DNA from: Octopus vulgaris
Taxonomy: Eukaryota
Direction of reading: 5' to 3'
DNA length: 64,000 nucleotides
NCBI GenBank assembly: GCA_951406725.2
Contig: OX597814.1
Coordinates: forward strand, 145,762,001-145,826,000
Shown: one piece after another, positions 1-64,000 of the stretch
Layout: every line of letters begins with the position of its first letter
Position numbering within the stretch: the first letter of the stretch is position 1
Notes under the pieces: model-generated
The model's database searches: none
Told to the model about the DNA's origin: nothing
The model's input: only the letters and a program-made list of their open reading frames with translations
Position numbers and translations under genes: made by a program

Positions 1-98
1 GGTTAACCACAGTAAATAAGGTACTCAATACATATGAGCTTCCTGAAGATTTCTCTTGAATGAAACAGTTCTAGTCCTGTAGAAGCTCCTTCTATATA

Positions 99-149
<51 letters not shown>

Positions 150-153
<4 letters not shown>

Positions 154-250
154 TAATCCAAACGGGAAAACAGAAAAAACAACAACACGTGGAACAATTA
201 CAGTATTATTATTATTATTAGGCGCTCAGGAAAATGGAAGAAGGAGGGTG
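150..250 (-). mobile_element. 3' terminus of a Neptune-like Penelope element (same family as 6067-10311)
   Basis: Matches the reverse complement of 10203-10311 (gttaatccaaac...cgtggaacaatta...gcgctcaggaaa...gaaggaggg) and abuts a (TA)n tract. Confidence 0.75.
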
Positions 251-252
251 AA

Positions 253-583
253 GGCGCATGGCTCAGTGGTTAGAACGTCGAGCTTACGATCGTGAGGTTG
301 TGAGCTCGAATCCCGGACCAGGCTGCGTGTTGTGTTCTTGAGCAAAGCACTTTATTTCACGTTGCTCCAGTTCACTCAGCTGTAGAAATGAGTTGCGACG
401 TCACTGGTGCCAAGCTGTATCGACCTTTGTCTTTCCCTTGGATAACACTGGTGGCGTGGAGAGGGGAGGCTGGTATGCATGGGCGACTGCTGGTCTTCCA
501 TAAACAACCTTGCCCGGACTTGTGTCTAGGAGGGTAACTTTCTAGGTGCAATCCCATGGTCATTCATGACCGAAGGGGGTCTT

Positions 584-585
<2 letters not shown>
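253..585 (+). mobile_element. tRNA-derived SINE
   Basis: tRNA-like head with A box (tggctcagtggt) and B-box-like gctcgaatcc, followed by a core-like gtgttcttgagcaaagcacttt; ends at (TA)n. Confidence 0.8.
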
Positions 586-624
<39 letters not shown>

Positions 625-626
<2 letters not shown>

Positions 627-788
627 CAGCGTCTTTAGTTGAGCAAATCGACCACAGGACTTACTCTTTGTACGCCTAGCACTTATTCTATCGGTTCCTT
701 TTACCGAACCACTAAGTTACGGGGACATAAACACTCCAGCATCGGTTGTCAAGCGATGCTGGGGGGACAAACACAGACACACACACAT

Positions 789-825
<37 letters not shown>

Positions 826-1002
826 CATATGCATATATACGACGGGCTTCTTTCAGTTTCCGTCTAACAAATCCACTCACAAGGCTTTCGTCGGTTCGAG
901 GCTATAGAAGAAGACACTTGCCCAAGATGCCACGCAGTGGAACTGAACCCGGAACCATGTGGTTGGTAAGGAAGCTACTTACCACACAGTCACTCCTACG
1001 CC
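625..1002 (-). mobile_element. tRNA-derived SINE, family B (internal TA/TG microsatellite)
   Basis: Reverse complement reads ggcgtaggagtgactgtgtggtaagtagc...gggttcagttcc...ttgggcaagtgtctt; further copies at 10410, ~58345 and 63084. Confidence 0.8.
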
Positions 1003-1789
1003 TATACGCGTATATGGGTACACGACAATACAAACCGTAAACAACATGAAATATGAAAACAGATGTGTTAAGTACGCAAAGAACGAGAGAAACAAATGGA
1101 AAACAAGACAAGTAACATAATGAACGACCTTTCATCAGTTGTCGGCTGTCCATCTTCTTGTCATTTCGAGCATTGTCATACATTGGCATAGTCATGTGGT
1201 TAAGTTCCCAAAGCTGCTCTGCAGTAATATTTTAGTAGAAAGGAATCAGTGTAGAAACTTTTGTAAATATGTGCGTGTATATACACTCAAGCACGAGCTC
1301 ACGCACAAAAACACACATACACACACACACTCACACATGCGCTCATGCATACGCACAATCACACACAAGCAGATATATGTGTGTCTGTGTGTGAGTGTAT
1401 GTAGGTTATGTGTGTGTGTGAGTATTCATGCGTGTTTGTGTGTATATATCTATGCGTACGTGATATTTTCCTCGTCCTAGCGCATTCCTAAATACCAACG
1501 TTTATTTTCTAGTGTCACTTTCTCTCCCATAACTTTGGAAATTCAACAACGTAAGATGGATAAAATATGTACAAGACTGAAATAACTACTAAGGTCAATA
1601 TGATCAAGTAAACCTTGGAAACGATTCATGTAGAACTTTCTTCTTTAGTTTTTTGGCGTCTGCCAAGAGTGTGTTTCAGTATAGTCTGTTCCATTTTTCC
1701 TTCTCTTAGGTTTGAGCATATCTTATACATCCATATTAATTTGAAGTTTTGGTTCGAGTACAACGATTACGGGGGTGATTACAACGACA

Positions 1790-1936
1790 CAAGTAAACAA
1801 CTAGTACTTATTAATATTTTATTTATCTCGAAATGATAAACTAAACATCAGCCGAATTTGAACTCCAAACGTAAATACGGACGAAATACCGCTAAGAATT
1901 TTTTCGGCGTCCTAACGATTCTTTTAGATCGCCGCC
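1790..1936 (-). mobile_element. SINE family C, degenerate copy
   Basis: Similar to the reverse complement of 31694-31900 (ggcggc...cgttag...cttagcggtatttcgtc...gagttcaaatt). Confidence 0.65.
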
Positions 1937-2225
1937 ATATCTTATCCACCAATATTAGATTATCAGTACATAAATAATACATGTAACACCCTTGATAGCA
2001 GATCGATATATAGTAGGGGAAATGCCTTGAATCTGTTTATATTTCATATAACATATTTGAAACACAATTTATTCTCCCGTAATCCAATCGGGACTGTATG
2101 ACATTGCACATTTGGTTACCTCTAAGTACAAAAAGGTTCCCCAAAACGTTACTGCTTACGTAGTGAAGTACTGTCATCTACGCGTATTATGGTATCCAGT
2201 GGCATATTGGTTTAACATTTTAGTA

Positions 2226-2423
2226 CAAGACCAGCAATTTCGGAGGAGGGAATGAATCGATTGCATCGGTCCTCAAGTACTGAACTGATACCTATTTTAT
2301 GGACACCGAAAAGATGAAAGACAATGTCAACCTCGGTGGAATTTGAACTGAGAACAAGGAGACTGATGAAATGTCGCTAAGCATTTTGCCCAGTATACTA
2401 ACGACTTTTCCAGCTTGCCACCT
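2226..2423 (-). mobile_element. SINE family C
   Basis: gatgaaagacaatgtcaacctcggtggaatttgaact...gctaagcatttt matches other family C copies. Confidence 0.7.
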
Positions 2424-2699
2424 TGTAGTACCCAGCTACTTATTGGTTATTAGCAGTATTGACAGAGCAATGGAAATTCATACGGCGGTATTAGATGTCA
2501 ATATGAAATTACATAGATAAAATCCTGCTATAGTTGACTTAACATTTCATCCAGAAAATTTATACTTATGAATATTAGGCCACGTATTAGTGGGGTTCAT
2601 GGTGCATCCCACTTGTTATTTACTTTATAGTATAGTATTTTCATGTAGCCCTAGGTCTAAAAATCAGAAAATTGATGTTGCCAGAAAAACAACTTGGAC

Positions 2700-4780
2700 G
2701 GCAGATACATGTATGGACTTTTTGACCCCGCCCTCTTTCTTCTTCAGCCTTTCGGCCTTTTTTCTTCAACTATGCCCGGTACCTCACATTCTTTTCGATG
2801 TTTATTGCTAGCATTGAACATTCTCATCTCGGTGCGAAGGATCTGTAAAAGAGAGGTGTAATCGATGTAGTGAGATCCTTTATTCCTGAAAATAGGTGTG
2901 TTGTCGACAAGACAATCGTAGAAACTTTTATGAAGCATGCAAAATCAAAAGGTGGAAGTGGTTCAACTGGAGCGGGAAGTAGCTGTCTGCAGACAAACTA
3001 CAGTGTCTATCAAAGATGAACAAAATCAGGTAAAGAACGAGCCAAATTCCTTAAGGCTACATTTTGTGTAGCGGGAATGTCTGATGAAGAAGACAAAGGA
3101 CTGCAACATCGGGATGTTCGCCCTTGTGAAATTGCGACCAGCGAGAAACTTGTCTCAAGGACCATTGCTGCTATCAAGCGTTTCAACAAAACTTTCAACG
3201 TCTCAAATGATGGAAAGTTGTACAATCTAACATCCGGCTCTCCAGCTTCGGAAGAATTTGCGAAGGACATCCTCACTGGAAGACCGCTGGTAGACTAGCA
3301 AAGGCAGACATCAATAGAAAACACAATGAGAAAGGATGGCTTCTTTGATCCTATTAAACACCCAAAGTGGAAAACCTTGGTACACATGCACAAGTCCATG
3401 AAACTCTTAATTTCTCAAAGCAAAGTTGTCGAGTACAAGCAGCAGAGAAACATAGCGCTTCACTTACTAGTGAAGCCTCAAGCACAGATTGATCGGAAGC
3501 TTGTCCTTCACAAACTGTTGACTGGCAGTCAGGTTTTTAGCAAAAACAGTCAAATCGAAAAGCTTCAAACATGTTTTGAAAAATATGCTGATGCACAGTT
3601 ACCTGATCCAAGACAGAGCTTCATCATAGAGGATGGAACTGCAGTGTTCCATTACTTGCGTGAGATTCCACAAACATTCGGAGAAATATCTCGTAAGGTG
3701 TTGAGATCTGCGCTTCACCTGCTACCTGTCATATTTGGCACTGATATGTACAAGGAAAACTCTGTACAAGGGGTAGAACGAAACAGATGAGGTGTTTGAC
3801 ATATTCTGAGAGGTGAGAAAACAAATCGTCCGAAAGATCGGAAAGTCTTTCTTGAAAATGATGAGAACAAGACACAGTTCATTCAGCTTTTACTCACAAT
3901 TTGCAGGAGGGAGTTGTCTGCCGACATTCTCATCGGAAATGAGATGGTACTGATATGTGATACTTAACAGTTGATATTGGGTAGACATAACACATTCTGT
4001 CAAGAAATACACTCTCTCGAATATTCACAGGAAATACTGACACTCGTGAGATCCTGTATTGCATGTATGCCAAAGGGGGATGCAAATCCGTTTGCGTGAG
4101 AAGTCCCGATTCGCAGATTTTTCATCTTACTTCACCATACTAGATTCTTGGAAGGGCTTCAAACTCTGTTTGAAATTGGAAGACGACGCTCTATCGATGT
4201 GACCAGATTCGCTATGTCATCCACGCCTGTTCACTGTTCTACATTGCCAGGTTATCATGCTTTTACCGAGTGCGATAGTACCAGTGCCCTCAAAGAGAAG
4301 TGGGGAGCGAAGGGACTGAAAGTCGTTGAACCAGATGAATCATTCCAGAAAGCGTTCTCCAGGTTAGGGGAGTCTTAGGAATTTGACGAGGAGGTGATGA
4401 ATGAACTGGAGCGGTTCACATGTGTGCTGTATGGTAACAAAAGGGCAAAAAAGGTGAATACATTGCAGTTCACAGCCTTACGAGCAAAGTACGGTGGGAA
4501 GGATGATTTCACAAAATCTAAACAAGTCCATCTCGCTTCATTGCTCCCATGTAGAAACTTCCTCGAGCAACATGTTCGGCAAAGCAACTTCTAAACCAAG
4601 ATATAGAAGGTCGCGAACATTGCAAAGCCTTCACTGCCTATACCAGACAAAGGAAATGGACGGACGATGGAAGTTGGAATCATGAAGCTGAAATGGGCAG
4701 AGGGTGATGTGATGCTTCGTCATTTGGTGGATATTGTGGAAGAACTTGAAGATGAAATTGCGCATCACATTCTGATCCTG
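2700..4780 (+). pseudogene. Decayed transposase/XPG-nuclease ORF of an AcademX-like DNA transposon
   Basis: Frameshifted fragments carry DKTIVETFMKHAKSKGG, IIEDG, (H/Q)E-TDTR, VRSPDS, HAFTECDSTSA (H3TH-like HAFTGCD), LERFTCVLYG and LLPC..LEQH, in the order seen in XPG/PIN-type nuclease ORFs of Academ elements. Many stops; termini not found. Confidence 0.6.
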
Positions 4781-5404
4781 ATAGCGACAAAACTTAGTGA
4801 ATGTTATTACCTAGACACAGTAGGATCGGACAGTGATACTTAAAGTGTTGGTGATGATTATTAATCGGACATTTGAAACGACACAGGAATTTAATAGCTG
4901 GTTCAAAAATAATGTCATCATCATTATGTGGTGTATGTGGACGGAAGTAAGTCCAATGGATTATAAATTAATGAAACTAAGAACAGACATAAGATACAAC
5001 CAGGTAAGAATTAGGATAACTGCTTACTAGAAATTAGGATGAATGCTTACTGGAAATGTATTAATTATTTGATGTTTCATTTAAAATATTTATTCGGATG
5101 TACAGAGGTTATAGTAATAATTCCTTGTGTTAATGGAATCTGAAAGAGGTTCAGAGGCGCATCTGTGTAGTGAGAGTCAAGTAATTCCTTCCGTGTTAAG
5201 CTACTTAACATTACTTTGGTGAATTCAGCTTTATTTGGATGACGTTTTCGTTAATTCAGCAAATTTACACAAAATATATGTAAGGAATATCTATCGTTCG
5301 TCCTTGCTCTCTTTTTCTCTCTCTTTTTCTTTCTTGTTTTCTCTTTCATTTGTTTGTTTGTTTGTGACTTTCTTTCTTTCTTTCTGTCTCCCTTTGGATC
5401 TCTC

Positions 5405-5498
<94 letters not shown>

Positions 5499-5501
<3 letters not shown>

Positions 5502-6030
5502 GGTGTCCCAAAAAATGCATACACACCTTAAATAATTGTAAATTTGGGGTTTATTATAATTCGAATAATTTTCAACGTGTAAAAGAATTTACAAATATCA
5601 TTCTATTGTCTTGTTATCGCATGTTCTCAAACTGATGTCCGTTCTGCTCCAGACACTGCTGACGACGCGAAGCGATGGAATGGCACACATCATGGAACAA
5701 TTCCCTTGGGATATTCGTACATTCATGTTCCATGGTTGCCCTCAATTGAACGACTGTTGCAGGTTTCTGTGCGTAGACTTTGTCCTTTAGGTATCCCCAT
5801 AAAAAGAAGTCTAGTGGTGTGAGGTCTGGTGAACGTGGAGGGTATTCGACAAAACCTCTCCGTCCAATCCACCTGTTTGGCAAGATCCCACCAAGAAAGG
5901 ATCTAACATCGCAATGGTAGTGTGGAGGTGCCCCATCTTGCTGGAAATAAAACTCTTCCTGTTCAAATTCCTCTCTAATGCTTGGCATGACAGACTGTTG
6001 CAGTCTGTGTATACATTTTTTGGGGACACC

Positions 6031-6033
<3 letters not shown>
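5499..6033 (-). mobile_element. Internally deleted Tc1/mariner element, DD41D (rosa/Visitor-type)
   Basis: ~27-bp TIRs (cagggtgtcccaaaaaatgcatacaca / tgtgtatacattttttggggacaccctg) flanked by TA; ORF 5614-5988 has FQQD-41 aa-D (SPDLTPLDFFLWG). Confidence 0.9.
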
Positions 6034-6066
<33 letters not shown>

Positions 6067-6068
<2 letters not shown>

Positions 6069-7457
6069 TCCCACATACATGATACCAACCACGCCCTCCG
6101 TCTCTTCAATTCCTTTTCCTTCCCTTCCAGCCCCTCACACCTCCTCTTCACCCTTGACATCAAATCACTGTATACGGTGATTCCCCACAACGACGGTCTC
6201 CTAGCTCTCCAACACTTCCTCGACCGTCGCCCCGACCCCACCCCTCCTCCGCCTGGCAGAGCTCGTCCTAACCCTCAACTGTTTCACGTTCGCCGGGGAA
6301 ACGTACGAACAGATGTCCGGGGTCGCCATGGGAACGAGAATGGGTCTCAATTTCGCCAATCTCTTTGTTGGCTACATTGAGGCCCAAGTATTCTCCCAAT
6401 TCTCCAGGCCGACCCCAGAACTATACGGTCGTTACATAGACGACTGTATAGGCGCCACCTCCCTTTCCCGCGAACAACGCTGCCACTTCATCTCTTTCCT
6501 CTCTAACTTCCACCCCTCTCTACAATTCACTTCCACCATATCCAATACTTCCGTTAACTTCATAGATATCTCACTCAGCATCGACCACCCCTCCGCCTTC
6601 TTCAAACCCACGGATTCCCACCTCTATCTCAACTCCTCCTCCCATCACTTCCACACCAAACGGGCTATCCCCTACTCCCAGTTCCTCCGCCTCCGACGCT
6701 TGTGCAGCCGCGACCAGGATTTCGAGACCCAGTCTCAATACCTGGCCCGCCTGTTCAGGCTTCGAGGACACCCACCTACCCTGGTCTTGAACGCCCTCGC
6801 CCGCGCTCGTCGCATCGACCGCACCACCGCCCTTTCTCCTTCCAATCACCCACCCCCCAACCGCACCCCCTTTCCCCTCCTTTTCCACCCCTCTACTCTA
6901 CCCCTTCGTCGGAAGATACTTCTCGCCTTCCGTCGTCTCCAGCTCGATTCCACGACCCACCCCTGTCCTCCTTCAAACGAGCCCGGAATCTACGCGACCT
7001 CCTGGTCCGTAGCACCCTCCCTTCTTCCCCCTCGGCCCCACACGGATCCTTCCCATGCACCAGATCCCGCTGCAACACCTGCCCCTTCATCACCAACACC
7101 ACTGCTGTCACCGGTTCCAACCGGCGAACTGTACGTATCAGGTATTCCTTTACGTGCACCTCGTCTGGACTCATATACTGCATTAAATGCAACCGCTGCA
7201 GGATGCTGTATATAGGACAGACGGGACGCCGGTTGTCAGACCGATTCACTGAGCATCTGCGGGATGTTCGTCTTTTTTCCAATTCTCCCGTCGCACGGCA
7301 CTTCCGCTCAGCCAACCATTCCCCCGATGACATCTCGGTGTTTGGCCTTGCCCCACACAACGGCTCTCCCCAATCTAGGCTTCACTTGGAGCAACGGTTC
7401 ATATTCCTTCTACGGACTCTAACCCCACACGGACTCAACACAGCCTTCTCCTCTTAG
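6067..7457 (+). pseudogene. Frameshifted PLE reverse transcriptase and GIY-YIG endonuclease
   Basis: LDIKSLYTVIPH, GVAMGTRMG..FANLFVG, RYIDD, FKPTD, Cys linker CTRSRCNTC, LIYCIKCNRC..LYIGQTGRRLSDRFTEH, E..FI..L.TL.P.GLN spread over several frames. Confidence 0.92.
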
Positions 7458-7559
7458 TGACTGCGCTCCACTTCTCCCCCGCATCTTTTATTTTTTATTT
7501 TTTATTTTTTGTTTCTTAATTATTATTTTTAATTTTTTTAAATTTTTATAATTGTCCTT

Positions 7560-8781
7560 ATGCAGTCACACACACACAAATACTCACGTACCCACGTACA
7601 CACCTACTCCCAACACACCACACACACACAACGTACATGCACATGTACGCACACATACTTCCACACCCATACACACACCCACACACCCCCACGTGCACAC
7701 ACACACATGCCCGTGCACACACACCAGGGACAATACTCATACAGATACGCACACTCCTATAAACACCTAGCTGGGACGCACAGATACACGCACGTAAGCG
7801 CACACATGCACATGTACCTTACGCCCACACAACTCCAACTCCCCCACACGTATACATTCACACACACACACATACATACACACACATAATACATACATAG
7901 ATACATTCATACATACATACATACACACACACGCACACATACATACATACATACATACATACATACATACATACATTCATACATACATACATACATACAT
8001 ACATACATTCATACATACATACACACACACACATACATATATACACACACCTACATACACACACACATACATACACATATGCACACATACATACATTCAC
8101 ACACACACATACATACACACATACATACACACACATACATATACATACATACATACATACATACACACATACCCACACACACACGCACGCACACATACAT
8201 ACACACATACATACATCCATCCATACACACACGTACACACACACATACATACAACACACATACACACATACACACAAACATACATACACACACAAACACA
8301 CAATCACATACATACACACATACACACACATACATATACATACATGCATACACACACATACACAAATACACACATACATACACACACACATACACACATG
8401 CATATATGCATACACACATACATACACACACATACATATACACACATGCGTACAAACACGCACATACACACATACACGCATGCACACATACATACATATA
8501 TACACATACACACACACTTACATACATACATACATACACACACACATACATACACACACATACACACATATATACACACATACATACATAGACACATATA
8601 TACATACACACACATACATATACATACATACATACAGACACACACATGCACACATACACGCATGGACACATACATACATACACACACGCGTACATATACA
8701 TACATGCATACACATACACATACACACACACACTTACACACATACACCCGTCCATAAATACATACACACACACTTACATAC

Positions 8782-8828
<47 letters not shown>

Positions 8829-9049
8829 TACACACATACATACATATATACACACATACAAACACACATACATACATAGATACATACATACACAAACATA
8901 CATATACATACATACATACATACATACATACACACATACACACACATACACACATACACACATACACACACACGCACGCACACATACATACATACACACA
9001 CATACATACACACACACACATACATACATACATACACACTTACACACAT

Positions 9050-9086
<37 letters not shown>

Positions 9087-10020
9087 TACATACATACGCA
9101 CATACACACACACACATATACATACATACACACATACACACACATATATATACATACATACATACACACACATACATAAACATACATACACACATACGTA
9201 CATACATACATACACACACACATACATACATACGTACGTACATATATACATACACACACATACATACACACATACATACGTACATACACACATACACACA
9301 CACATACATACATACATACACGCATGCATACACACATACACACACACATACACACATACATACACACACACACGCATACATATACATACATACATACACA
9401 TACACACACATACACACATACATACACACACACATATAAACACATATATAAGCCTCTACATTGTACACACACGCACACATATATACATACATTCACTCGC
9501 ACGCACGTACACACACACGCACACACACACACATTTACATATATATATATACTATACACTCACACACACATACACGCGTACAAACACACACAAACTCACA
9601 TACACACCGACATATATACATACACAATATACACCTAACCGCGCACGCACACATACACACAAACACATACAAACGCACACATACACGCACACACATACAC
9701 GTACATACATACACTCTCACACAAATAAACCCACATATACACCCCTACACACACACACGCACGTACAAGCACACACGTACTAGGTTACGCCACACACCCA
9801 CACTCTACGTATACACACACGAACACACACATGCACACACACACACACTACAAACAACACATACACTATGATACATATAGCCCTTTGTTTTTTTACACAA
9901 ACAGCTAGCAGTCATCACCACAGCTGGCTTTGTCATTACCTTTATTCATCAAAAAATACACACACACACACATGCACGCACAAACACACTTGTCATCGTG
10001 CACACACACACACACACAGA
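7560..10020 (+). repeat. ~2.5 kb compound (CA)n/(CATA)n degenerate microsatellite
   Basis: Directly visible; source of the H/T/Y and V/C/M ORFs in the track. Confidence 0.97.
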
Positions 10021-10171
10021 GGCATTCCCTTTTTTTGGAACTCTCTTGCATTATAAAACCATTTTTCAACTACCTCCAAATTCTGTTCTTTTCAACATGT
10101 GATCTCTTAAGCACCACCAGCTCAAATATTGTCTCCTCTGTCTTCCCTCCTTGGGATCTTTCCTTCTCCTT

Positions 10172-10206
10172 GTTTCCGACGAAGAGCTCCACTCGAAAGG
10201 TTAAAC
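10172..10206 (+). ncRNA. Degenerate minimal hammerhead ribozyme in PLE 3' end
   Basis: gttt-CCGACGA-a-gag/ctc-GAAA-gg-TT-aaac; two point changes versus the intact core CTGACGA..GAAACGTT in the sister copy at 56357. Confidence 0.6.
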
Positions 10207-10307
10207 CCTCCTTCCCTTCTTTCCTGAGCGTCAATAATACTTTAATTGTTCCACGTCCTGCGTTGCTGTGTTTTTTTCTCTTTTTTTCTGTGTTTTCTTG
10301 TTTGGAT

Positions 10308-10375
<68 letters not shown>

Positions 10376-10409
10376 CATAAATGTGTGTGTGTGCGTGTGC
10401 GTGTGTGCA

Positions 10410-10552
10410 GGTGCGGGAATGGTAAGTAGTTTGCTTACCAACCACATGGCTCCAGGTTCAGTCCTACTGCGTGCACCTTCGGCTTCTATACCCTCGGGCC
10501 AACCAAAGACCTCTGAGTGGATGAGGTAGACGGAAACTGAAAGTAACCTGTC

Positions 10553-10555
<3 letters not shown>
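10410..10555 (+). mobile_element. SINE family B, partial
   Basis: tggtaagtagtttgcttaccaaccacatgg...gtagacggaaactgaaag. Confidence 0.75.
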
Positions 10556-10595
<40 letters not shown>

Positions 10596-10670
10596 TTGAG
10601 TTGTGGGGTATCGCACGAGTGGGATTATATAAGAAAAAAGGTTTGAAAATGCAATTTAAACGATGTTTAT

Positions 10671-10715
10671 TTACTTAACCGGTTTCACTCTTTGGTAAAA
10701 GATTGTCAAAAGTTA
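10671..10715 (-). ncRNA. Minimal hammerhead ribozyme, U3-A8 core variant
   Basis: Minus strand: actt-TTGACAA-tcttt(tacc)aaaga-gt-GAAA-ccgg-TT-aagt; palindromic accggt stem III; base of stem II imperfect. Confidence 0.6.
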
Positions 10716-10727
10716 CATTTAAGGAAA

Positions 10728-10950
10728 CATTGAATAATATGGGTTCAAAAAAGTTTTTTACATAATTGTCACATTGAATATTATGCATTCAAAAAAGTTT
10801 TTTACATAATTGTCACATTGGATATTATGGGTTCAAAAAAGTTTTTTACATAATTGTCACATTGAATATTATGCATTCAAAAAAGTTTTTTACATAATTG
10901 TCACATTGGATATTATGAATTCAAAAATGTTTTTTTATACATAATTGTCA
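10728..10950. repeat. 44-bp minisatellite, 5 units
   Basis: Units start at 10728, 10772, 10816, 10860 and 10904 (cattgRatattatg..ttcaaaaaagttttttacataattgtca). Confidence 0.95.
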
Positions 10951-11069
10951 CATTATTTGGGAAAATTTGGCAGAAAAGGATAAAACAAATATATTATTGG
11001 GAATTGGTTGCGTTAATTATTGGTTGTCGCAAATTGTCACATTACATGTATATATATACAATCTTTGGT

Positions 11070-11520
11070 ATATATATACAGCGTTTTGACAGCAAAAATT
11101 AAAATGGATTTTTTGTACATCTCAAAACGCTGTATATATATGAATGGTGCCATTCATACCATGGGCTCCAAGAGAGCGTTTGTCGAAAAGCTTGCTGCGC
11201 ATTTTGTTGGAGATTTAAGTTCCTGGATTTTCCTGAAGAGAAAGCTGCAAAATGGTCTCCTTATTCAATCCGAATTAGGGACTTTGCAGCCTTTGAAACA
11301 TATGTAGAAAATAATAAAAAGGAATTTTGTAAAATCTTCGTTCAGCTCCATTTCTTCCCTCACTAAATATAAAAAACTTCAAATTTCCGCACTAAGGCAC
11401 GGTTTTGAGACCCCATGGTCGTAACCTCAACCATGATTTTTCTGTTGTGATTTTTGCTACCCAGGTATAGGTTATAATTTGAATAATCCGTAACAAGATA
11501 ATTCATTTATCCATTTCAAT
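11070..11520 (+). mobile_element. Solo pseudo-LTR of a sister subfamily of the intact PLE at 43-47 kb, with a small 5' fold-back
   Basis: Colinear with the reverse complement of 42991-43370 (catgggctc, CTGAAGAgaaag, cgttcagctccatttctt, gcacggtt, gatttttgctac..aggtat.ggtta); 19-bp inverted repeat at 11070-11140. Confidence 0.85.
11227..11312 (+). ncRNA. Type I hammerhead ribozyme
   Basis: attttc-CTGAAGA-gaaagctgcaaa...tttgcagccttt-GAAA-catatg-TA-gaaaat; all core nucleotides and three stems present. Confidence 0.85.
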
Positions 11521-12469
11521 AAAAAAATATATATATATACTCTAATATCGACACACACATATATATATTCATTATATACACACATGCATATACACACATA
11601 CACATACAAACATACTCACACACTCATACACACCTACACACATGCATATAGATATAAATATAAACCGGGATTTCACCACATGTCATATAAGAAGATATTT
11701 CAAATACACAATTATTAGAATTTGACATGTATGTATTAGTATGATTGTAACACAATACACAAATCCCGGTGAATACATCTAAGCATTGATTCACTAAATG
11801 AGCGCTCAAAAATAATTTTGAAATATGTGAAAAAAGGGAAAATCTGTGAGTGAAATAAATATTCGAAATGAACACATCTCGAATACACCCACAACTTTTA
11901 TCATTATATTCATCCTATCTTAAAGGCATCTCAGTATTTAGTCGTCTGCTCGCCTCATCAAGTCGTGCGGCATACGACAGATTGCTGTAAAGCCACATTA
12001 TAAATCACATCAGGTTAGACAGATTTAAGTATAATATTGCCAAGTTATGCAAAGGGAATGAAGTGGCCCTGTTTTTATGACGTAGTAAAAATGCCTGTGA
12101 ATTGTTTGACATGGAAATACATTGAGAAAAGTTAACATTCAGGGAAACATTTTTACGTATGTATTAAATAAACCCATAGGATGTACATAGAGCATATCTT
12201 AAATGGTGTAGTCGGATCTACAACTAAACAGTATATGAAATACATAAACGGGAAAAATTCACGTAAAAATTACCCATGGCTAAATGTACTTTTATATGTA
12301 TAATTACATTATGTTAACCTTCCAAGGTATCTAAATGTTTTGTTGATTTCCCCATTATATTCAGTTTAAATAAGTTATATTCCACTGAAGCTGTGCTATA
12401 AATAGCAGGCGGCCATGCCCGGTTGTATATAGCGACTAGTAAGCAATATAGATTCGAGTAGTCCCGAAT

Positions 12470-12730
12470 ATTTTCATATCCGCTGTTTCCAGGATGAGCG
12501 GACTAGACGTCGCGAAGAAAAGCGGAGACAGCTCAAGGAAAGTCAGCCATTTTCGCTGATCTCAGTGTAATCGGACATGTGCCTCCAGAATCGGCCTTTT
12601 CAGCCACTAGAAGGTCTGCCAATACCACCAAGACAACCTCTAATGATCAAAGACGACGTCTTCATCTGTCTCAAGACATACTGCCTTAAACAAGTAAGCA
12701 AGTAAGCAGAAAATAATAAATAAATAAGGC
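12470..12730 (+). mobile_element. 3' end of an RTE-clade LINE
   Basis: Translates to ..RTRRREEKRRQLKE..CNRTCASRIGLFSH (RTE C-terminal zinc-finger-like motif); short tandem/A-rich tail. Confidence 0.65.
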
Positions 12731-14378
12731 GTGAACTTGTATATACTACCGAAATTCAAGCCACTGACGTACGGAGAACGATACTAATAAAAAGGCAATC
12801 TTATTATGTATGAAATGCAATATAAATTTCTTAACGCGTAGGCTACATGGGCTTTACTTCTTACATGCACTAAAGCTGAAATCATTGCATAATATTCGTA
12901 TCGTGTGTCATCTAATAGATTTAAAAGTTTGCTGTGATTACTAATTGTAGATACTGTATTAATCTTTTTGAATAATTTATGTAGTTGAGCTAGTAGAAAG
13001 CAAAAAATATTCTGTTATTTACGTACATAATGCGCAATATTTTACAAATAATAACTTGAGAAAAAGATGACATTAACGAATATTTTCACCAAATTATTCT
13101 ACATACAACACGTAATAAAATCATTAACAAGAACCTCACCAGTTTTTCTGGAACTGCCTAATCTAATTCAAATATTATAATGACCACAAGATAAGCTATT
13201 AAAATTACATTGTCATTCATGTAGCGTAAACGTAAGAATGAAATGGAGTATTTGCCTTATTATTCTTTCGTTAATTCATTATTTCATTATTTCGTTATAT
13301 AAAATTGCTATTGTAATTACGCTCGATCATTCAGAAACAGAACCATTCAATATGAAATTTTATTGCTATAACCATGAAACTAATCTTGATTTACTGCTGC
13401 ATTTTTAGACATAAGTCGCACTAGGAAATGTATGAACTATTGAACTAAGAGCTCTTCATTACTTTTCTTTACTAACACCATTGTTTGCAGTTTCCTGCGT
13501 TGCGAGACCATTGTAGTGAATTTCATCACTTAGTCTACTGGTATTTGCACTGTCAGCTGTTGTTTTTTCTACAATCGTTTGTATTTTCTTCCATAAATAT
13601 ATTTTTCCTTTTTTACCCTCTTCCCCATCAATATTTCATTATCATAGTTATCCATACATGAGATGTGATAAAGAAATTTTATCGATTATATATGGTACAT
13701 AAACCCAAACTATATATTAATAATAAACATAGTTGCGCATACAATTTTACCGAGACGCCATCTCATTAAACAATAATGATTAGATGGAGTCTGAAGGGCT
13801 AGGTTCATCTTTTCTTAAACCTATTATTTTGATTATTGTAACTGAATAGAGACAAAGGGAAAGGGAGGTCGTATAAGGAGAGTCGTTTCAGAGAGGATAT
13901 TTGAACGAAAAACAGATAAGAAAGGGAAGTGTGAATGTTGAAAATAGGAAAAAGGACATCGAAGGACAAAACGAAAGTTAAAGTGAGAGGTCAAAGAAAT
14001 ATAATGATATGTTACTTGGTGTGAAAACAACCCTAATACCCCAAGGCCATGAATGTAATTATTTTAATTCTGAAAAAGTTTTTATTGAATTAAGCTGGTT
14101 TATTGGTTAAAAAATTATCGATGCTTCTTTCTATACATTCACGGTAAAATTCGCCCGAAACCATGGGAATATTAGCTTTCAAACCGATTTATGTTAGTAT
14201 ATTATAAATGGTTTAAATTTTCCGAAATATTTAGAAAACAATGTTGTAGACTATGAATTCTTAAACGAAGAAAAGGATATATAATTGTCTCAAGCAAATA
14301 ATGAAAAGGAAACAAAAGGAAACAAAACAATTAATTATAGATGAACATTATATTTCCTATTGAATTTGCAAAAGATAA

Positions 14379-14577
14379 ATATTCTGTTGTGTCTGGGGAG
14401 AGTCATTTTGTTTTTGTGCCTTATAATTTAACACAATCACCGGGAAAATTTCCTTATTTTTATTTTCCTAGGAAAATAGGAAAATAAAATTAAAGAATAA
14501 GTGGAAATCTTATCGGTAAGTGTGTTAAATTATAAGGCACAAAAAGAAAATGACTCTCCCCAGATACAACAGAATAT
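14379..14577. repeat. ~200-bp imperfect palindrome
   Basis: atattctgttgtgtctggggagagtcatttt...aaaatgactctccccagatacaacagaatat arms, centred near ttttcctaggaaaa. Confidence 0.9.
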
Positions 14578-14892
14578 GCTTCAACACACGAACTCATATA
14601 AAGAATCTTGCAAATCAAATCCAAAAACAGAAGGTAAATAAATAGACAGGCAACTTCAAAAGAACAACAGCATTAGACAAAATACCAACTTCTTAACGCT
14701 TTATGATCTATAATGTGATTTAAAATTTTCAGAAGGATTCGTATATGTAATATATAATATAATATCTATATATGTAATTATAGCTGTTTGTATGTATGTA
14801 TGTATGTATGTATGTATGTATATATGTATGTATGTATGTATGTATGTACGTATGTATGTATGTTTGTGCATGTATGTATGCATGTATGTGAG

Positions 14893-14924
<32 letters not shown>

Positions 14925-14938
14925 TATATATATATACA

Positions 14939-15448
14939 CGAGCAAAACACCCCCCCCCCGTCCAATGGACGGTGCTGAGTTGTCAAACATTTAAACCAAA
15001 TTGTCTCAAAACAACTTGTCCGACCATCTCACAGGCCTCCCTTTTGAGAAACCTAAATTTGAAACACCAGCAAAAGAAGAAATAAAGTTTGACTTTTTTC
15101 TATTCCAAAGAAAAATGATTTTATTCACACAAATATGCAGCCGAAGATTTTAAAGTACCAGTAATGATAAGGCTGTTGAATGGGAGAACACAAACACGGT
15201 TTAAATAGTGAGTTTGGCAGGAAAGAGACGTGCCTTTTGACAGTACAAAACAACAAAAAATGGAAGGTGAAGTTATGTACAGGTTGATGGAAGAATAACA
15301 GAACAAAAACGCCTTTATCGATTGCATTCTCACCGGGAAAGATTTTTGAAATTTTTTCAAGTGTTATACATGCCCTGATACCGTCGGTATCTACATATCA
15401 AATTTCAGCGCCATACATACACAGACAGAACGGATTTTATATAATAGA
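14939..15448 (-). mobile_element. Non-autonomous Helitron
   Basis: Minus strand starts A|TC (tctattatataaaatccg..) and ends with hairpin ccgtcc-att-ggacgg then CTCG|T (variant of CTRR). Confidence 0.6.
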
Positions 15449-15458
15449 TATGCATCTT

Positions 15459-15514
<56 letters not shown>

Positions 15515-16235
15515 CAGCGATAAATTCTTCGACCACAAATAATGATAGGAATTTCTTCCAACACGCGATCTCGTGAAGTCACATACCAAACAAGAAAAAT
15601 TATATTATTATTAATTAAGAATTATGTATGCGTATTTAAAACAAATGTTGCTTGTATTTATTATAGTAGACGAAATACAATAGAAAAATGATAATGAAAT
15701 TCAAGTCTAAGTTGTGTAAATACAGGTACAAGAAAACAATGTCTATTGATATTTACCTATGCACACACATACACACGCACATGTACCTACTTGTATACTC
15801 ACAAAAATAAACATAGACGCATTTAATTTTGATACCGACTTGCCAACATCCACAAAAAGACAGTATAGTAGGTCAAGTGCATTTTTTATTATCGCTATAG
15901 CGAAAATGAAGAATATGTAAATTCAAGGTGTACAGTTTTTACACTTAGAACCTAAAGAAGCATGAAAGATATTTTAAAGCATTATATTCTTGTCCTATAT
16001 CATTGCGTCTCTGCAAAATTCAGCAGCATATGGTAATAACCTGTATAGTAGGCTTGACTGTCATAAGAAAAGAAATGATTGTTAAATTTACAAACCTGAA
16101 GGCAGTGTAGTATTTTTATATGTATGTGAGTATATATACGCACATTCATACATACACACACACACTTATATATATACACACATATATATATATATTTATA
16201 TAGATATACATATATATATATACATATATGCATAC

Positions 16236-16274
<39 letters not shown>

Positions 16275-16289
16275 TATATACATATATAC

Positions 16290-16357
<68 letters not shown>

Positions 16358-19300
16358 AATATACATATGTATATGTGAATTGTATTTTTTTGCAAATGAT
16401 ACTGAGCACAATTAAATTGGTTATTAATTTAAAATTTATCAAGAATATATGAAAGAAGATACATTAATATAGAAAACCATCAGGTGGTGAGAAGTTAAAT
16501 TATAGAAAATTACACTTTGTGTAACATGTTCAAGATAAAGTTAAGAATTTAAAAGTTCCTAATATAAAATGTCATCTACTAACAGACTCAAGTTTGATTT
16601 CGTATTATTCTTTTCCTTTGTTCGTGTTTGTTCGATATACTTTGATTTAATATAAATTGTGAGATGATAGCAATAAAATCTGTCTGGAACAACTCAACCT
16701 TCTACAATAGTAACTTTTGTGAACATGTGTACTATAACAACGACGATTTTACGAATCAATTTAAAATATATTGCAGTAGGTTATAGAATATTGCAATTAT
16801 ATTTGTTAACAGCAGGGGAGAAGTGAAACCTTGAAGTACTATCAACATATACTAATGGTGTTACGAGCCTAGAAATGTCGTCTTCAGGCTAGGAATAGCA
16901 GTCAAATCCCTCTGAAAAATCACAGTATATCATCTTAGATAATGTTCGTGGTAAGCCTGTTCTGAAAGTAAAAAAAAAAAACTGAATTGGTTATATCTTA
17001 ACTTACTCGACTCAGCTGGAGGTTAAACAACGCAGACAAACTTGCATTCAAAAGAGCAATGTATGAAGTAGTACACAAAATATTACTGGCGTAACTGTTT
17101 TTTCAAACGAATTGAAAGTAAAATGAACACCAGCGTGCTTGTATTTGCAATCTGTATCAATTGTAATGAAAATATTTTTACTCTCAGTCATAAAATCAGA
17201 ATAAAATTTCGTTAATATTTGTAAAAATATATTCTGCATTTGATTTTCGGATTTATTTAAAACAAACATCTGGAATATTAACCATTAAGTTTGTTCCCAA
17301 AATCTATAAACTATTCTAATGTTGACATATAGTGACGTCAATCAAATGCATTTTATAGTTCAGCTCAACATAAAGGCTGCATAAATCTTGCTCAATTCTT
17401 TAATAAACATTATTTCCTCACATGTTATGTGGATTGCTTTTTAAAATGTCATTCTGAAAAATGGAGGAAGAATCTTATGTAATATTATAAAGTGCCATAT
17501 TTGTGTCTTTGTCTCCATATTTTAGGAGAGTGGGAAAACTAGATACTTTTTGTAACTTCAAAACTCATTTATGATTGTATTAATAAATGATAAAATTGTA
17601 GTGATTGTGAAAGTAAACAACTGTATACTATTTAATATTTTCTGTTTATTATTGTAAAATAAAAGTGCAAATATATTTAATAGTTGTTTATTTCGCTTTT
17701 TACATTTGCTTTGAAATTTCTCATCCTTAGAGATAAACTGCAACACTGTGTCTCGTTTATTTAAATACTTCACTTGGAAATAATGTGACTTCTAATTAAT
17801 TCTTATTTTATTATAGATGGATAGTATTCTACGTGAATGTGCAAATATATATAATAAATGCCAATGTTTAGGCAAGTATGCCTAAACACACGCATACAAA
17901 AATTGCTCATATTAATCCTTTAGAAAGTGCCTATGACATAAAATATAGTAATCACCGTCTGTCGACGTTGTAATTACTGACGTAATTTCTTCAAAAAATA
18001 TTAATACTTGTTCTCACATGAGATTTGAAAACCAGGTGCAGCTATATCTATGCAATCTGTGCAAATTAGGAAATATCATACTGACATACATTTTGACATA
18101 CTGTCACTACATGTGACAGAGACTTTTTAGTAAAGTATTTATCAGCCTATTACAATACTATACTGATGTTTATTTCATTCATTTAATACTTTTATATGAA
18201 TATATAATTAGGAATATATTAATTTACATTATGTTTATCAGGGAATCCATCAAATTTTGTTCGTGTTGTACTTGAAAAGCAAGTACCACAAAATGGTCTA
18301 TAGATCCGAATGTAGAAAATCTGAGTAGTTTTTAAACCGAATTGTTTAAAACAATTGGTTTGGTCTGACTGACTGATGGAAACTTCATTTACTGATAGAA
18401 ACAGCCGGCACCACTCCAGCCAACACTACTGTTGGTAGAAAATATTTATAATGTGACCTTGTATTTCTTCAAAGCAATAAGCATATAACCTGACAGTTTT
18501 CTTAGGCTACGAATTAGTAAACATTTTATAAGGCTGTTGCAAGATTCGGTTAGATTCAAGAAAATCATAACCTAACAATTTTCTAATTATAATTTACACG
18601 TTTAGAGACTTCAAAAGGCATTCTTGATAAATTCATAACAATAAGTGTATATGTTTATTAGAAAACGGAAGAAGATACTTTGTCTTTGTTTTGGACAAAA
18701 ATCGGACTGTAAATTAATATCAAATACTACCAGCATTCTGAGAGACATTAAAGCCAGTATCTCTTTTCTTTTGAGTTTTGATTTACATCGCCCAGCAAAT
18801 TAGAGTTGGCAATTTTAATTGGTGTCGCAAACCAACATATGAGACAATTCTTGAATTCTAAGCTCTGACGATCCAGTCATTCTTTTTCTTTTGATCCAAA
18901 GCTATGGACAATTCGGGTACTTATCATTAAAAGTAAACTACCATCCACCAAAGTTATTTCTCATGAGAGATAGTAAGCGGAGGCTGTTTGGAAGCACGTC
19001 GGAGGAACCATTCTGGTCTTGAGTGGAAGACTTAACCTGTGGCCCATTCAGTAATTCCATGAGCTTTTAGCAGTCTTCATTGTATGCCAAGCATTCTGGC
19101 CGGTAGTCAAGTCAGAGGTTAATTCACCCACACAACACAAATGCCCTAAAAATGGCTATGGTCTCTGTCTTTCCGGATCTGAGTAAGTCATTAACAAGCA
19201 CATACACTTACATACCTATATACATACATGTTTATAAATATATGCGTAAATAATTACATACAATTCGTCGAATTACCTCGTGATAGGAACAAAATTCAAC

Positions 19301-20956
19301 AATTTGAAAAACATCAAGCTGCTTTTTATAGACAAAAACAGAATTATAGAAAAGGTAAGAAATGGTATTATTCGTCAAAATACTAATTAGAATTATACAA
19401 AATTACCTCATACTAATATGTTTTTTATACATAATATATACTTCATTATTTTCAATTAGAGATATGCATTTTTTCGCTACATGTAGGAATCTTTTATAAC
19501 AGGAAAGAAAATAACCTAGCGAAGTTATGTTGGAAAAATGTCGATTTTCTATATGTCACGGGTAAATGCCAGAATGACATAGCAACATGTTTTCATATAG
19601 ATTCATTGTAAATACGCAGTTATTTAACATGTAAACTTACGACATTGAATATAATTTATGTACACAGTTTATCAAAACGCGAAACAAAAACATCGAAATA
19701 AACATAAAAAACGATCAATATTTTTTACGTTAGCTTCCTTTCCACACAGCTCTCCTTCAAGTGACTCGAAAAGCATTATTCCTTTTGCGTTCATTTTCAT
19801 AGTAAAATCATTGAGGTATTAACTGTCTCTAAGATCAATGCCTGGGCATACTTTTACGAAAATGATATATTTGTATTCTTTTCACATCTACTGATGTTCA
19901 ACAATAATTTAGAATTCAAGCTCAACGGGACAATGGAACATGAAATTCATATAACAACTCAGAGAAAGCGTGAAATTGCTGCTACAAATGATGTAAGAGA
20001 TAGACGTGTGAAGTTTCAGTTTATTATTACTTTCACTACAAGAAAGTCGTACGGATGTAAACTGGTTCGTTTGCATAGACGTTAATATGCATGACGATAA
20101 TTTCTATATCTCTTCCTTTCATTAATGGATGTGCTTATGCATGAATGTATGTATGCTTGTATGTATGTATATATGTATGTATGTATGCATGTATGTATGT
20201 ATATATGTATGTATATACGTATGTATGTATCTATTTATCTATCTACCTATCTTTCTCCTCTGTACGTTTGCCAATCTGTCTGCCTCTCTCTCTCTCTCTC
20301 TCTCTCTTATATATTTATATATATATATACATATTTGCATAATACACACACATATGTATGCGCGTGTGTGTCTATGTATATATATATATACATTTGCGCG
20401 CACTCATACACATATATACATATATAAATATATATATATATATGTGTATATATATATGTATATATATGTGTGTGTGCATATGTGTATGGTCATTTATACT
20501 CACGCAGGTACAGAGAACCATGTACATACATTCGCATACACATAAACACGTACGCATGCATATACACACATATCTGTTCAATTGGTATTTCGCAAGTAAT
20601 AGCATCATTGGTTAAGTATTAGCTGTAATTACGACAGCAGGATCCACAAAGAACGTCTGAGCAAATCGTCGGTACTACCATTAGAAAATAACTGTGTTGC
20701 TTAATTTTGTGGGGGCAAATTTATATCTTCCTTCGATATATATCGGTTGCAGTAGAATACATTTCATACATAGGAAATACATAGACGTATATCGTAAGAG
20801 GAATATTCATCAGAAAAGAACCCCCTTATTCTTTGGTTAATAGTACGAGTCACCCACCTTTCAAAGAACTTGAGAAGGTCAGATTCGCATACGAAACTGG
20901 CTTGCCAGAGTGGAAATATACCTCGTAACCAAAAATAATTTTGGTGACCTAGCAAA

Positions 20957-21024
<68 letters not shown>

Positions 21025-21028
<4 letters not shown>

Positions 21029-21446
21029 AAATAGCATTCAGCCAACTCATAGATACTTGCGCCAACAACAAAACACCAAACTTCAGGATTTTCCCCCTCT
21101 ACCAATTCAGGGACGATACAACCTCGAGACAACGAATAAGTAAAGAAACTCTATTACAAAATACAGGCCACTTCTTAACGGGTCTACGACAAACGATATA
21201 TACACCTCAGCTTTAGAATAACACAAATACACACGCAAATATTACATTCCAAAGAATCCATTACAAATCAGCCCCAATCACAGCTATAACCCATAACGTG
21301 CCAACTTTAAGTCACACCTCACTACTTCTACTCATTGATATTCTCCCTTCTCTTCTTCTTCCTCTTTTTCATTATCATTATCATCATCATCGTCATCATC
21401 ATCACCATCATGATCACCATCATGATCATCATCATCATCATCTTCT

Positions 21447-21478
<32 letters not shown>

Positions 21479-22070
21479 TTCTTCTTCTTCTTCTTCTTCT
21501 TCTTCTTCTTCTGCTCCACCTTCTACTTCTTAACTTTATCACTAATGCTTTTTAGTATAACACCTACGCAAATTCTATAAACAAACCTTTCAATAGAAAT
21601 ATTCTCATGAATTGAACTGCAACTGCTAGCCACCACTGACCATTCAAAATACGACAATCAAGACACTCCCAAATTTTCCCACCCCTCCTCTTAATCATCC
21701 TTCTTCTTCTTCTTCTTCTTCTTCTTCTTCTTCTTCTTCTTCTTCTTCTTCTTCTTCTTCTTCTTCTTCTTCTTCTTCTTCTTCTACCCTACCAAGAATT
21801 CACAACGACCTCGAACCCACGAGTGTAAACAAGAGAGACAGAGAAAGGCAGTAACAAGGAAAATGCCACTTATATTTGAACACTATACAAATATTCCTTT
21901 AAAAAAACTTTTCTTTTAATTTTTCTAAATTTAATTATTTAATCGTTACAGTTGAAAAGGTCTCAAAATAACCGAAACCGGTACTGAAATGTTCTTTATA
22001 AAATTATTTTAGCATTTTCTATCTTGACTTGTTTTTTCATATATATCAACTCGTGTGTTCCTTTCACCCT
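21025..22070 (+). mobile_element. 5'-truncated PLE: GIY-YIG C-terminus, (CAT)n/(CTT)n 3' UTR, hammerhead terminus
   Basis: RKIAFSQLIDTC..NFRIFPLYQF...RISKE../KYRPLLN; bounded by (TA)n and (TACA)n. Confidence 0.7.
21946..21989 (+). ncRNA. Minimal hammerhead ribozyme, U3-A8 core variant
   Basis: ttacag-TTGAAAA-ggt...acc-GAAA-ccgg-TA-ctgaaa. Confidence 0.7.
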
Positions 22071-22096
22071 TATACATACATACATACATACATACA

Positions 22097-22148
<52 letters not shown>

Positions 22149-22189
22149 CACATTGCGTGTAGAAAGTTGAAATGTAACACACGAGTTGA

Positions 22190-22957
<768 letters not shown>

Positions 22958-23005
22958 GTGTGTGTATATATATATGTATCTATATACAAATGTATACATA
23001 TACAT

Positions 23006-23059
<54 letters not shown>

Positions 23060-24165
23060 TTCTAGGTTAAAGTAGTGAGGAAAGGCAAACAACTAGGCAA
23101 TCTTTGACAGGGGTATTTGAATTAATATGATTTCATCTAAGTTCATTATTTCCAAAAGAGATTAGTTGTCCAATTTAATCCACTTAGATAGGGGATCCTT
23201 TGGGTAAGTCGATGACAAGAAAGGATGGTTAGGTAGTCCCCTATGGTGAGAGAAAAGAAAAGAATTGTCATGCAATACTTCGTAGTGAGGGAAAGTAAGA
23301 TCTTTGTTTTAGATATAAACTATTCAGCATACTGAGGGGTATTCAGTCCAGAGAAATTTTGGGGAGGAATAAATAATAGGTAGATGGGTAGAAAAGGATA
23401 AGAGTATTGTTGTAGATATACAGTAATGAGTATAGTGTGAGATATGTTTGTCTGTGGAAATTAGAGGGAGGGAGTGCAGAGCATGGAAAAAGGCAAATTT
23501 AAAGGACAGATAAAGGAAAAAATAACACAAAGCTAGTGCCAGACTTACAAGGCTGGGTATCAATGAGAGGATAAGTGTAATTAATAAAGTGGACGTAAAA
23601 TGATAATAAACATCGTCTGTAGTGGGAGGTCAAATTTTCTGGAGAGAAGACATACGGTTGTCTAACCACTAAAAACACTAGAAATAGATCGCAACTGGTA
23701 AACAAAAGATTTAAGATTTGCGGTATAAAAACAAAAATTAAGACACATTGCTATAAAAATATAAATAAACAAAAGATAAAAATAAAAGTAATTAAAAAGT
23801 GATTCACTTAAAATTAAAAATAAAGTTAATATCTAAAATTAAAATTACGATTAAATTTTAAAAGTGGACGTAAAAAGATAATAGACATCATCTGTAGTGG
23901 GTGGTCGAATTTTTCTAGAGAGGTTGTCCAAATACGGTTGTCCAAATTAGATGTTAGTATTAATCAGAAATGGAAAACTTTTAAGGACATCAAAAATTTG
24001 TGCACACAAGTGGAGAATGGTTCATGTTGCATATTAAGTAACTGTGTAGGCGTATGTAACAATATGTGCAAGGATTCTTTTAGGCATGCCCAACAAGAAT
24101 TATGCTGGTCCTGGTATGGGAGGCAGGAATCAAGTAAAGACCAGGATATATTTAATAAATTTTCT
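23060..24165 (-). mobile_element. 5'-truncated PLE: endonuclease C-terminus and 3' UTR
   Basis: Minus strand 24160-23964 reads ISWSLLDSCLPYQDQHNSCWACLKESLHIL..LLN..E...CVH, matching the C-terminal pattern of the 895-aa ORF; 23243-23295 matches 22452-22505. Confidence 0.75.
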
Positions 24166-24406
24166 TTTTCTTACATGCATACATATATACATACATGCAT
24201 GCATATATATATATGTTTAAGTAGTTGAATGAATTATCCTGGTACGGATAATTCGGTTAACCGATACCCGGGTAGTAAATTTACGTCAGAAAGCACGGTT
24301 GAAGCTACATGCCAAGGGCAGAAATCACATGCTTTCGTGTGGACATTTGTGTGTTTTTTTACTATAGATAAATGAAGGAATGGAGTCGAACGACGATTTA
24401 ACAAAA

Positions 24407-24505
24407 TTCCTTTATTCTCGACGCATGTTTCGAAGACTGCATATTCTTAATTTCGAAGGAATAAAGGGTTCACTATGCCGTCTTCTCATCAGGAAAGACA
24501 AGGAA
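24407..24505 (-). ncRNA. Type I hammerhead ribozyme (left arm)
   Basis: Minus strand: CTGATGA-gaagacggcata...tatgcagtcttc-GAAA-catgcg-TC-gagaataaagg. Confidence 0.8.
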
Positions 24506-24573
24506 CTTATGTCAGCATCATGACAAACAAAAACTTTTTTAAAAGTCTTTGTTCGTCATGATGCTGACATAAG

Positions 24574-24672
24574 TTCCTTGTCTTTCCTGATGAGAAGACG
24601 GCATAGTGAACCCTTTATTCCTTCGGAATTAAGAATATGCAGACTTCGAAACATGTGTCGAGGATAAAGGAA
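24574..24672 (+). ncRNA. Type I hammerhead ribozyme (right arm)
   Basis: ccttgtctttc-CTGATGA-gaagacggcata...tatgcagacttc-GAAA-catgtg-TC-gaggataaagg. Confidence 0.82.
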
Positions 24673-24706
24673 TTTTGTTAAATCGTCGTTCGACTCCATT
24701 CTTTCA

Positions 24707-24848
<142 letters not shown>

Positions 24849-27076
24849 TATATATGTGCGTGTGTGTGAATCTGCGTCGTGATCAATTAAAATAATATAC
24901 ATAAATATATATATATGGATGCATATATTCATACAGGACGTCACCAACGATGCAAATAACATGAAATATGTAAACAAACGAGTTAAATACCTAAACAACG
25001 AGAAGAAATGGAAAATAGGACAAGTAAACATAGAGAAATGAGTCTTGAAAGACAGTTGCTCCCATAAATTCTAAAATAAACTTTAGGAGATTTTGAGGTT
25101 CAATGTTGGGAACAAAAACATAACAGTGGAGACATACAAGGAAACCGAACGATAACAAACATGAAAGGTCGTTAGACCAGAATGAGATGAAAATAGTGAA
25201 CGTTGGGAGAAACCTTATTTTTTTTTTAAAAAAGAAAAGCTAGATGAGAGAGAAAAAACACGTCCGTTCTTTTGAACGTCCATGCAGGAACAGAAAGATG
25301 GTCATGCGAGGAAAAGAGAGATGGACGGTGGTCACGTGTGAGCATCGACAGAGAGAGAAAAAGAGAGAAAGATAAGGAAGAGAGAAAGATGGATAGTAAA
25401 CAGTGAAGGAGGGAGGGGAGAAAAAAGGAATTAGAGAAGAAGGTTTGAAGAAAACATTATAGAATAGAGAGACGCATCAAAAAGATAAACTTACTTGCAA
25501 ATGGATGCGTCGCATTCTATTATAACCATAAACAATATATATATATGTGTGTGTGTGTGTGTATGTGTGTGTGTGTGTGTGCGTATGTGTTTGCATATAT
25601 GGGTACAGGACGTCACTAACGGGGGAAGTAACATGAAATACGTACACAGCTAGAAAAAAATGGAAAAGTGGTTACATAATCTCAGAGAAAGGACCTCCCA
25701 TCCCCCCCTCCTTCTCCTCATTTCTCTTCTTATTTATCTTCTTCGTGTTCTTTTCGTTATTATTATTTAACCAGCATTATCATATATCCGATAGCTAAAT
25801 GTTTTGTTTATCTGAATTTACTGATTTTTGTATGAGTGATATATCTAGGAGAGGAAATTCTGCTTTATTCAAATTGCATTATATTTCAATTCAGAAAAAT
25901 GCCTTGGTTTCCTCTTACGACAAAGCGGTTAAAGTGATAGATGAGTTAATCTTGTATAAGTAATTATTTAATAATATTACTATGGTATTATAGAAGGATA
26001 CATAATCTCAGTTACAAACTGTAGATTTATCTTGGGAAATCTATAGTCGATAATTAAATCTAATGTATTAAATCTAATACAAACATACAGAGAGATATAC
26101 ACACGCACGCACACACGCAGACTCATATATGTATTAAACGTAAAAGGATCAAAATATATAAAACGGGAAAAAGGTGTAATACAGCTCATAATGTGTCTAC
26201 CTAGGTTCTGTCGCAGCATCATTGCCTTAGTTTCGTTGGTGCACAATTACGACCAGTGACGTCAGGAATACTTATAACATAGAATACAGAGGTGACGACA
26301 AGATAGTATAATACATAGTAGAGTCTGAGTGACTAGAACTAGTTAATCACCACAATCTTGAAAAATGTGGTTAAAGCTTATTTACTGAGTAAAAAAGAAA
26401 TAAACTGACAGATCAAAGGAGGAACAGTAAGAAGTTCTGGTTCCCCTCTTACCTGTCTGAGAATGGTAAAAAGCTGAATAGAAACGAAACGAAACACGGA
26501 TTACCAATACAATGTTTTTTTTAATCATATACCCAGTGTCATACGAATTTTCATCCTCATATAGTACCCCATGATCCTTTATATAATCGCTGTTCTCCTA
26601 ATAATCTATTTGCCTTGATGGATGTTTATGATTACGATTGTCCCTGTAATTTTTCGATTTTTCTTCTTGAGATCGCACCCGGAGTTCTAACCCACTAGCC
26701 AAAACTTGAAATCCAGTATCTCGCCTAGGACGAAGAAACAAAGAGGAATGTTGGATAAAGGAAGGTAATCTGCATCCATCCACCCTTCCACCTCAACATC
26801 CGATGTAGACTACCAAAATTACTATTTGTTGCATTAGAAAAGTACTTGCCAAGTCTGTTAAACATAGGAAGATTTTAAAACCCCACTCCATTAAGCTTTC
26901 ATACTCTACTACCTATAACATATCCCATGTTATACGTATGATTTATTAAACTACTAAAAGGTCCACCCATTGTTAAGGCTAACAATACCCGTATGAATTA
27001 TTATAGCATATATAAAAATCCGGAACACTCTCGTCGAAACGAGTGACCGAATGTTAATAAAGCCGCTAACAAAAAG

Positions 27077-28590
27077 TCAACCATTTGTTATTCATGGATG
27101 GATGACCTAAAACTTTATGGTAAAGATGAAACCTAAGTCTGTTCCCTCGTTGATACTGTGCTGCTTCAATGCTGATATCAGAATGGGGATCGGACTGAGA
27201 AAGTGTGGTGTGTTAGTATTAAAGAGAGGCAAAATCAAATGTATGGACGGGCAAACGATACTATCAGGGGAGGTTATGAAGCAGATTGAAGAGACGGGCT
27301 ATAAATACTTGGGGATTTGGGAAATGGAGAAATTGATGGAGAAAGAAATGACAGGAAAATTTAACGTGGAGTACTTGCGCAGATTCAGACTGAACCTTAA
27401 GTCGAAATTAAACGGGCAGAATGAGATTGAAGCTATCAACACCTGGGCGATTTTACTCCTTAGATATGGAGCATAGGTAATCGCATGGGCATTAGACGAA
27501 CTAAACAGCTTAGACAGAAAGACAGGGACGTTGCTAACTAGATATGGGGCACTCCACCCAAAAATTGACAAAGACAGACTGTATGTACCAAGAAAAAGAG
27601 AGGAGGGAAGAGGACTGACTGGATGGGAACACAGCATTAGAACAGATGAAATAAACATAGAACCGCTATTATTAGAAGAAGGTCAGGCTTGTGTAGGATG
27701 AAAGATTGCAAAGGTAAAGCACTGTACAAGAAATTGAAAACGAATGAAACTGAAAATTGGTGGGTAAAGAAACGAACGCATGGTCAATTTCATAGGGATG
27801 TTGAAGATAAGACAGACAGAGAAAAAAGAAGGCTGTGAATGACTAAAAGTGAATTACAACCGCATACGAGTGCTCTAAACTATGCTGCCAAAGAGCAAGC
27901 ACTAAGAATAAACTACAAAAAGTACACTTATATAGACAACAAAGCAGAAAGTGATAAGTGCAGAATCTGTGGACAATATGGTGAAACTGCATGGCATATT
28001 ACCAGCCTATGTACGCCACAAGCCCAGAAGGAATATAAGAGACGCCATGACAAAATAGCCAGGCTTCACAGAGCAAAACATTTGTACGACCACAAACCCA
28101 AAGGCATCGTCGAAAATAACAATGCAAAGATCCTTTGGGATTTTATGATTCAATGCGACGATGAGTTATAGAATAGGAAGCCAGGCATTGTCTTAACTGA
28201 AAAGGAAAGCAAACTACTATGCTAGATCATAAATATAGCATACCAGCTGAAAACAAGGTATGCGATAAGGAAGAAAGAAAAGTCGAGAGATATGACAGGT
28301 TAGCATGGGAAGTTAAGCAGTTGTGGTCGATGAAAAAGGTAGCAGTAGTACCAATAATTGTCGGAGTCCTTGGAACAGTGAGCAAAAATCTCGAGAAGTA
28401 CGTAGAGGCTGCCATAAGAGTGGAGCCCTTGCAGAAAAACAGCAGTGCTTGGAACTGCTCGAATACTCCGGATGGCGCTCGAAAAATAAGAGGTGTTACT
28501 TTAGTTCACCGGTAGTGAACAGCTGACATTGTAGTACATCTCCAGTGTTAGAAGCTGTGCAAAGGCAATAAATAATATTAATAATAATAA
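27077..28590 (+). mobile_element. 5'-truncated, decayed R4/Dong-type non-LTR retrotransposon (RT + restriction-like endonuclease)
   Basis: NHLLFM/DDLKLY, KYLGI, AINTWA, CRIC..ET..HI...C, YKRRHD, ILWDF.IQ.D, RKP(G)IV, K..RY..L, VPIIVG.LG; (TAA)n-like tail. Confidence 0.85.
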
Positions 28591-29102
28591 AAATCGCTCA
28601 ACGGGAGATATTCAGTAACAGTACTCTGAAATAGAGATTATTTGTCAGCATCATATGACAGCACTTGGTAGGACAAATGTTACTGTTATTTTGCCTCAGA
28701 AAACATAGTCTGCATGCGACTATACGACACACTGTCTGTATCACTTATATTTTCGAACAGGGAAGTTTAGTATCCTCACTCAGCACAAGGCAATATCTGT
28801 GGACCGCGGTTTCTGAGTTATTTTTCTTATACACAAACTCATTTCGTTTTGCATGTATACATATATGCATATTTTGTATTTGACGTATGTAATACTGTAT
28901 ATTTAATATATTTGATGTTACAGTTTTGCTTATCCCCTTGATTACCTCTATACCCGCTCACCCTGATCTCTTCTATAACTTTTCTTTGCCTTGAGGAATG
29001 AGCCCCTGCAAAGACATCGGAATCTCAGTTTGAATCTTTTGAGCACTACAGATATGCCCTGCATGCATATGTCTGTAGAGTCACTTTTGTTTTGAGGATG
29101 AA

Positions 29103-29171
<69 letters not shown>

Positions 29172-30177
29172 ATACACACGTATCCTACATGCCCCATGAA
29201 CTTTGAATTTTCTTGTTTTTCGTTTCACCTATCTTTTCCCTTCACTCTTTTCTTTTCCATGATATAACTTTATTAATCACTTTAGCTTTCCAAAGTATTG
29301 AACATCCCATTCTTTTGTACCACGGTTCCCTCGCATCGACGACGGAGCTTAAGAATCTCCTATATCCGGATGGTAAATTTGAGTATGTAGCGAGCGAAAT
29401 TAAATGAGACCCTTATCTCTCTAATATAATTTGCGTGCTTAGCATACCTAGTATCTTTACCATTTCTATTCCCTGCTCCCTTTTCTTTATTCTTAAAATG
29501 TATACTTCTCACCGTGCCCATTTTTCAAATATATTTTGCATTATTTACTACAACAGATAATTTCAACCGAATGGCTTCACAATAAAGGACACGTTCATAA
29601 TAATACGTAATAGACATCCAGTGCCTCTTTGAAACAGCTGTAGTACACGCCTACTTCTTCCAATCTTTTTATTTACATAGTTGGTTATCGCATAATAAGA
29701 AGCATTTGTTTCATTCGAACTGGAATTGCAAAGCATACATCGTATAGGAATTTTCTGACTCTTCTCGTTATGGGACACGCATAGATTAATAAAAATAATC
29801 CATCTATCATCAAGTTATTTATATTTTATATACAATCCTTGTTTATACTAAAGACTGAGAAACTGCTTATGTTTAGATCACTTGACTGATCCTACTACAT
29901 AATTACATACACACACACACACACACACACACACCTACATACGCATTTGTATAAAACTTAATTATATATCACTGAAAATTTACGTCAACTGAATCGAGAC
30001 AGAGTTTTTTCTTTGTCAACAACAAAAGTAGCAATGCTCCAAATTTTACAAATGCTGAGATTGGTTTCTTTTTTCGAATTGTAAATACCCGATGAAACAA
30101 TTACACAAACATGCCCCATATAAACATTTATATGCACAAAAATACACACCTTCACACCTGCAAACGCACATCATATA

Positions 30178-30237
<60 letters not shown>

Positions 30238-30263
30238 TATATATATGTGTGTGTGTATGTAGA

Positions 30264-30305
<42 letters not shown>

Positions 30306-30322
30306 TATATATATATGTATAT

Positions 30323-30376
<54 letters not shown>

Positions 30377-30546
30377 TATATATATATATATGTATATACA
30401 GATATAGCTACATGCATATATATTATATATATGTGTGTATGTATATTTATATAATATTTATGAATTTTTATATATAACATTACTCTCTTTCTACCTCCCT
30501 CTTTCCCCCTCTTTCTCTCTATATATATATTTACACCCACCCACAC

Positions 30547-30609
<63 letters not shown>

Positions 30610-31313
30610 CATACATATGCATATATTCGCATGCATGTGTATAAATATATTTATATATGCGTGCGCTAATATACGTCTTATGCAAATACATTTTAAACCA
30701 TCAAATTCCCTTAAAAGACAACAGTGAGAGAAATAATTACAGTATTGATAAACTATATTTGGAATATTGGCAAGAAATGCGACATTTATTTCGTCATTAT
30801 CTCCATTAACTTAGCGGTTGGAAATGAAAAAGAAAAAAAAAGCAAAGTCGAAATTATTACGAGCAAGAATCTAGTATTTTCCTGTGTCATGGCTATTCTT
30901 ATCTCTGTAATAATATACCCCATCTTACTTTTATTTAGAACAGGCATTGTATCCGCACTGCTATTAAAATCATTGTGATTACAACATGGATTCTAAATCT
31001 GAATAGTAATTTAAGACATTTAGAAATGTTAAATAAAGAGTAATCTTTGAATGTGAGATTCTTTGATAAACTATTCTAATTTAGGCTATGAATAAGCAGT
31101 AATGCTGCCTTTTTATGGTCATTAATTTTAAATACAGATAATAATTCGGTTAAGTATCGATGTTATGTGGAATAAGTAACTACTGCAATAGCGAACGTTG
31201 CAAAATTAAAACAGCGATCTCTTATAGTTACATTGATTGTGTTTCGTTGCATACTTAGTTTAAATTTAAATTCCTTTACCTCAAATTTCACTCCGAAAAT
31301 ACCGATCGATATC

Positions 31314-31415
<102 letters not shown>

Positions 31416-31510
31416 TTACCTATCTAGTTATCTATATATCTATCTATCTATTTATTTATTTATCAATTTATCTATCTATCTATCTGAAAAGTAATTATAT
31501 GTATGCATAT

Positions 31511-31575
<65 letters not shown>

Positions 31576-31693
31576 TACATGCATTTGCTCTTTACATACA
31601 TATATGTGTGCGTGTGTGTGCGTGTATGTGTGTGTGCGTGTATGTGCGTGTGAGTGTATGTGCGTGGCTATACCTTATTCATATCGTCTTTAA

Positions 31694-31900
31694 GGCGGCT
31701 AACTGGCGGGATCGTTAGCCTGCCGGGCGAAATGCTTTGCTGTATTCCGTCTATGTTCTGATTTCAAATTCTGCTGTGGTCGACTTTGCCTTTGATCCTT
31801 TCGGAATCGATTAAATAAATACCAATTACACAGTGGGTTCGATGTAATCGACTTACCCGCTTCCCTAAATTCCAGGCCCTGTGACGGTAATAGAAAGGAT
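31694..31900 (+). mobile_element. SINE family C
   Basis: ggcggctaactggcgggatcgttagc...ttcaaattc...gtcgactttgcctttgatcctttcgg. Confidence 0.8.
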
Positions 31901-32127
31901 TATTTTATCGTCATTAATGGCAGAAATCCAAATAGATAGGACAAGTTGTAATTAATAGCTTGCAGAATATTGCTTTAAAACCGAAGCACCCCACAGACGA
32001 AAAGTATCGAAGAGTGCAGTTGAAGGCAGCTTTTAGGTAGGCATAATTTTTTCCCCATCCAAGTGGAATTGTAATCTATTGTTTACACTCATTTAATTGT
32101 AGCTTCCAATTCTTATGACGTAAATAG

Positions 32128-32215
<88 letters not shown>

Positions 32216-32272
32216 CGTATACGAAAATCTGTACGAATATATGTATATTATTATGTGTGTGTGTGTGTATAT

Positions 32273-32363
<91 letters not shown>

Positions 32364-35300
32364 AAGAGAGATGTATGTATATATATCCCTCTGTCTGTCT
32401 ATCTGTCTGTCTGTCTGTCATCTATCCAGATATTTTTCGATCTGAAGAAATTAATTCTCTGTGTCTGCTGATATGAGCTTTAGTCAGTATTATGTCCAGA
32501 TTGGGAATGCCAGATAAAAGGATTATCTTTTAATTAATCAATGTCCACCATGGAACTTAGATGTCCGACAACTATATCGTCTATAAGTACTCTTAGAAAT
32601 GTAGAAATGATTAGATATGATTAACATTTATTCAACCTGATGGATAATGATTACTGTGTCGAATTAGTTATGACTGGTCAAAGTTTTGCAGACAATCCGT
32701 TCGACTATCTCTGGTTCAATCTGTCTAGATATAAACTGTTTTTATATTGAAATGAACATACCTAAAAATTTTCGGAGTTAAATATTTCATTAATGACTGC
32801 TGACTATATACAAGTGTGTATTAAAGCAGTGCTAATCTTCGTTAGATAAGATACACAAAATTACCTTAAGCAATCTAAGTTCTTATTGTTCATGAGTTCG
32901 AAATTTACTTTTGAATATTTGTGTAACTGCTTCAAGTCATATTAAATGCACAGAGGCTTAGTTAAGCAAGTAAGAGCCAATTCCTTTAAGATAATATTGA
33001 AATCAAGATGCACTGAAAATTAGCCAAAATTGAAGCAATTTCGTAAAAGCAGTTCCTTCAACTCATTCTGCAATTGCGGATCCTGTCGCTAATTATAAGT
33101 GTGTTTTATTTTTTAATATGCATGAATATCTCTAGTTACACGATACAGATATATTTTTGATATTCGAAAAAGATTAATGAGATTTTTGAAATCGTAAAGT
33201 TTACTTGGAAACTCAGGATATGACATTATAATAAATCAAATTGTGTACTTAGGTCAGACTTCATGCCACTGTCTGTGGATTTTATTCTTGTAATAATGAA
33301 ATATAGTGTCGGTTCCTTATAGTTCCTACGATACAATAGTGTTCAAACACATTATTTTTGAAACTTCCCTCATCAATAGTTTTCGATATGCATGTATATC
33401 GTTTGGATATATATCGCATACTCTTTTAATAAATTATTAAATGCTTGCTATTGTATGCATACTGAAACAATTTATGGCACAAACACTGTTAATTAGCCCC
33501 TATATAAATTATTATTACTACCGTTAAACCACGATAATTAAACATCAAATATAACTATATAATTCAAAGAATTATGGAATATGTTACATATAAGATACAA
33601 TATGTAAGGAAATGTGAAGTAATAGAATCAGCTGAACCTTACAAATGCGCATGTAATGACTGACTTCAAGGAAAGTAAAATATGTCACCGATAGAAAATA
33701 CCAGTTATCTTAAACTATGAAGCTCAAAAGATTTCAGATATCAACGTCCGCTATATGCGTTTATAATCAACTTCATTACCATCATGGGTGTTAACTCATT
33801 TATTTTACATTTTTTTACATTAGTACTTTGTGTTAGAATAAATAATCAAAGTAGTGTTTTCAAATACATTTCTTTAGTGAAGATGACTTTTGATCAAAGG
33901 GATGATTAAAATACCAAAAATGCACAATGAACGGGCAAATATGCGTGGAAATTTATTTAAATAACATATGTTCTTAACATACAATCTTTCACTGGGTATA
34001 TTTAGAAAGAAATTGAACAATGTTTACTGAGATGAAAGATAAACTAAAAATATTTAAAGAAGAAATAAAATATACTTAAATATATAAACCTGAGAGGCGG
34101 ATCGCTTGATGAAATGATAAGAGATAAAAACACATCTTAGCTACGACGTGATCTCTGAGACATAAAGAGAGGCTGAAAATTATAGAAAGAAAACGGGCGT
34201 TGTTAGCACTTAGATATTTTTAGTTTTTTATTCCCGTCTATTTGTTGTGCTATGCGATAAAATTGGCACATACAAGTACACACATAATATGCAAACACAC
34301 ACACACGCACGCATGAACGCAAACACAAATATACACTCATACAGATATATATGTGTTATGCGTATGTATGCATGCATATGTACACATATATCATTGTATA
34401 TAGATACAAATGAACGTAAAGAATATATTAATATGTATTGGCATATGTATATATATATTTCGACGTGCTTGCATACATACATGCTGAATAGATATATACC
34501 CATTGTTTCCATCATTACCGATGTGCAACGGTCCTATATATCTCCGTATGAAAACTATACAATAGACTTGGGCTTATATACAATTTAAAAACAATTGAAA
34601 ACCATAATTTGAAAATAAAACAGCTTTTATAGCTCCTTTAATGCGGTAATAATATAAGATATAACAATTCGTTTTTACGAGAGATTGAATAAAACCCAAA
34701 GCACTTTTGATTTAAAATTTATCAACAATAAAAGTAGGGGAGCGTTTAGAAATATAAGGTTACTTGCAATGGGTATTAGTACTTGTTTGTATAGGGTAGA
34801 TATTCAGTTAGAAACCTATGAATATCCTGTTGGATAAAAAGGACTGTAAGTACACGTCAATCAACTTTTGAGAGATATAATTGTGTTCTCTTAACATAGA
34901 AAACACTGCAGGCGTGCTTTAACTATAGAAAGCTGTTCGTTGATTTTCGTTACACCTAACCACAGAATTTACTGATTTTGAGAAACGCTGCGTACCTGGT
35001 TATAATTCCCTTCAGAGAAAGAAAACTGAATGGTCAAAGATGTTAATTTTTTTTTAACTGAAATCAGAATGACTTTGTTACATATCTTTCAAAGCAATTC
35101 CTGTAAATAGATGGTGCGTTTATGTTTGTGTTTGTTTTGGTATAAAGAGAACGCCGTACAAAATCCAGAGCGAGTAAGACCAGATTAATCTATAATGACC
35201 AATGTACGCATTAATATTTGCATACATGTACAGTTGTGAGAAAGAAATGGAATTTATGAACAACTGTTTTACTTGTTATAAGGATTGGATCTTGCCAGAA

Positions 35301-37769
35301 AAAGTCTTCATATTTATTAGCTGGACACAGAAATCTGCTTCCCTTAACGTTATCCCTTCTCCCACAGTGAAACTTGGTGAAGGTTAAAAAGTGCTAGGTA
35401 TTGAAAAATTATGTTCTGCAGCAGATCTGCGGACGAAAGGATGTTAGGCATAGAGTATTATGAAGATTTAAAAAATTAGTGGTCGGCATTTTCATCTTAC
35501 AAAAGTCAATGTCCTGCAATACAGTTCCAGTGGCAGTAAGGGTACATATGAGCTCTGTCAGTATTCTGCAGATGAGAGATTCCACGTATTTATTATGAAC
35601 CAAAATTTCTGGCGTCCACTCGAAAGTTCTACGAAAGTAAATGTACTGATAAGTTCTTTCAAGAAAGAAAAGATTCAGAAATTAGCTTAAATTCAATTTT
35701 GAGAGCATTTAATTGTCTTATATTTTAATATATCACTCAGGCAGCATCGACAAATCAACAGTAATTCAAAATAAGTCGCTGTAACCGTTCATTCGGTGCC
35801 TGTGTTTTTGTTTCCTGAATATGATAAAACTTACTGTCGTTGTTTGGTTGCAATGAAATAATATACCGACTCCTGTTTTACTCACTATACATATTAACAC
35901 ACATACACACAAAAACACCCGCCATCACACCTGTGTGTCTTTGCATTCTTTGTAGTTATACGTGCATATATAAGTGTGTGCATTTGTGTACTTGGTCCTG
36001 TTCTGTTATATGTTTGCGGTCATTTTGTGGCATTTTATTCTCCCGTCTATACTCTTCTTCCCTAGGTAAAATTATATTAATTATCAAAAAGCAAGTCTTC
36101 TAATGCATTCATGCGATAAAGCATATTTGAAAAGAAGTTTTAAAAAGGTGTAGTGCGTATGCTGATGCACTGAACTTCCTCTTTACGTAAATACACTGCC
36201 ACTTTCAATCTATTTACAACACCTGATCCAGTTTTGATTACATGTTGCTAAAATTGTATTCATATTTCTTTATCGTTAATTACTAATGTTTCTCAAAGCA
36301 CAACAATTTCGAATTTATTTTTATATTTATTCTAACCTATATATTATTTGAATCATATTTTATTTTGTATGCTGAGGTTGTTAGCTATCATTTATAAATG
36401 TCAAAGCATTGACCCCCAAAATATGATATTTGAGGAAACGCACGTGAAAATATCGACCCATTTTTAGAAATAAAGTTTCTATTCAACCTTTGACATATGT
36501 CATTTTTATAGTGTGTTTAAGTTTCAATTATTCAAGTTAAAAGAGTTTTGTTTTTCTATTTTAGCAATGGTGGTGTTTCTTTTATGTATGCAATATGTGT
36601 CATGTTCTTTTTTCTTTTTTTTTTTTTAGATATTCTTGGACTGATAAAAATAAATGATGGAAGGAGAATTGCATTAAATATTTTTGAATGCTTAATGATG
36701 ATTAAATGATACAATTATACACTATGTTCTCAGATCGTATCTGGCCAATTTTTGAAATATTTTCTTCGAATTTTATGTGCTTTCAAAATGAAGTTCATGT
36801 TGGAATGAATTCTCAAAATTGGGCGCAAAATTTGATAACCAGATGCATGAATGCAGAAGTGTTATTGTGGAATTTTGTGTAACACAATTGTTGGAAAGGA
36901 ATGCATTGTGATCAGATTATATAGTAAGAAAATCACTACGCTTGGAATATACACAAAGTCGTTGGGTATTTCAGAGCCAAATGATAAAATAGTTGTTCAC
37001 CGGGACATTGGCTTAAACAACACCAGTTACCTGGGACGCAGAGAAACATTTCAAGAATGTGTGAAGGCATATGTGAACACGCTGCACCAGTCATGCAGGT
37101 CGCATTTTAATAGATTTCATTTAATTGATTTTGTGGACACGGATTGTTAAAAGGTTCCGAAACTACGTGTTACTACCTACAAATAATTCTAGTTTATAAT
37201 CTGAGCGTTCAACAAAGATGGGTATCTAGAAAACAACACTCAGATACTGATAAAATGAATAAAGATGACCAGCATTTGGAAAATGCAACAGTTGGGGTAA
37301 AAAGTAAATTAGTCTCCAAGCAAATTAAGGTAAAGTAAATTGAAATTAAATTAATCTCAGAACAAATTACATCGTTTCTCTAAGTATATATTGTCATCAA
37401 AATACACATATAAAGCTTTTGATTAAAGAATAATTGTATTTCATTTGAGTCTGAAAAACCTTTATGATTAATGTCAAACATCTTACATGAGTTTTGAAGG
37501 ACCTGTTTTCTATAGCACGAAATGTGTTGCTCTGGTTCTATATACACTTGTTTCCTCGCGAACATTAATTCCTCCTATTCAGCTACTATTGAGAGATAGT
37601 CTATAATACTTTACACTTGTATTCTTGAGTTTTAATTGTATACAATCGTTCAATGACTCGAAAATAGAACCAACACATTCTAATCTCACACTTTTTGCTT
37701 TGTCACGGGCAAATTTATTTCTTTATTACTCACAGTGGTCTAAACATAAAGGGGACAAAGAAGGTCAGA

Positions 37770-37947
37770 CAAAGGATCAAGTAGATCACATCGACCCCAG
37801 TGCGTAACCGGTATTTTAAAAAATTGACCCCGAAAGGATGAAAGGCAAAGTCGATCTCAGCTTAATTTGAACTCAGAACGTAACGGTAGACGAAATACCG
37901 CTAAGCATTACGCCAGGTATGTTAACGTTTGTGCCAGCTTGCTACCT
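37770..37947 (-). mobile_element. SINE family C
   Basis: ccccgaaaggatgaaaggcaaagtcga...tttgaactcagaacg. Confidence 0.8.
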
Positions 37948-39684
37948 TGTCACTGACAAATTTGCGATATAAATGTGGCCCATAATTCCTACTAAATTAG
38001 AAACTTTTGTCTTCTTAACGTCATGTGAAGCAACACTGAATACTAATATATTCTCTTTCAGCAGCAGACAGTATACACAAGCGAGTTTCAAGAGTAAACG
38101 TCTTGTATGGTTTCCGCTTGCTTAGTTGAATGACATCTTGTGAAAATCAGTACTTTTAGCTTGGGGACCTCTATCGGATCTAAAGAATCAAATTCGTGTT
38201 CTATAAGTCAACACACTTCTGAATGTATTAAATTATGAAATAAATTCAGGTTTAGAGCAAATCAATCTAAGTTCAAAGAATTCAAAGCAGGTATCTATAG
38301 TTGTTTTCCTTCTAAATATCTAATTTGTTTTCTCTGAGATTATTTTATTTTATTTCAAGTTTTCTTCTATTGTTTTAAGATTACTTTAGTTTACTTGGAA
38401 TTTCTCCGTCATTTTGCTCACGACAACATACTAAAGATTAAAATTCTCCTTGATGACTAGAAAAATATTCCCTCCTGCTCAACTGTAATTTCAGGACCTC
38501 AACTAAACTGAGGTAACTTCTACTTTAATGAATTATTATTCCTTTACCCTGTAAAATGTTGTCGACAGAAATTCCAATATTGTACAGATTTCCAGGATAA
38601 ATTCTCAAAGATATACTCGGAACTACTCTTCAGTCTCTATTCCAGAGAAATGCTTCTCACTTATTTGTTGAATTTGTTTTACAATTTCCATTCCTATGAA
38701 CTGTGAGACCACATAATATTTCCAGCCATTTCCTTTTACTACTAACTTCGAAATTACTCATCGTCTGAAATATACCATTCAAAAAGACATGCCTTGATCC
38801 TAGTTTGTCATCAGTTGAAAGTACAGAGATTGAGAAAACAAATGCGTGTGTGATGTAATGTATGTCCTACGTATGTGTCCAAGTAATCATTGTACCACTG
38901 CAGATAGACCGACTGCGAAAATAATCATATATAGGTGTTTATGCTTGTTGGTTTGTGTGTATTATTGATGCAGATGCACGTGTGTGCTAGTATAAGAGGT
39001 GATGCATATTTATTAGAGTGTTTGAGTGTTTGCGAAACTGGTGGTTAGTCTTGTATGTGTGATCTAATAACTTTATAAGGCGGTTTGAATAAATATCATT
39101 AGTTCTATGACGTTCAATTGTCTGCGATGTTTGTGCAGACAAACTGTGTAAAGTGAATAAGGTCGAATGTGCATTTCTGTTAACGTAAGGTGATATTATC
39201 TATTACTATCAGATTTGTCTATACGAGTGTATGAGGCACGAGTAAACGTATATGAATGTACTAGTTATGGATACGTCTTTCAATGATTGTTCGAGAGTGT
39301 GTTTGTGTATGGTCAGACTATACCTATATTTAGAGATGTATAGGTCAAGAAGTGCATGTGTCTCCGAGATACATGTGAATGTTGTGGTGTGTTTTATGGG
39401 AATATGCAGTATGTTTAGTTTGAGTCTACGTGTCTGTATCCATTCATAAGAGCGTTTGAAACGGAAGATGAATAACTTTTGTATTCATTGCGATTCTGAG
39501 AAATGAGCAATCTATGGAGTAAAATAACACTGGACACTAAGGTGTAGAAAATAAATGTGTGTTTGTGAGTAGAATTAACAAGAGTCAAGTTATGTGACAT
39601 TCGTCAAGCGGTCGCCTCGTAGATGGTCGGTGGTAGAAGCTATTAAATAGATAGATAGATGTATATATAAATGAATACATACAT

Positions 39685-40845
39685 ATATACATACATGAGA
39701 AATTAGGCTTCTCAAAACCAGAAAGGAGAAAACAACTTGGAAGACTACAGATCCAATCCATCACTGGAACTGCAAAATTTTGTAAAACGTCCCAGATTAT
39801 CATTTACATATATATGAGAATGTCTAGATAAGGAACTATATGAATGAGAATACATAACTAAAATATGAAAACCGGCACATACATACATACATGGTGGCTG
39901 CCCCCACGTTATCGAATACGGCCATTGCACGAAGCTTAATCAATGTTGTTATCATGCAATGCCTGTGCAAGAAGATTTTTTTAAAGTAAGGAAAGGCTGT
40001 GCACTGAGTCAATCCCACTCACTAAGCAACAGCAGCTATAATCCGAAAAGAAGAACAAGTGAACATCATCGGTAACCACTGAGCCGCAGGTTTTATATCG
40101 GAGTTATCCCAGTTACCTGAGTTACCTTCTCCTAGAAGGATGCCCTAACAAAGGCTAGGAGTGCTTCACTCCCAATGGCTTAACTGCGCGACCAGGTATT
40201 CAGTCCGATTATCTCTATGTCCCCGCGCATGATACAGCCTTAAGACATTTATTGGATGGCCGTTGACACTCAAGAGTTCCTCCGCCCTTTGACGGGTTTT
40301 GTTTTTCATCTCGCAGGGTGTCCAATAAACACCCTCCTCACCAAGCAAGCTTGGTGGGGTTACCGGCGCAGTCGCCGACGACCCGACCATGCAACAGGTT
40401 GTACTGGGTTACATGTTACCAGTGGCACTCAAAAGTGACCTGACACAAACATACATATAAACATACATATATACATACATACATACATACATACATACAT
40501 ACAATTAATCTTGAGAATTTAGGCTTCTCAAAATCAGAAAGAAGAAAGCTAATTCAAAGAATACAAATCCAATTCATCAATGGAACTCTAAAAGTCTAAA
40601 AATTTCCAGAAGTTTATCATTTAAAATACAAATGAGCATGTCTAGATATGCAACTATATGCATGAGAATACAGACAACAAAAAAAACATACAAATCTGCA
40701 CTCACATACATATATACATGCATACACACACACATACATACATACAAACAAAAATACCCTGTTGTTGATGTTGAAATTCCAATGTGTCTAGGTTAGAAAC
40801 TGGCTCTTTCTTTATTTGCAAGATATCCCGAACTAAAACTGAACA
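39685..40845 (+). mobile_element. Two diverged copies (39685-39890, 40510-40845) of a LINE-like 3' end embedded in (TACA)n
   Basis: Both begin tgagaa.ttaggcttctcaaaa.cagaaag and encode LGFSK.ERRK...QIQ.I.GT-like peptides. Confidence 0.55.
40020..40445 (-). mobile_element. Structured GC-richer segment resembling an RTE-type LINE 5' UTR
   Basis: Minus strand has tagggcatccttctaggagaaggtaactc (recalled RTE 5'-UTR-like motif) and several strong hairpins; inserted in (TACA)n. Confidence 0.45.
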
Positions 40846-41920
40846 TACATGCATACAAACATATATACATAACAAGAGAGAAAGCATGCATATATGTATA
40901 CAGGCAATTATGCATCATACCTACGAAGAAACAGATAACCACATGCAAAAATAAAAATGCATACAAATATGAATTCGCATGTTTCCGAAAGGCATTATAC
41001 TGCAAACTGGAAACGAGTGCAAATTTAAACAACGATTAAGACGTTTAGCGTATATTTAATTATATCGGCTTCGCAAAAGCCTTCCTTCCATAGAATACAT
41101 GGAGAATGAGATTAGTTCTAATTTAAAAAAAGAGAAGATCTACAGGGATGAACGAAGCATTGAAATGTGCTCCGATTAGCGGAGTTACATACGGCAATTA
41201 GCGTCTCTCTTCTCCAGAAGGATTTAATTAATTAGAAAAGATAACCGATTTAATCCTCAAATTTTAGTTGTCGGAATAAGCTGCTCGCTACCTTTGATGA
41301 TGACCATAATTTACTACTTAAAATTTTCACCAAATATCATTTAACTGAAATATTTCTATCAATGCATTCTTTATCGTGGACGTGCATATCCACATGTCCT
41401 CATATCAACAAAGTAATGCAGATGACTAGTTATATATTGTTGGCATGTGTTAGATGTTTCCCAAGCTTCATCAGAGAAGATGTGAGTGCTCTGGCCGTAA
41501 TGTGAATCTCTCCATACATATAAGCTGGAGGTTTCCAACGGTGATTATATGATGAAGTTAAGGCAGGAAGCTTTAAAAGGCATCAACCATCGCAGGATTC
41601 GTTATCAACTTTTGGGTCTGCATTACAGTTCATTCTACAAGCGGTACACACTAAATTACATCACTCTGGCCGATCTAGTGCCATTTTGTGGTAATTTTAG
41701 CTCAATCAATGGACATGAACTTAAATGATTTTTTTGATAAATATGAATGAAAAGTAAATTTTGTCGGTAAGACCGTATTTCAAAAGTAAGCTTGATATTC
41801 ATTTGTGTGAGACAATTGCATGCAAGTGGACTTATTGAAGACACAAACAACATAGTACATATATTCTGGCACACATGTATATTTAAGCATATATTTGTGT
41901 ATATATGTGTGTATACACAC

Positions 41921-41956
<36 letters not shown>

Positions 41957-42122
41957 GTATACATACTGAAAAGTGTTTGTGTGTTACGGATTTGATGTTG
42001 AAGAACGGAAAATCTGCTTTCATGTATAGGTATCTCACATATCTCAGCAAAAATCTGGAAGATGAACAATGTATCATTTCTCATTAAGTAATACCGGATG
42101 ACAATGTTGGTATCAAATTTTG

Positions 42123-42290
42123 GCAGAAGGCCAGCTATTCCGGAGGGGGGCGTCGTCGAGTCGATTTCCCTGAGCTGACTGTTCAACTTCTATTATTTTT
42201 ATCAAACCCAAAAATGCGAAAGGTAAACTTAAAGACTGTCGAAATACCGCTAATCATTTAGTCCATCATGACACCGATTCTGCTAAACGG
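42123..42290 (-). mobile_element. SINE family C, degenerate
   Basis: gaaataccgctaa.cattt...cgattctgc and ggccagc.att.cgg.ggggg shared with other copies. Confidence 0.55.
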
Positions 42291-42950
42291 ACAACAATTT
42301 TTTTATTTTTAAATATAGCAGCTCTTGATCTCTTGAACGCTACATAAAATCACATCTTGTAGACTATAATTTAGCAATCCGAGAACATGGGGTAATATAT
42401 ATATTATAAAAAAAAGCGGGGCTGGTGAATCAATTATAAAATCAAAGATGCAACTGAAATTGTGAATTACGTTTGTCTTCTGTGGAGGACATAACACATA
42501 TAATCAGCAGTGCTCCACAAATGTCGTCGAGATAGTAACTACCAATTCGCTATCATGTTCTTGCTAAATCAATATATAATATAATAGCTGAAAAGTACTG
42601 CTTTGGGATAAATAAGCAACACGGCTAATATGGACAAAATTAGCGAGAGAGATAATATCCATTGACAACTGCTTTAAATCTTGCGAATCCTCTCCTCTGA
42701 TTATTAATTTACAATGCTAATATGCTAATAAACACTTAAGCCACTATCAAAGAAATTGACTGGTTGCCTTGTATTCTCCAGACTACCTGTAAGGTGAAAT
42801 GCGAAAATGTGCGAGAATTTCAATATATAACAATTATATAGAATTATATAGAAACTAGATTCCTCCTTCCACAAAGAATAATAAATACAAAGCAAAAGAT
42901 ACACATAGACACACAAAAGCATGCATATGCACTCTCTCTCTCTTTCTCTC

Positions 42951-42992
<42 letters not shown>

Positions 42993-43198
42993 GTGAAATA
43001 GAAAGATGAATAATCTTGTAGTAGATTAATGAAAAGTTTAACCGATACCTTAGTAGCAAAAATCACAGCAGTAAACAGCACGGTTGGAGGTACAACCATA
43101 TGGTGTTGCAACCGTGCGTTGGTGCGGATAATTGAAATTAAAACATTATTGGTGAATTGAAGAAATGGAGCTGAACGCAGATTGAACAGAAATCGTTT

Positions 43199-43292
43199 TA
43201 TTTCATTCTACACGTGTTTCGAAAGGCACAAATTACCAAAATCCGAATGAATAATGGGACCATATTGTGTCTTTCTCTTCAGGAAGAAAATA
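43199..43292 (-). ncRNA. Type I hammerhead ribozyme in the 3' pseudo-LTR (sense to the ORF)
   Basis: Reverse complement of 47009-47102. Confidence 0.87.
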
Positions 43293-43877
43293 GGAAATCC
43301 GTTGGAAAAACAAAAACAGAACAGAGGCGGAGCAAAAACAAATCGAACTATGCTCCTAAGAGCCCATGGCGAAACTGTTTATCAGTGTATGTTGAGAACC
43401 GGTGGCTGAAGAATTTAACGGGTCAGGCATCGGTCAATCATGTGGGTGTGGGTGTGTAGGTGTTCTTTGTGACCGAGAATAAAGTTCTGACTATTTAAGG
43501 AATATTGGATGTTTTATAAGGGGCGAGAAAAAATCTACTTAGAGACGTGTGTGTGTGTATACTGTTCTATATATGTGTGTTGGCGTAGGGGTAGAAAACA
43601 TTTTTTGTGTACGTGTGTGCGTTTGATCGTTCGGCTGTCAGTGGCTACTGCCGTCAGAACCGCTGGGTGGCAGAAAAAAAATATATATATATTATGTTTT
43701 ATGTGTGTGTGTGTTCATCTAAGCCTGCCTTGTCAAGGAAACCCCCCGCTGTGAAAAAACCAAGCCCCGTTTGTCTTACAGGAGTAATTCCCCTTGCAGC
43801 GGCTAATCGTAGATATCTTAAAGGCTATTTCAGAATTTGTTACCAAGGGCTATGGGTGCCGGTATTATTTATAAACG

Positions 43878-46565
43878 CTATTTAAAAGCCAGATAAGTGT
43901 AGCGCCGCCAATGGGGGCATCGAAAAGCCGACTGTAAAAGCCCGTTTACCATCCGGCTTCTGGCAAACAAAATATGGAAGAGTTCGGAGACACAAAGGTT
44001 GCACTGCCTTCTGCCCCTATCAAATGGGAGGGCCACCGACAAAATTGACCATTCCAGCCTGTAGCTTAAGTTCGTATCATTCAGTCGCCATATTAGTTTA
44101 CTGAGTCCCGTGGTCTGGCGCTTGTTCATGTCCCGAAAAGTTGCGTAATGGTTGGAGACACGCAAAGACAATCTTGAGGATGAGGCCCCTACATAAGTGA
44201 AGACATCTGAGTCCGTGTAAACCTTGCATTGGTAGACGGCGTTTTTGATCTTGGAGTTCGCCGACGTGAATCTTATTCTGCTAGGATTAGTTTCTGAAAT
44301 TAGAACTGCGTTCCTGTCACTATATTCGTTCCGAGACCTGCAGCCGCTTACTACTCTATTTTCCACTACGTCACTATTAACTATAGGAATAACCCCTGAT
44401 TCTCCACTATCTATCAGAGTGCTGTCATTGCTACTGCCCGTGGTGCTGCTATTGCGGGAAATGATGCTGGGGATGCTATTGGGGCTCTCTACCCTACTCC
44501 CATTGTTACCTTCAACCACAACACCCCTATTTATAACTATACCCCTAGTGGGTACTCCCTGGCTGGAGCTGAGATTATGTGTCACTGTACTGGCTCTCAT
44601 ATCATTATTACTACTATAACTATTCTTACTGAGCATTAAACCGGGAGCGGAAGAGGCTGTGCCTCCGGAAAAAGGTGATAAGGTCTTAGTAAGTAGCCTA
44701 TTATTATGGGAGGCGATTATCTGGGCGAGGTTTTTAGTGTTGGAGAAAGCTATCCTAACTTTATGCGAGTTAACCGTGGAGTAATATTTGGAATTTCTGG
44801 GGAAGTTATTGGCGATGGCTTGTCTAAACATGAGGGGGAGGTTAGTTCTAATCTGCTTACCAAAGGGGATTACAAACCATATATGCTTATTCCTATCAGT
44901 GTGATGGGTCGGGACGCCAGCTCTCGCGTTCGGGTGGGTGATTCTCGGATGAACAACGGGTCTTGGGTTAGTGTAAGACCTCCCGGACCGATAATTATCC
45001 TTGTTCGATAAATTAAATGCGGGAGCGACTACCCCGGCATCCGCCGCGCTCCCGTCCTTACTTAAAATGTTAATGTTATTATATACGGCCCTATCCTGAT
45101 GACCGAATGATGGCATCGGAAGGGCCGGATCAATATAAATTACCTTCTGCCTATAACCGGCCTTGGATAGTGCGGCGTTATAAAATTCCGCTTTCTGCTT
45201 AAAAATATCGGCACTGGCGGACAAGCCAGACAATCTTAGAGAGATGTTTTTAACCAAATTGTCTGTTGCGGTTTTGGCATGATTTGAGAAGACACTGACA
45301 TACTTCAAATTAGTGGAAGGTTTATGGTAAGGGCAGTACGAGTCGCTATTAAGGTTAAGTGTAACGTCTAGGAAGTTAGCCTTGGTGAGTTCATTATCAA
45401 AAACTATACTCATGCCCATTCTATTAAAAAACCTAGCTAACCTGCTCTTAGTTTTCTGCACTATTCTGTTCGTGGTGTTTTGCAGGTAAAACAGACAATC
45501 GTCACGATACAGGCCGCCCGCGATCTCCGGGAATTGGTCGGACAATTCGTAGAGAATATATATTCCGACCAAATCGGCTATCTGCGCACTATCCGAACTA
45601 CCCATAGGCACATCAAATTCATTGGGAGTATCTTTACGGATCCACAACTTATTATCAAACTTAATAAACGATTTCCTGGCAACTAAAATGATATCTATCT
45701 CTTCTCTGGTGAGGCCAGCCTTGTTGTGAGCATGCCAGAGGGCCTTATTTAGCACACTAGGGTTAATCGAGGGGTAGAAGCTGGCGATATCAAACTGAAT
45801 GAACCTAGTACGGTTCTTATTGGGGATGGAAGAGAACCACTTCACTACCTGCGAGGAGTTGGCCCAGAGGCTGAGCTTCAGCTTGTTTACTAAACTAGGG
45901 ATATATTTATCTAAAATGTACTTACTGATTATCCCGATATCAGATCTAGCAGGGCATATGAGTCTTAGCGCTGGGTTGGTGTGGAAGTTCGGTTTATGGT
46001 CCTTCACTATAAATCTGGGTTGCTTAGGGCTAAGCGGCTGAGTTCTCATTTGAATTCGGTGTTTAAATATTATTTCCTTAATTTCCAAGTTTACCTTCCT
46101 CAGGGTACTCCAATTGGTTTTTCTATAATTTTTCTTGATCTCTTTACCGAGTAAATCTAGGTACTGCTTAATGGGCATCTTGTATGTGTTCCTGGTCTTG
46201 TCGGACTGGACCAGGACTCCGTCCGTTCTATTAATGTCCTTGGTAATTTTATCTAGGTATCTGAGGTGGGCATTTCTCCTGGGTGACTTCCTGAACTTAA
46301 TCTTTCTAACTATGTCCCACAAGTCGTCCTCAAACTTCTTCAGTCTTGGGTTAGGTGGCGGCGTATCCAATGTTTTAAAAAGCCGGCCGTATTCGGACGA
46401 TGCTGTTGTCCGGTTCGATTTTAGATCTTCGTTCTCGTGGAAGAAAATGAGCCATCTTATCCTGTTTATGAATGCGTTGGTTTTACAAACCAACTCCTTA
46501 AGGAAGGCATCCTTCGGTGGTATAGGAATATCCTTAAGGGACGCATCAATCTCGAACAACTCCAT
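43878..46565 (-). CDS. PLE polyprotein: reverse transcriptase plus C-terminal GIY-YIG endonuclease (895 aa)
   Basis: SDKT, KDHK..F..NP..RLI, FDIASFYPSI, FDVPMGS, GLYRDD, NFLDVTL, PYHKP; EN AVY-x12-YVG, R..NH, CNLC..E, VN, CPH. Confidence 0.95.
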   Translation of the reverse strand: MELFEIDASLKDIPIPPKDAFLKELVCKTNAFINRIRWLIFFHENEDLKSNRTTASSEYGRLFKTLDTPPPNPRLKKFEDDLWDIVRKIKFRKSPRRNAHLRYLDKITKDINRTDGVLVQSDKTRNTYKMPIKQYLDLLGKEIKKNYRKTNWSTLRKVNLEIKEIIFKHRIQMRTQPLSPKQPRFIVKDHKPNFHTNPALRLICPARSDIGIISKYILDKYIPSLVNKLKLSLWANSSQVVKWFSSIPNKNRTRFIQFDIASFYPSINPSVLNKALWHAHNKAGLTREEIDIILVARKSFIKFDNKLWIRKDTPNEFDVPMGSSDSAQIADLVGIYILYELSDQFPEIAGGLYRDDCLFYLQNTTNRIVQKTKSRLARFFNRMGMSIVFDNELTKANFLDVTLNLNSDSYCPYHKPSTNLKYVSVFSNHAKTATDNLVKNISLRLSGLSASADIFKQKAEFYNAALSKAGYRQKVIYIDPALPMPSFGHQDRAVYNNINILSKDGSAADAGVVAPAFNLSNKDNYRSGRSYTNPRPVVHPRITHPNARAGVPTHHTDRNKHIWFVIPFGKQIRTNLPLMFRQAIANNFPRNSKYYSTVNSHKVRIAFSNTKNLAQIIASHNNRLLTKTLSPFSGGTASSAPGLMLSKNSYSSNNDMRASTVTHNLSSSQGVPTRGIVINRGVVVEGNNGSRVESPNSIPSIISRNSSTTGSSNDSTLIDSGESGVIPIVNSDVVENRVVSGCRSRNEYSDRNAVLISETNPSRIRFTSANSKIKNAVYQCKVYTDSDVFTYVGASSSRLSLRVSNHYATFRDMNKRQTTGLSKLIWRLNDTNLSYRLEWSILSVALPFDRGRRQCNLCVSELFHILFARSRMVNGLLQSAFRCPHWRRYTYLAFK

Positions 46566-46613
46566 TATTGGTATCGGTTAAAGTAGCAGTTTCTTGACGA
46601 AGCGGTATGTATT

Positions 46614-46765
46614 ATGTGAAATAGAAAGATGAATAATCTTGTAGTAGATTAATCAAAAGTTTAACCGATACCTTAGTAGCAAAAATCACAGCAGTAAACA
46701 GCACGGTTGGAGGTACAACCATATGGTGTTGCAACCGTGCGTTGGTGCGGATAATTGAAATTAAA
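46614..46765 (+). repeat. Direct repeat of 42991-43142 (pLTR segment A)
   Basis: One mismatch seen (taatGaaaag vs taatCaaaag); offset 3623 bp. Confidence 0.97.
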
Positions 46766-46767
46766 GC

Positions 46768-47153
46768 ATTTTTCTCGCCCCTTATAAAACATCCAATATT
46801 CCTTAAATAGTCAGAACTTTATTCTCGGTCACAAAGAACACCTACACACCCTCACCCACATGATTGACCGATGCCTGACCCGTTAAATTCTTCAGCCACC
46901 GGTTCTCAACATACACTGATAAACAGTTTCGCCATGGGCTCTTAGGAGCATAGTTCGATTTGTTTTTGCTCCGCCTCTGTTCTGTTTTTGTTTTTCCAAC
47001 GGATTTCCTATTTTCTTCCTGAAGAGAAAGACACAATATGGTCCCATTATTCATTCGGATTTTGGTAATTTGTGCCTTTCGAAACACGTGTAGAATGAAA
47101 TAAAACGATTTCTGTTCAATCTGCGTTCAGCTCCATTTCTTCAATTCACCAAT

Positions 47154-47162
<9 letters not shown>
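46768..47162 (-). repeat. Inverted copy of 43139-43534 (pLTR segment B)
   Basis: The 81-aa track ORFs 43214-43459(+) and 46842-47087(-) differ by one residue. Confidence 0.97.
47009..47102 (+). ncRNA. Type I hammerhead ribozyme in the inverted 5' pseudo-LTR
   Basis: tattttcttc-CTGAAGA-gaaagacacaa...ttgtgcctttc-GAAA-cacgtg-TA-gaatgaaata. Confidence 0.87.
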
Positions 47163-47192
<30 letters not shown>

Positions 47193-47598
47193 TATAAAAG
47201 GGACGTGCCGCCTAGGTAAATAAGGTAGGCAGTACCTACCTTGAAAAAAGTAGATCGATAGCAACATTTTAATCTCATGGCAAAATATGCGCCTAATTCA
47301 ATAAAATTAAGATGGTTAGTCTGACTACTATGCATAAAATGTAAAATGTTTTACTTTTTTGTAGATTAGGTAGGTACAATTCGCCCCTGTTTTTCAAACT
47401 CAGTATTTAAGATACGCATTGTACTACTGTAATACAGGTGCTGCGTACATTTCTACAACACTGTTTTCTTTACGTGCTATAAAGGCAGAGATATATCTGC
47501 CTTCAAATCAGTCGCGCGCCTGTGTTTCGATTATTTAATGTGTGTTTTACTACATAAAGCTCGCCAACCGCCTATCCTGAGTAATTACTGACGGATCG

Positions 47599-47630
<32 letters not shown>

Positions 47631-48275
47631 CACACACACACATTATATATATTTCTCTTCCTCTCTGTATTTTTGTAACTCACTGCGTACACACACACAC
47701 TTACGCACGCAACCACACATGCACGGAGGCGCATACACACACGCACACACATGTATGTAGTGTCTGTGTCTTTTTGTGTGCTTATTAGCATAATTTTGCA
47801 CACACGAGGGCGTGAGGAATGTAATAAATGGGCGTAGTGTGATTAATTTAGTAAAAACTTTGATTTGTTTCCTGATTAGGTAGGAATATGTTAATGATTG
47901 TTTTGTTATAATCTCAGCTTATATTGAAATGATGATTAAATATTATTTTGTAATTATGTATTATCTATACAATTATTCAGCCAATTTTTCTATTACACTT
48001 AAAACTTACATTCTTTTCTTTTAAATTACCGCATCTTCCAATTAAAGTTCAATTTTTTTTCTGCTCGACAAGATTTATTCTCTTGTTTATTGGAATACAG
48101 TGTTGTGCATTTCACATCACACGGAGGATCACAGCTGTATTCTTAATTATATATTTAATTTATGGATTTTCACAGCAAAATGAATCCACACTCATTACCC
48201 CACATTTCCATATCAGTGTGTTTAGATAAGCATGCATAAGTGTATTCATGTATGTACATATAATTGTTATATGCA

Positions 48276-48319
<44 letters not shown>

Positions 48320-48838
48320 CTTACTATGTGTGTAAGTATTACGTAATTTTATTCAAGTTTCCTTCGTTATTTCGAAACCAATTTTGTTCGATATCTTAAT
48401 TATTTCAAGAAGGATTTGGTTCGTCAAAGTTTCATTAATTTTCAGAATTTTGTTGTTTTATGCAAAATATTTATTTAATATTAGCTGAAATGAAAAGACC
48501 TCTTTTTATCTACATTTTGCAAAGTGATTATGTACGCAGAATAGCTATTTTTTGTTCCATTTTTTAATTAATCTTATACTTTTCCTTTTCCTTGTAGGCG
48601 TAGGACATTGGGAAAAATATTTCATGAATTGAATCTACCTACTTATTTCCATTTTTTGTCACAATTATTAATATATTTTGAAAATACATGAAATATTACA
48701 ATACCCTCAGTTTTGAAATTAAGAGAGATGCATAATATTTTGCTGAAACCACATTAGAATAAATTTGAAACCGTCGTTTTTTAATTCATCACATCACACG
48801 GATGTATGAGATGTATATGACTTTCGTACAATAGCAAG

Positions 48839-48876
<38 letters not shown>

Positions 48877-48895
48877 ATATATATATCTATATCTA

Positions 48896-48978
<83 letters not shown>

Positions 48979-51900
48979 ATATGTATGTATGTATATATAT
49001 ATACATATATATATATGTGTGTATATATACATGTACAAATGTAAGTTTGTGTGTGCGCATGTGCACAGACACGCAGGTACACGCACACACACATACACAC
49101 GCGCGCGCACTCAAACACACACACACACATAATGTAAGAGAGACTGATATGCAATATTTAAACATTACATCTCCATGATGAATTTAGCAGCGTTATCTCT
49201 TGTTAATGGCAACTCATCTGGTACACACTGCAGAAATATAAATCTAGGAAATGTACGTACATTGCATGATTTTATTCTTATAGTTATTTCAAACAAAGAG
49301 TATAGCTCTCTTATATCGCTGCAATTAGCTTAATAAATTTCTCATTTGCAATACGTTTTTCTCACTGTATGATATTTCGATAATGTAGTATCAAATTTAA
49401 ATGTGCGGTATCATCTTGATAAATGTATTTCTCATCTTATATTGTACATACTTGATGACCAAATTGTTTACTGTTCTGAAATACAGACGCAAGTTGTTGT
49501 CTTAAAAGTAACATAAACTTCGATGTCATTCTTGTATTAGAATGGACGATTTCTCTACTCATCAATCTGTTTACATGGTGTGTTAAATTTTAAAAGAATA
49601 TATATACCTACTTCTCGTAATTTAATGAAATTTTCATTTTGTGTGACATATTCAAGTAACTATTCTACTTATCCCATCATTTTGTTGGATAAAAATTAAT
49701 ATTTTATTTTTCTCTCGACTAATATTTTACCAGTTATACCCATCCCTGTATATACAGGATGGCTGCTACTTTCAGAAAGTAGCGTCAGTAACATGGTGAT
49801 TTAATTTAGATCCGCCTGAAATACAAAGCTGGAAAACCGGATCTCAAGTGTTTACCAGAAACGCTCTAAACACCCATCTAATATATAAATATACCTTATA
49901 CGAATTTGACCTTTTACTGAGTTTGAAAAATGAAAATATTTTGACATTTGATAAGGCCAACGTTTGACTTACGCTCTATGTTAATTGATACCGTTAATAT
50001 GTTCAATTCCAGATTGAAAAGAAATCTTAATGCAAGTTCAAATGCTGATAAGTATGAAAATGATTTGTCTCCTTTTACTATATATGCCACTTATAATTTA
50101 GGAATCAACCAAATTGTGCATTGTCATAGAAATGGAGCATTGATAAGGACATGTGTACTATGCAATCGCTCGTAGACTGATAAACGGCAAAGCTGTATAT
50201 AACAAAATATGTTTTAAGCTACTCCTTCCTACTTCAGAAATAGATGATGTAAGTACTGAAGAGAATACATTGTATCTTCTCTTCCCTTCCACAATGAGAT
50301 ATATTATAAAGTAACATATCAGTATCATACATCTAGTGACAATCGTAGTAGAAGAAGACGTAAACTATGAAACCGAAATCGGAAGGATATCTCCATCGCA
50401 CAGCCCGAAGATCTATTCTCTCCAGATTACAGCCAGTATTGGTGTTTCTTTTAAACACTATCTCTACAAATTTGCAACATCCGTTTCTCCACATGTTTCA
50501 ATTAAGTTGGCTATCTTGTTCTGCCTCTAGGAAACCTCTACACTTTGCATTCACTCTTTGTTACATACACAAGGTAAATATTCAAAGAAAAAAATCCGTT
50601 TATTTCACAGATTTCTTTGCGTTGTCGTCAAATAATCGCCGCAGTGTATACACTGCACTCGCTAAAACCTTAAGCCTTTTTGTCTTTCTCTGTTTTTCTA
50701 TCTGTCTCTTTACTCTTTCTTGGCATGGGTTTATCCCACTCTTCCGTTAAACGCTACAGAGTATTGTACTCTTGAGATGAACCTTACTAAGACAACCCAC
50801 GTTTCTAACATGTTAAAGTTGATGGAGAAATTTCACTTTGTCTAACGCTCGTTCTCATTTGTCCTTCCTTGTTTCCTTCTAATATTCCCTCTCATCTTAT
50901 GAATTCCTTGTTACATGTAAGGCAAAGCATTCCTCCCTATAATGTTGGCCCTCTTGGTTCATTTCTTTTCTCTGTAGCATTCAGATTAGAATTGTTCAAG
51001 AAGAAAAGGAAAGCCATACAAAAGCCTGAAAAGGCCTTCGGCCTTAAAGCCCGAAAGACAGTCTAATTGGGAAATGTTAGATTAAAAAAATTATTTTATG
51101 TTATAACATATTGATATTAGACATAAATTTCACAGTTAATATTAACCTTTTCTAAAACTTCAGGACATTTTGATAGCCAAATAGACTCCGAGTAAAAGTA
51201 ACTTGATTTTTCACTGAAAATGCTTGTGTTGCACTTTTCTTCAGAGGCTACACCAATTCACATAGTATTAAACGCATTCAATATAAGACAACGATAAGAA
51301 ACTTGTTCTTGATGGACATATCCTATTTTAATGAATTTTGTGGAAGAATTCTAAGCCACAGTCAAGATGATTTCATGATCCAGTTTGAATGTTAGTTGCA
51401 GCAACATGTTTTCCCATACAAGAATTATGCACTTCCGAAAATTAGGAGACGTCATCGCTCATATTTTCAGTTTGTATAGAATATCTTTAGTCCCATGCCT
51501 ATTCGATATTATTAGAAACATTCTTTTGTATGAATTCCTAAATTTTGACTATGATATAAGAAATTTGCAGAAAGTATATGTTATTGAGAATTATGTATTT
51601 TTTTGAACGTAAGCATTTCTGTGAACGACTTCATTGTAACGCGAAGCAAAACACATGTAGCAACATTGTGTGACCTCGTCACATTAGTTTCACGTCCAGA
51701 TCGAACTCGGATTTCATTCTTCTGCTATTGGAAAAATGTATGCCAGGCCATTATTGGACTAGAAGTAAATTGTTATTCCCACTTACAGAATGTATGCACT
51801 TGTAAGAAGGATTCAAATATCAGTTTATATGCCCTGAGAAGGGGCATGTTATATAATTCCTGTCAGAATATTTGATTTTCATGTCCCACATCCTCTAGGA

Positions 51901-52384
51901 AGCATGTTTTAGCTATATCAATTATCTTGGCATTTGATCGATTCACTATCTTTTCTGGTCATTTTTCTAAATCTATTATATTCTTAAAGAAGCTCATATA
52001 AAACATGTAACCATACCTCTTGTAATAGCGCACACATAGCCAATTCTACGTCGGAATAGATCATTACTATATTTTGCGAATTCTAGTTTTATCTAAGAAA
52101 AGTTTAGCGAGATACATCGTGAAGTTAGATTTTGTGTGTTGTCTGTATTTTCCGTTCAGAGTAAAACTGATTTAAGATCATACTTTGTCTCTTTCTTTAT
52201 GTTGGTTTCTCTGTTTATATAGCAGTTTCTGTTTGATTGTATGTCTGCCGCATTTTTGACCTCGCTTGGATTGTCATGTGAGAACATTTATGTTTTCTCT
52301 TCGTGTACAGAATTCCAGCAGCTGCTTAAGTGTAGCTTTTGCCTTCTATTTGCTGTTCGCAACAGCAGCAACAGCAACAACATC

Positions 52385-52385
52385 T

Positions 52386-52428
<43 letters not shown>

Positions 52429-52474
52429 CACCACCACTATCACTACCACTACCACCACTACCACCACCATCACC

Positions 52475-52555
<81 letters not shown>

Positions 52556-52585
52556 GCCACTACTGCTACTACTATTACTACTACT
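52385..52585. repeat. (ACT)n/(ACC)n trinucleotide microsatellite
   Basis: Directly visible. Confidence 0.97.
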
Positions 52586-52782
52586 GCTCCTAAGTATAGT
52601 TTTAAGTATGATACATAGATGACTATTGTAATTTAAGCTTTTAGTCCCATACACTGATATCAACACACACATACACATAAATTCACAAATATATATGTGC
52701 GTATATACATCTATATACATGTTCATATATACATACATATATATGTATGCGTGTGTGAGTGTGTGTGATCACGAATGTATGT

Positions 52783-53345
52783 ACGAGTGCTGTTCGTTAA
52801 AGATTTCCCTTGACCCGCTTCCCAAGGACAGGGATAAACGAAATTTCGCATAATTATTAGTCCTTCTCTACATAGTCACCACTAATGGTGACACACGTCT
52901 TCCATCGTTTATGCAGCTGGGAAGACCTATTCTGTAGAATCGGTACTTTGCATCTGGAGCCAAGACTTTACATCCGAAAGGGGCTTCCCCCTCAAAAAAA
53001 AAAAAGCTTCATGGTTGGAAAGAGGAGGAAGTCAGATGGTGCAAGGTCGGGAGAGAAAGGGGGATGAGGAAGGATTTCATAACTGCAGGAGTGTGTTTTA
53101 ATGTGAGTAAAATGCGCATTGTGAACTGGGGCGTTGTCAGAGAAGCAAAATATGTCCTGTTAATTGTGGTGTCCTTTGCCAGAAAATTCATCATTACTAC
53201 ACCACGCTTGTCCCAAAAGATTGTGAGCATCACCTTGCCTCCTGCGGGTTGGACACGAGCCTTCTTTGAAGGTGGTGAGTTATCAAGTTTCCGTTGCTTC
53301 AACTGGACTTTAGTGTCAGGATCATAGATACTACTCAACTTTCAT
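52783..53345 (-). mobile_element. mariner transposase remnant
   Basis: YDPDTK.Q, KKARVQPAGGKVMLTIFWDKRGVV...TIN..Y; further fragment DNAP.H..PDLAPSD; TA-cgag TIR-like end at 52781. Confidence 0.8.
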
Positions 53346-53785
53346 GAGACGATTTAAATCTGAATCCCCTTAGCAATAACCTAAGTAATTTTTGTTGCAG
53401 AACTGAGCATACTAGCCTTATAACAATATATCGGCAATACAAATATAAATTTTTAGAAAGACAGTAAGCAATGTAATGTTACTCCCATCAGCCCTCATAA
53501 AAATTTCTATTATTTGCATAGCTGCAACCGCTCTTATATAAATCCATCCAATTATCTCATAGCTAAATAAAGAACTGAATACATAATTTGCGTAAATATC
53601 ACTTATTTCCTGATGGAAACACTCTCTGAAAATGAATCTTGAGATTCATTTCTTATTTGGACTTATGAACCCCAGAAACCTTCGTTGGAATACTATATTT
53701 TCTTCTAAAAAGTAGCCTCAAACTCCATACTGTACGTATACATATGTGTGTGTGTGTGTGTGTGTGTTTGTATATGTGTATACAC

Positions 53786-53823
<38 letters not shown>

Positions 53824-53976
53824 ACACACACACACACACATCGAAGATGTATGACAAAAGATTTCCGGACAATGGAGATGAGTTAAAACAATAAAATAGA
53901 AACGCTAATAAACGAGTGAAGAAAAATATATATAGTGCATGTGTGTGTGTGGCAAAAGATGGCTAACTCGTAATAT

Positions 53977-54023
<47 letters not shown>

Positions 54024-56267
54024 GAACATAAGCGTCGACGTACCCCTTTTTGATCATATACGTAAGTATATATTCTTTAACACATGGTACGACTCTACAA
54101 CACTGTCTCTCTCCCCCCTCTCCTACATTTCTCTGCCTTTCACACTTTGCACTCCACTTGATCTGTCTCTTTCTCTCTCTTTCTTCTCCTCCTCCTTTGT
54201 TCCGTGTTCCCCTTCTTTCTTTCTTCATCTGTCCCTCTTTTTTCCCTCACGTGACTAGCCACCGACTGCTGGCCTTTCGCGTCCAGACTGCTGGCCTTTC
54301 GCGTCCAGCAGCCGTTGTGGCAAGACACACTTGTTTGTCTCTCTGTAGCCTTAAGGCTCTCTTCTAACGCCAGCTCAAAACTTTACTCGTCCTGTCGAAA
54401 AGACGCTTGTTTGTGACGTCCTGTTTTTGTTGTTATTATTATCATTATTGTTTTTACGTATTTTTGTATTCTTATTCGTGCTATCATTATTGTTTTTACG
54501 TATTTTTGTTTTTTTTATTCGTGTAACATCGTCCGTTTTCCGTCCTTGTTTTGTATACATTCGAGGCTTTCTTCCAAGGAATCCAATGCGCTTGGCTTAG
54601 ATTTTCCTTTGGGGCTGGACAGGTCGGAGCAATCTCAAGATTAATCAGCCGAAATTGCGAAGATGATCCGGTTCTTGACTGAAGATTGAAGGCTTCGAAT
54701 GTCCCGTCCGTGTTTTTTTTTTTCGTCTTCTAAATGTTTCACGTTCTTGTCCCAGTTTGTATTTTTTAACTTTTACACATATATATATATATATATATAT
54801 GGGGGGGGGGGGGGTCAAGCATTCTAAGTTACATCTCAATGATGCTATGGTGTGCAACATTGATGATATCTCTTGGGTTTTAGGGATAAGGGGGTCGATT
54901 CTGTCAATACGATTCTAAATGCGCATGTCTGTATTTCTGTTAATGAATTTTCAACAATCGTAAACAAAGAAGCTTCGATTAAAGCGCTCTCTTTATCAAA
55001 TAATATCACTATGCTTATAGCTAGTAATAACCAATATTGTTGCAATGTATCGGTGGATGAATGAAGAGACTTGGAAAGAAATTCCTAGAACACCTCTCTC
55101 CATCTGATATCCTGTCATAGGTATTGAGGCAAACTTTATAGGTCTGATATCACACTATGACTGTGGCTGTTCGATAACTCTACTTGAACACAATATCATA
55201 GAACATAACGACTCATGACAGAGTGTCAGACATGGTTATTTTGTCAGAAATAAAAGGCTACCATTTCTGGGAAGTTTTGGTATTTTTAATCCCGGAACTT
55301 GAAGCAAAAAACGAATGAAATATGGTTAAACCATAGTAGGAAAACCGATACCAGAGTCTGAGAAATTAAAATAGATGTTGGGATCCATGGAGCATGATAC
55401 GGTCTTGAAGATGCGAAGCATTGGGAAATCGTTAGATTACTACAATTCAGGGAAAATATTTTCTCAGATACAGAAAGTTAAATATGTACAGGGATAATGA
55501 TGGAATGATTCTCCAGAATATCGACGATTACTGGACTATAGTTCCATTCAAAATATCGATATCATAAAAGTTACCAACACAGTAGATCACTGAGAAAAGA
55601 TATATGCCAAAATATGTGAAATACATCGGGTAAAATGAAACATGCTATAGTCATCTGGGAGTGAAAAATAGGAATTAATCTCAGAGCTAGAAAACAATTA
55701 AAGTTGGCAATGGGAATTTAAAAGAAAATGTCTATAACGGACAAATGTGATATCCGTACATACAACATCTGGGCTATGAATTAAGTATGAAGTGTAATTA
55801 AATACTTCAGTTGTAATATAGAGAAAAGGTTTTTGACAAAAACAGAAAAAATATATCCGTGTAATTAGGAAAACAGAAGTTTAGATGTTTACAAGCCATT
55901 AATGCACTAAAAATATAGAGTTTAACTTCTTGTATTTACATATAAAAATCTGTTCACTCATAAAAAATGTGTATTTCTATTCAGACATTAATAGAAAATT
56001 AACTCAAGCAAGGACATGCATGGGTATACACAAATACACAAAGCATGTAATCATAAGCATACATATATACCCATGTATTTGTATACATATACGCATACAT
56101 AGATATATACATATATTCATTCACCTCTAATTGTTATCTAACCAAAAGATAATTGGTTCTGAATAAAAGATTCGGAGTTCCATATTAAGAAGAAACGAAA
56201 AAATTCACCACAAGATATCTATACAAATCTGCATTCTTATTATATATATATATATATATAATATGCA

Positions 56268-56650
56268 GTTAATCCAAACATGAAAACACAACAACGCTAG
56301 GACGTGGAACAAGTATAATGTTTTTGGAGGCTCAGGAAAGGAAAGACAGAAGGAGGACACAACGTTTCGAGCGGAACTCTTCGTCAGAAACATAGGAAAA
56401 GGAAAGACCCAAAGAAGGGAAGACAGAGGAAAAAATGGTCAACGATACACTCGCGGTCACATATTGAATGACCGGAAGGGAGTGGGTGAAGAAAAAATTC
56501 TTTCAAAGACAGGAGAGTGCAAGAGAAGGAGGTATGCGTTTGTATGTGTGAGTATGTGCGTGCGCACAGGTTTGTGTGTGTGTGTGAGTGTGTATGTGTG
56601 TGTGTGTAATGATAGCACAGGTGTCTTGTGTGTGTATGGTTGTAGCTGTT
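56268..56650 (-). mobile_element. 3' end of the Neptune-like PLE family with hammerhead core at 56357-56392 and a short CA-rich tract
   Basis: Minus strand tgttt-CTGACGA-a-gag(ttccg)ctc-GAAA-cg-TT; terminus homologous to 10130-10311. Confidence 0.75.
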
Positions 56651-57178
56651 AATGATATATATATAATATATAATATGTATAGAAGTGGTAACAATTGGTT
56701 ACTGTATACGGTGTGTAATTTCTTATAGCAACACTGATTCCACGGCTCCATGCTTTGAAATGACAAAATATGAACTGCTATTATAACTTTCACACCATGT
56801 ACAGGAAACTTTTTATAACTTCTCCACCCCATTTTCTCCGAATAATCGAGCTACAACAACAATATCATTATATACTTTAGTTCTGCTTTTATTCCCTTAT
56901 CTCCCTCTATATTCCCTATCTTTTCCGCAATAATTCGAACTCAAATATTCTCTTACACCGTCTCTGATGCATACCCCAGAAACAGCTCTAAGACTATTTC
57001 ATTTTAAATGTCATAAAAACAACTCACACCTTTCGATTTGTTATCTCATTCGATCTGATATATATATATATATGCATGCTAATACAAGAACCATTGTCTA
57101 TCTATAGCACTTAGCGTTACCTGACACTCTTTGGGTTTTCTAAATACTAATATCTCTCACACCCTATATACACACACA

Positions 57179-57232
<54 letters not shown>

Positions 57233-57580
57233 TAAAAGAAAGGTAAAAAATAATTGTTGTTGCGTTGTATATTTCCTGTCACGCCTTATATTACACATAT
57301 TGCATAACCTTAGTCGGAAAATTAGCAGGGTGCAAACAAGTGACAGCAGGAAACTACAATTCAAACATTTAATATTATACCTATTAAGTTAGATGTTTTG
57401 CTAACTGCCTCATTATAACTGTTTTTAACAGCAATAATGTTTTCATATATAAATACATATATATATATATATTCGCTAACATACGTATATTGCAACCGAA
57501 AGATACATAATTAGACACAAACACACACTCTCATAAACCTCACACTCACACTTATATCATCACTTGCATGCACCCGCCCG

Positions 57581-57621
<41 letters not shown>

Positions 57622-58089
57622 AGGACGAAAAAGCGGAAATACAAATTAACATTTTTCTTTCAGTATCTGAATATTTCCTGGTGACTATTATTTTCATGAG
57701 TAATTTATATCTAACTCTACATCAAGTAGCAACCCATTCATCAATTACTCATTTTACCAGATTTCCTCTGGAGATTACATATCGTTCCTATTGTACAGAT
57801 AAATATTTCAAACAAATACCTAGGCATCATACAGCTTAATACACAGGGAAAGAACATATATGTGATATAGCACCTATAAATAATTACATATCACACAATG
57901 CATATTTTTGCTGGGTGTGTTTGAACAAAACAATCGCATTTAATAATCTCTGGAAACACCTGAGCAGATAATCGGGTATAATTCCTTACAGAAATGTTTA
58001 CTATTTCATTGAGAATGAATCACTCGAATGTGAATCAAAATATTTCGGTAAAATAAGTTTAATCATAATAATAATTAGTTCTAAAAACA

Positions 58090-58285
58090 CAAGGCCTGAA
58101 ATTTTGCGGGAGGGGACGAGTCGATTACATCGATCCAAGTGAGTAACTGGTACTTATTTCCTCGCCCCCGAAAGGATGAAAGGCAAAGTCGACCCTGGCG
58201 GATTTTGAACTTAGAAGGTAAGGACAGACGAAATGCCGCTAAGCAGTTGGTCCGGGGTGCTAGCCATTCTGCCAGCGCGCCGCCT
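58090..58285 (-). mobile_element. SINE family C
   Basis: ccccgaaaggatgaaaggcaaagtcgacc...ttctgccagcgcgccgcc. Confidence 0.8.
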
Positions 58286-58344
58286 TGAATAACTTAAATA
58301 ATAGTAATGATTATGTTTTAAATATTAATGACTTGTTTCCTTCA

Positions 58345-58680
58345 TTGGACTGCAGCCATGCACCTTATTGAAGAGATTTTGGGGTCGGACGATTCGACTT
58401 GAATACTTTGTTTTCAAAACCTGGTATATATTCAATCAATCCGTCTTGCTGACCGGTTAGGTTACAGGGACGAAGCAAACCAGAATGAACACAAAATCAT
58501 ACACTCACACACACACACACACACGCACACATACACACGCACACAAACACATATTTACATGTCATAGGCTTCTTTCAGTTTCCGTCCAATAAAAATCTAC
58601 CTACAAAGTTTGGCCGGCCCAAGGCTATAGAAGAAGATACATGCTCAATGTACCAAACAGGAGCAAACATCACACCATAG
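58345..58680 (-). mobile_element. SINE family B, degenerate
   Basis: ggcttctttcagtttccgtc..aggctatagaagaaga as in 845-915. Confidence 0.65.
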
Positions 58681-59281
58681 AGCAACGCTTGCGCTTATGC
58701 AATATTTAATAGTACCACAGGCGGTTAGTGTTCGATTTAGGGAATTGCTGGTGAGACAATGATGCGAAAAGGGTTAAAATAAAATGCAGCAAAAAGCTAG
58801 AAAAATTGTAAGACTAAGAATGAGGAAAAATTGTGAACCGGAAAGATATGGAGATGGAATGTGTCTCATAGCAATATCTATTAATATATTACACAATAAA
58901 TAGGCTGCAAACTAACTTAATATTGTACTGTGACGGCATATAGAAGTCAGAAGCGTTTCTAAGTAAGCAGACGCATTCCTGCTGTCATTTATTTGCACAC
59001 AGATAATTTTCCGACTAAGGTTGTGCTATATGTGTGTGATATAAGGCGTGGCAGGAAATATATACACACACACATACACATACACACACATATACAGTGC
59101 GCGATGAGTAAATTGTTGCCATTTTATATTTTTCATTTCCTACTTGCGCATTGTTTGATTTTGAATTTGTCGACTACACAGTATAGTAAGGTCAGCTGGG
59201 CACCGTCTGTGAGAAAAACAGCACCATGATGCAATTCACGACAGTATATTCAGTACACCCTGTATATGTGTGTGTGTGCGC

Positions 59282-59312
<31 letters not shown>

Positions 59313-60115
59313 CAAAGAGAGAGAGAGAGAGAGAGAGTGAGAGAAAGTCAGATAGAGGAACAGAGAGAACAGTATATAGCTTGTAAATTTGATGTGCTTT
59401 AATTTGAAATAGCATTAACGTGTTTATATAAATTTATTTCAAATTATATATTCATACATACAACAGAACTTACAATTTTTTTAGACATAAAAACATATGC
59501 AGAAAAGCTCTCACGACCGTTACCTCGTAATTATTTACTAAAAGATAGAGTAAGCTACTTCATATAGTAATAAGCAAATATGTGTGTGAGTGCGACTGTG
59601 CGTACATGTGCGAGCGCATGTGCGCACACCCACGCACACACATCACACATCAGGCACATATCTATATATATATATATACGCAACCACTCGCATACATATT
59701 ATATAATGGTGAATCGTAGGAAGTAATACAGGTCTCAGTGAAAGAAAACGTTTGATTGCATCATCTGATTCTGGAGCTTGGGGTTTACACAGTAATCAGT
59801 CTGCATGCTATCTTTAAAAGAACTCAGAATGACTTTTAAAATACTAACAAAATAATCTAGTAGACAGTTAAGTGGTGTCTATTTTTCTCTTTCTCTATCA
59901 CAACTATTCATAATGGTTGTCCCTCAGCTACACAGGGAAGTTAAAGCATTCATAGTAAAAATCTAGTTTTAATATATGTCTCTTTAATCTTCATATATAC
60001 CTTCTAAATAGGATATAGTGCACGCCCTAAATACACATATACACAGATGGAGAAAATATAATAATTCATGTAATGCATGTATGTATGTATCTATCTATCT
60101 ATATACACAAACACA

Positions 60116-60172
<57 letters not shown>

Positions 60173-60189
60173 ATATATATATATATATA

Positions 60190-60683
60190 CTAGCAGTATC
60201 GCCCGGCGTTGCTCGGGTTTGTAAGGGAAATAACTATATAAGCATTTTTAGAGAGTTACTTCCCTTATAGATGCCAATTCGGGCTTTCTTAGCCATTTCT
60301 GTTTTGGTGTCTTCAAGCCATGAAGTCGTTGTTCTAAAAGAACGCTGGTCTCCTTGACAACGCACTACGACGTTGATTTCTTTACACCCCCTTCCCCACA
60401 GCTTCACGAGGGAGAGAAAGGGGAGAAGCAAACAGGTGCAGCTGTGAGCGTGGACGCCAACTCCGCCGCCATCGACACACGAAAAATTATGCATTAAAAT
60501 GGAATAAAAAATGATGTTAAATTATTTTTAAAATCGTAGACTCATCGTTGACGCGCGCTAATAGCCAGACGGGCTCGATATTAATCACGACTATAAGATA
60601 CCCGAATTTGGTTAAACTGCACCGCAAAATGTGGGAGGAGTTAGGAATCTAAATCGAAGGGGACAGACACTCACACAACTAGA

Positions 60684-60690
<7 letters not shown>
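60190..60690 (-). mobile_element. Non-autonomous Helitron inserted in (TA)n
   Basis: Minus-strand 3' end cccgagcaacgccggg hairpin, 8 nt, then CTAG|T. Confidence 0.8.
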
Positions 60691-60737
<47 letters not shown>

Positions 60738-60840
60738 ATTATGTACTTGTATAATTGCGTCTATTCATATATACATACACGTATGTCTATCTGAATTAAT
60801 AAATATAAACATGCATATTATTTATGCATACATATACATA

Positions 60841-61702
60841 CGCGGTCCGATCAATAAGTACCCGGACTATTAGCCATAGGAACACTGCTAAAGCATGCAG
60901 AGAGAAGCTGCTTGGTAAAGATTGATATTGACCCCTTCTATGGACGTTCACTTTTGACGTTCTATCTCACTACTGCTGTTTACAGCAGTGTTTAGAATGA
61001 AGGTGGGTAGCGCATGTTCGCGCATTGACCATGATAGAGAAAATTATCATGGCGATACCTGCTTAGAGGCCTGCGCGATGTTGCAGAAAGCGTATGGAGA
61101 TGAATGCATGAGTCGCACCAAGTGTACGAGTGTGTCAGACGTTTCAAAAATGGCCGAAAGCATGTCGATATTGACGAAAGTTCTCAGCAGAACTGAGTAA
61201 AACATCGCAAATGTGCGGGCAGCTGTTAGGAGAAATCGTCGAATTACCATCCGGGAGTTATCAGAGGATATGCAGATTAGTTACGGTTCAGTCCAGGCCG
61301 TTATCATTCAAGATTTGGGTATGGGACGCGTCTCTGCCACGCTTATCTCCAAACCGCTTTCAGTTGACCAAAAAGACACCCGGGCTTCAGTTGCACAAGT
61401 TCTCCTGATTGTGTCGAGAACGATGAAAACTTTTTGACAACTTTGCGTAGGCCTCTGGGCATCTATCATCAAGCTTTTTTAAAGTTTGATGTAGATTCTT
61501 TGCTTAACTCTCTCTATTATGGTCAATGCTACGATCACACGCTTCACACCTTTCTTTCAAGCATTGTTCTAATCAGCTAGAACGTTAAAAAAGTATTACG
61601 TATGAACAGTAAAGTCGAATGTCAACCTGTGTCAAATGGTACTCTGCGTGCTTTAGCTTCGTTACTATGGCAACCGTCCGGATACTTATTGATGAGACCA
61701 CC
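60841..61702 (+). mobile_element. Internally deleted mariner element
   Basis: TA-flanked imperfect ~27-bp TIRs (cgcggtccgatcaataagtacccggac / gtccggatacttattgatgagaccacc); HTH fragments MLQKAYGDECMSR and NRRITIRELSE..ISYGSV. Confidence 0.85.
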
Positions 61703-63083
61703 TATATATATATACACACACACATACACATATACATATACTTGTGTGTATGTGTGCGTGCATGCACGCACTCGCTTGTGTGTGCAAATATAAGTGTGCA
61801 TATATATGTATGTATTTGAATGTGTGTATGTATCTATGTGATTATAAGCATTTATCAATCTATCGATTTTTGTATCTATGAATCATATAAAAGAACTCGG
61901 AGATAAAATTACTTCAACAGACAATCACATACATTTATCATAACTATAGTTCATGTATCCACGTCGACCACACATACACATGTCATTGTAGAAGCACACG
62001 AAAAGAAAGAAATATATTATGGAGGAAAAGGGGATTTTTAATTGTCTTCGTATAATAAATACACAAGGGACAGAACACTTAAATTATTTCCCGTATTTAT
62101 TGTGTAAATATTTAACAGCAATATATTTTCCATTAAAACTATAAATTCGGGTTGTGTTTGTTTTTTTAATTTTAAAATTATATTTCAATTCTGTGTCTTC
62201 TGCAAAAATGAAATGGAAATCTATATACATCGTATTTCCATATATATGTAATAATTTACCACAACAGATGTTACAAATTGAAACCGCCCACCTTGGCTTT
62301 TCACATAAATACGCACACATACATACACAAGCTAATACATCACAAATTTGAGTTTTACTATTTGTGTATTTACGTGTGTATATGTATGTAGATATATAAG
62401 TTTATAGATAAAGGCATTCAAGTATGTAAGTGAAAAGAGAGTGCACAATACTGAAATGAGTGTTTTATATTACATTTCATAGGCAGTTGAAAGTTTCTAA
62501 ATTTACTCCTACTTTCACGTTTCAGTACGTCGAGGTCTACGAAAAATGAAATATAAGAAATATGTTTAAACGACATATAGTGGAGATATATCAATATCTA
62601 AAGGCGTTTTCATTGGATAAGCTGGTTGTTTGTAATTGTCGTGTGCAAATTACATAAGGGGTTAGAGGGGAAATACACCTTTACGTTACAAAAGTGAAAT
62701 TGAGAAATAGTAGAGATGTAGAAGAAATTAATCCTCGTAAAATATATGTGTGTATGTATGCATGCATGTATGTCTGTATGTCTGTATGTGAAGACGTCTA
62801 TGTCTGCTCGCGACTAAATGCATACATACACATATGTAAGCATATGTAAGTATACGTTCATACATACATATATACGTACACACACACACACACACACACG
62901 TATATATATATATATATATATAGGTATATATGAATATATGTGTATATGAACAAGAGAGGTGGAGCATCAGCACTCTCTTGGTACACAATTACGGTTTCAC
63001 AGATTGGAGCAATGAAAAAAGTCGTACCTTGTTTAAGGAAGCAAATCATCGAAGGATCTTGGAATTAAATTTATGACTTATAT

Positions 63084-63260
63084 GCGTAGGAGTGGATGTG
63101 TGGTAAGTAGCTTGCTTACGAACCACATAGATCCCGGTTCAGACCCACTGCTTGGCACCTTGGGCAAGTGTCTTCTACTAGAGTCTCGGGCCAACCGAAA
63201 CCTTGTGCGTGGATTTGGAATTTGGTAGAGAGAACCTGAAAGAAGTTCGTCGTATATATG

Positions 63261-63323
<63 letters not shown>

Positions 63324-63476
63324 ATAATTGTGTGTGTGTCTGTGTTTGCCCCCCTCCCCCAACGTCGCTTGTTAAGCGATGCTGGTGTGATTACGTCCCC
63401 GTAACTTGGCGGTTCGGCAAAAGAGTACGATAGAAGAAGTATTAGACTAGCAAAGAATAAGTCCTGGAGTCGATAG
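63084..63476 (+). mobile_element. SINE family B
   Basis: gcgtaggagtggatgtgtggtaagtagcttgcttac...ggcaccttgggcaagtgtcttctact. Confidence 0.82.
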
Positions 63477-64000
63477 ACAAATAGTAGGAAGGTAGGTAGG
63501 TAGGTAGGTAGGTAGGTAGGTAGGTAAGTAGGTAGGTAAGTAGGTAGCCAGGTTGCTAGGTAGATAGGCAGGCACGTAGGTTGGTATGAATATGAGGCAA
63601 GAGTTTAGCACGTCTTTACTGACTTGTTCCAATTGTTTCAGAAACACTCTGTTACTGACGCCATAACACGATAAAGTTGCATGTGAAATGTCACGTCATT
63701 TTAGCAGTTTTGTACATTTATACGTAAGACTGCTAATATTACATAATTTTTTCACACAGACACACATACACGCGCGAACGCAGAAACGAACATAAACTCA
63801 TATATTTAGAAAGAGATAAGTAGATAATTGGTTTATAGAACTAGAAGGAATTATACTCAAATCTTAATACATCAGGGGTTACTGACTGAAGGTGCATGTA
63901 AATCAGTCAGTAGCTATAATAGCATTCTTTTCTTCTACCTACCTCGCTATTTGTATTGCTTTTCGTTCATTACTCGATCTGTTCTGAGGGAAATATATCC

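What the first reader, a model, noticed from the sequence alone, without database searches (positions are those of the whole stretch)
42991..47162. Intact, young Penelope-like retroelement with hammerhead pseudo-LTRs and a clean 5' inversion
Seen: an unbroken 895-aa RT + GIY-YIG ORF with catalytic motifs intact. Its terminal repeats differ at only about 2-4 positions over ~545 bp, and it has (TA)n flanks. The upstream pLTR is split: segment A (152 bp) is direct, while segment B (~395 bp) is flipped with essentially no loss at the A/B boundary. Known: PLEs form partial tandems with inverted 5' pLTRs and carry minimal hammerheads. Inference: a recent, possibly active, TA-targeting family. The flip resembles twin priming, and the repeat unit is 3623 nt. 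The motifs (KDHK..RLI.P, GLYRDD, C.LC..E..C.H) differ from the Neptune-like copy at 6 kb and recall Nematis/Hydra-type PLEs; the clade is not established.
Basis: partly seen in the sequence, partly recalled or inferred. Interest (0 to 1): 0.75.

Follow-up and report, generated by a model that had tools for sequence, protein, structure and literature searches.

The report
Hydra-type Penelope lacking its zinc finger
This is an intact, recent copy of a known type of jumping gene (a Penelope-like retrotransposon, likely in an octopus) whose "flipped" end likely comes from two fixed copying start points, and whose family sits in TA repeats although its protein lacks the small zinc-finger motif proposed to aim such elements there.

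Summary
Observation confirmed: an 895-aa minus-strand ORF, two repeats differing at 2 of 546 bases, (TA)n on both sides, and segment B inverted in the upstream repeat. The protein has Hydra-clade motifs, a telomerase-like RT fold and a GIY-YIG fold; Nematis and Neptune motifs are absent. The flip point is not a chance twin-priming site. Other copies join (TA)n at the same A/B boundary (12 contigs in 3 of 4 runs) and at the end of A (29 contigs in one run), and a diverged relative at 24 kb has the same one-sided arm. So B is the ordinary inverted pLTR and A a long (~150 nt) PLE tail between two likely RT start sites. What differs from described Hydra elements: the CxCX5C linker is lost (115 of 115 aligned homologs keep 4 or more Cys) inside a 130-aa disordered insert; hammerhead domain II is 55 nt (10-25 in 24 relatives); the unit is 3.6 kb. 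The family is multicopy and TA-joined, so it can test whether the linker drives microsatellite targeting. Activity, ribozyme cleavage and empty-site polymorphism are untested. The scan noted long stems and two-start geometry before on other DNA, but not the linker loss.

The parts
42954..42990 (.). (TA)n target tract at the element's 3' end
42991..43142 (-). Segment A, 3' copy: long tail between inferred RT start site 2 (42983-42991) and start site 1 (43139-43142)
   Evidence: (29 contigs join (TA)n at the equivalent 46606), 44
43139..43532 (-). Segment B, 3' pLTR proper, in native (sense) orientation
43199..43292 (-). Type I hammerhead motif, sense; 55-nt domain II, palindromic stem III, predicted cut after 43209
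   Evidence: cleavage untested; not scored by Rfam
43533..43877 (-). Single-copy part of the 3' UTR
43878..46565 (-). Intact 895-aa ORF: Hydra-type RT, thumb, GIY-YIG endonuclease
43881..44264 (-). GIY-YIG endonuclease domain with Tyr, Tyr-x-Gly, Arg, His, CxxC, Glu, Asn, CxH kept
   Evidence: I-TevI Z 9.8, rmsd 2.4, 89 aligned
44274..44666 (-). Ser/Asn-rich insert, predicted disordered, where Hydra elements carry the CxCX5C linker; one Cys left (44348-44319)
44910..45104 (-). Second in-frame insert within the thumb region, predicted disordered
46566..46613 (-). 5' leader; 46570-46582 is the perfect 13-nt complement of 46660-46672 in segment A, predicted to enclose start site 2
46614..46765 (-). 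Segment A, upstream direct copy
46766..46768 (.). Junction of the two arms (3 untemplated bases, or one substitution plus microhomology)
46769..47162 (+). Inverted segment B (inverted 5' pLTR), its outer end at start site 1; holds the antisense hammerhead at 47009-47102
47163..47190 (.). (TA)n target tract at the inverted arm

Best explanation
This is an intact copy of a multicopy Penelope-like retrotransposon of the Hydra lineage whose endonuclease likely nicks both strands of a (TA)n tract and whose reverse transcriptase likely starts from each nick at one of two fixed sites on its RNA, about 150 nt apart. Shown: layout, motifs, predicted folds, and that family copies join (TA)n at both sites. 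Inferred: one cDNA began at site 2 (end of A) and copied A, B, the 3' UTR, the ORF, the leader and A again (3623+152 nt). The other began from the opposite strand at site 1 (A/B boundary) and copied 394 nt of B. The two were then end-joined, giving inverted pLTR - ORF - pLTR - tail. The long cDNA stops within 0-8 nt of site 1, so both primers likely used one tandem or re-ligated circular RNA, uncut at the hammerhead site, which the inverted arm crosses. The family likely moves with its own protein, so TA preference here would not need the CxCX5C linker; it would come from the endonuclease core and 1-3 nt pairing of the TA primer at AU-rich start sites.
For: Two termini: (TA)n loose ends at 43139/43142 in 12 contigs from 3 of 4 runs (22 of 108 rows shown) and at 46606 in 29 contigs of run X4 (24 of 535 rows shown). 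The relative at 24206-24714 has inverted arms with the A-like tail on one arm only. In vitro, PAc cleaves and extends both strands, starts at two internal sites that bound the tail, and does not need hammerhead cleavage (PMC11167929). One donor: the B arms differ at 1 site but share bases at 43247, 43416 and 43460 where most other copies differ. A stop within 8 of 546 positions has about 1.5% chance. Folds: telomerase first (Foldseek E 2.6e-9); I-TevI first for the C-terminal domain. Multicopy: ORF contigs with 0-3 differences have depth 1004-2775 against 12-29 for most flank contigs (rough, not a copy number). Linker: 115 of 115 aligned homologs with the C-terminal CxxC have 4 or more Cys there and this ORF has 1; 44 of 44 complete ORFs in fetched loci keep CxC..C; a run-X1 contig covers the remnant with 0 differences. 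Selection: 9 of the 18 listed ORF differences are synonymous against 4.8 expected (p 0.02), 7 of 11 outside the inserts and 2 of 7 inside.
Against: No biochemistry and no RNA run on record. No listed contig reproduces this copy's junction, and none of 20 sibling junctions does: 14 of 20 are fold-backs (arm ends within 25 nt of each other), which blocking on one RNA does not give (single contigs from one run, 23-28 nt sides where given). A loose end does not tell whether a site-1 junction is a direct or an inverted arm. [quoted passage not shown] The 18 variants are from 40 of 124 rows chosen by the tool. Hydra elements with the finger exist in octopus (Hydra-1_Obim) and could act in trans. Rfam and Pfam give nothing.
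Confidence: 0.68

Rival explanations
1. Fold-back self-priming or template switching by one cDNA, with the endonuclease resolving the intermediate, makes the inverted arm and the one-sided tail; site 1 is then a resolution site, not an RT start.
For: 14 of 20 sibling junctions are fold-backs, and the 24-kb relative has a palindromic centre. Self-priming is proposed in PMC3846280 and endonuclease resolution of the tail in PMC8557442.
Against: This copy's junction joins the equivalent of 43142 to 43532, 390 nt apart, so it is not a fold-back. PMC11167929 maps tail ends to RT start sites.
Confidence: 0.15
2. Chance L1-type twin priming: the second primer annealed at a random AU-rich spot on the RNA.
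For: Near-zero loss at the flip, 1-3 nt TA microhomology. Three sibling junctions stop inside A, short of site 1.
Against: The same position is a (TA)n junction in 12 other contigs from 3 runs, and the 24-kb relative ends about 10-15 nt from it.
Confidence: 0.08
3. On targeting only: the family's TA preference comes from a finger-bearing Hydra protein acting in trans, or another Cys/His site replaces the finger, so the linker hypothesis stands.
For: Octopus has a finger-bearing Hydra family (Hydra-1_Obim). The C-terminal CxxC and CxH are kept here and could bind metal.
Against: The ORF is intact with a synonymous excess in folded domains; an Octopus sinensis gene model 62-64% identical shares both inserts, so the layout is old. 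That model ends before the Cys remnant, so its finger state is unknown.
Confidence: 0.2
4. Assembly artefact or a later inversion of B.
For: Such structures trouble short-read assemblies (PMC8557442); no listed contig spans the locus.
Against: The arms differ at one site, where the inverted arm has the family base; the breakpoint matches a family terminus; B is duplicated, not moved.
Confidence: 0.04

Closest known systems
Hydra clade of Penelope-like elements with C-terminal endonuclease (Craig et al. 2021, PMC8557442; read sections 11, 12, 15, passages, and supplement parts 1, 2, 52, 58 plus two searches), incl. Hydra-1_Obim, 2507 bp
   Same: RW, DKT, KDHK and GLYRDD motifs; C-terminal GIY-YIG with CxxC and CxH around Glu/Asn; sense hammerhead in the pLTR; (TA)n junctions; a 5' inverted copy is noted for Penelope-13_HM.
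   Different: CxCX5C linker lost; RWK reads RWL; 895 aa and 3623-nt unit against about 700 aa and mostly under 3 kb; hammerhead domain II 55 nt; tail about 150 nt against the 30-40 bp given for PLEs.
PAc, Poseidon element of Anolis carolinensis (Frangieh et al. 2024, PMC11167929; read parts 1-2 of 4)
   Same: Both strands cleaved and extended; two internal RT start sites bounding the tail, in a stem-loop downstream of the pLTR.
   Different: Other clade; its start sites lie 111-118 nt into the ORF, here site 2 lies about 45-50 nt before the ATG and site 1 about 150 nt further upstream; the sites here are inferred from junctions only.
Adineta vaga Pen2a/Pen3/Pen4 (PMC3846280; read passages)
   Same: Direct plus inverted pLTR with one-sided 31-bp tail; Asn-rich in-frame inserts between RT and endonuclease or before the thumb.
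   Different: Other lineage; target-site duplications; the passages read say nothing of a lost linker finger.
Octopus sinensis gene model named 'myb-like protein I' (P0122)
   Same: 62-64% identical over RT end, thumb and both inserts; likely a misannotated sister family.
   Different: Fragment of 351 aa, ending before the Cys remnant and the endonuclease.

Membership tests
Penelope-like element with C-terminal endonuclease | Single ORF with telomerase-related RT | tested here: met
   Model pLDDT over 90 across most of the RT; telomerases rank first. Pfam and PDB sequence searches blank.
Penelope-like element with C-terminal endonuclease | C-terminal GIY-YIG endonuclease | tested here: met
   I-TevI Z 9.8, rmsd 2.4, 89 aligned; next rows T4 EndoII and UvrC; invariant Tyr, Tyr, Gly, Arg, His, Glu, Asn kept.
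Penelope-like element with C-terminal endonuclease | Partial tandem with pLTRs, inverted 5' copy, one-sided tail | tested here: met
   the tail is about 150 nt rather than 30-40.
Hydra clade | DKT for DKG; divergent RT4; GLYRDD/KDHK as in the published alignment | tested here: met
   all 15 GLYRDD and all 15 KDHK hits in the supplement are Hydra-clade rows; Penelope, Nematis and Neptune rows read YV/IDD.
Hydra clade | N-terminal RWK motif | tested here: inconclusive
   RW kept, third residue Leu.
Hydra clade | CxCX5C linker between thumb and endonuclease | tested here: not met
   One Cys left against 4 or more in 115 of 115 homologs; not present in the other two frames.
Hydra clade | No CCHH; CxxC and CxH flanking conserved Glu and Asn | tested here: met
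   compare the CCHH-type endonuclease of the 6-kb element.
Hydra clade | Canonical hammerhead in the pLTR | tested here: inconclusive
   Core, stems I-III and cleavage triplet present, but domain II is 55 nt, Rfam is blank and cleavage is untested.
Hydra clade | Insertion into (TA)n | tested here: met
Hydra clade | RT phylogeny with named Hydra references | tested here: inconclusive
   Quick tree of 64 rows nests it (SH-aLRT 99) in 13 unnamed homologs, some finger-bearing. No named reference rows; careful search unfinished.
Nematis or Neptune | YIDD-type RT5, CX2-5CxxC linker, CCHH endonuclease | tested here: not met
   The 6-kb copy does match the Neptune rows.

The most novel reading that the evidence does not exclude
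An autonomous, recently expanded Hydra-lineage retrotransposon has lost the linker zinc finger yet still inserts into (TA)n. Microsatellite targeting is therefore set by the endonuclease core and by two structured AU-rich start sites on the RNA, and the two-armed insertions come from double priming on one circular or tandem RNA.
Probability: 0.35. Interest if true: 0.6.

Novelty: new variant of a known kind. Interest (0 to 1): 0.4.

Why it matters
Craig et al. 2021 link the linker zinc finger to microsatellite targeting and name PLE tandem/inverted structures and microsatellite bias as open questions needing an in vitro system. An intact finger-less family that still joins (TA)n is a natural test, and its 150-nt spacing makes the two start sites easy to resolve. 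The weight is limited: that paper already notes microsatellite bias without this linker in Chlamys, and young PLEs are common in octopus (31 families, 336 recent insertions; PMC13282606 Table 1).

Tried and rejected
No genome is held for this window, so no copy census. Rfam: no hammerhead hit, only microsatellite noise. Pfam: nothing significant. PDB by sequence profile: 0. Foldseek on the endonuclease alone: nothing at E 0.001, though GIY-YIG chains lead. No RNA holder listed among 24 runs; runs guessed as RNA may be DNA, so nothing on expression. Empty-site test: contigs break at the microsatellites, so it was not testable. Search for short close relatives covering the linker remnant and endonuclease: none, so the loss cannot be dated. 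A finger hidden in another frame: not present. Formal pair counting for the hammerhead was not done; with three independent sequences I only compared folds, and this element's 101-nt hammerhead region folds no better than shuffles (z -0.34). The z of -5 for tail plus leader used mononucleotide shuffles and overstates. Regex linker lengths miss some long-insert homologs (P0143, P0162 have long inserts and keep the finger), so the insert alone is not unusual. Tail length in other Hydra elements could not be measured: only 5 of 78 loci gave a cut-to-(TA)n distance, 32-95 nt. Paper searches and note searches gave no report of a finger-less Hydra element; Repbase, Dfam, subscription papers and unread supplements (including the octopus repeat library of PMC13282606) could hold this family.
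Full report
Observation. The ORF runs on the minus strand from 46565 to 43878 (895 aa), so the element's 5' end is at the right. Segment A (42991-43142) recurs directly 3623 nt away with 1 mismatch; segment B (43139-43532) recurs inverted at 46769-47162 with 1 mismatch. (TA)n flanks both ends.

Protein. Pfam and a PDB sequence profile gave nothing. An AlphaFold model from 122 sequences is confident except for two stretches (P0001 residues 492-556 and 638-768). It matches telomerases first, and the C-terminal domain alone matches I-TevI, T4 EndoII and UvrC. Of 408 homologs found, the 120 listed are mostly about 700 aa, with best local identity 30-43%. Craig et al. define Hydra by RWK, DKT, a divergent RT4, no CCHH, a CxCX5C linker, CxxC and CxH motifs, hammerheads and (TA)n insertion. 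In their supplement all 15 GLYRDD and all 15 KDHK hits are Hydra-clade rows, while Nematis and Neptune rows differ. A quick tree without named references nests this RT among finger-bearing homologs. The host is likely an octopus: the closest named relative is an Octopus sinensis gene model at 62-64% identity. This is inference.

The missing finger. In alignment A4, 115 of 115 homologs that reach the C-terminal CxxC have 4 or more Cys between thumb and endonuclease (median 37 aa). This ORF has 1 Cys in 156 aa. All 44 complete ORFs among 78 fetched loci keep the motif. It is not hidden in another frame. A contig of run X1 covers the remnant with 0 differences, and X1 contigs cover almost all of the ORF without internal gaps, so the state is not private to this copy. 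Differences from other copies are synonymous in 9 of 18 listed cases against 4.8 expected, 7 of 11 outside and 2 of 7 inside the inserts; these come from 40 of 124 rows, so the signal is modest. Long low-complexity inserts alone are not new: P0143 and P0162 have them and keep the finger, and Adineta Penelopes have Asn-rich ones.

The flip. Laying public contigs on the native-order repeat showed (TA)n joined at 43139 or 43142 in 12 contigs from 3 of 4 runs, and at the end of A (46606, equal to 42983) in 29 contigs of one run. The relative at 24.2-24.7 kb has two inverted arms, one ending just short of the A/B boundary in a microsatellite and the other running through A. So the family has two termini about 150 nt apart. 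That is the described PLE tail, given as 30-40 bp, which in PAc lies between two RT start sites, with both target strands cleaved and extended. I therefore read B as the inverted pLTR started at site 1 from one strand, and the long arm as started at site 2 from the other. The long arm stops within 0-8 nt of site 1 on its second pass (about 1.5% by chance), which suggests both primers used one RNA. The inverted arm crosses the predicted hammerhead cut, so that RNA was uncut or re-ligated there. A perfect 13-bp helix between A and the leader before the ATG would enclose site 2 and exists only where A runs into a leader. Against a single rule: 14 of 20 sibling junctions taken are fold-backs and none matches this copy's junction; they are single contigs from one run, with short sides.

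Hammerhead. Core, stem I, palindromic stem III and cleavage triplet are present in the element and both relatives, with a 54-55 nt domain II predicted to fold in each despite sequence change. The 24 downstream hammerheads found in 78 related loci have 10-25 nt there (one upstream motif has 39), and the published Hydra table shows short stems. Rfam does not score it. Cleavage is untested. Earlier notes of this scan report long stems in octopus Hydra elements.

Age and abundance. Two differences in 546 nt give about 0.5 My (0.06-1.8) if the host is an octopus, the rate implied in PMC13282606 holds and both arose after insertion; RT errors would make it younger. 20 runs from 9 studies under three organism codes hold 58-71% of the element's words. 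ORF contigs with 0-3 differences are roughly 60-190 times deeper than flank contigs, and depth falls towards the 5' end (rough). This copy differs from the commonest copies by about 1%, while its two B arms share those differences, so both arms came from one donor. Current activity is not shown.

Verdict. It is a Penelope-like element beyond reasonable doubt and belongs to the Hydra lineage by most motifs. It fails one described Hydra feature, the linker finger, so I file it as a new variant. The value lies in the finger loss with retained TA joining, the long tail, and an intact ORF suited to testing both. Papers seen: PMC8557442 (sections 11, 12, 15, passages, supplement parts named above), PMC11167929 (parts 1-2 of 4), PMC3846280 and PMC13282606 (passages), bioRxiv 10.64898/2026.07.22.740005 (abstract and outline). 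L1 twin priming is recalled, not read. Interest 0.4.

Noticed in passing
window 24206-24714: Non-coding fold-back relative: two inverted hammerhead arms with a palindromic centre, A-like tail on one arm, (TA)n and (TATC)n(TA)n flanks; long domain II as in the main element.
   Followed up: yes
window 11197-11529: Solo older pLTR plus tail, about 75% identical, ending in (TA)n, with an intact-looking long-stem hammerhead.
   Followed up: yes
window 6205-7457: Broken Neptune-like PLE: RT matches the Neptune1_Ap row, with a CX4CxxC linker and CCHH-type endonuclease in a second frame.
   Followed up: partly
window 20725-20823: Further weak hammerhead-like pattern on the minus strand from the motif scan; may be chance.
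   Followed up: no
window 43188-43246: Eight of 20 sibling junctions in run X4 fall near the predicted hammerhead cut at 43209; may reflect run-off at a cleaved 5' end or the local palindrome.
   Followed up: partly
window 5499-6036: About 540-bp insert between (TA)n tracts with terminal inverted repeats seen by eye and transposase-like frames; looks like a short Tc1/mariner-type element (label recalled).
   Followed up: no
window 10733-10960: Tandem array of about 50-60 bp units between (TA)n-flanked sequence.
   Followed up: no
P0122 and P0020: NCBI gene models named myb-like protein I (Octopus sinensis) and GATA zinc finger protein 14-like (Argonauta hians) are likely Hydra-type PLE ORFs.
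   Followed up: partly
L011 1-5083: Two near-identical (99.9%) head-to-tail Hydra-like units in one contig; a full tandem or an assembly loop.
   Followed up: no

Follow-up and report, generated by a model that had tools for sequence, protein, structure and literature searches.

To our knowledge, the reverse transcriptases (RTs) of Penelope-like elements (PLEs) are the closest mobile relatives of telomerase. In LINE-1 twin priming, two primers on one RNA produce a 5' inversion, in an opportunistic manner and with non-overlapping pieces, and in HIV-1 the U5:AUG pairing, a helix formed over a long range, makes the start codon inaccessible while the RNA is in its replication form. Among PLEs, the C-terminal EN+ elements of the Hydra clade (Craig et al. 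2021, PMC8557442) combine an RT with a C-terminal GIY-YIG endonuclease, a DKT motif, CxxC/CxH motifs, a type I hammerhead and a (TA)n target, all shared with the element reported here, and the text consulted from that study describes no RNA structure beyond the hammerhead. A pLTR tail, optional and at one end, and a head-to-head inverted 5' pLTR copy are already known from EN+ PLEs, where the accounts are qualitative and invoke endonuclease resolution or antisense self-priming (PMC3846280, PMC8557442). In vitro, the protein of Poseidon PAc from Anolis carolinensis cleaves both strands of an AT-rich target and extends them, starting at two internal sites that bound the tail (Frangieh et al. 2024, PMC11167929). 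The PAc template needs the pLTR-ORF junction, its protein is a predicted dimer, and hammerhead cleavage is dispensable for insertion in vitro (PMC11167929).

The window analyzed here is a 64,000-nt stretch of the 2.8-Gb Octopus vulgaris genome (assembly GCA_951406725.2, contig OX597814.1, positions 145,762,001 to 145,826,000 of the forward strand). It holds a young Penelope-like retroelement and two diverged sister insertions, as follows (sites A and B are the two places where insertions end, described below).

42983 to 47162, minus strand: whole insertion, consisting of an inverted pLTR piece, a partial direct pLTR, the leader, the ORF and the 3' UTR/pLTR, with (TA)n on either side
43878 to 46565, minus strand: ORF of 895 aa with RT (SDKT, YRDD), C-terminal GIY-YIG-type endonuclease, CxxC and CxH, and no CxCx5C linker
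46769 to 47162, plus strand: inverted piece of 394 nt with a hammerhead at 47010 to 47101; its terminus is site A, and that of the main copy is site B (42983)
11230 to 11539, plus strand: diverged sister pLTR with a hammerhead, stopping at site B before (TA)n
24195 to 24716 (approximate limits), minus strand: diverged sister fold-back insertion with one end at site B and the inverted end near site A

The ORF opens with the ATG at 46565 to 46563 and carries a low-complexity insert. The 5' direct pLTR of this copy starts approximately 209 nt ahead of the ATG, and no hammerhead is present in it on the sense strand. The family is abundant, with 1,178 candidate sites in the genome, 40 of which were scored, and its tandem arrays have a unit of 3,625 nt. 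For comparison, 106 homologues of the window's protein, 80 diverged copies of the element from its own lineage, and 76 metagenome-derived loci with 28 to 39% protein identity were gathered; the 56 metagenome loci that remained after removal of 20 with no recognizable N terminus were used.

The element has the features of EN+ PLEs, namely a single ORF for RT and GIY-YIG endonuclease, pLTRs derived from partial tandems, an inverted 5' copy, a one-sided tail, and a predicted type I hammerhead in the pLTR, whose core, stems and covariation were recognized by pattern. A Pfam search with the window's protein returned no match; the endonuclease motif VY..YVG is present beside YRDD and SDKT. The Hydra-clade DKT motif (SDKT at residue 121) and the CxxC/CxH motifs of the endonuclease C terminus (CNLC and CPH) were found, and (TA)n flanks 101 of the 106 termini mapped. 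The window's lineage has RWL for the Hydra-clade RWK, which occurs as RWK or RWR in 35 of 40 full-length homologues. The CxCx5C linker before the endonuclease is absent from the window's protein and from all five sister proteins, while 38 of the 40 homologues have a CxC..C pattern. The unit is longer than the size of generally <3 kb given for the Hydra clade, and the hairpins of its RNA have diverged. Because of RWL and the missing linker, and despite the DKT, CxxC, CxH, hammerhead and (TA)n features, the element is, as far as its sequence tells, Hydra-related and is not filed as a member of the Hydra clade. A quick unrooted tree with no named members and no outgroup put the lineage on a long branch beside homologues P0001, P0002 and P0010. 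An initial assignment to Naiad was abandoned on comparison with the clade descriptions in PMC8557442; membership in Naiad/Chlamys is rejected, as the endonuclease is C-terminal here and N-terminal there.

One hammerhead motif lies in the 3' pLTR of the main copy.

43200 to 43291, minus strand: type I hammerhead motif with a long stem II and a palindromic stem III, identified by pattern and by covariation judged by eye; predicted cut between 43209 and 43208

Among the 150 (of 189) Rfam matches listed, none is a hammerhead and none lies over the RNA module described below, those listed being microsatellite-driven; no relevant match was found in 20 distant loci. The preliminary description of this DNA had supposed that cleavage leaves an RNA starting just upstream of the module. 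In full tandem units the predicted cut lies 267 nt before the AUG, and since this is approximately 160 nt upstream of the 5' arm of the stem, the cleavage site is not directly upstream of it. The cut was also considered as the template's 5' end and rejected, as none of 34 main copies starts at -267 and 3 start within 12 nt, which is no pile-up. Eight of the 34, three of which form one array, extend upstream by 1,450 nt or more. Because copies cross the hammerhead site without a 5' pile-up and some exceed the unit by more than 1,450 nt, the template would be a circle or an uncut tandem transcript; a circular template was proposed earlier (PMC4209133). At the head-to-head junction, the gap was within 10 nt in 13 of the 19 listed copies with an inverted piece.

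The stem, designated P1, is formed by two arms.

46660 to 46672, minus strand (second copy at 43037 to 43049): P1 5' arm (arm 1), one arm of the inverted repeat
46570 to 46582, minus strand: P1 3' arm (arm 2), located in the leader and separated from the AUG by 4 nt

The inverted repeat is perfect over 13 bp, and on the minus strand its 3' arm is followed by AATA and the ATG of the 895-aa ORF, exactly as first described. A repeat of at least 13 bp arose in 1 of 2,000 dinucleotide shuffles of the 301-nt region. The leader half exists at the 5' copy only, again as described, and the 3' copy stops at TTTCACAT, immediately followed by (TA)n. The GGTAT(C/A)GGTTA motif was recovered in the sister pLTRs at approximately 11463 (plus strand) and 24255 to 24268 (minus strand). 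The sister hairpin reported at 11397 to 11435 is present, but its arms are not both perfect, since the second reads AACCATG.

Folding of the post-cleavage RNA of a tandem unit (z = -5.57) predicted a structure of approximately 270 nt that reaches from the hammerhead to the start codon and contains the following elements in addition to P1.

43164 to 43173, minus strand: P0 5' strand, in the 3' pLTR; inverted at 47128 to 47137 and missing from the 5' direct pLTR of the window's copy
43139 to 43163, minus strand: linker A, with site A, where elements end at -197 to -210 from the ATG
46676 to 46760 (outer limit approximate; inner stem 46701 to 46740), minus strand: hairpin A, followed by UGCUAC before arm 1, from the fold
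46631 to 46654, minus strand: P2 hairpin inside the P1 loop, from the fold prediction
46605 to 46630, minus strand: linker B, predicted unpaired, with site B, where elements end at -40 to -47 from the ATG
46583 to 46605, minus strand: hairpin B, followed by UGCUAC and adjoining arm 2, from the fold and the alignment
46557 to 46566, minus strand: P0 3' strand, comprising the AUG and the first codons, from the fold

The predicted nesting is P0[linker A - hairpin A - motif - P1[P2 - linker B - hairpin B - motif]], with P0 formed by CAGCUCCAUU paired with the AUG and the next codons. Pair probabilities are 0.96 to 0.98 for P0, P1, P2 and the inner part of hairpin A, the AUG is predicted paired at 0.97, and linkers A and B are predicted unpaired at 0.86 and 0.77, respectively. 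Because each strand of P1 has a linker, a hairpin and the motif on its 5' side, the arrangement has a two-fold pseudo-symmetry. On this plan the stem forms the center of the predicted fold, whose two-fold pseudo-symmetric layout is conserved and shows covariation.

Of 85 own-lineage leaders, 32 without an intact junction were dropped, and the remaining 53 were collapsed to 27; alignment A2 omits two leaders with arm 1 deletions (L075 and L138). Across 25 representative leaders, P1 is 88.7% paired, with 4 of its 12 pairs changed on both sides, and slid controls for the whole structure were 26 to 47% paired. The percentage paired and the covariation score of the own-lineage alignment exceeded those of all 500 shuffles, whereas the counts of covarying pairs and of pair types (2 of the 5 measures) did not beat them (175/500 and 115/500). 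The compensatory changes in the window's lineage trace to few branch events. In a subfamily at approximately 63% protein identity the arms read GUAACUAUUCA and UGAAUAGUUAC, compared with GUAUCGGUUAA and UUAACCGAUAC in the window. G-U pairs are tolerated on the sense strand, and the P0 core CUCCAU/AUGGAG is kept in 15 of 16 aligned copies. These results support the claim of a conserved, covarying RNA structure dependent on the pLTR-leader junction, and the proposed check in sister subfamilies found the complementary leader kept, with changes on both sides.

Distant relatives carry a comparable arrangement. Of the 46 loci that offer 130 nt or more of upstream sequence, 38 carry two copies of a hairpin of the form GCUC...GAGC followed by ACU between the hammerhead and the ATG, and none of 427 control ORF windows does. 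Among 35 non-redundant distant elements, the 4-bp stem was found at position A in 29 and at position B in 33, with UCUC/GAGA variants. When the 24 nt after motif A were paired with the 24 nt after motif B, own pairs averaged -10.96 kcal/mol and mismatched pairs -5.90 kcal/mol (35 elements), and the best of 100,000 permutations (-7.78 kcal/mol) was weaker than the own-pair mean. In 11 of the 35 elements the strongest partner was the element's own arm, and 17 arm pairs beat shuffles of their own composition at p<0.05. The pairing register is symmetric, with median positions 4 to 18 in arm 1 and 4 to 17 in arm 2. The distance from stem to AUG is not fixed at 4 nt, as had been supposed, and ranges from -13 to +38 nt with a median of 5 nt (35 elements). 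P0-like pairing with the start region was also stronger for own (-12.10) than for permuted partners (-8.31; best permutation, -10.52) in 25 elements, the other 10 being excluded for lack of a hairpin A stem or for too little upstream sequence. A separate, RWK-bearing Hydra-type family in the same genome carries the module as well, and the published consensus Hydra-1_Ajap starts at hairpin A and holds both GCUC...GAGC-ACU motifs. Homology of the window's hairpins with this motif is suggested by position and partial likeness only, the window's hairpin A being much larger.

The two linkers coincide with the places where insertions end. All 101 of the (TA)n-flanked termini upstream of the ATG fall at site A (42) or site B (59), each in the linker just 5' of a hairpin, with positions that include possible TA microhomology. 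The two sites are 157 nt apart and both lie upstream of the AUG, whereas those of PAc lie in a stem-loop inside the ORF and bound a tail of 30 to 40 nt (PMC11167929). The text consulted on PAc reports no duplicated hairpin motif, symmetric scaffold or one-site-per-strand rule; the start site showed no difference between strands there.

Outward-facing end pairs combine one A with one B in 34 of 35 cases, and the single B+B pair is nested in an A+B insertion; two end pairs of identical span possibly represent one duplicated locus. The combination recurs in 11 of 11 pairs of the subfamily at 63% protein identity and in 3 of 3 pairs of the RWK-bearing family (in which 3 of 12 loci had an inverted end in reach), where 1 nt separates the end from hairpin A, and 4 or 14 nt separate it from hairpin B, each hairpin following the end. 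In total, 48 of 49 two-ended pairs from three families combine an A with a B, compared with approximately half expected if the two sites were used independently. The window's own copy ends with B at position 42983 and with A at position 47162. The long cDNA is not tied to one site, as 12 full-length copies have an inverted piece that terminates at A and 4 have one that terminates at B. The loci were the best-scoring young copies, 30 of them chosen with a query ending at B; in 30 loci for which the hammerhead region was the sole criterion of choice, the end listed first was A 17 times and B 13 times. Of the 23 ends mapped in the distant elements, 14 lie 0 to 8 nt 5' of a hairpin, divided equally between A and B (7 each), and 9 lie elsewhere. 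No usable ends came from another two families of the same genome (836 and 837 aa; 8 loci), and 4 loci of a 718-aa family as well as 1 of the 836-aa family were unparsed. Contigs from four sequencing runs, taken to be RNA, have loose (TA)n ends at site B, and one of them, on the same assumption, bridges the pLTR-leader junction by 33 nt. A contig joint from 6000 to 2400 was rejected as a real junction since it reflects only the permuted reference.

We consider it probable that the fold docks two copies of the RT/endonuclease and thereby sets two starts of reverse transcription, each used once per insertion. In the proposed mechanism, each hairpin with its motif would bind one RT/endonuclease, and P1 would hold the two in opposite orientation. 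The endonuclease would cut both strands of the (TA)n target, and each cut target 3' end would anneal to a UA-rich linker. Two overlapping cDNAs would then run upstream on one RNA and be joined head to head, giving an inverted pLTR and a one-sided tail of approximately 157 nt, which corresponds to segment A of the preliminary description. At the hammerhead the template would be longer than one unit, as a religated circle or an uncut tandem transcript. P0 hides the AUG in the predicted fold, so the RNA may switch between a translated form and a template form, a weaker part of the proposal. The one-sided tail and the inverted pLTR would be explained because two start sites are each used once per insertion; earlier accounts of these features were qualitative, whereas here they are tied to an RNA structure and to the 48 of 49 A+B pairs. 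Unlike in LINE-1 twin priming, the starts are fixed and the two cDNAs overlap, and no homology with LINE-1 or HIV-1 is claimed. A dimer model of RT protein residues 1 to 492 scored 0.12, below the 0.32 mark for reading an answer.

The end patterns would fit two simultaneous RTs and equally one RT acting twice. It is accordingly conceivable, if rather unlikely, that the fold sets both ends while a single RT starts at one site, the other end arising later by template switching, second-strand synthesis or endonuclease recognition of a DNA copy of the motif. Genomic end patterns carry no timing information, and earlier work on PLEs offers suitable routes: the tail was attributed to endonuclease-mediated resolution (PMC8557442), it is needed for endonuclease recognition in Drosophila virilis Penelope (as cited in PMC11167929), and a proposal on inverted junctions invoked self-priming with an antisense strand as template (PMC3846280). 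However, both ends face outward into (TA)n and either may bear the long cDNA, ends A and B lie at the same distance 5' of matching hairpins, and the sense-strand tolerance of G-U pairs fits RNA and not DNA or an antisense strand.

The preliminary description offered the module as either an RT-binding or priming element or a cap-independent translation element. Sequence evidence favors the first, while the predicted sequestration of the AUG in a second helix speaks against a simple enhancer of translation. An AUG hidden in this way would point to an off-switch and not to an IRES, and the fold model suggests that P0 would silence translation in the template form. That the main job is translation control, with cap-independent initiation after hammerhead cleavage and the end pattern as a by-product, appears a little less probable than a later second end. 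The median of 5 nt between P1 and the AUG and the own-partner preference of P0, which takes in the start region in many elements, would suit such a role, and hammerhead cleavage aids cap-independent translation in some viruses (PMC13725137). Nevertheless, the predicted pairing of the AUG and the wide range of spacings are at odds with it, the CUGA core is replaced by CCGAAGA in an abundant subfamily, and translation leaves a duplicated motif beside two DNA end points, each used once, unexplained.

Whether AG|GTAT is simply the splice donor for an intron in the 5' UTR, of the kind known from Penelope and Chlamys-3, with the stem incidental, had been raised as a check, and the signal was looked for. 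Introns of this kind are known in two characterized PLEs (PMC8557442), and the 63% subfamily has GTAAC and CTAAC plus an AG before the ATG. However, most sisters and the window's subfamily have no AG between arm 2 and the ATG, one multicopy subfamily reads GTTTC at the putative donor, GT at arm 1 and YAG occur in 8 and 10 of the 35 distant elements, respectively, and none of the 4 joints listed for the contigs of the four runs, taken to be RNA, is a GT-AG joint. No conserved donor or acceptor signal emerged, and the intron reading is very improbable. A functionless chance repeat or template-switch relic is least credible of all, since, although inverted duplications are frequent in these elements, it is already contradicted by the covariation results, the own-partner preference in 35 distant elements and the absence of the motif from the 427 control windows.

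The structure is real and conserved, a cis-acting and apparently undescribed one in a known class of elements. No account of the RNA fold or of a strict A+B rule was found in Rfam or in the literature searched, which was mainly open access and comprised text from PMC8557442, PMC11167929, PMC4209133, PMC3846280, PMC7229834 and bioRxiv 10.64898/2026.07.22.740005; the supplementary figures of PMC11167929 (with an RNA fold in Fig. S2C) and of the preprint may bear on this point. The main result, which goes beyond the preliminary description, is the two-fold symmetry, the two start sites and the use of one A and one B per insertion.

More broadly, and with slightly less than even confidence, Hydra-type elements may use programmed double priming, in which a circular RNA, folded as a two-fold symmetric scaffold, would keep a dimer of the RT/endonuclease in place over a (TA)n site cut on both strands, both cDNAs would be made at once from two fixed sites, and the start codon would be hidden in the same fold. 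Such a mode would be distinct from the target priming of R2 and LINEs and from LTR priming, and might be what gives rise to the tail and the inverted pLTRs in PLEs generally. The fold bears on the origin of the inverted repeats and the one-sided tail in PLE insertions. With approximately 270 nt, predicted protein-binding hairpins, two exact starts and natural compensatory variants, it makes the mechanism testable by simple mutants, and builders of retroelement-based DNA writing tools could take an interest in a portable RNA of small size with which cDNA synthesis would be directed from the two strands of a (TA)n cut.

In an abundant subfamily of the Penelope-like retroelement (PLE) (genomic copies L068, L072, and L113), CCGAAGA replaces CUGANGA in the hammerhead core, approximately 330 nt upstream of the ATG. 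This amplified subfamily, with 1,233 candidate sites, nevertheless keeps the usual A+B ends (one insertion end just 5' of hairpin A and one just 5' of hairpin B); hammerhead cleavage may be dispensable or the change from CUGANGA to CCGAAGA tolerated. At L171:5282-5359, 72 or 76 nt comprising most of hairpin A are absent from contigs of two sequencing runs; the ends of this skip are non-splice, and perhaps the reverse transcriptase (RT) used for the library jumped over hairpin A, or the contigs derive from a variant carrying a deletion.

In the leaders of some copies (L207, L202, and L105), linker B, the UA-rich stretch 5' of hairpin B, is interrupted by (TA)n runs, which suggests that new copies insert into the flank of an older copy, rebuilding the tandem junction. 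The leader of the 837-aa family (L342-L344) is very AT-rich and highly self-paired, and the GCUC/GAGC motif of distant relatives is absent from it.

Further hammerhead-like cores matching the pattern CTGANGA...GAAA probably represent other PLE families:
window 56387, minus strand, hammerhead-like core
window 41474, minus strand, hammerhead-like core
window 3081, plus strand, hammerhead-like core
window 43, plus strand, hammerhead-like core
A weak RT match inside long open frames (window 6205-7457; tblastn E value of 3e-4, 24% identity) is probably a fragment of another retroelement.

The window's lineage (ORFs of 775 to 903 aa) carries a variable Asn/Ser-rich ORF insert and has lost the cysteine linker preceding the endonuclease (window 43881-44600). 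Since (TA)n targeting is retained despite this loss, the proposed targeting role of the cysteine linker is called into question.
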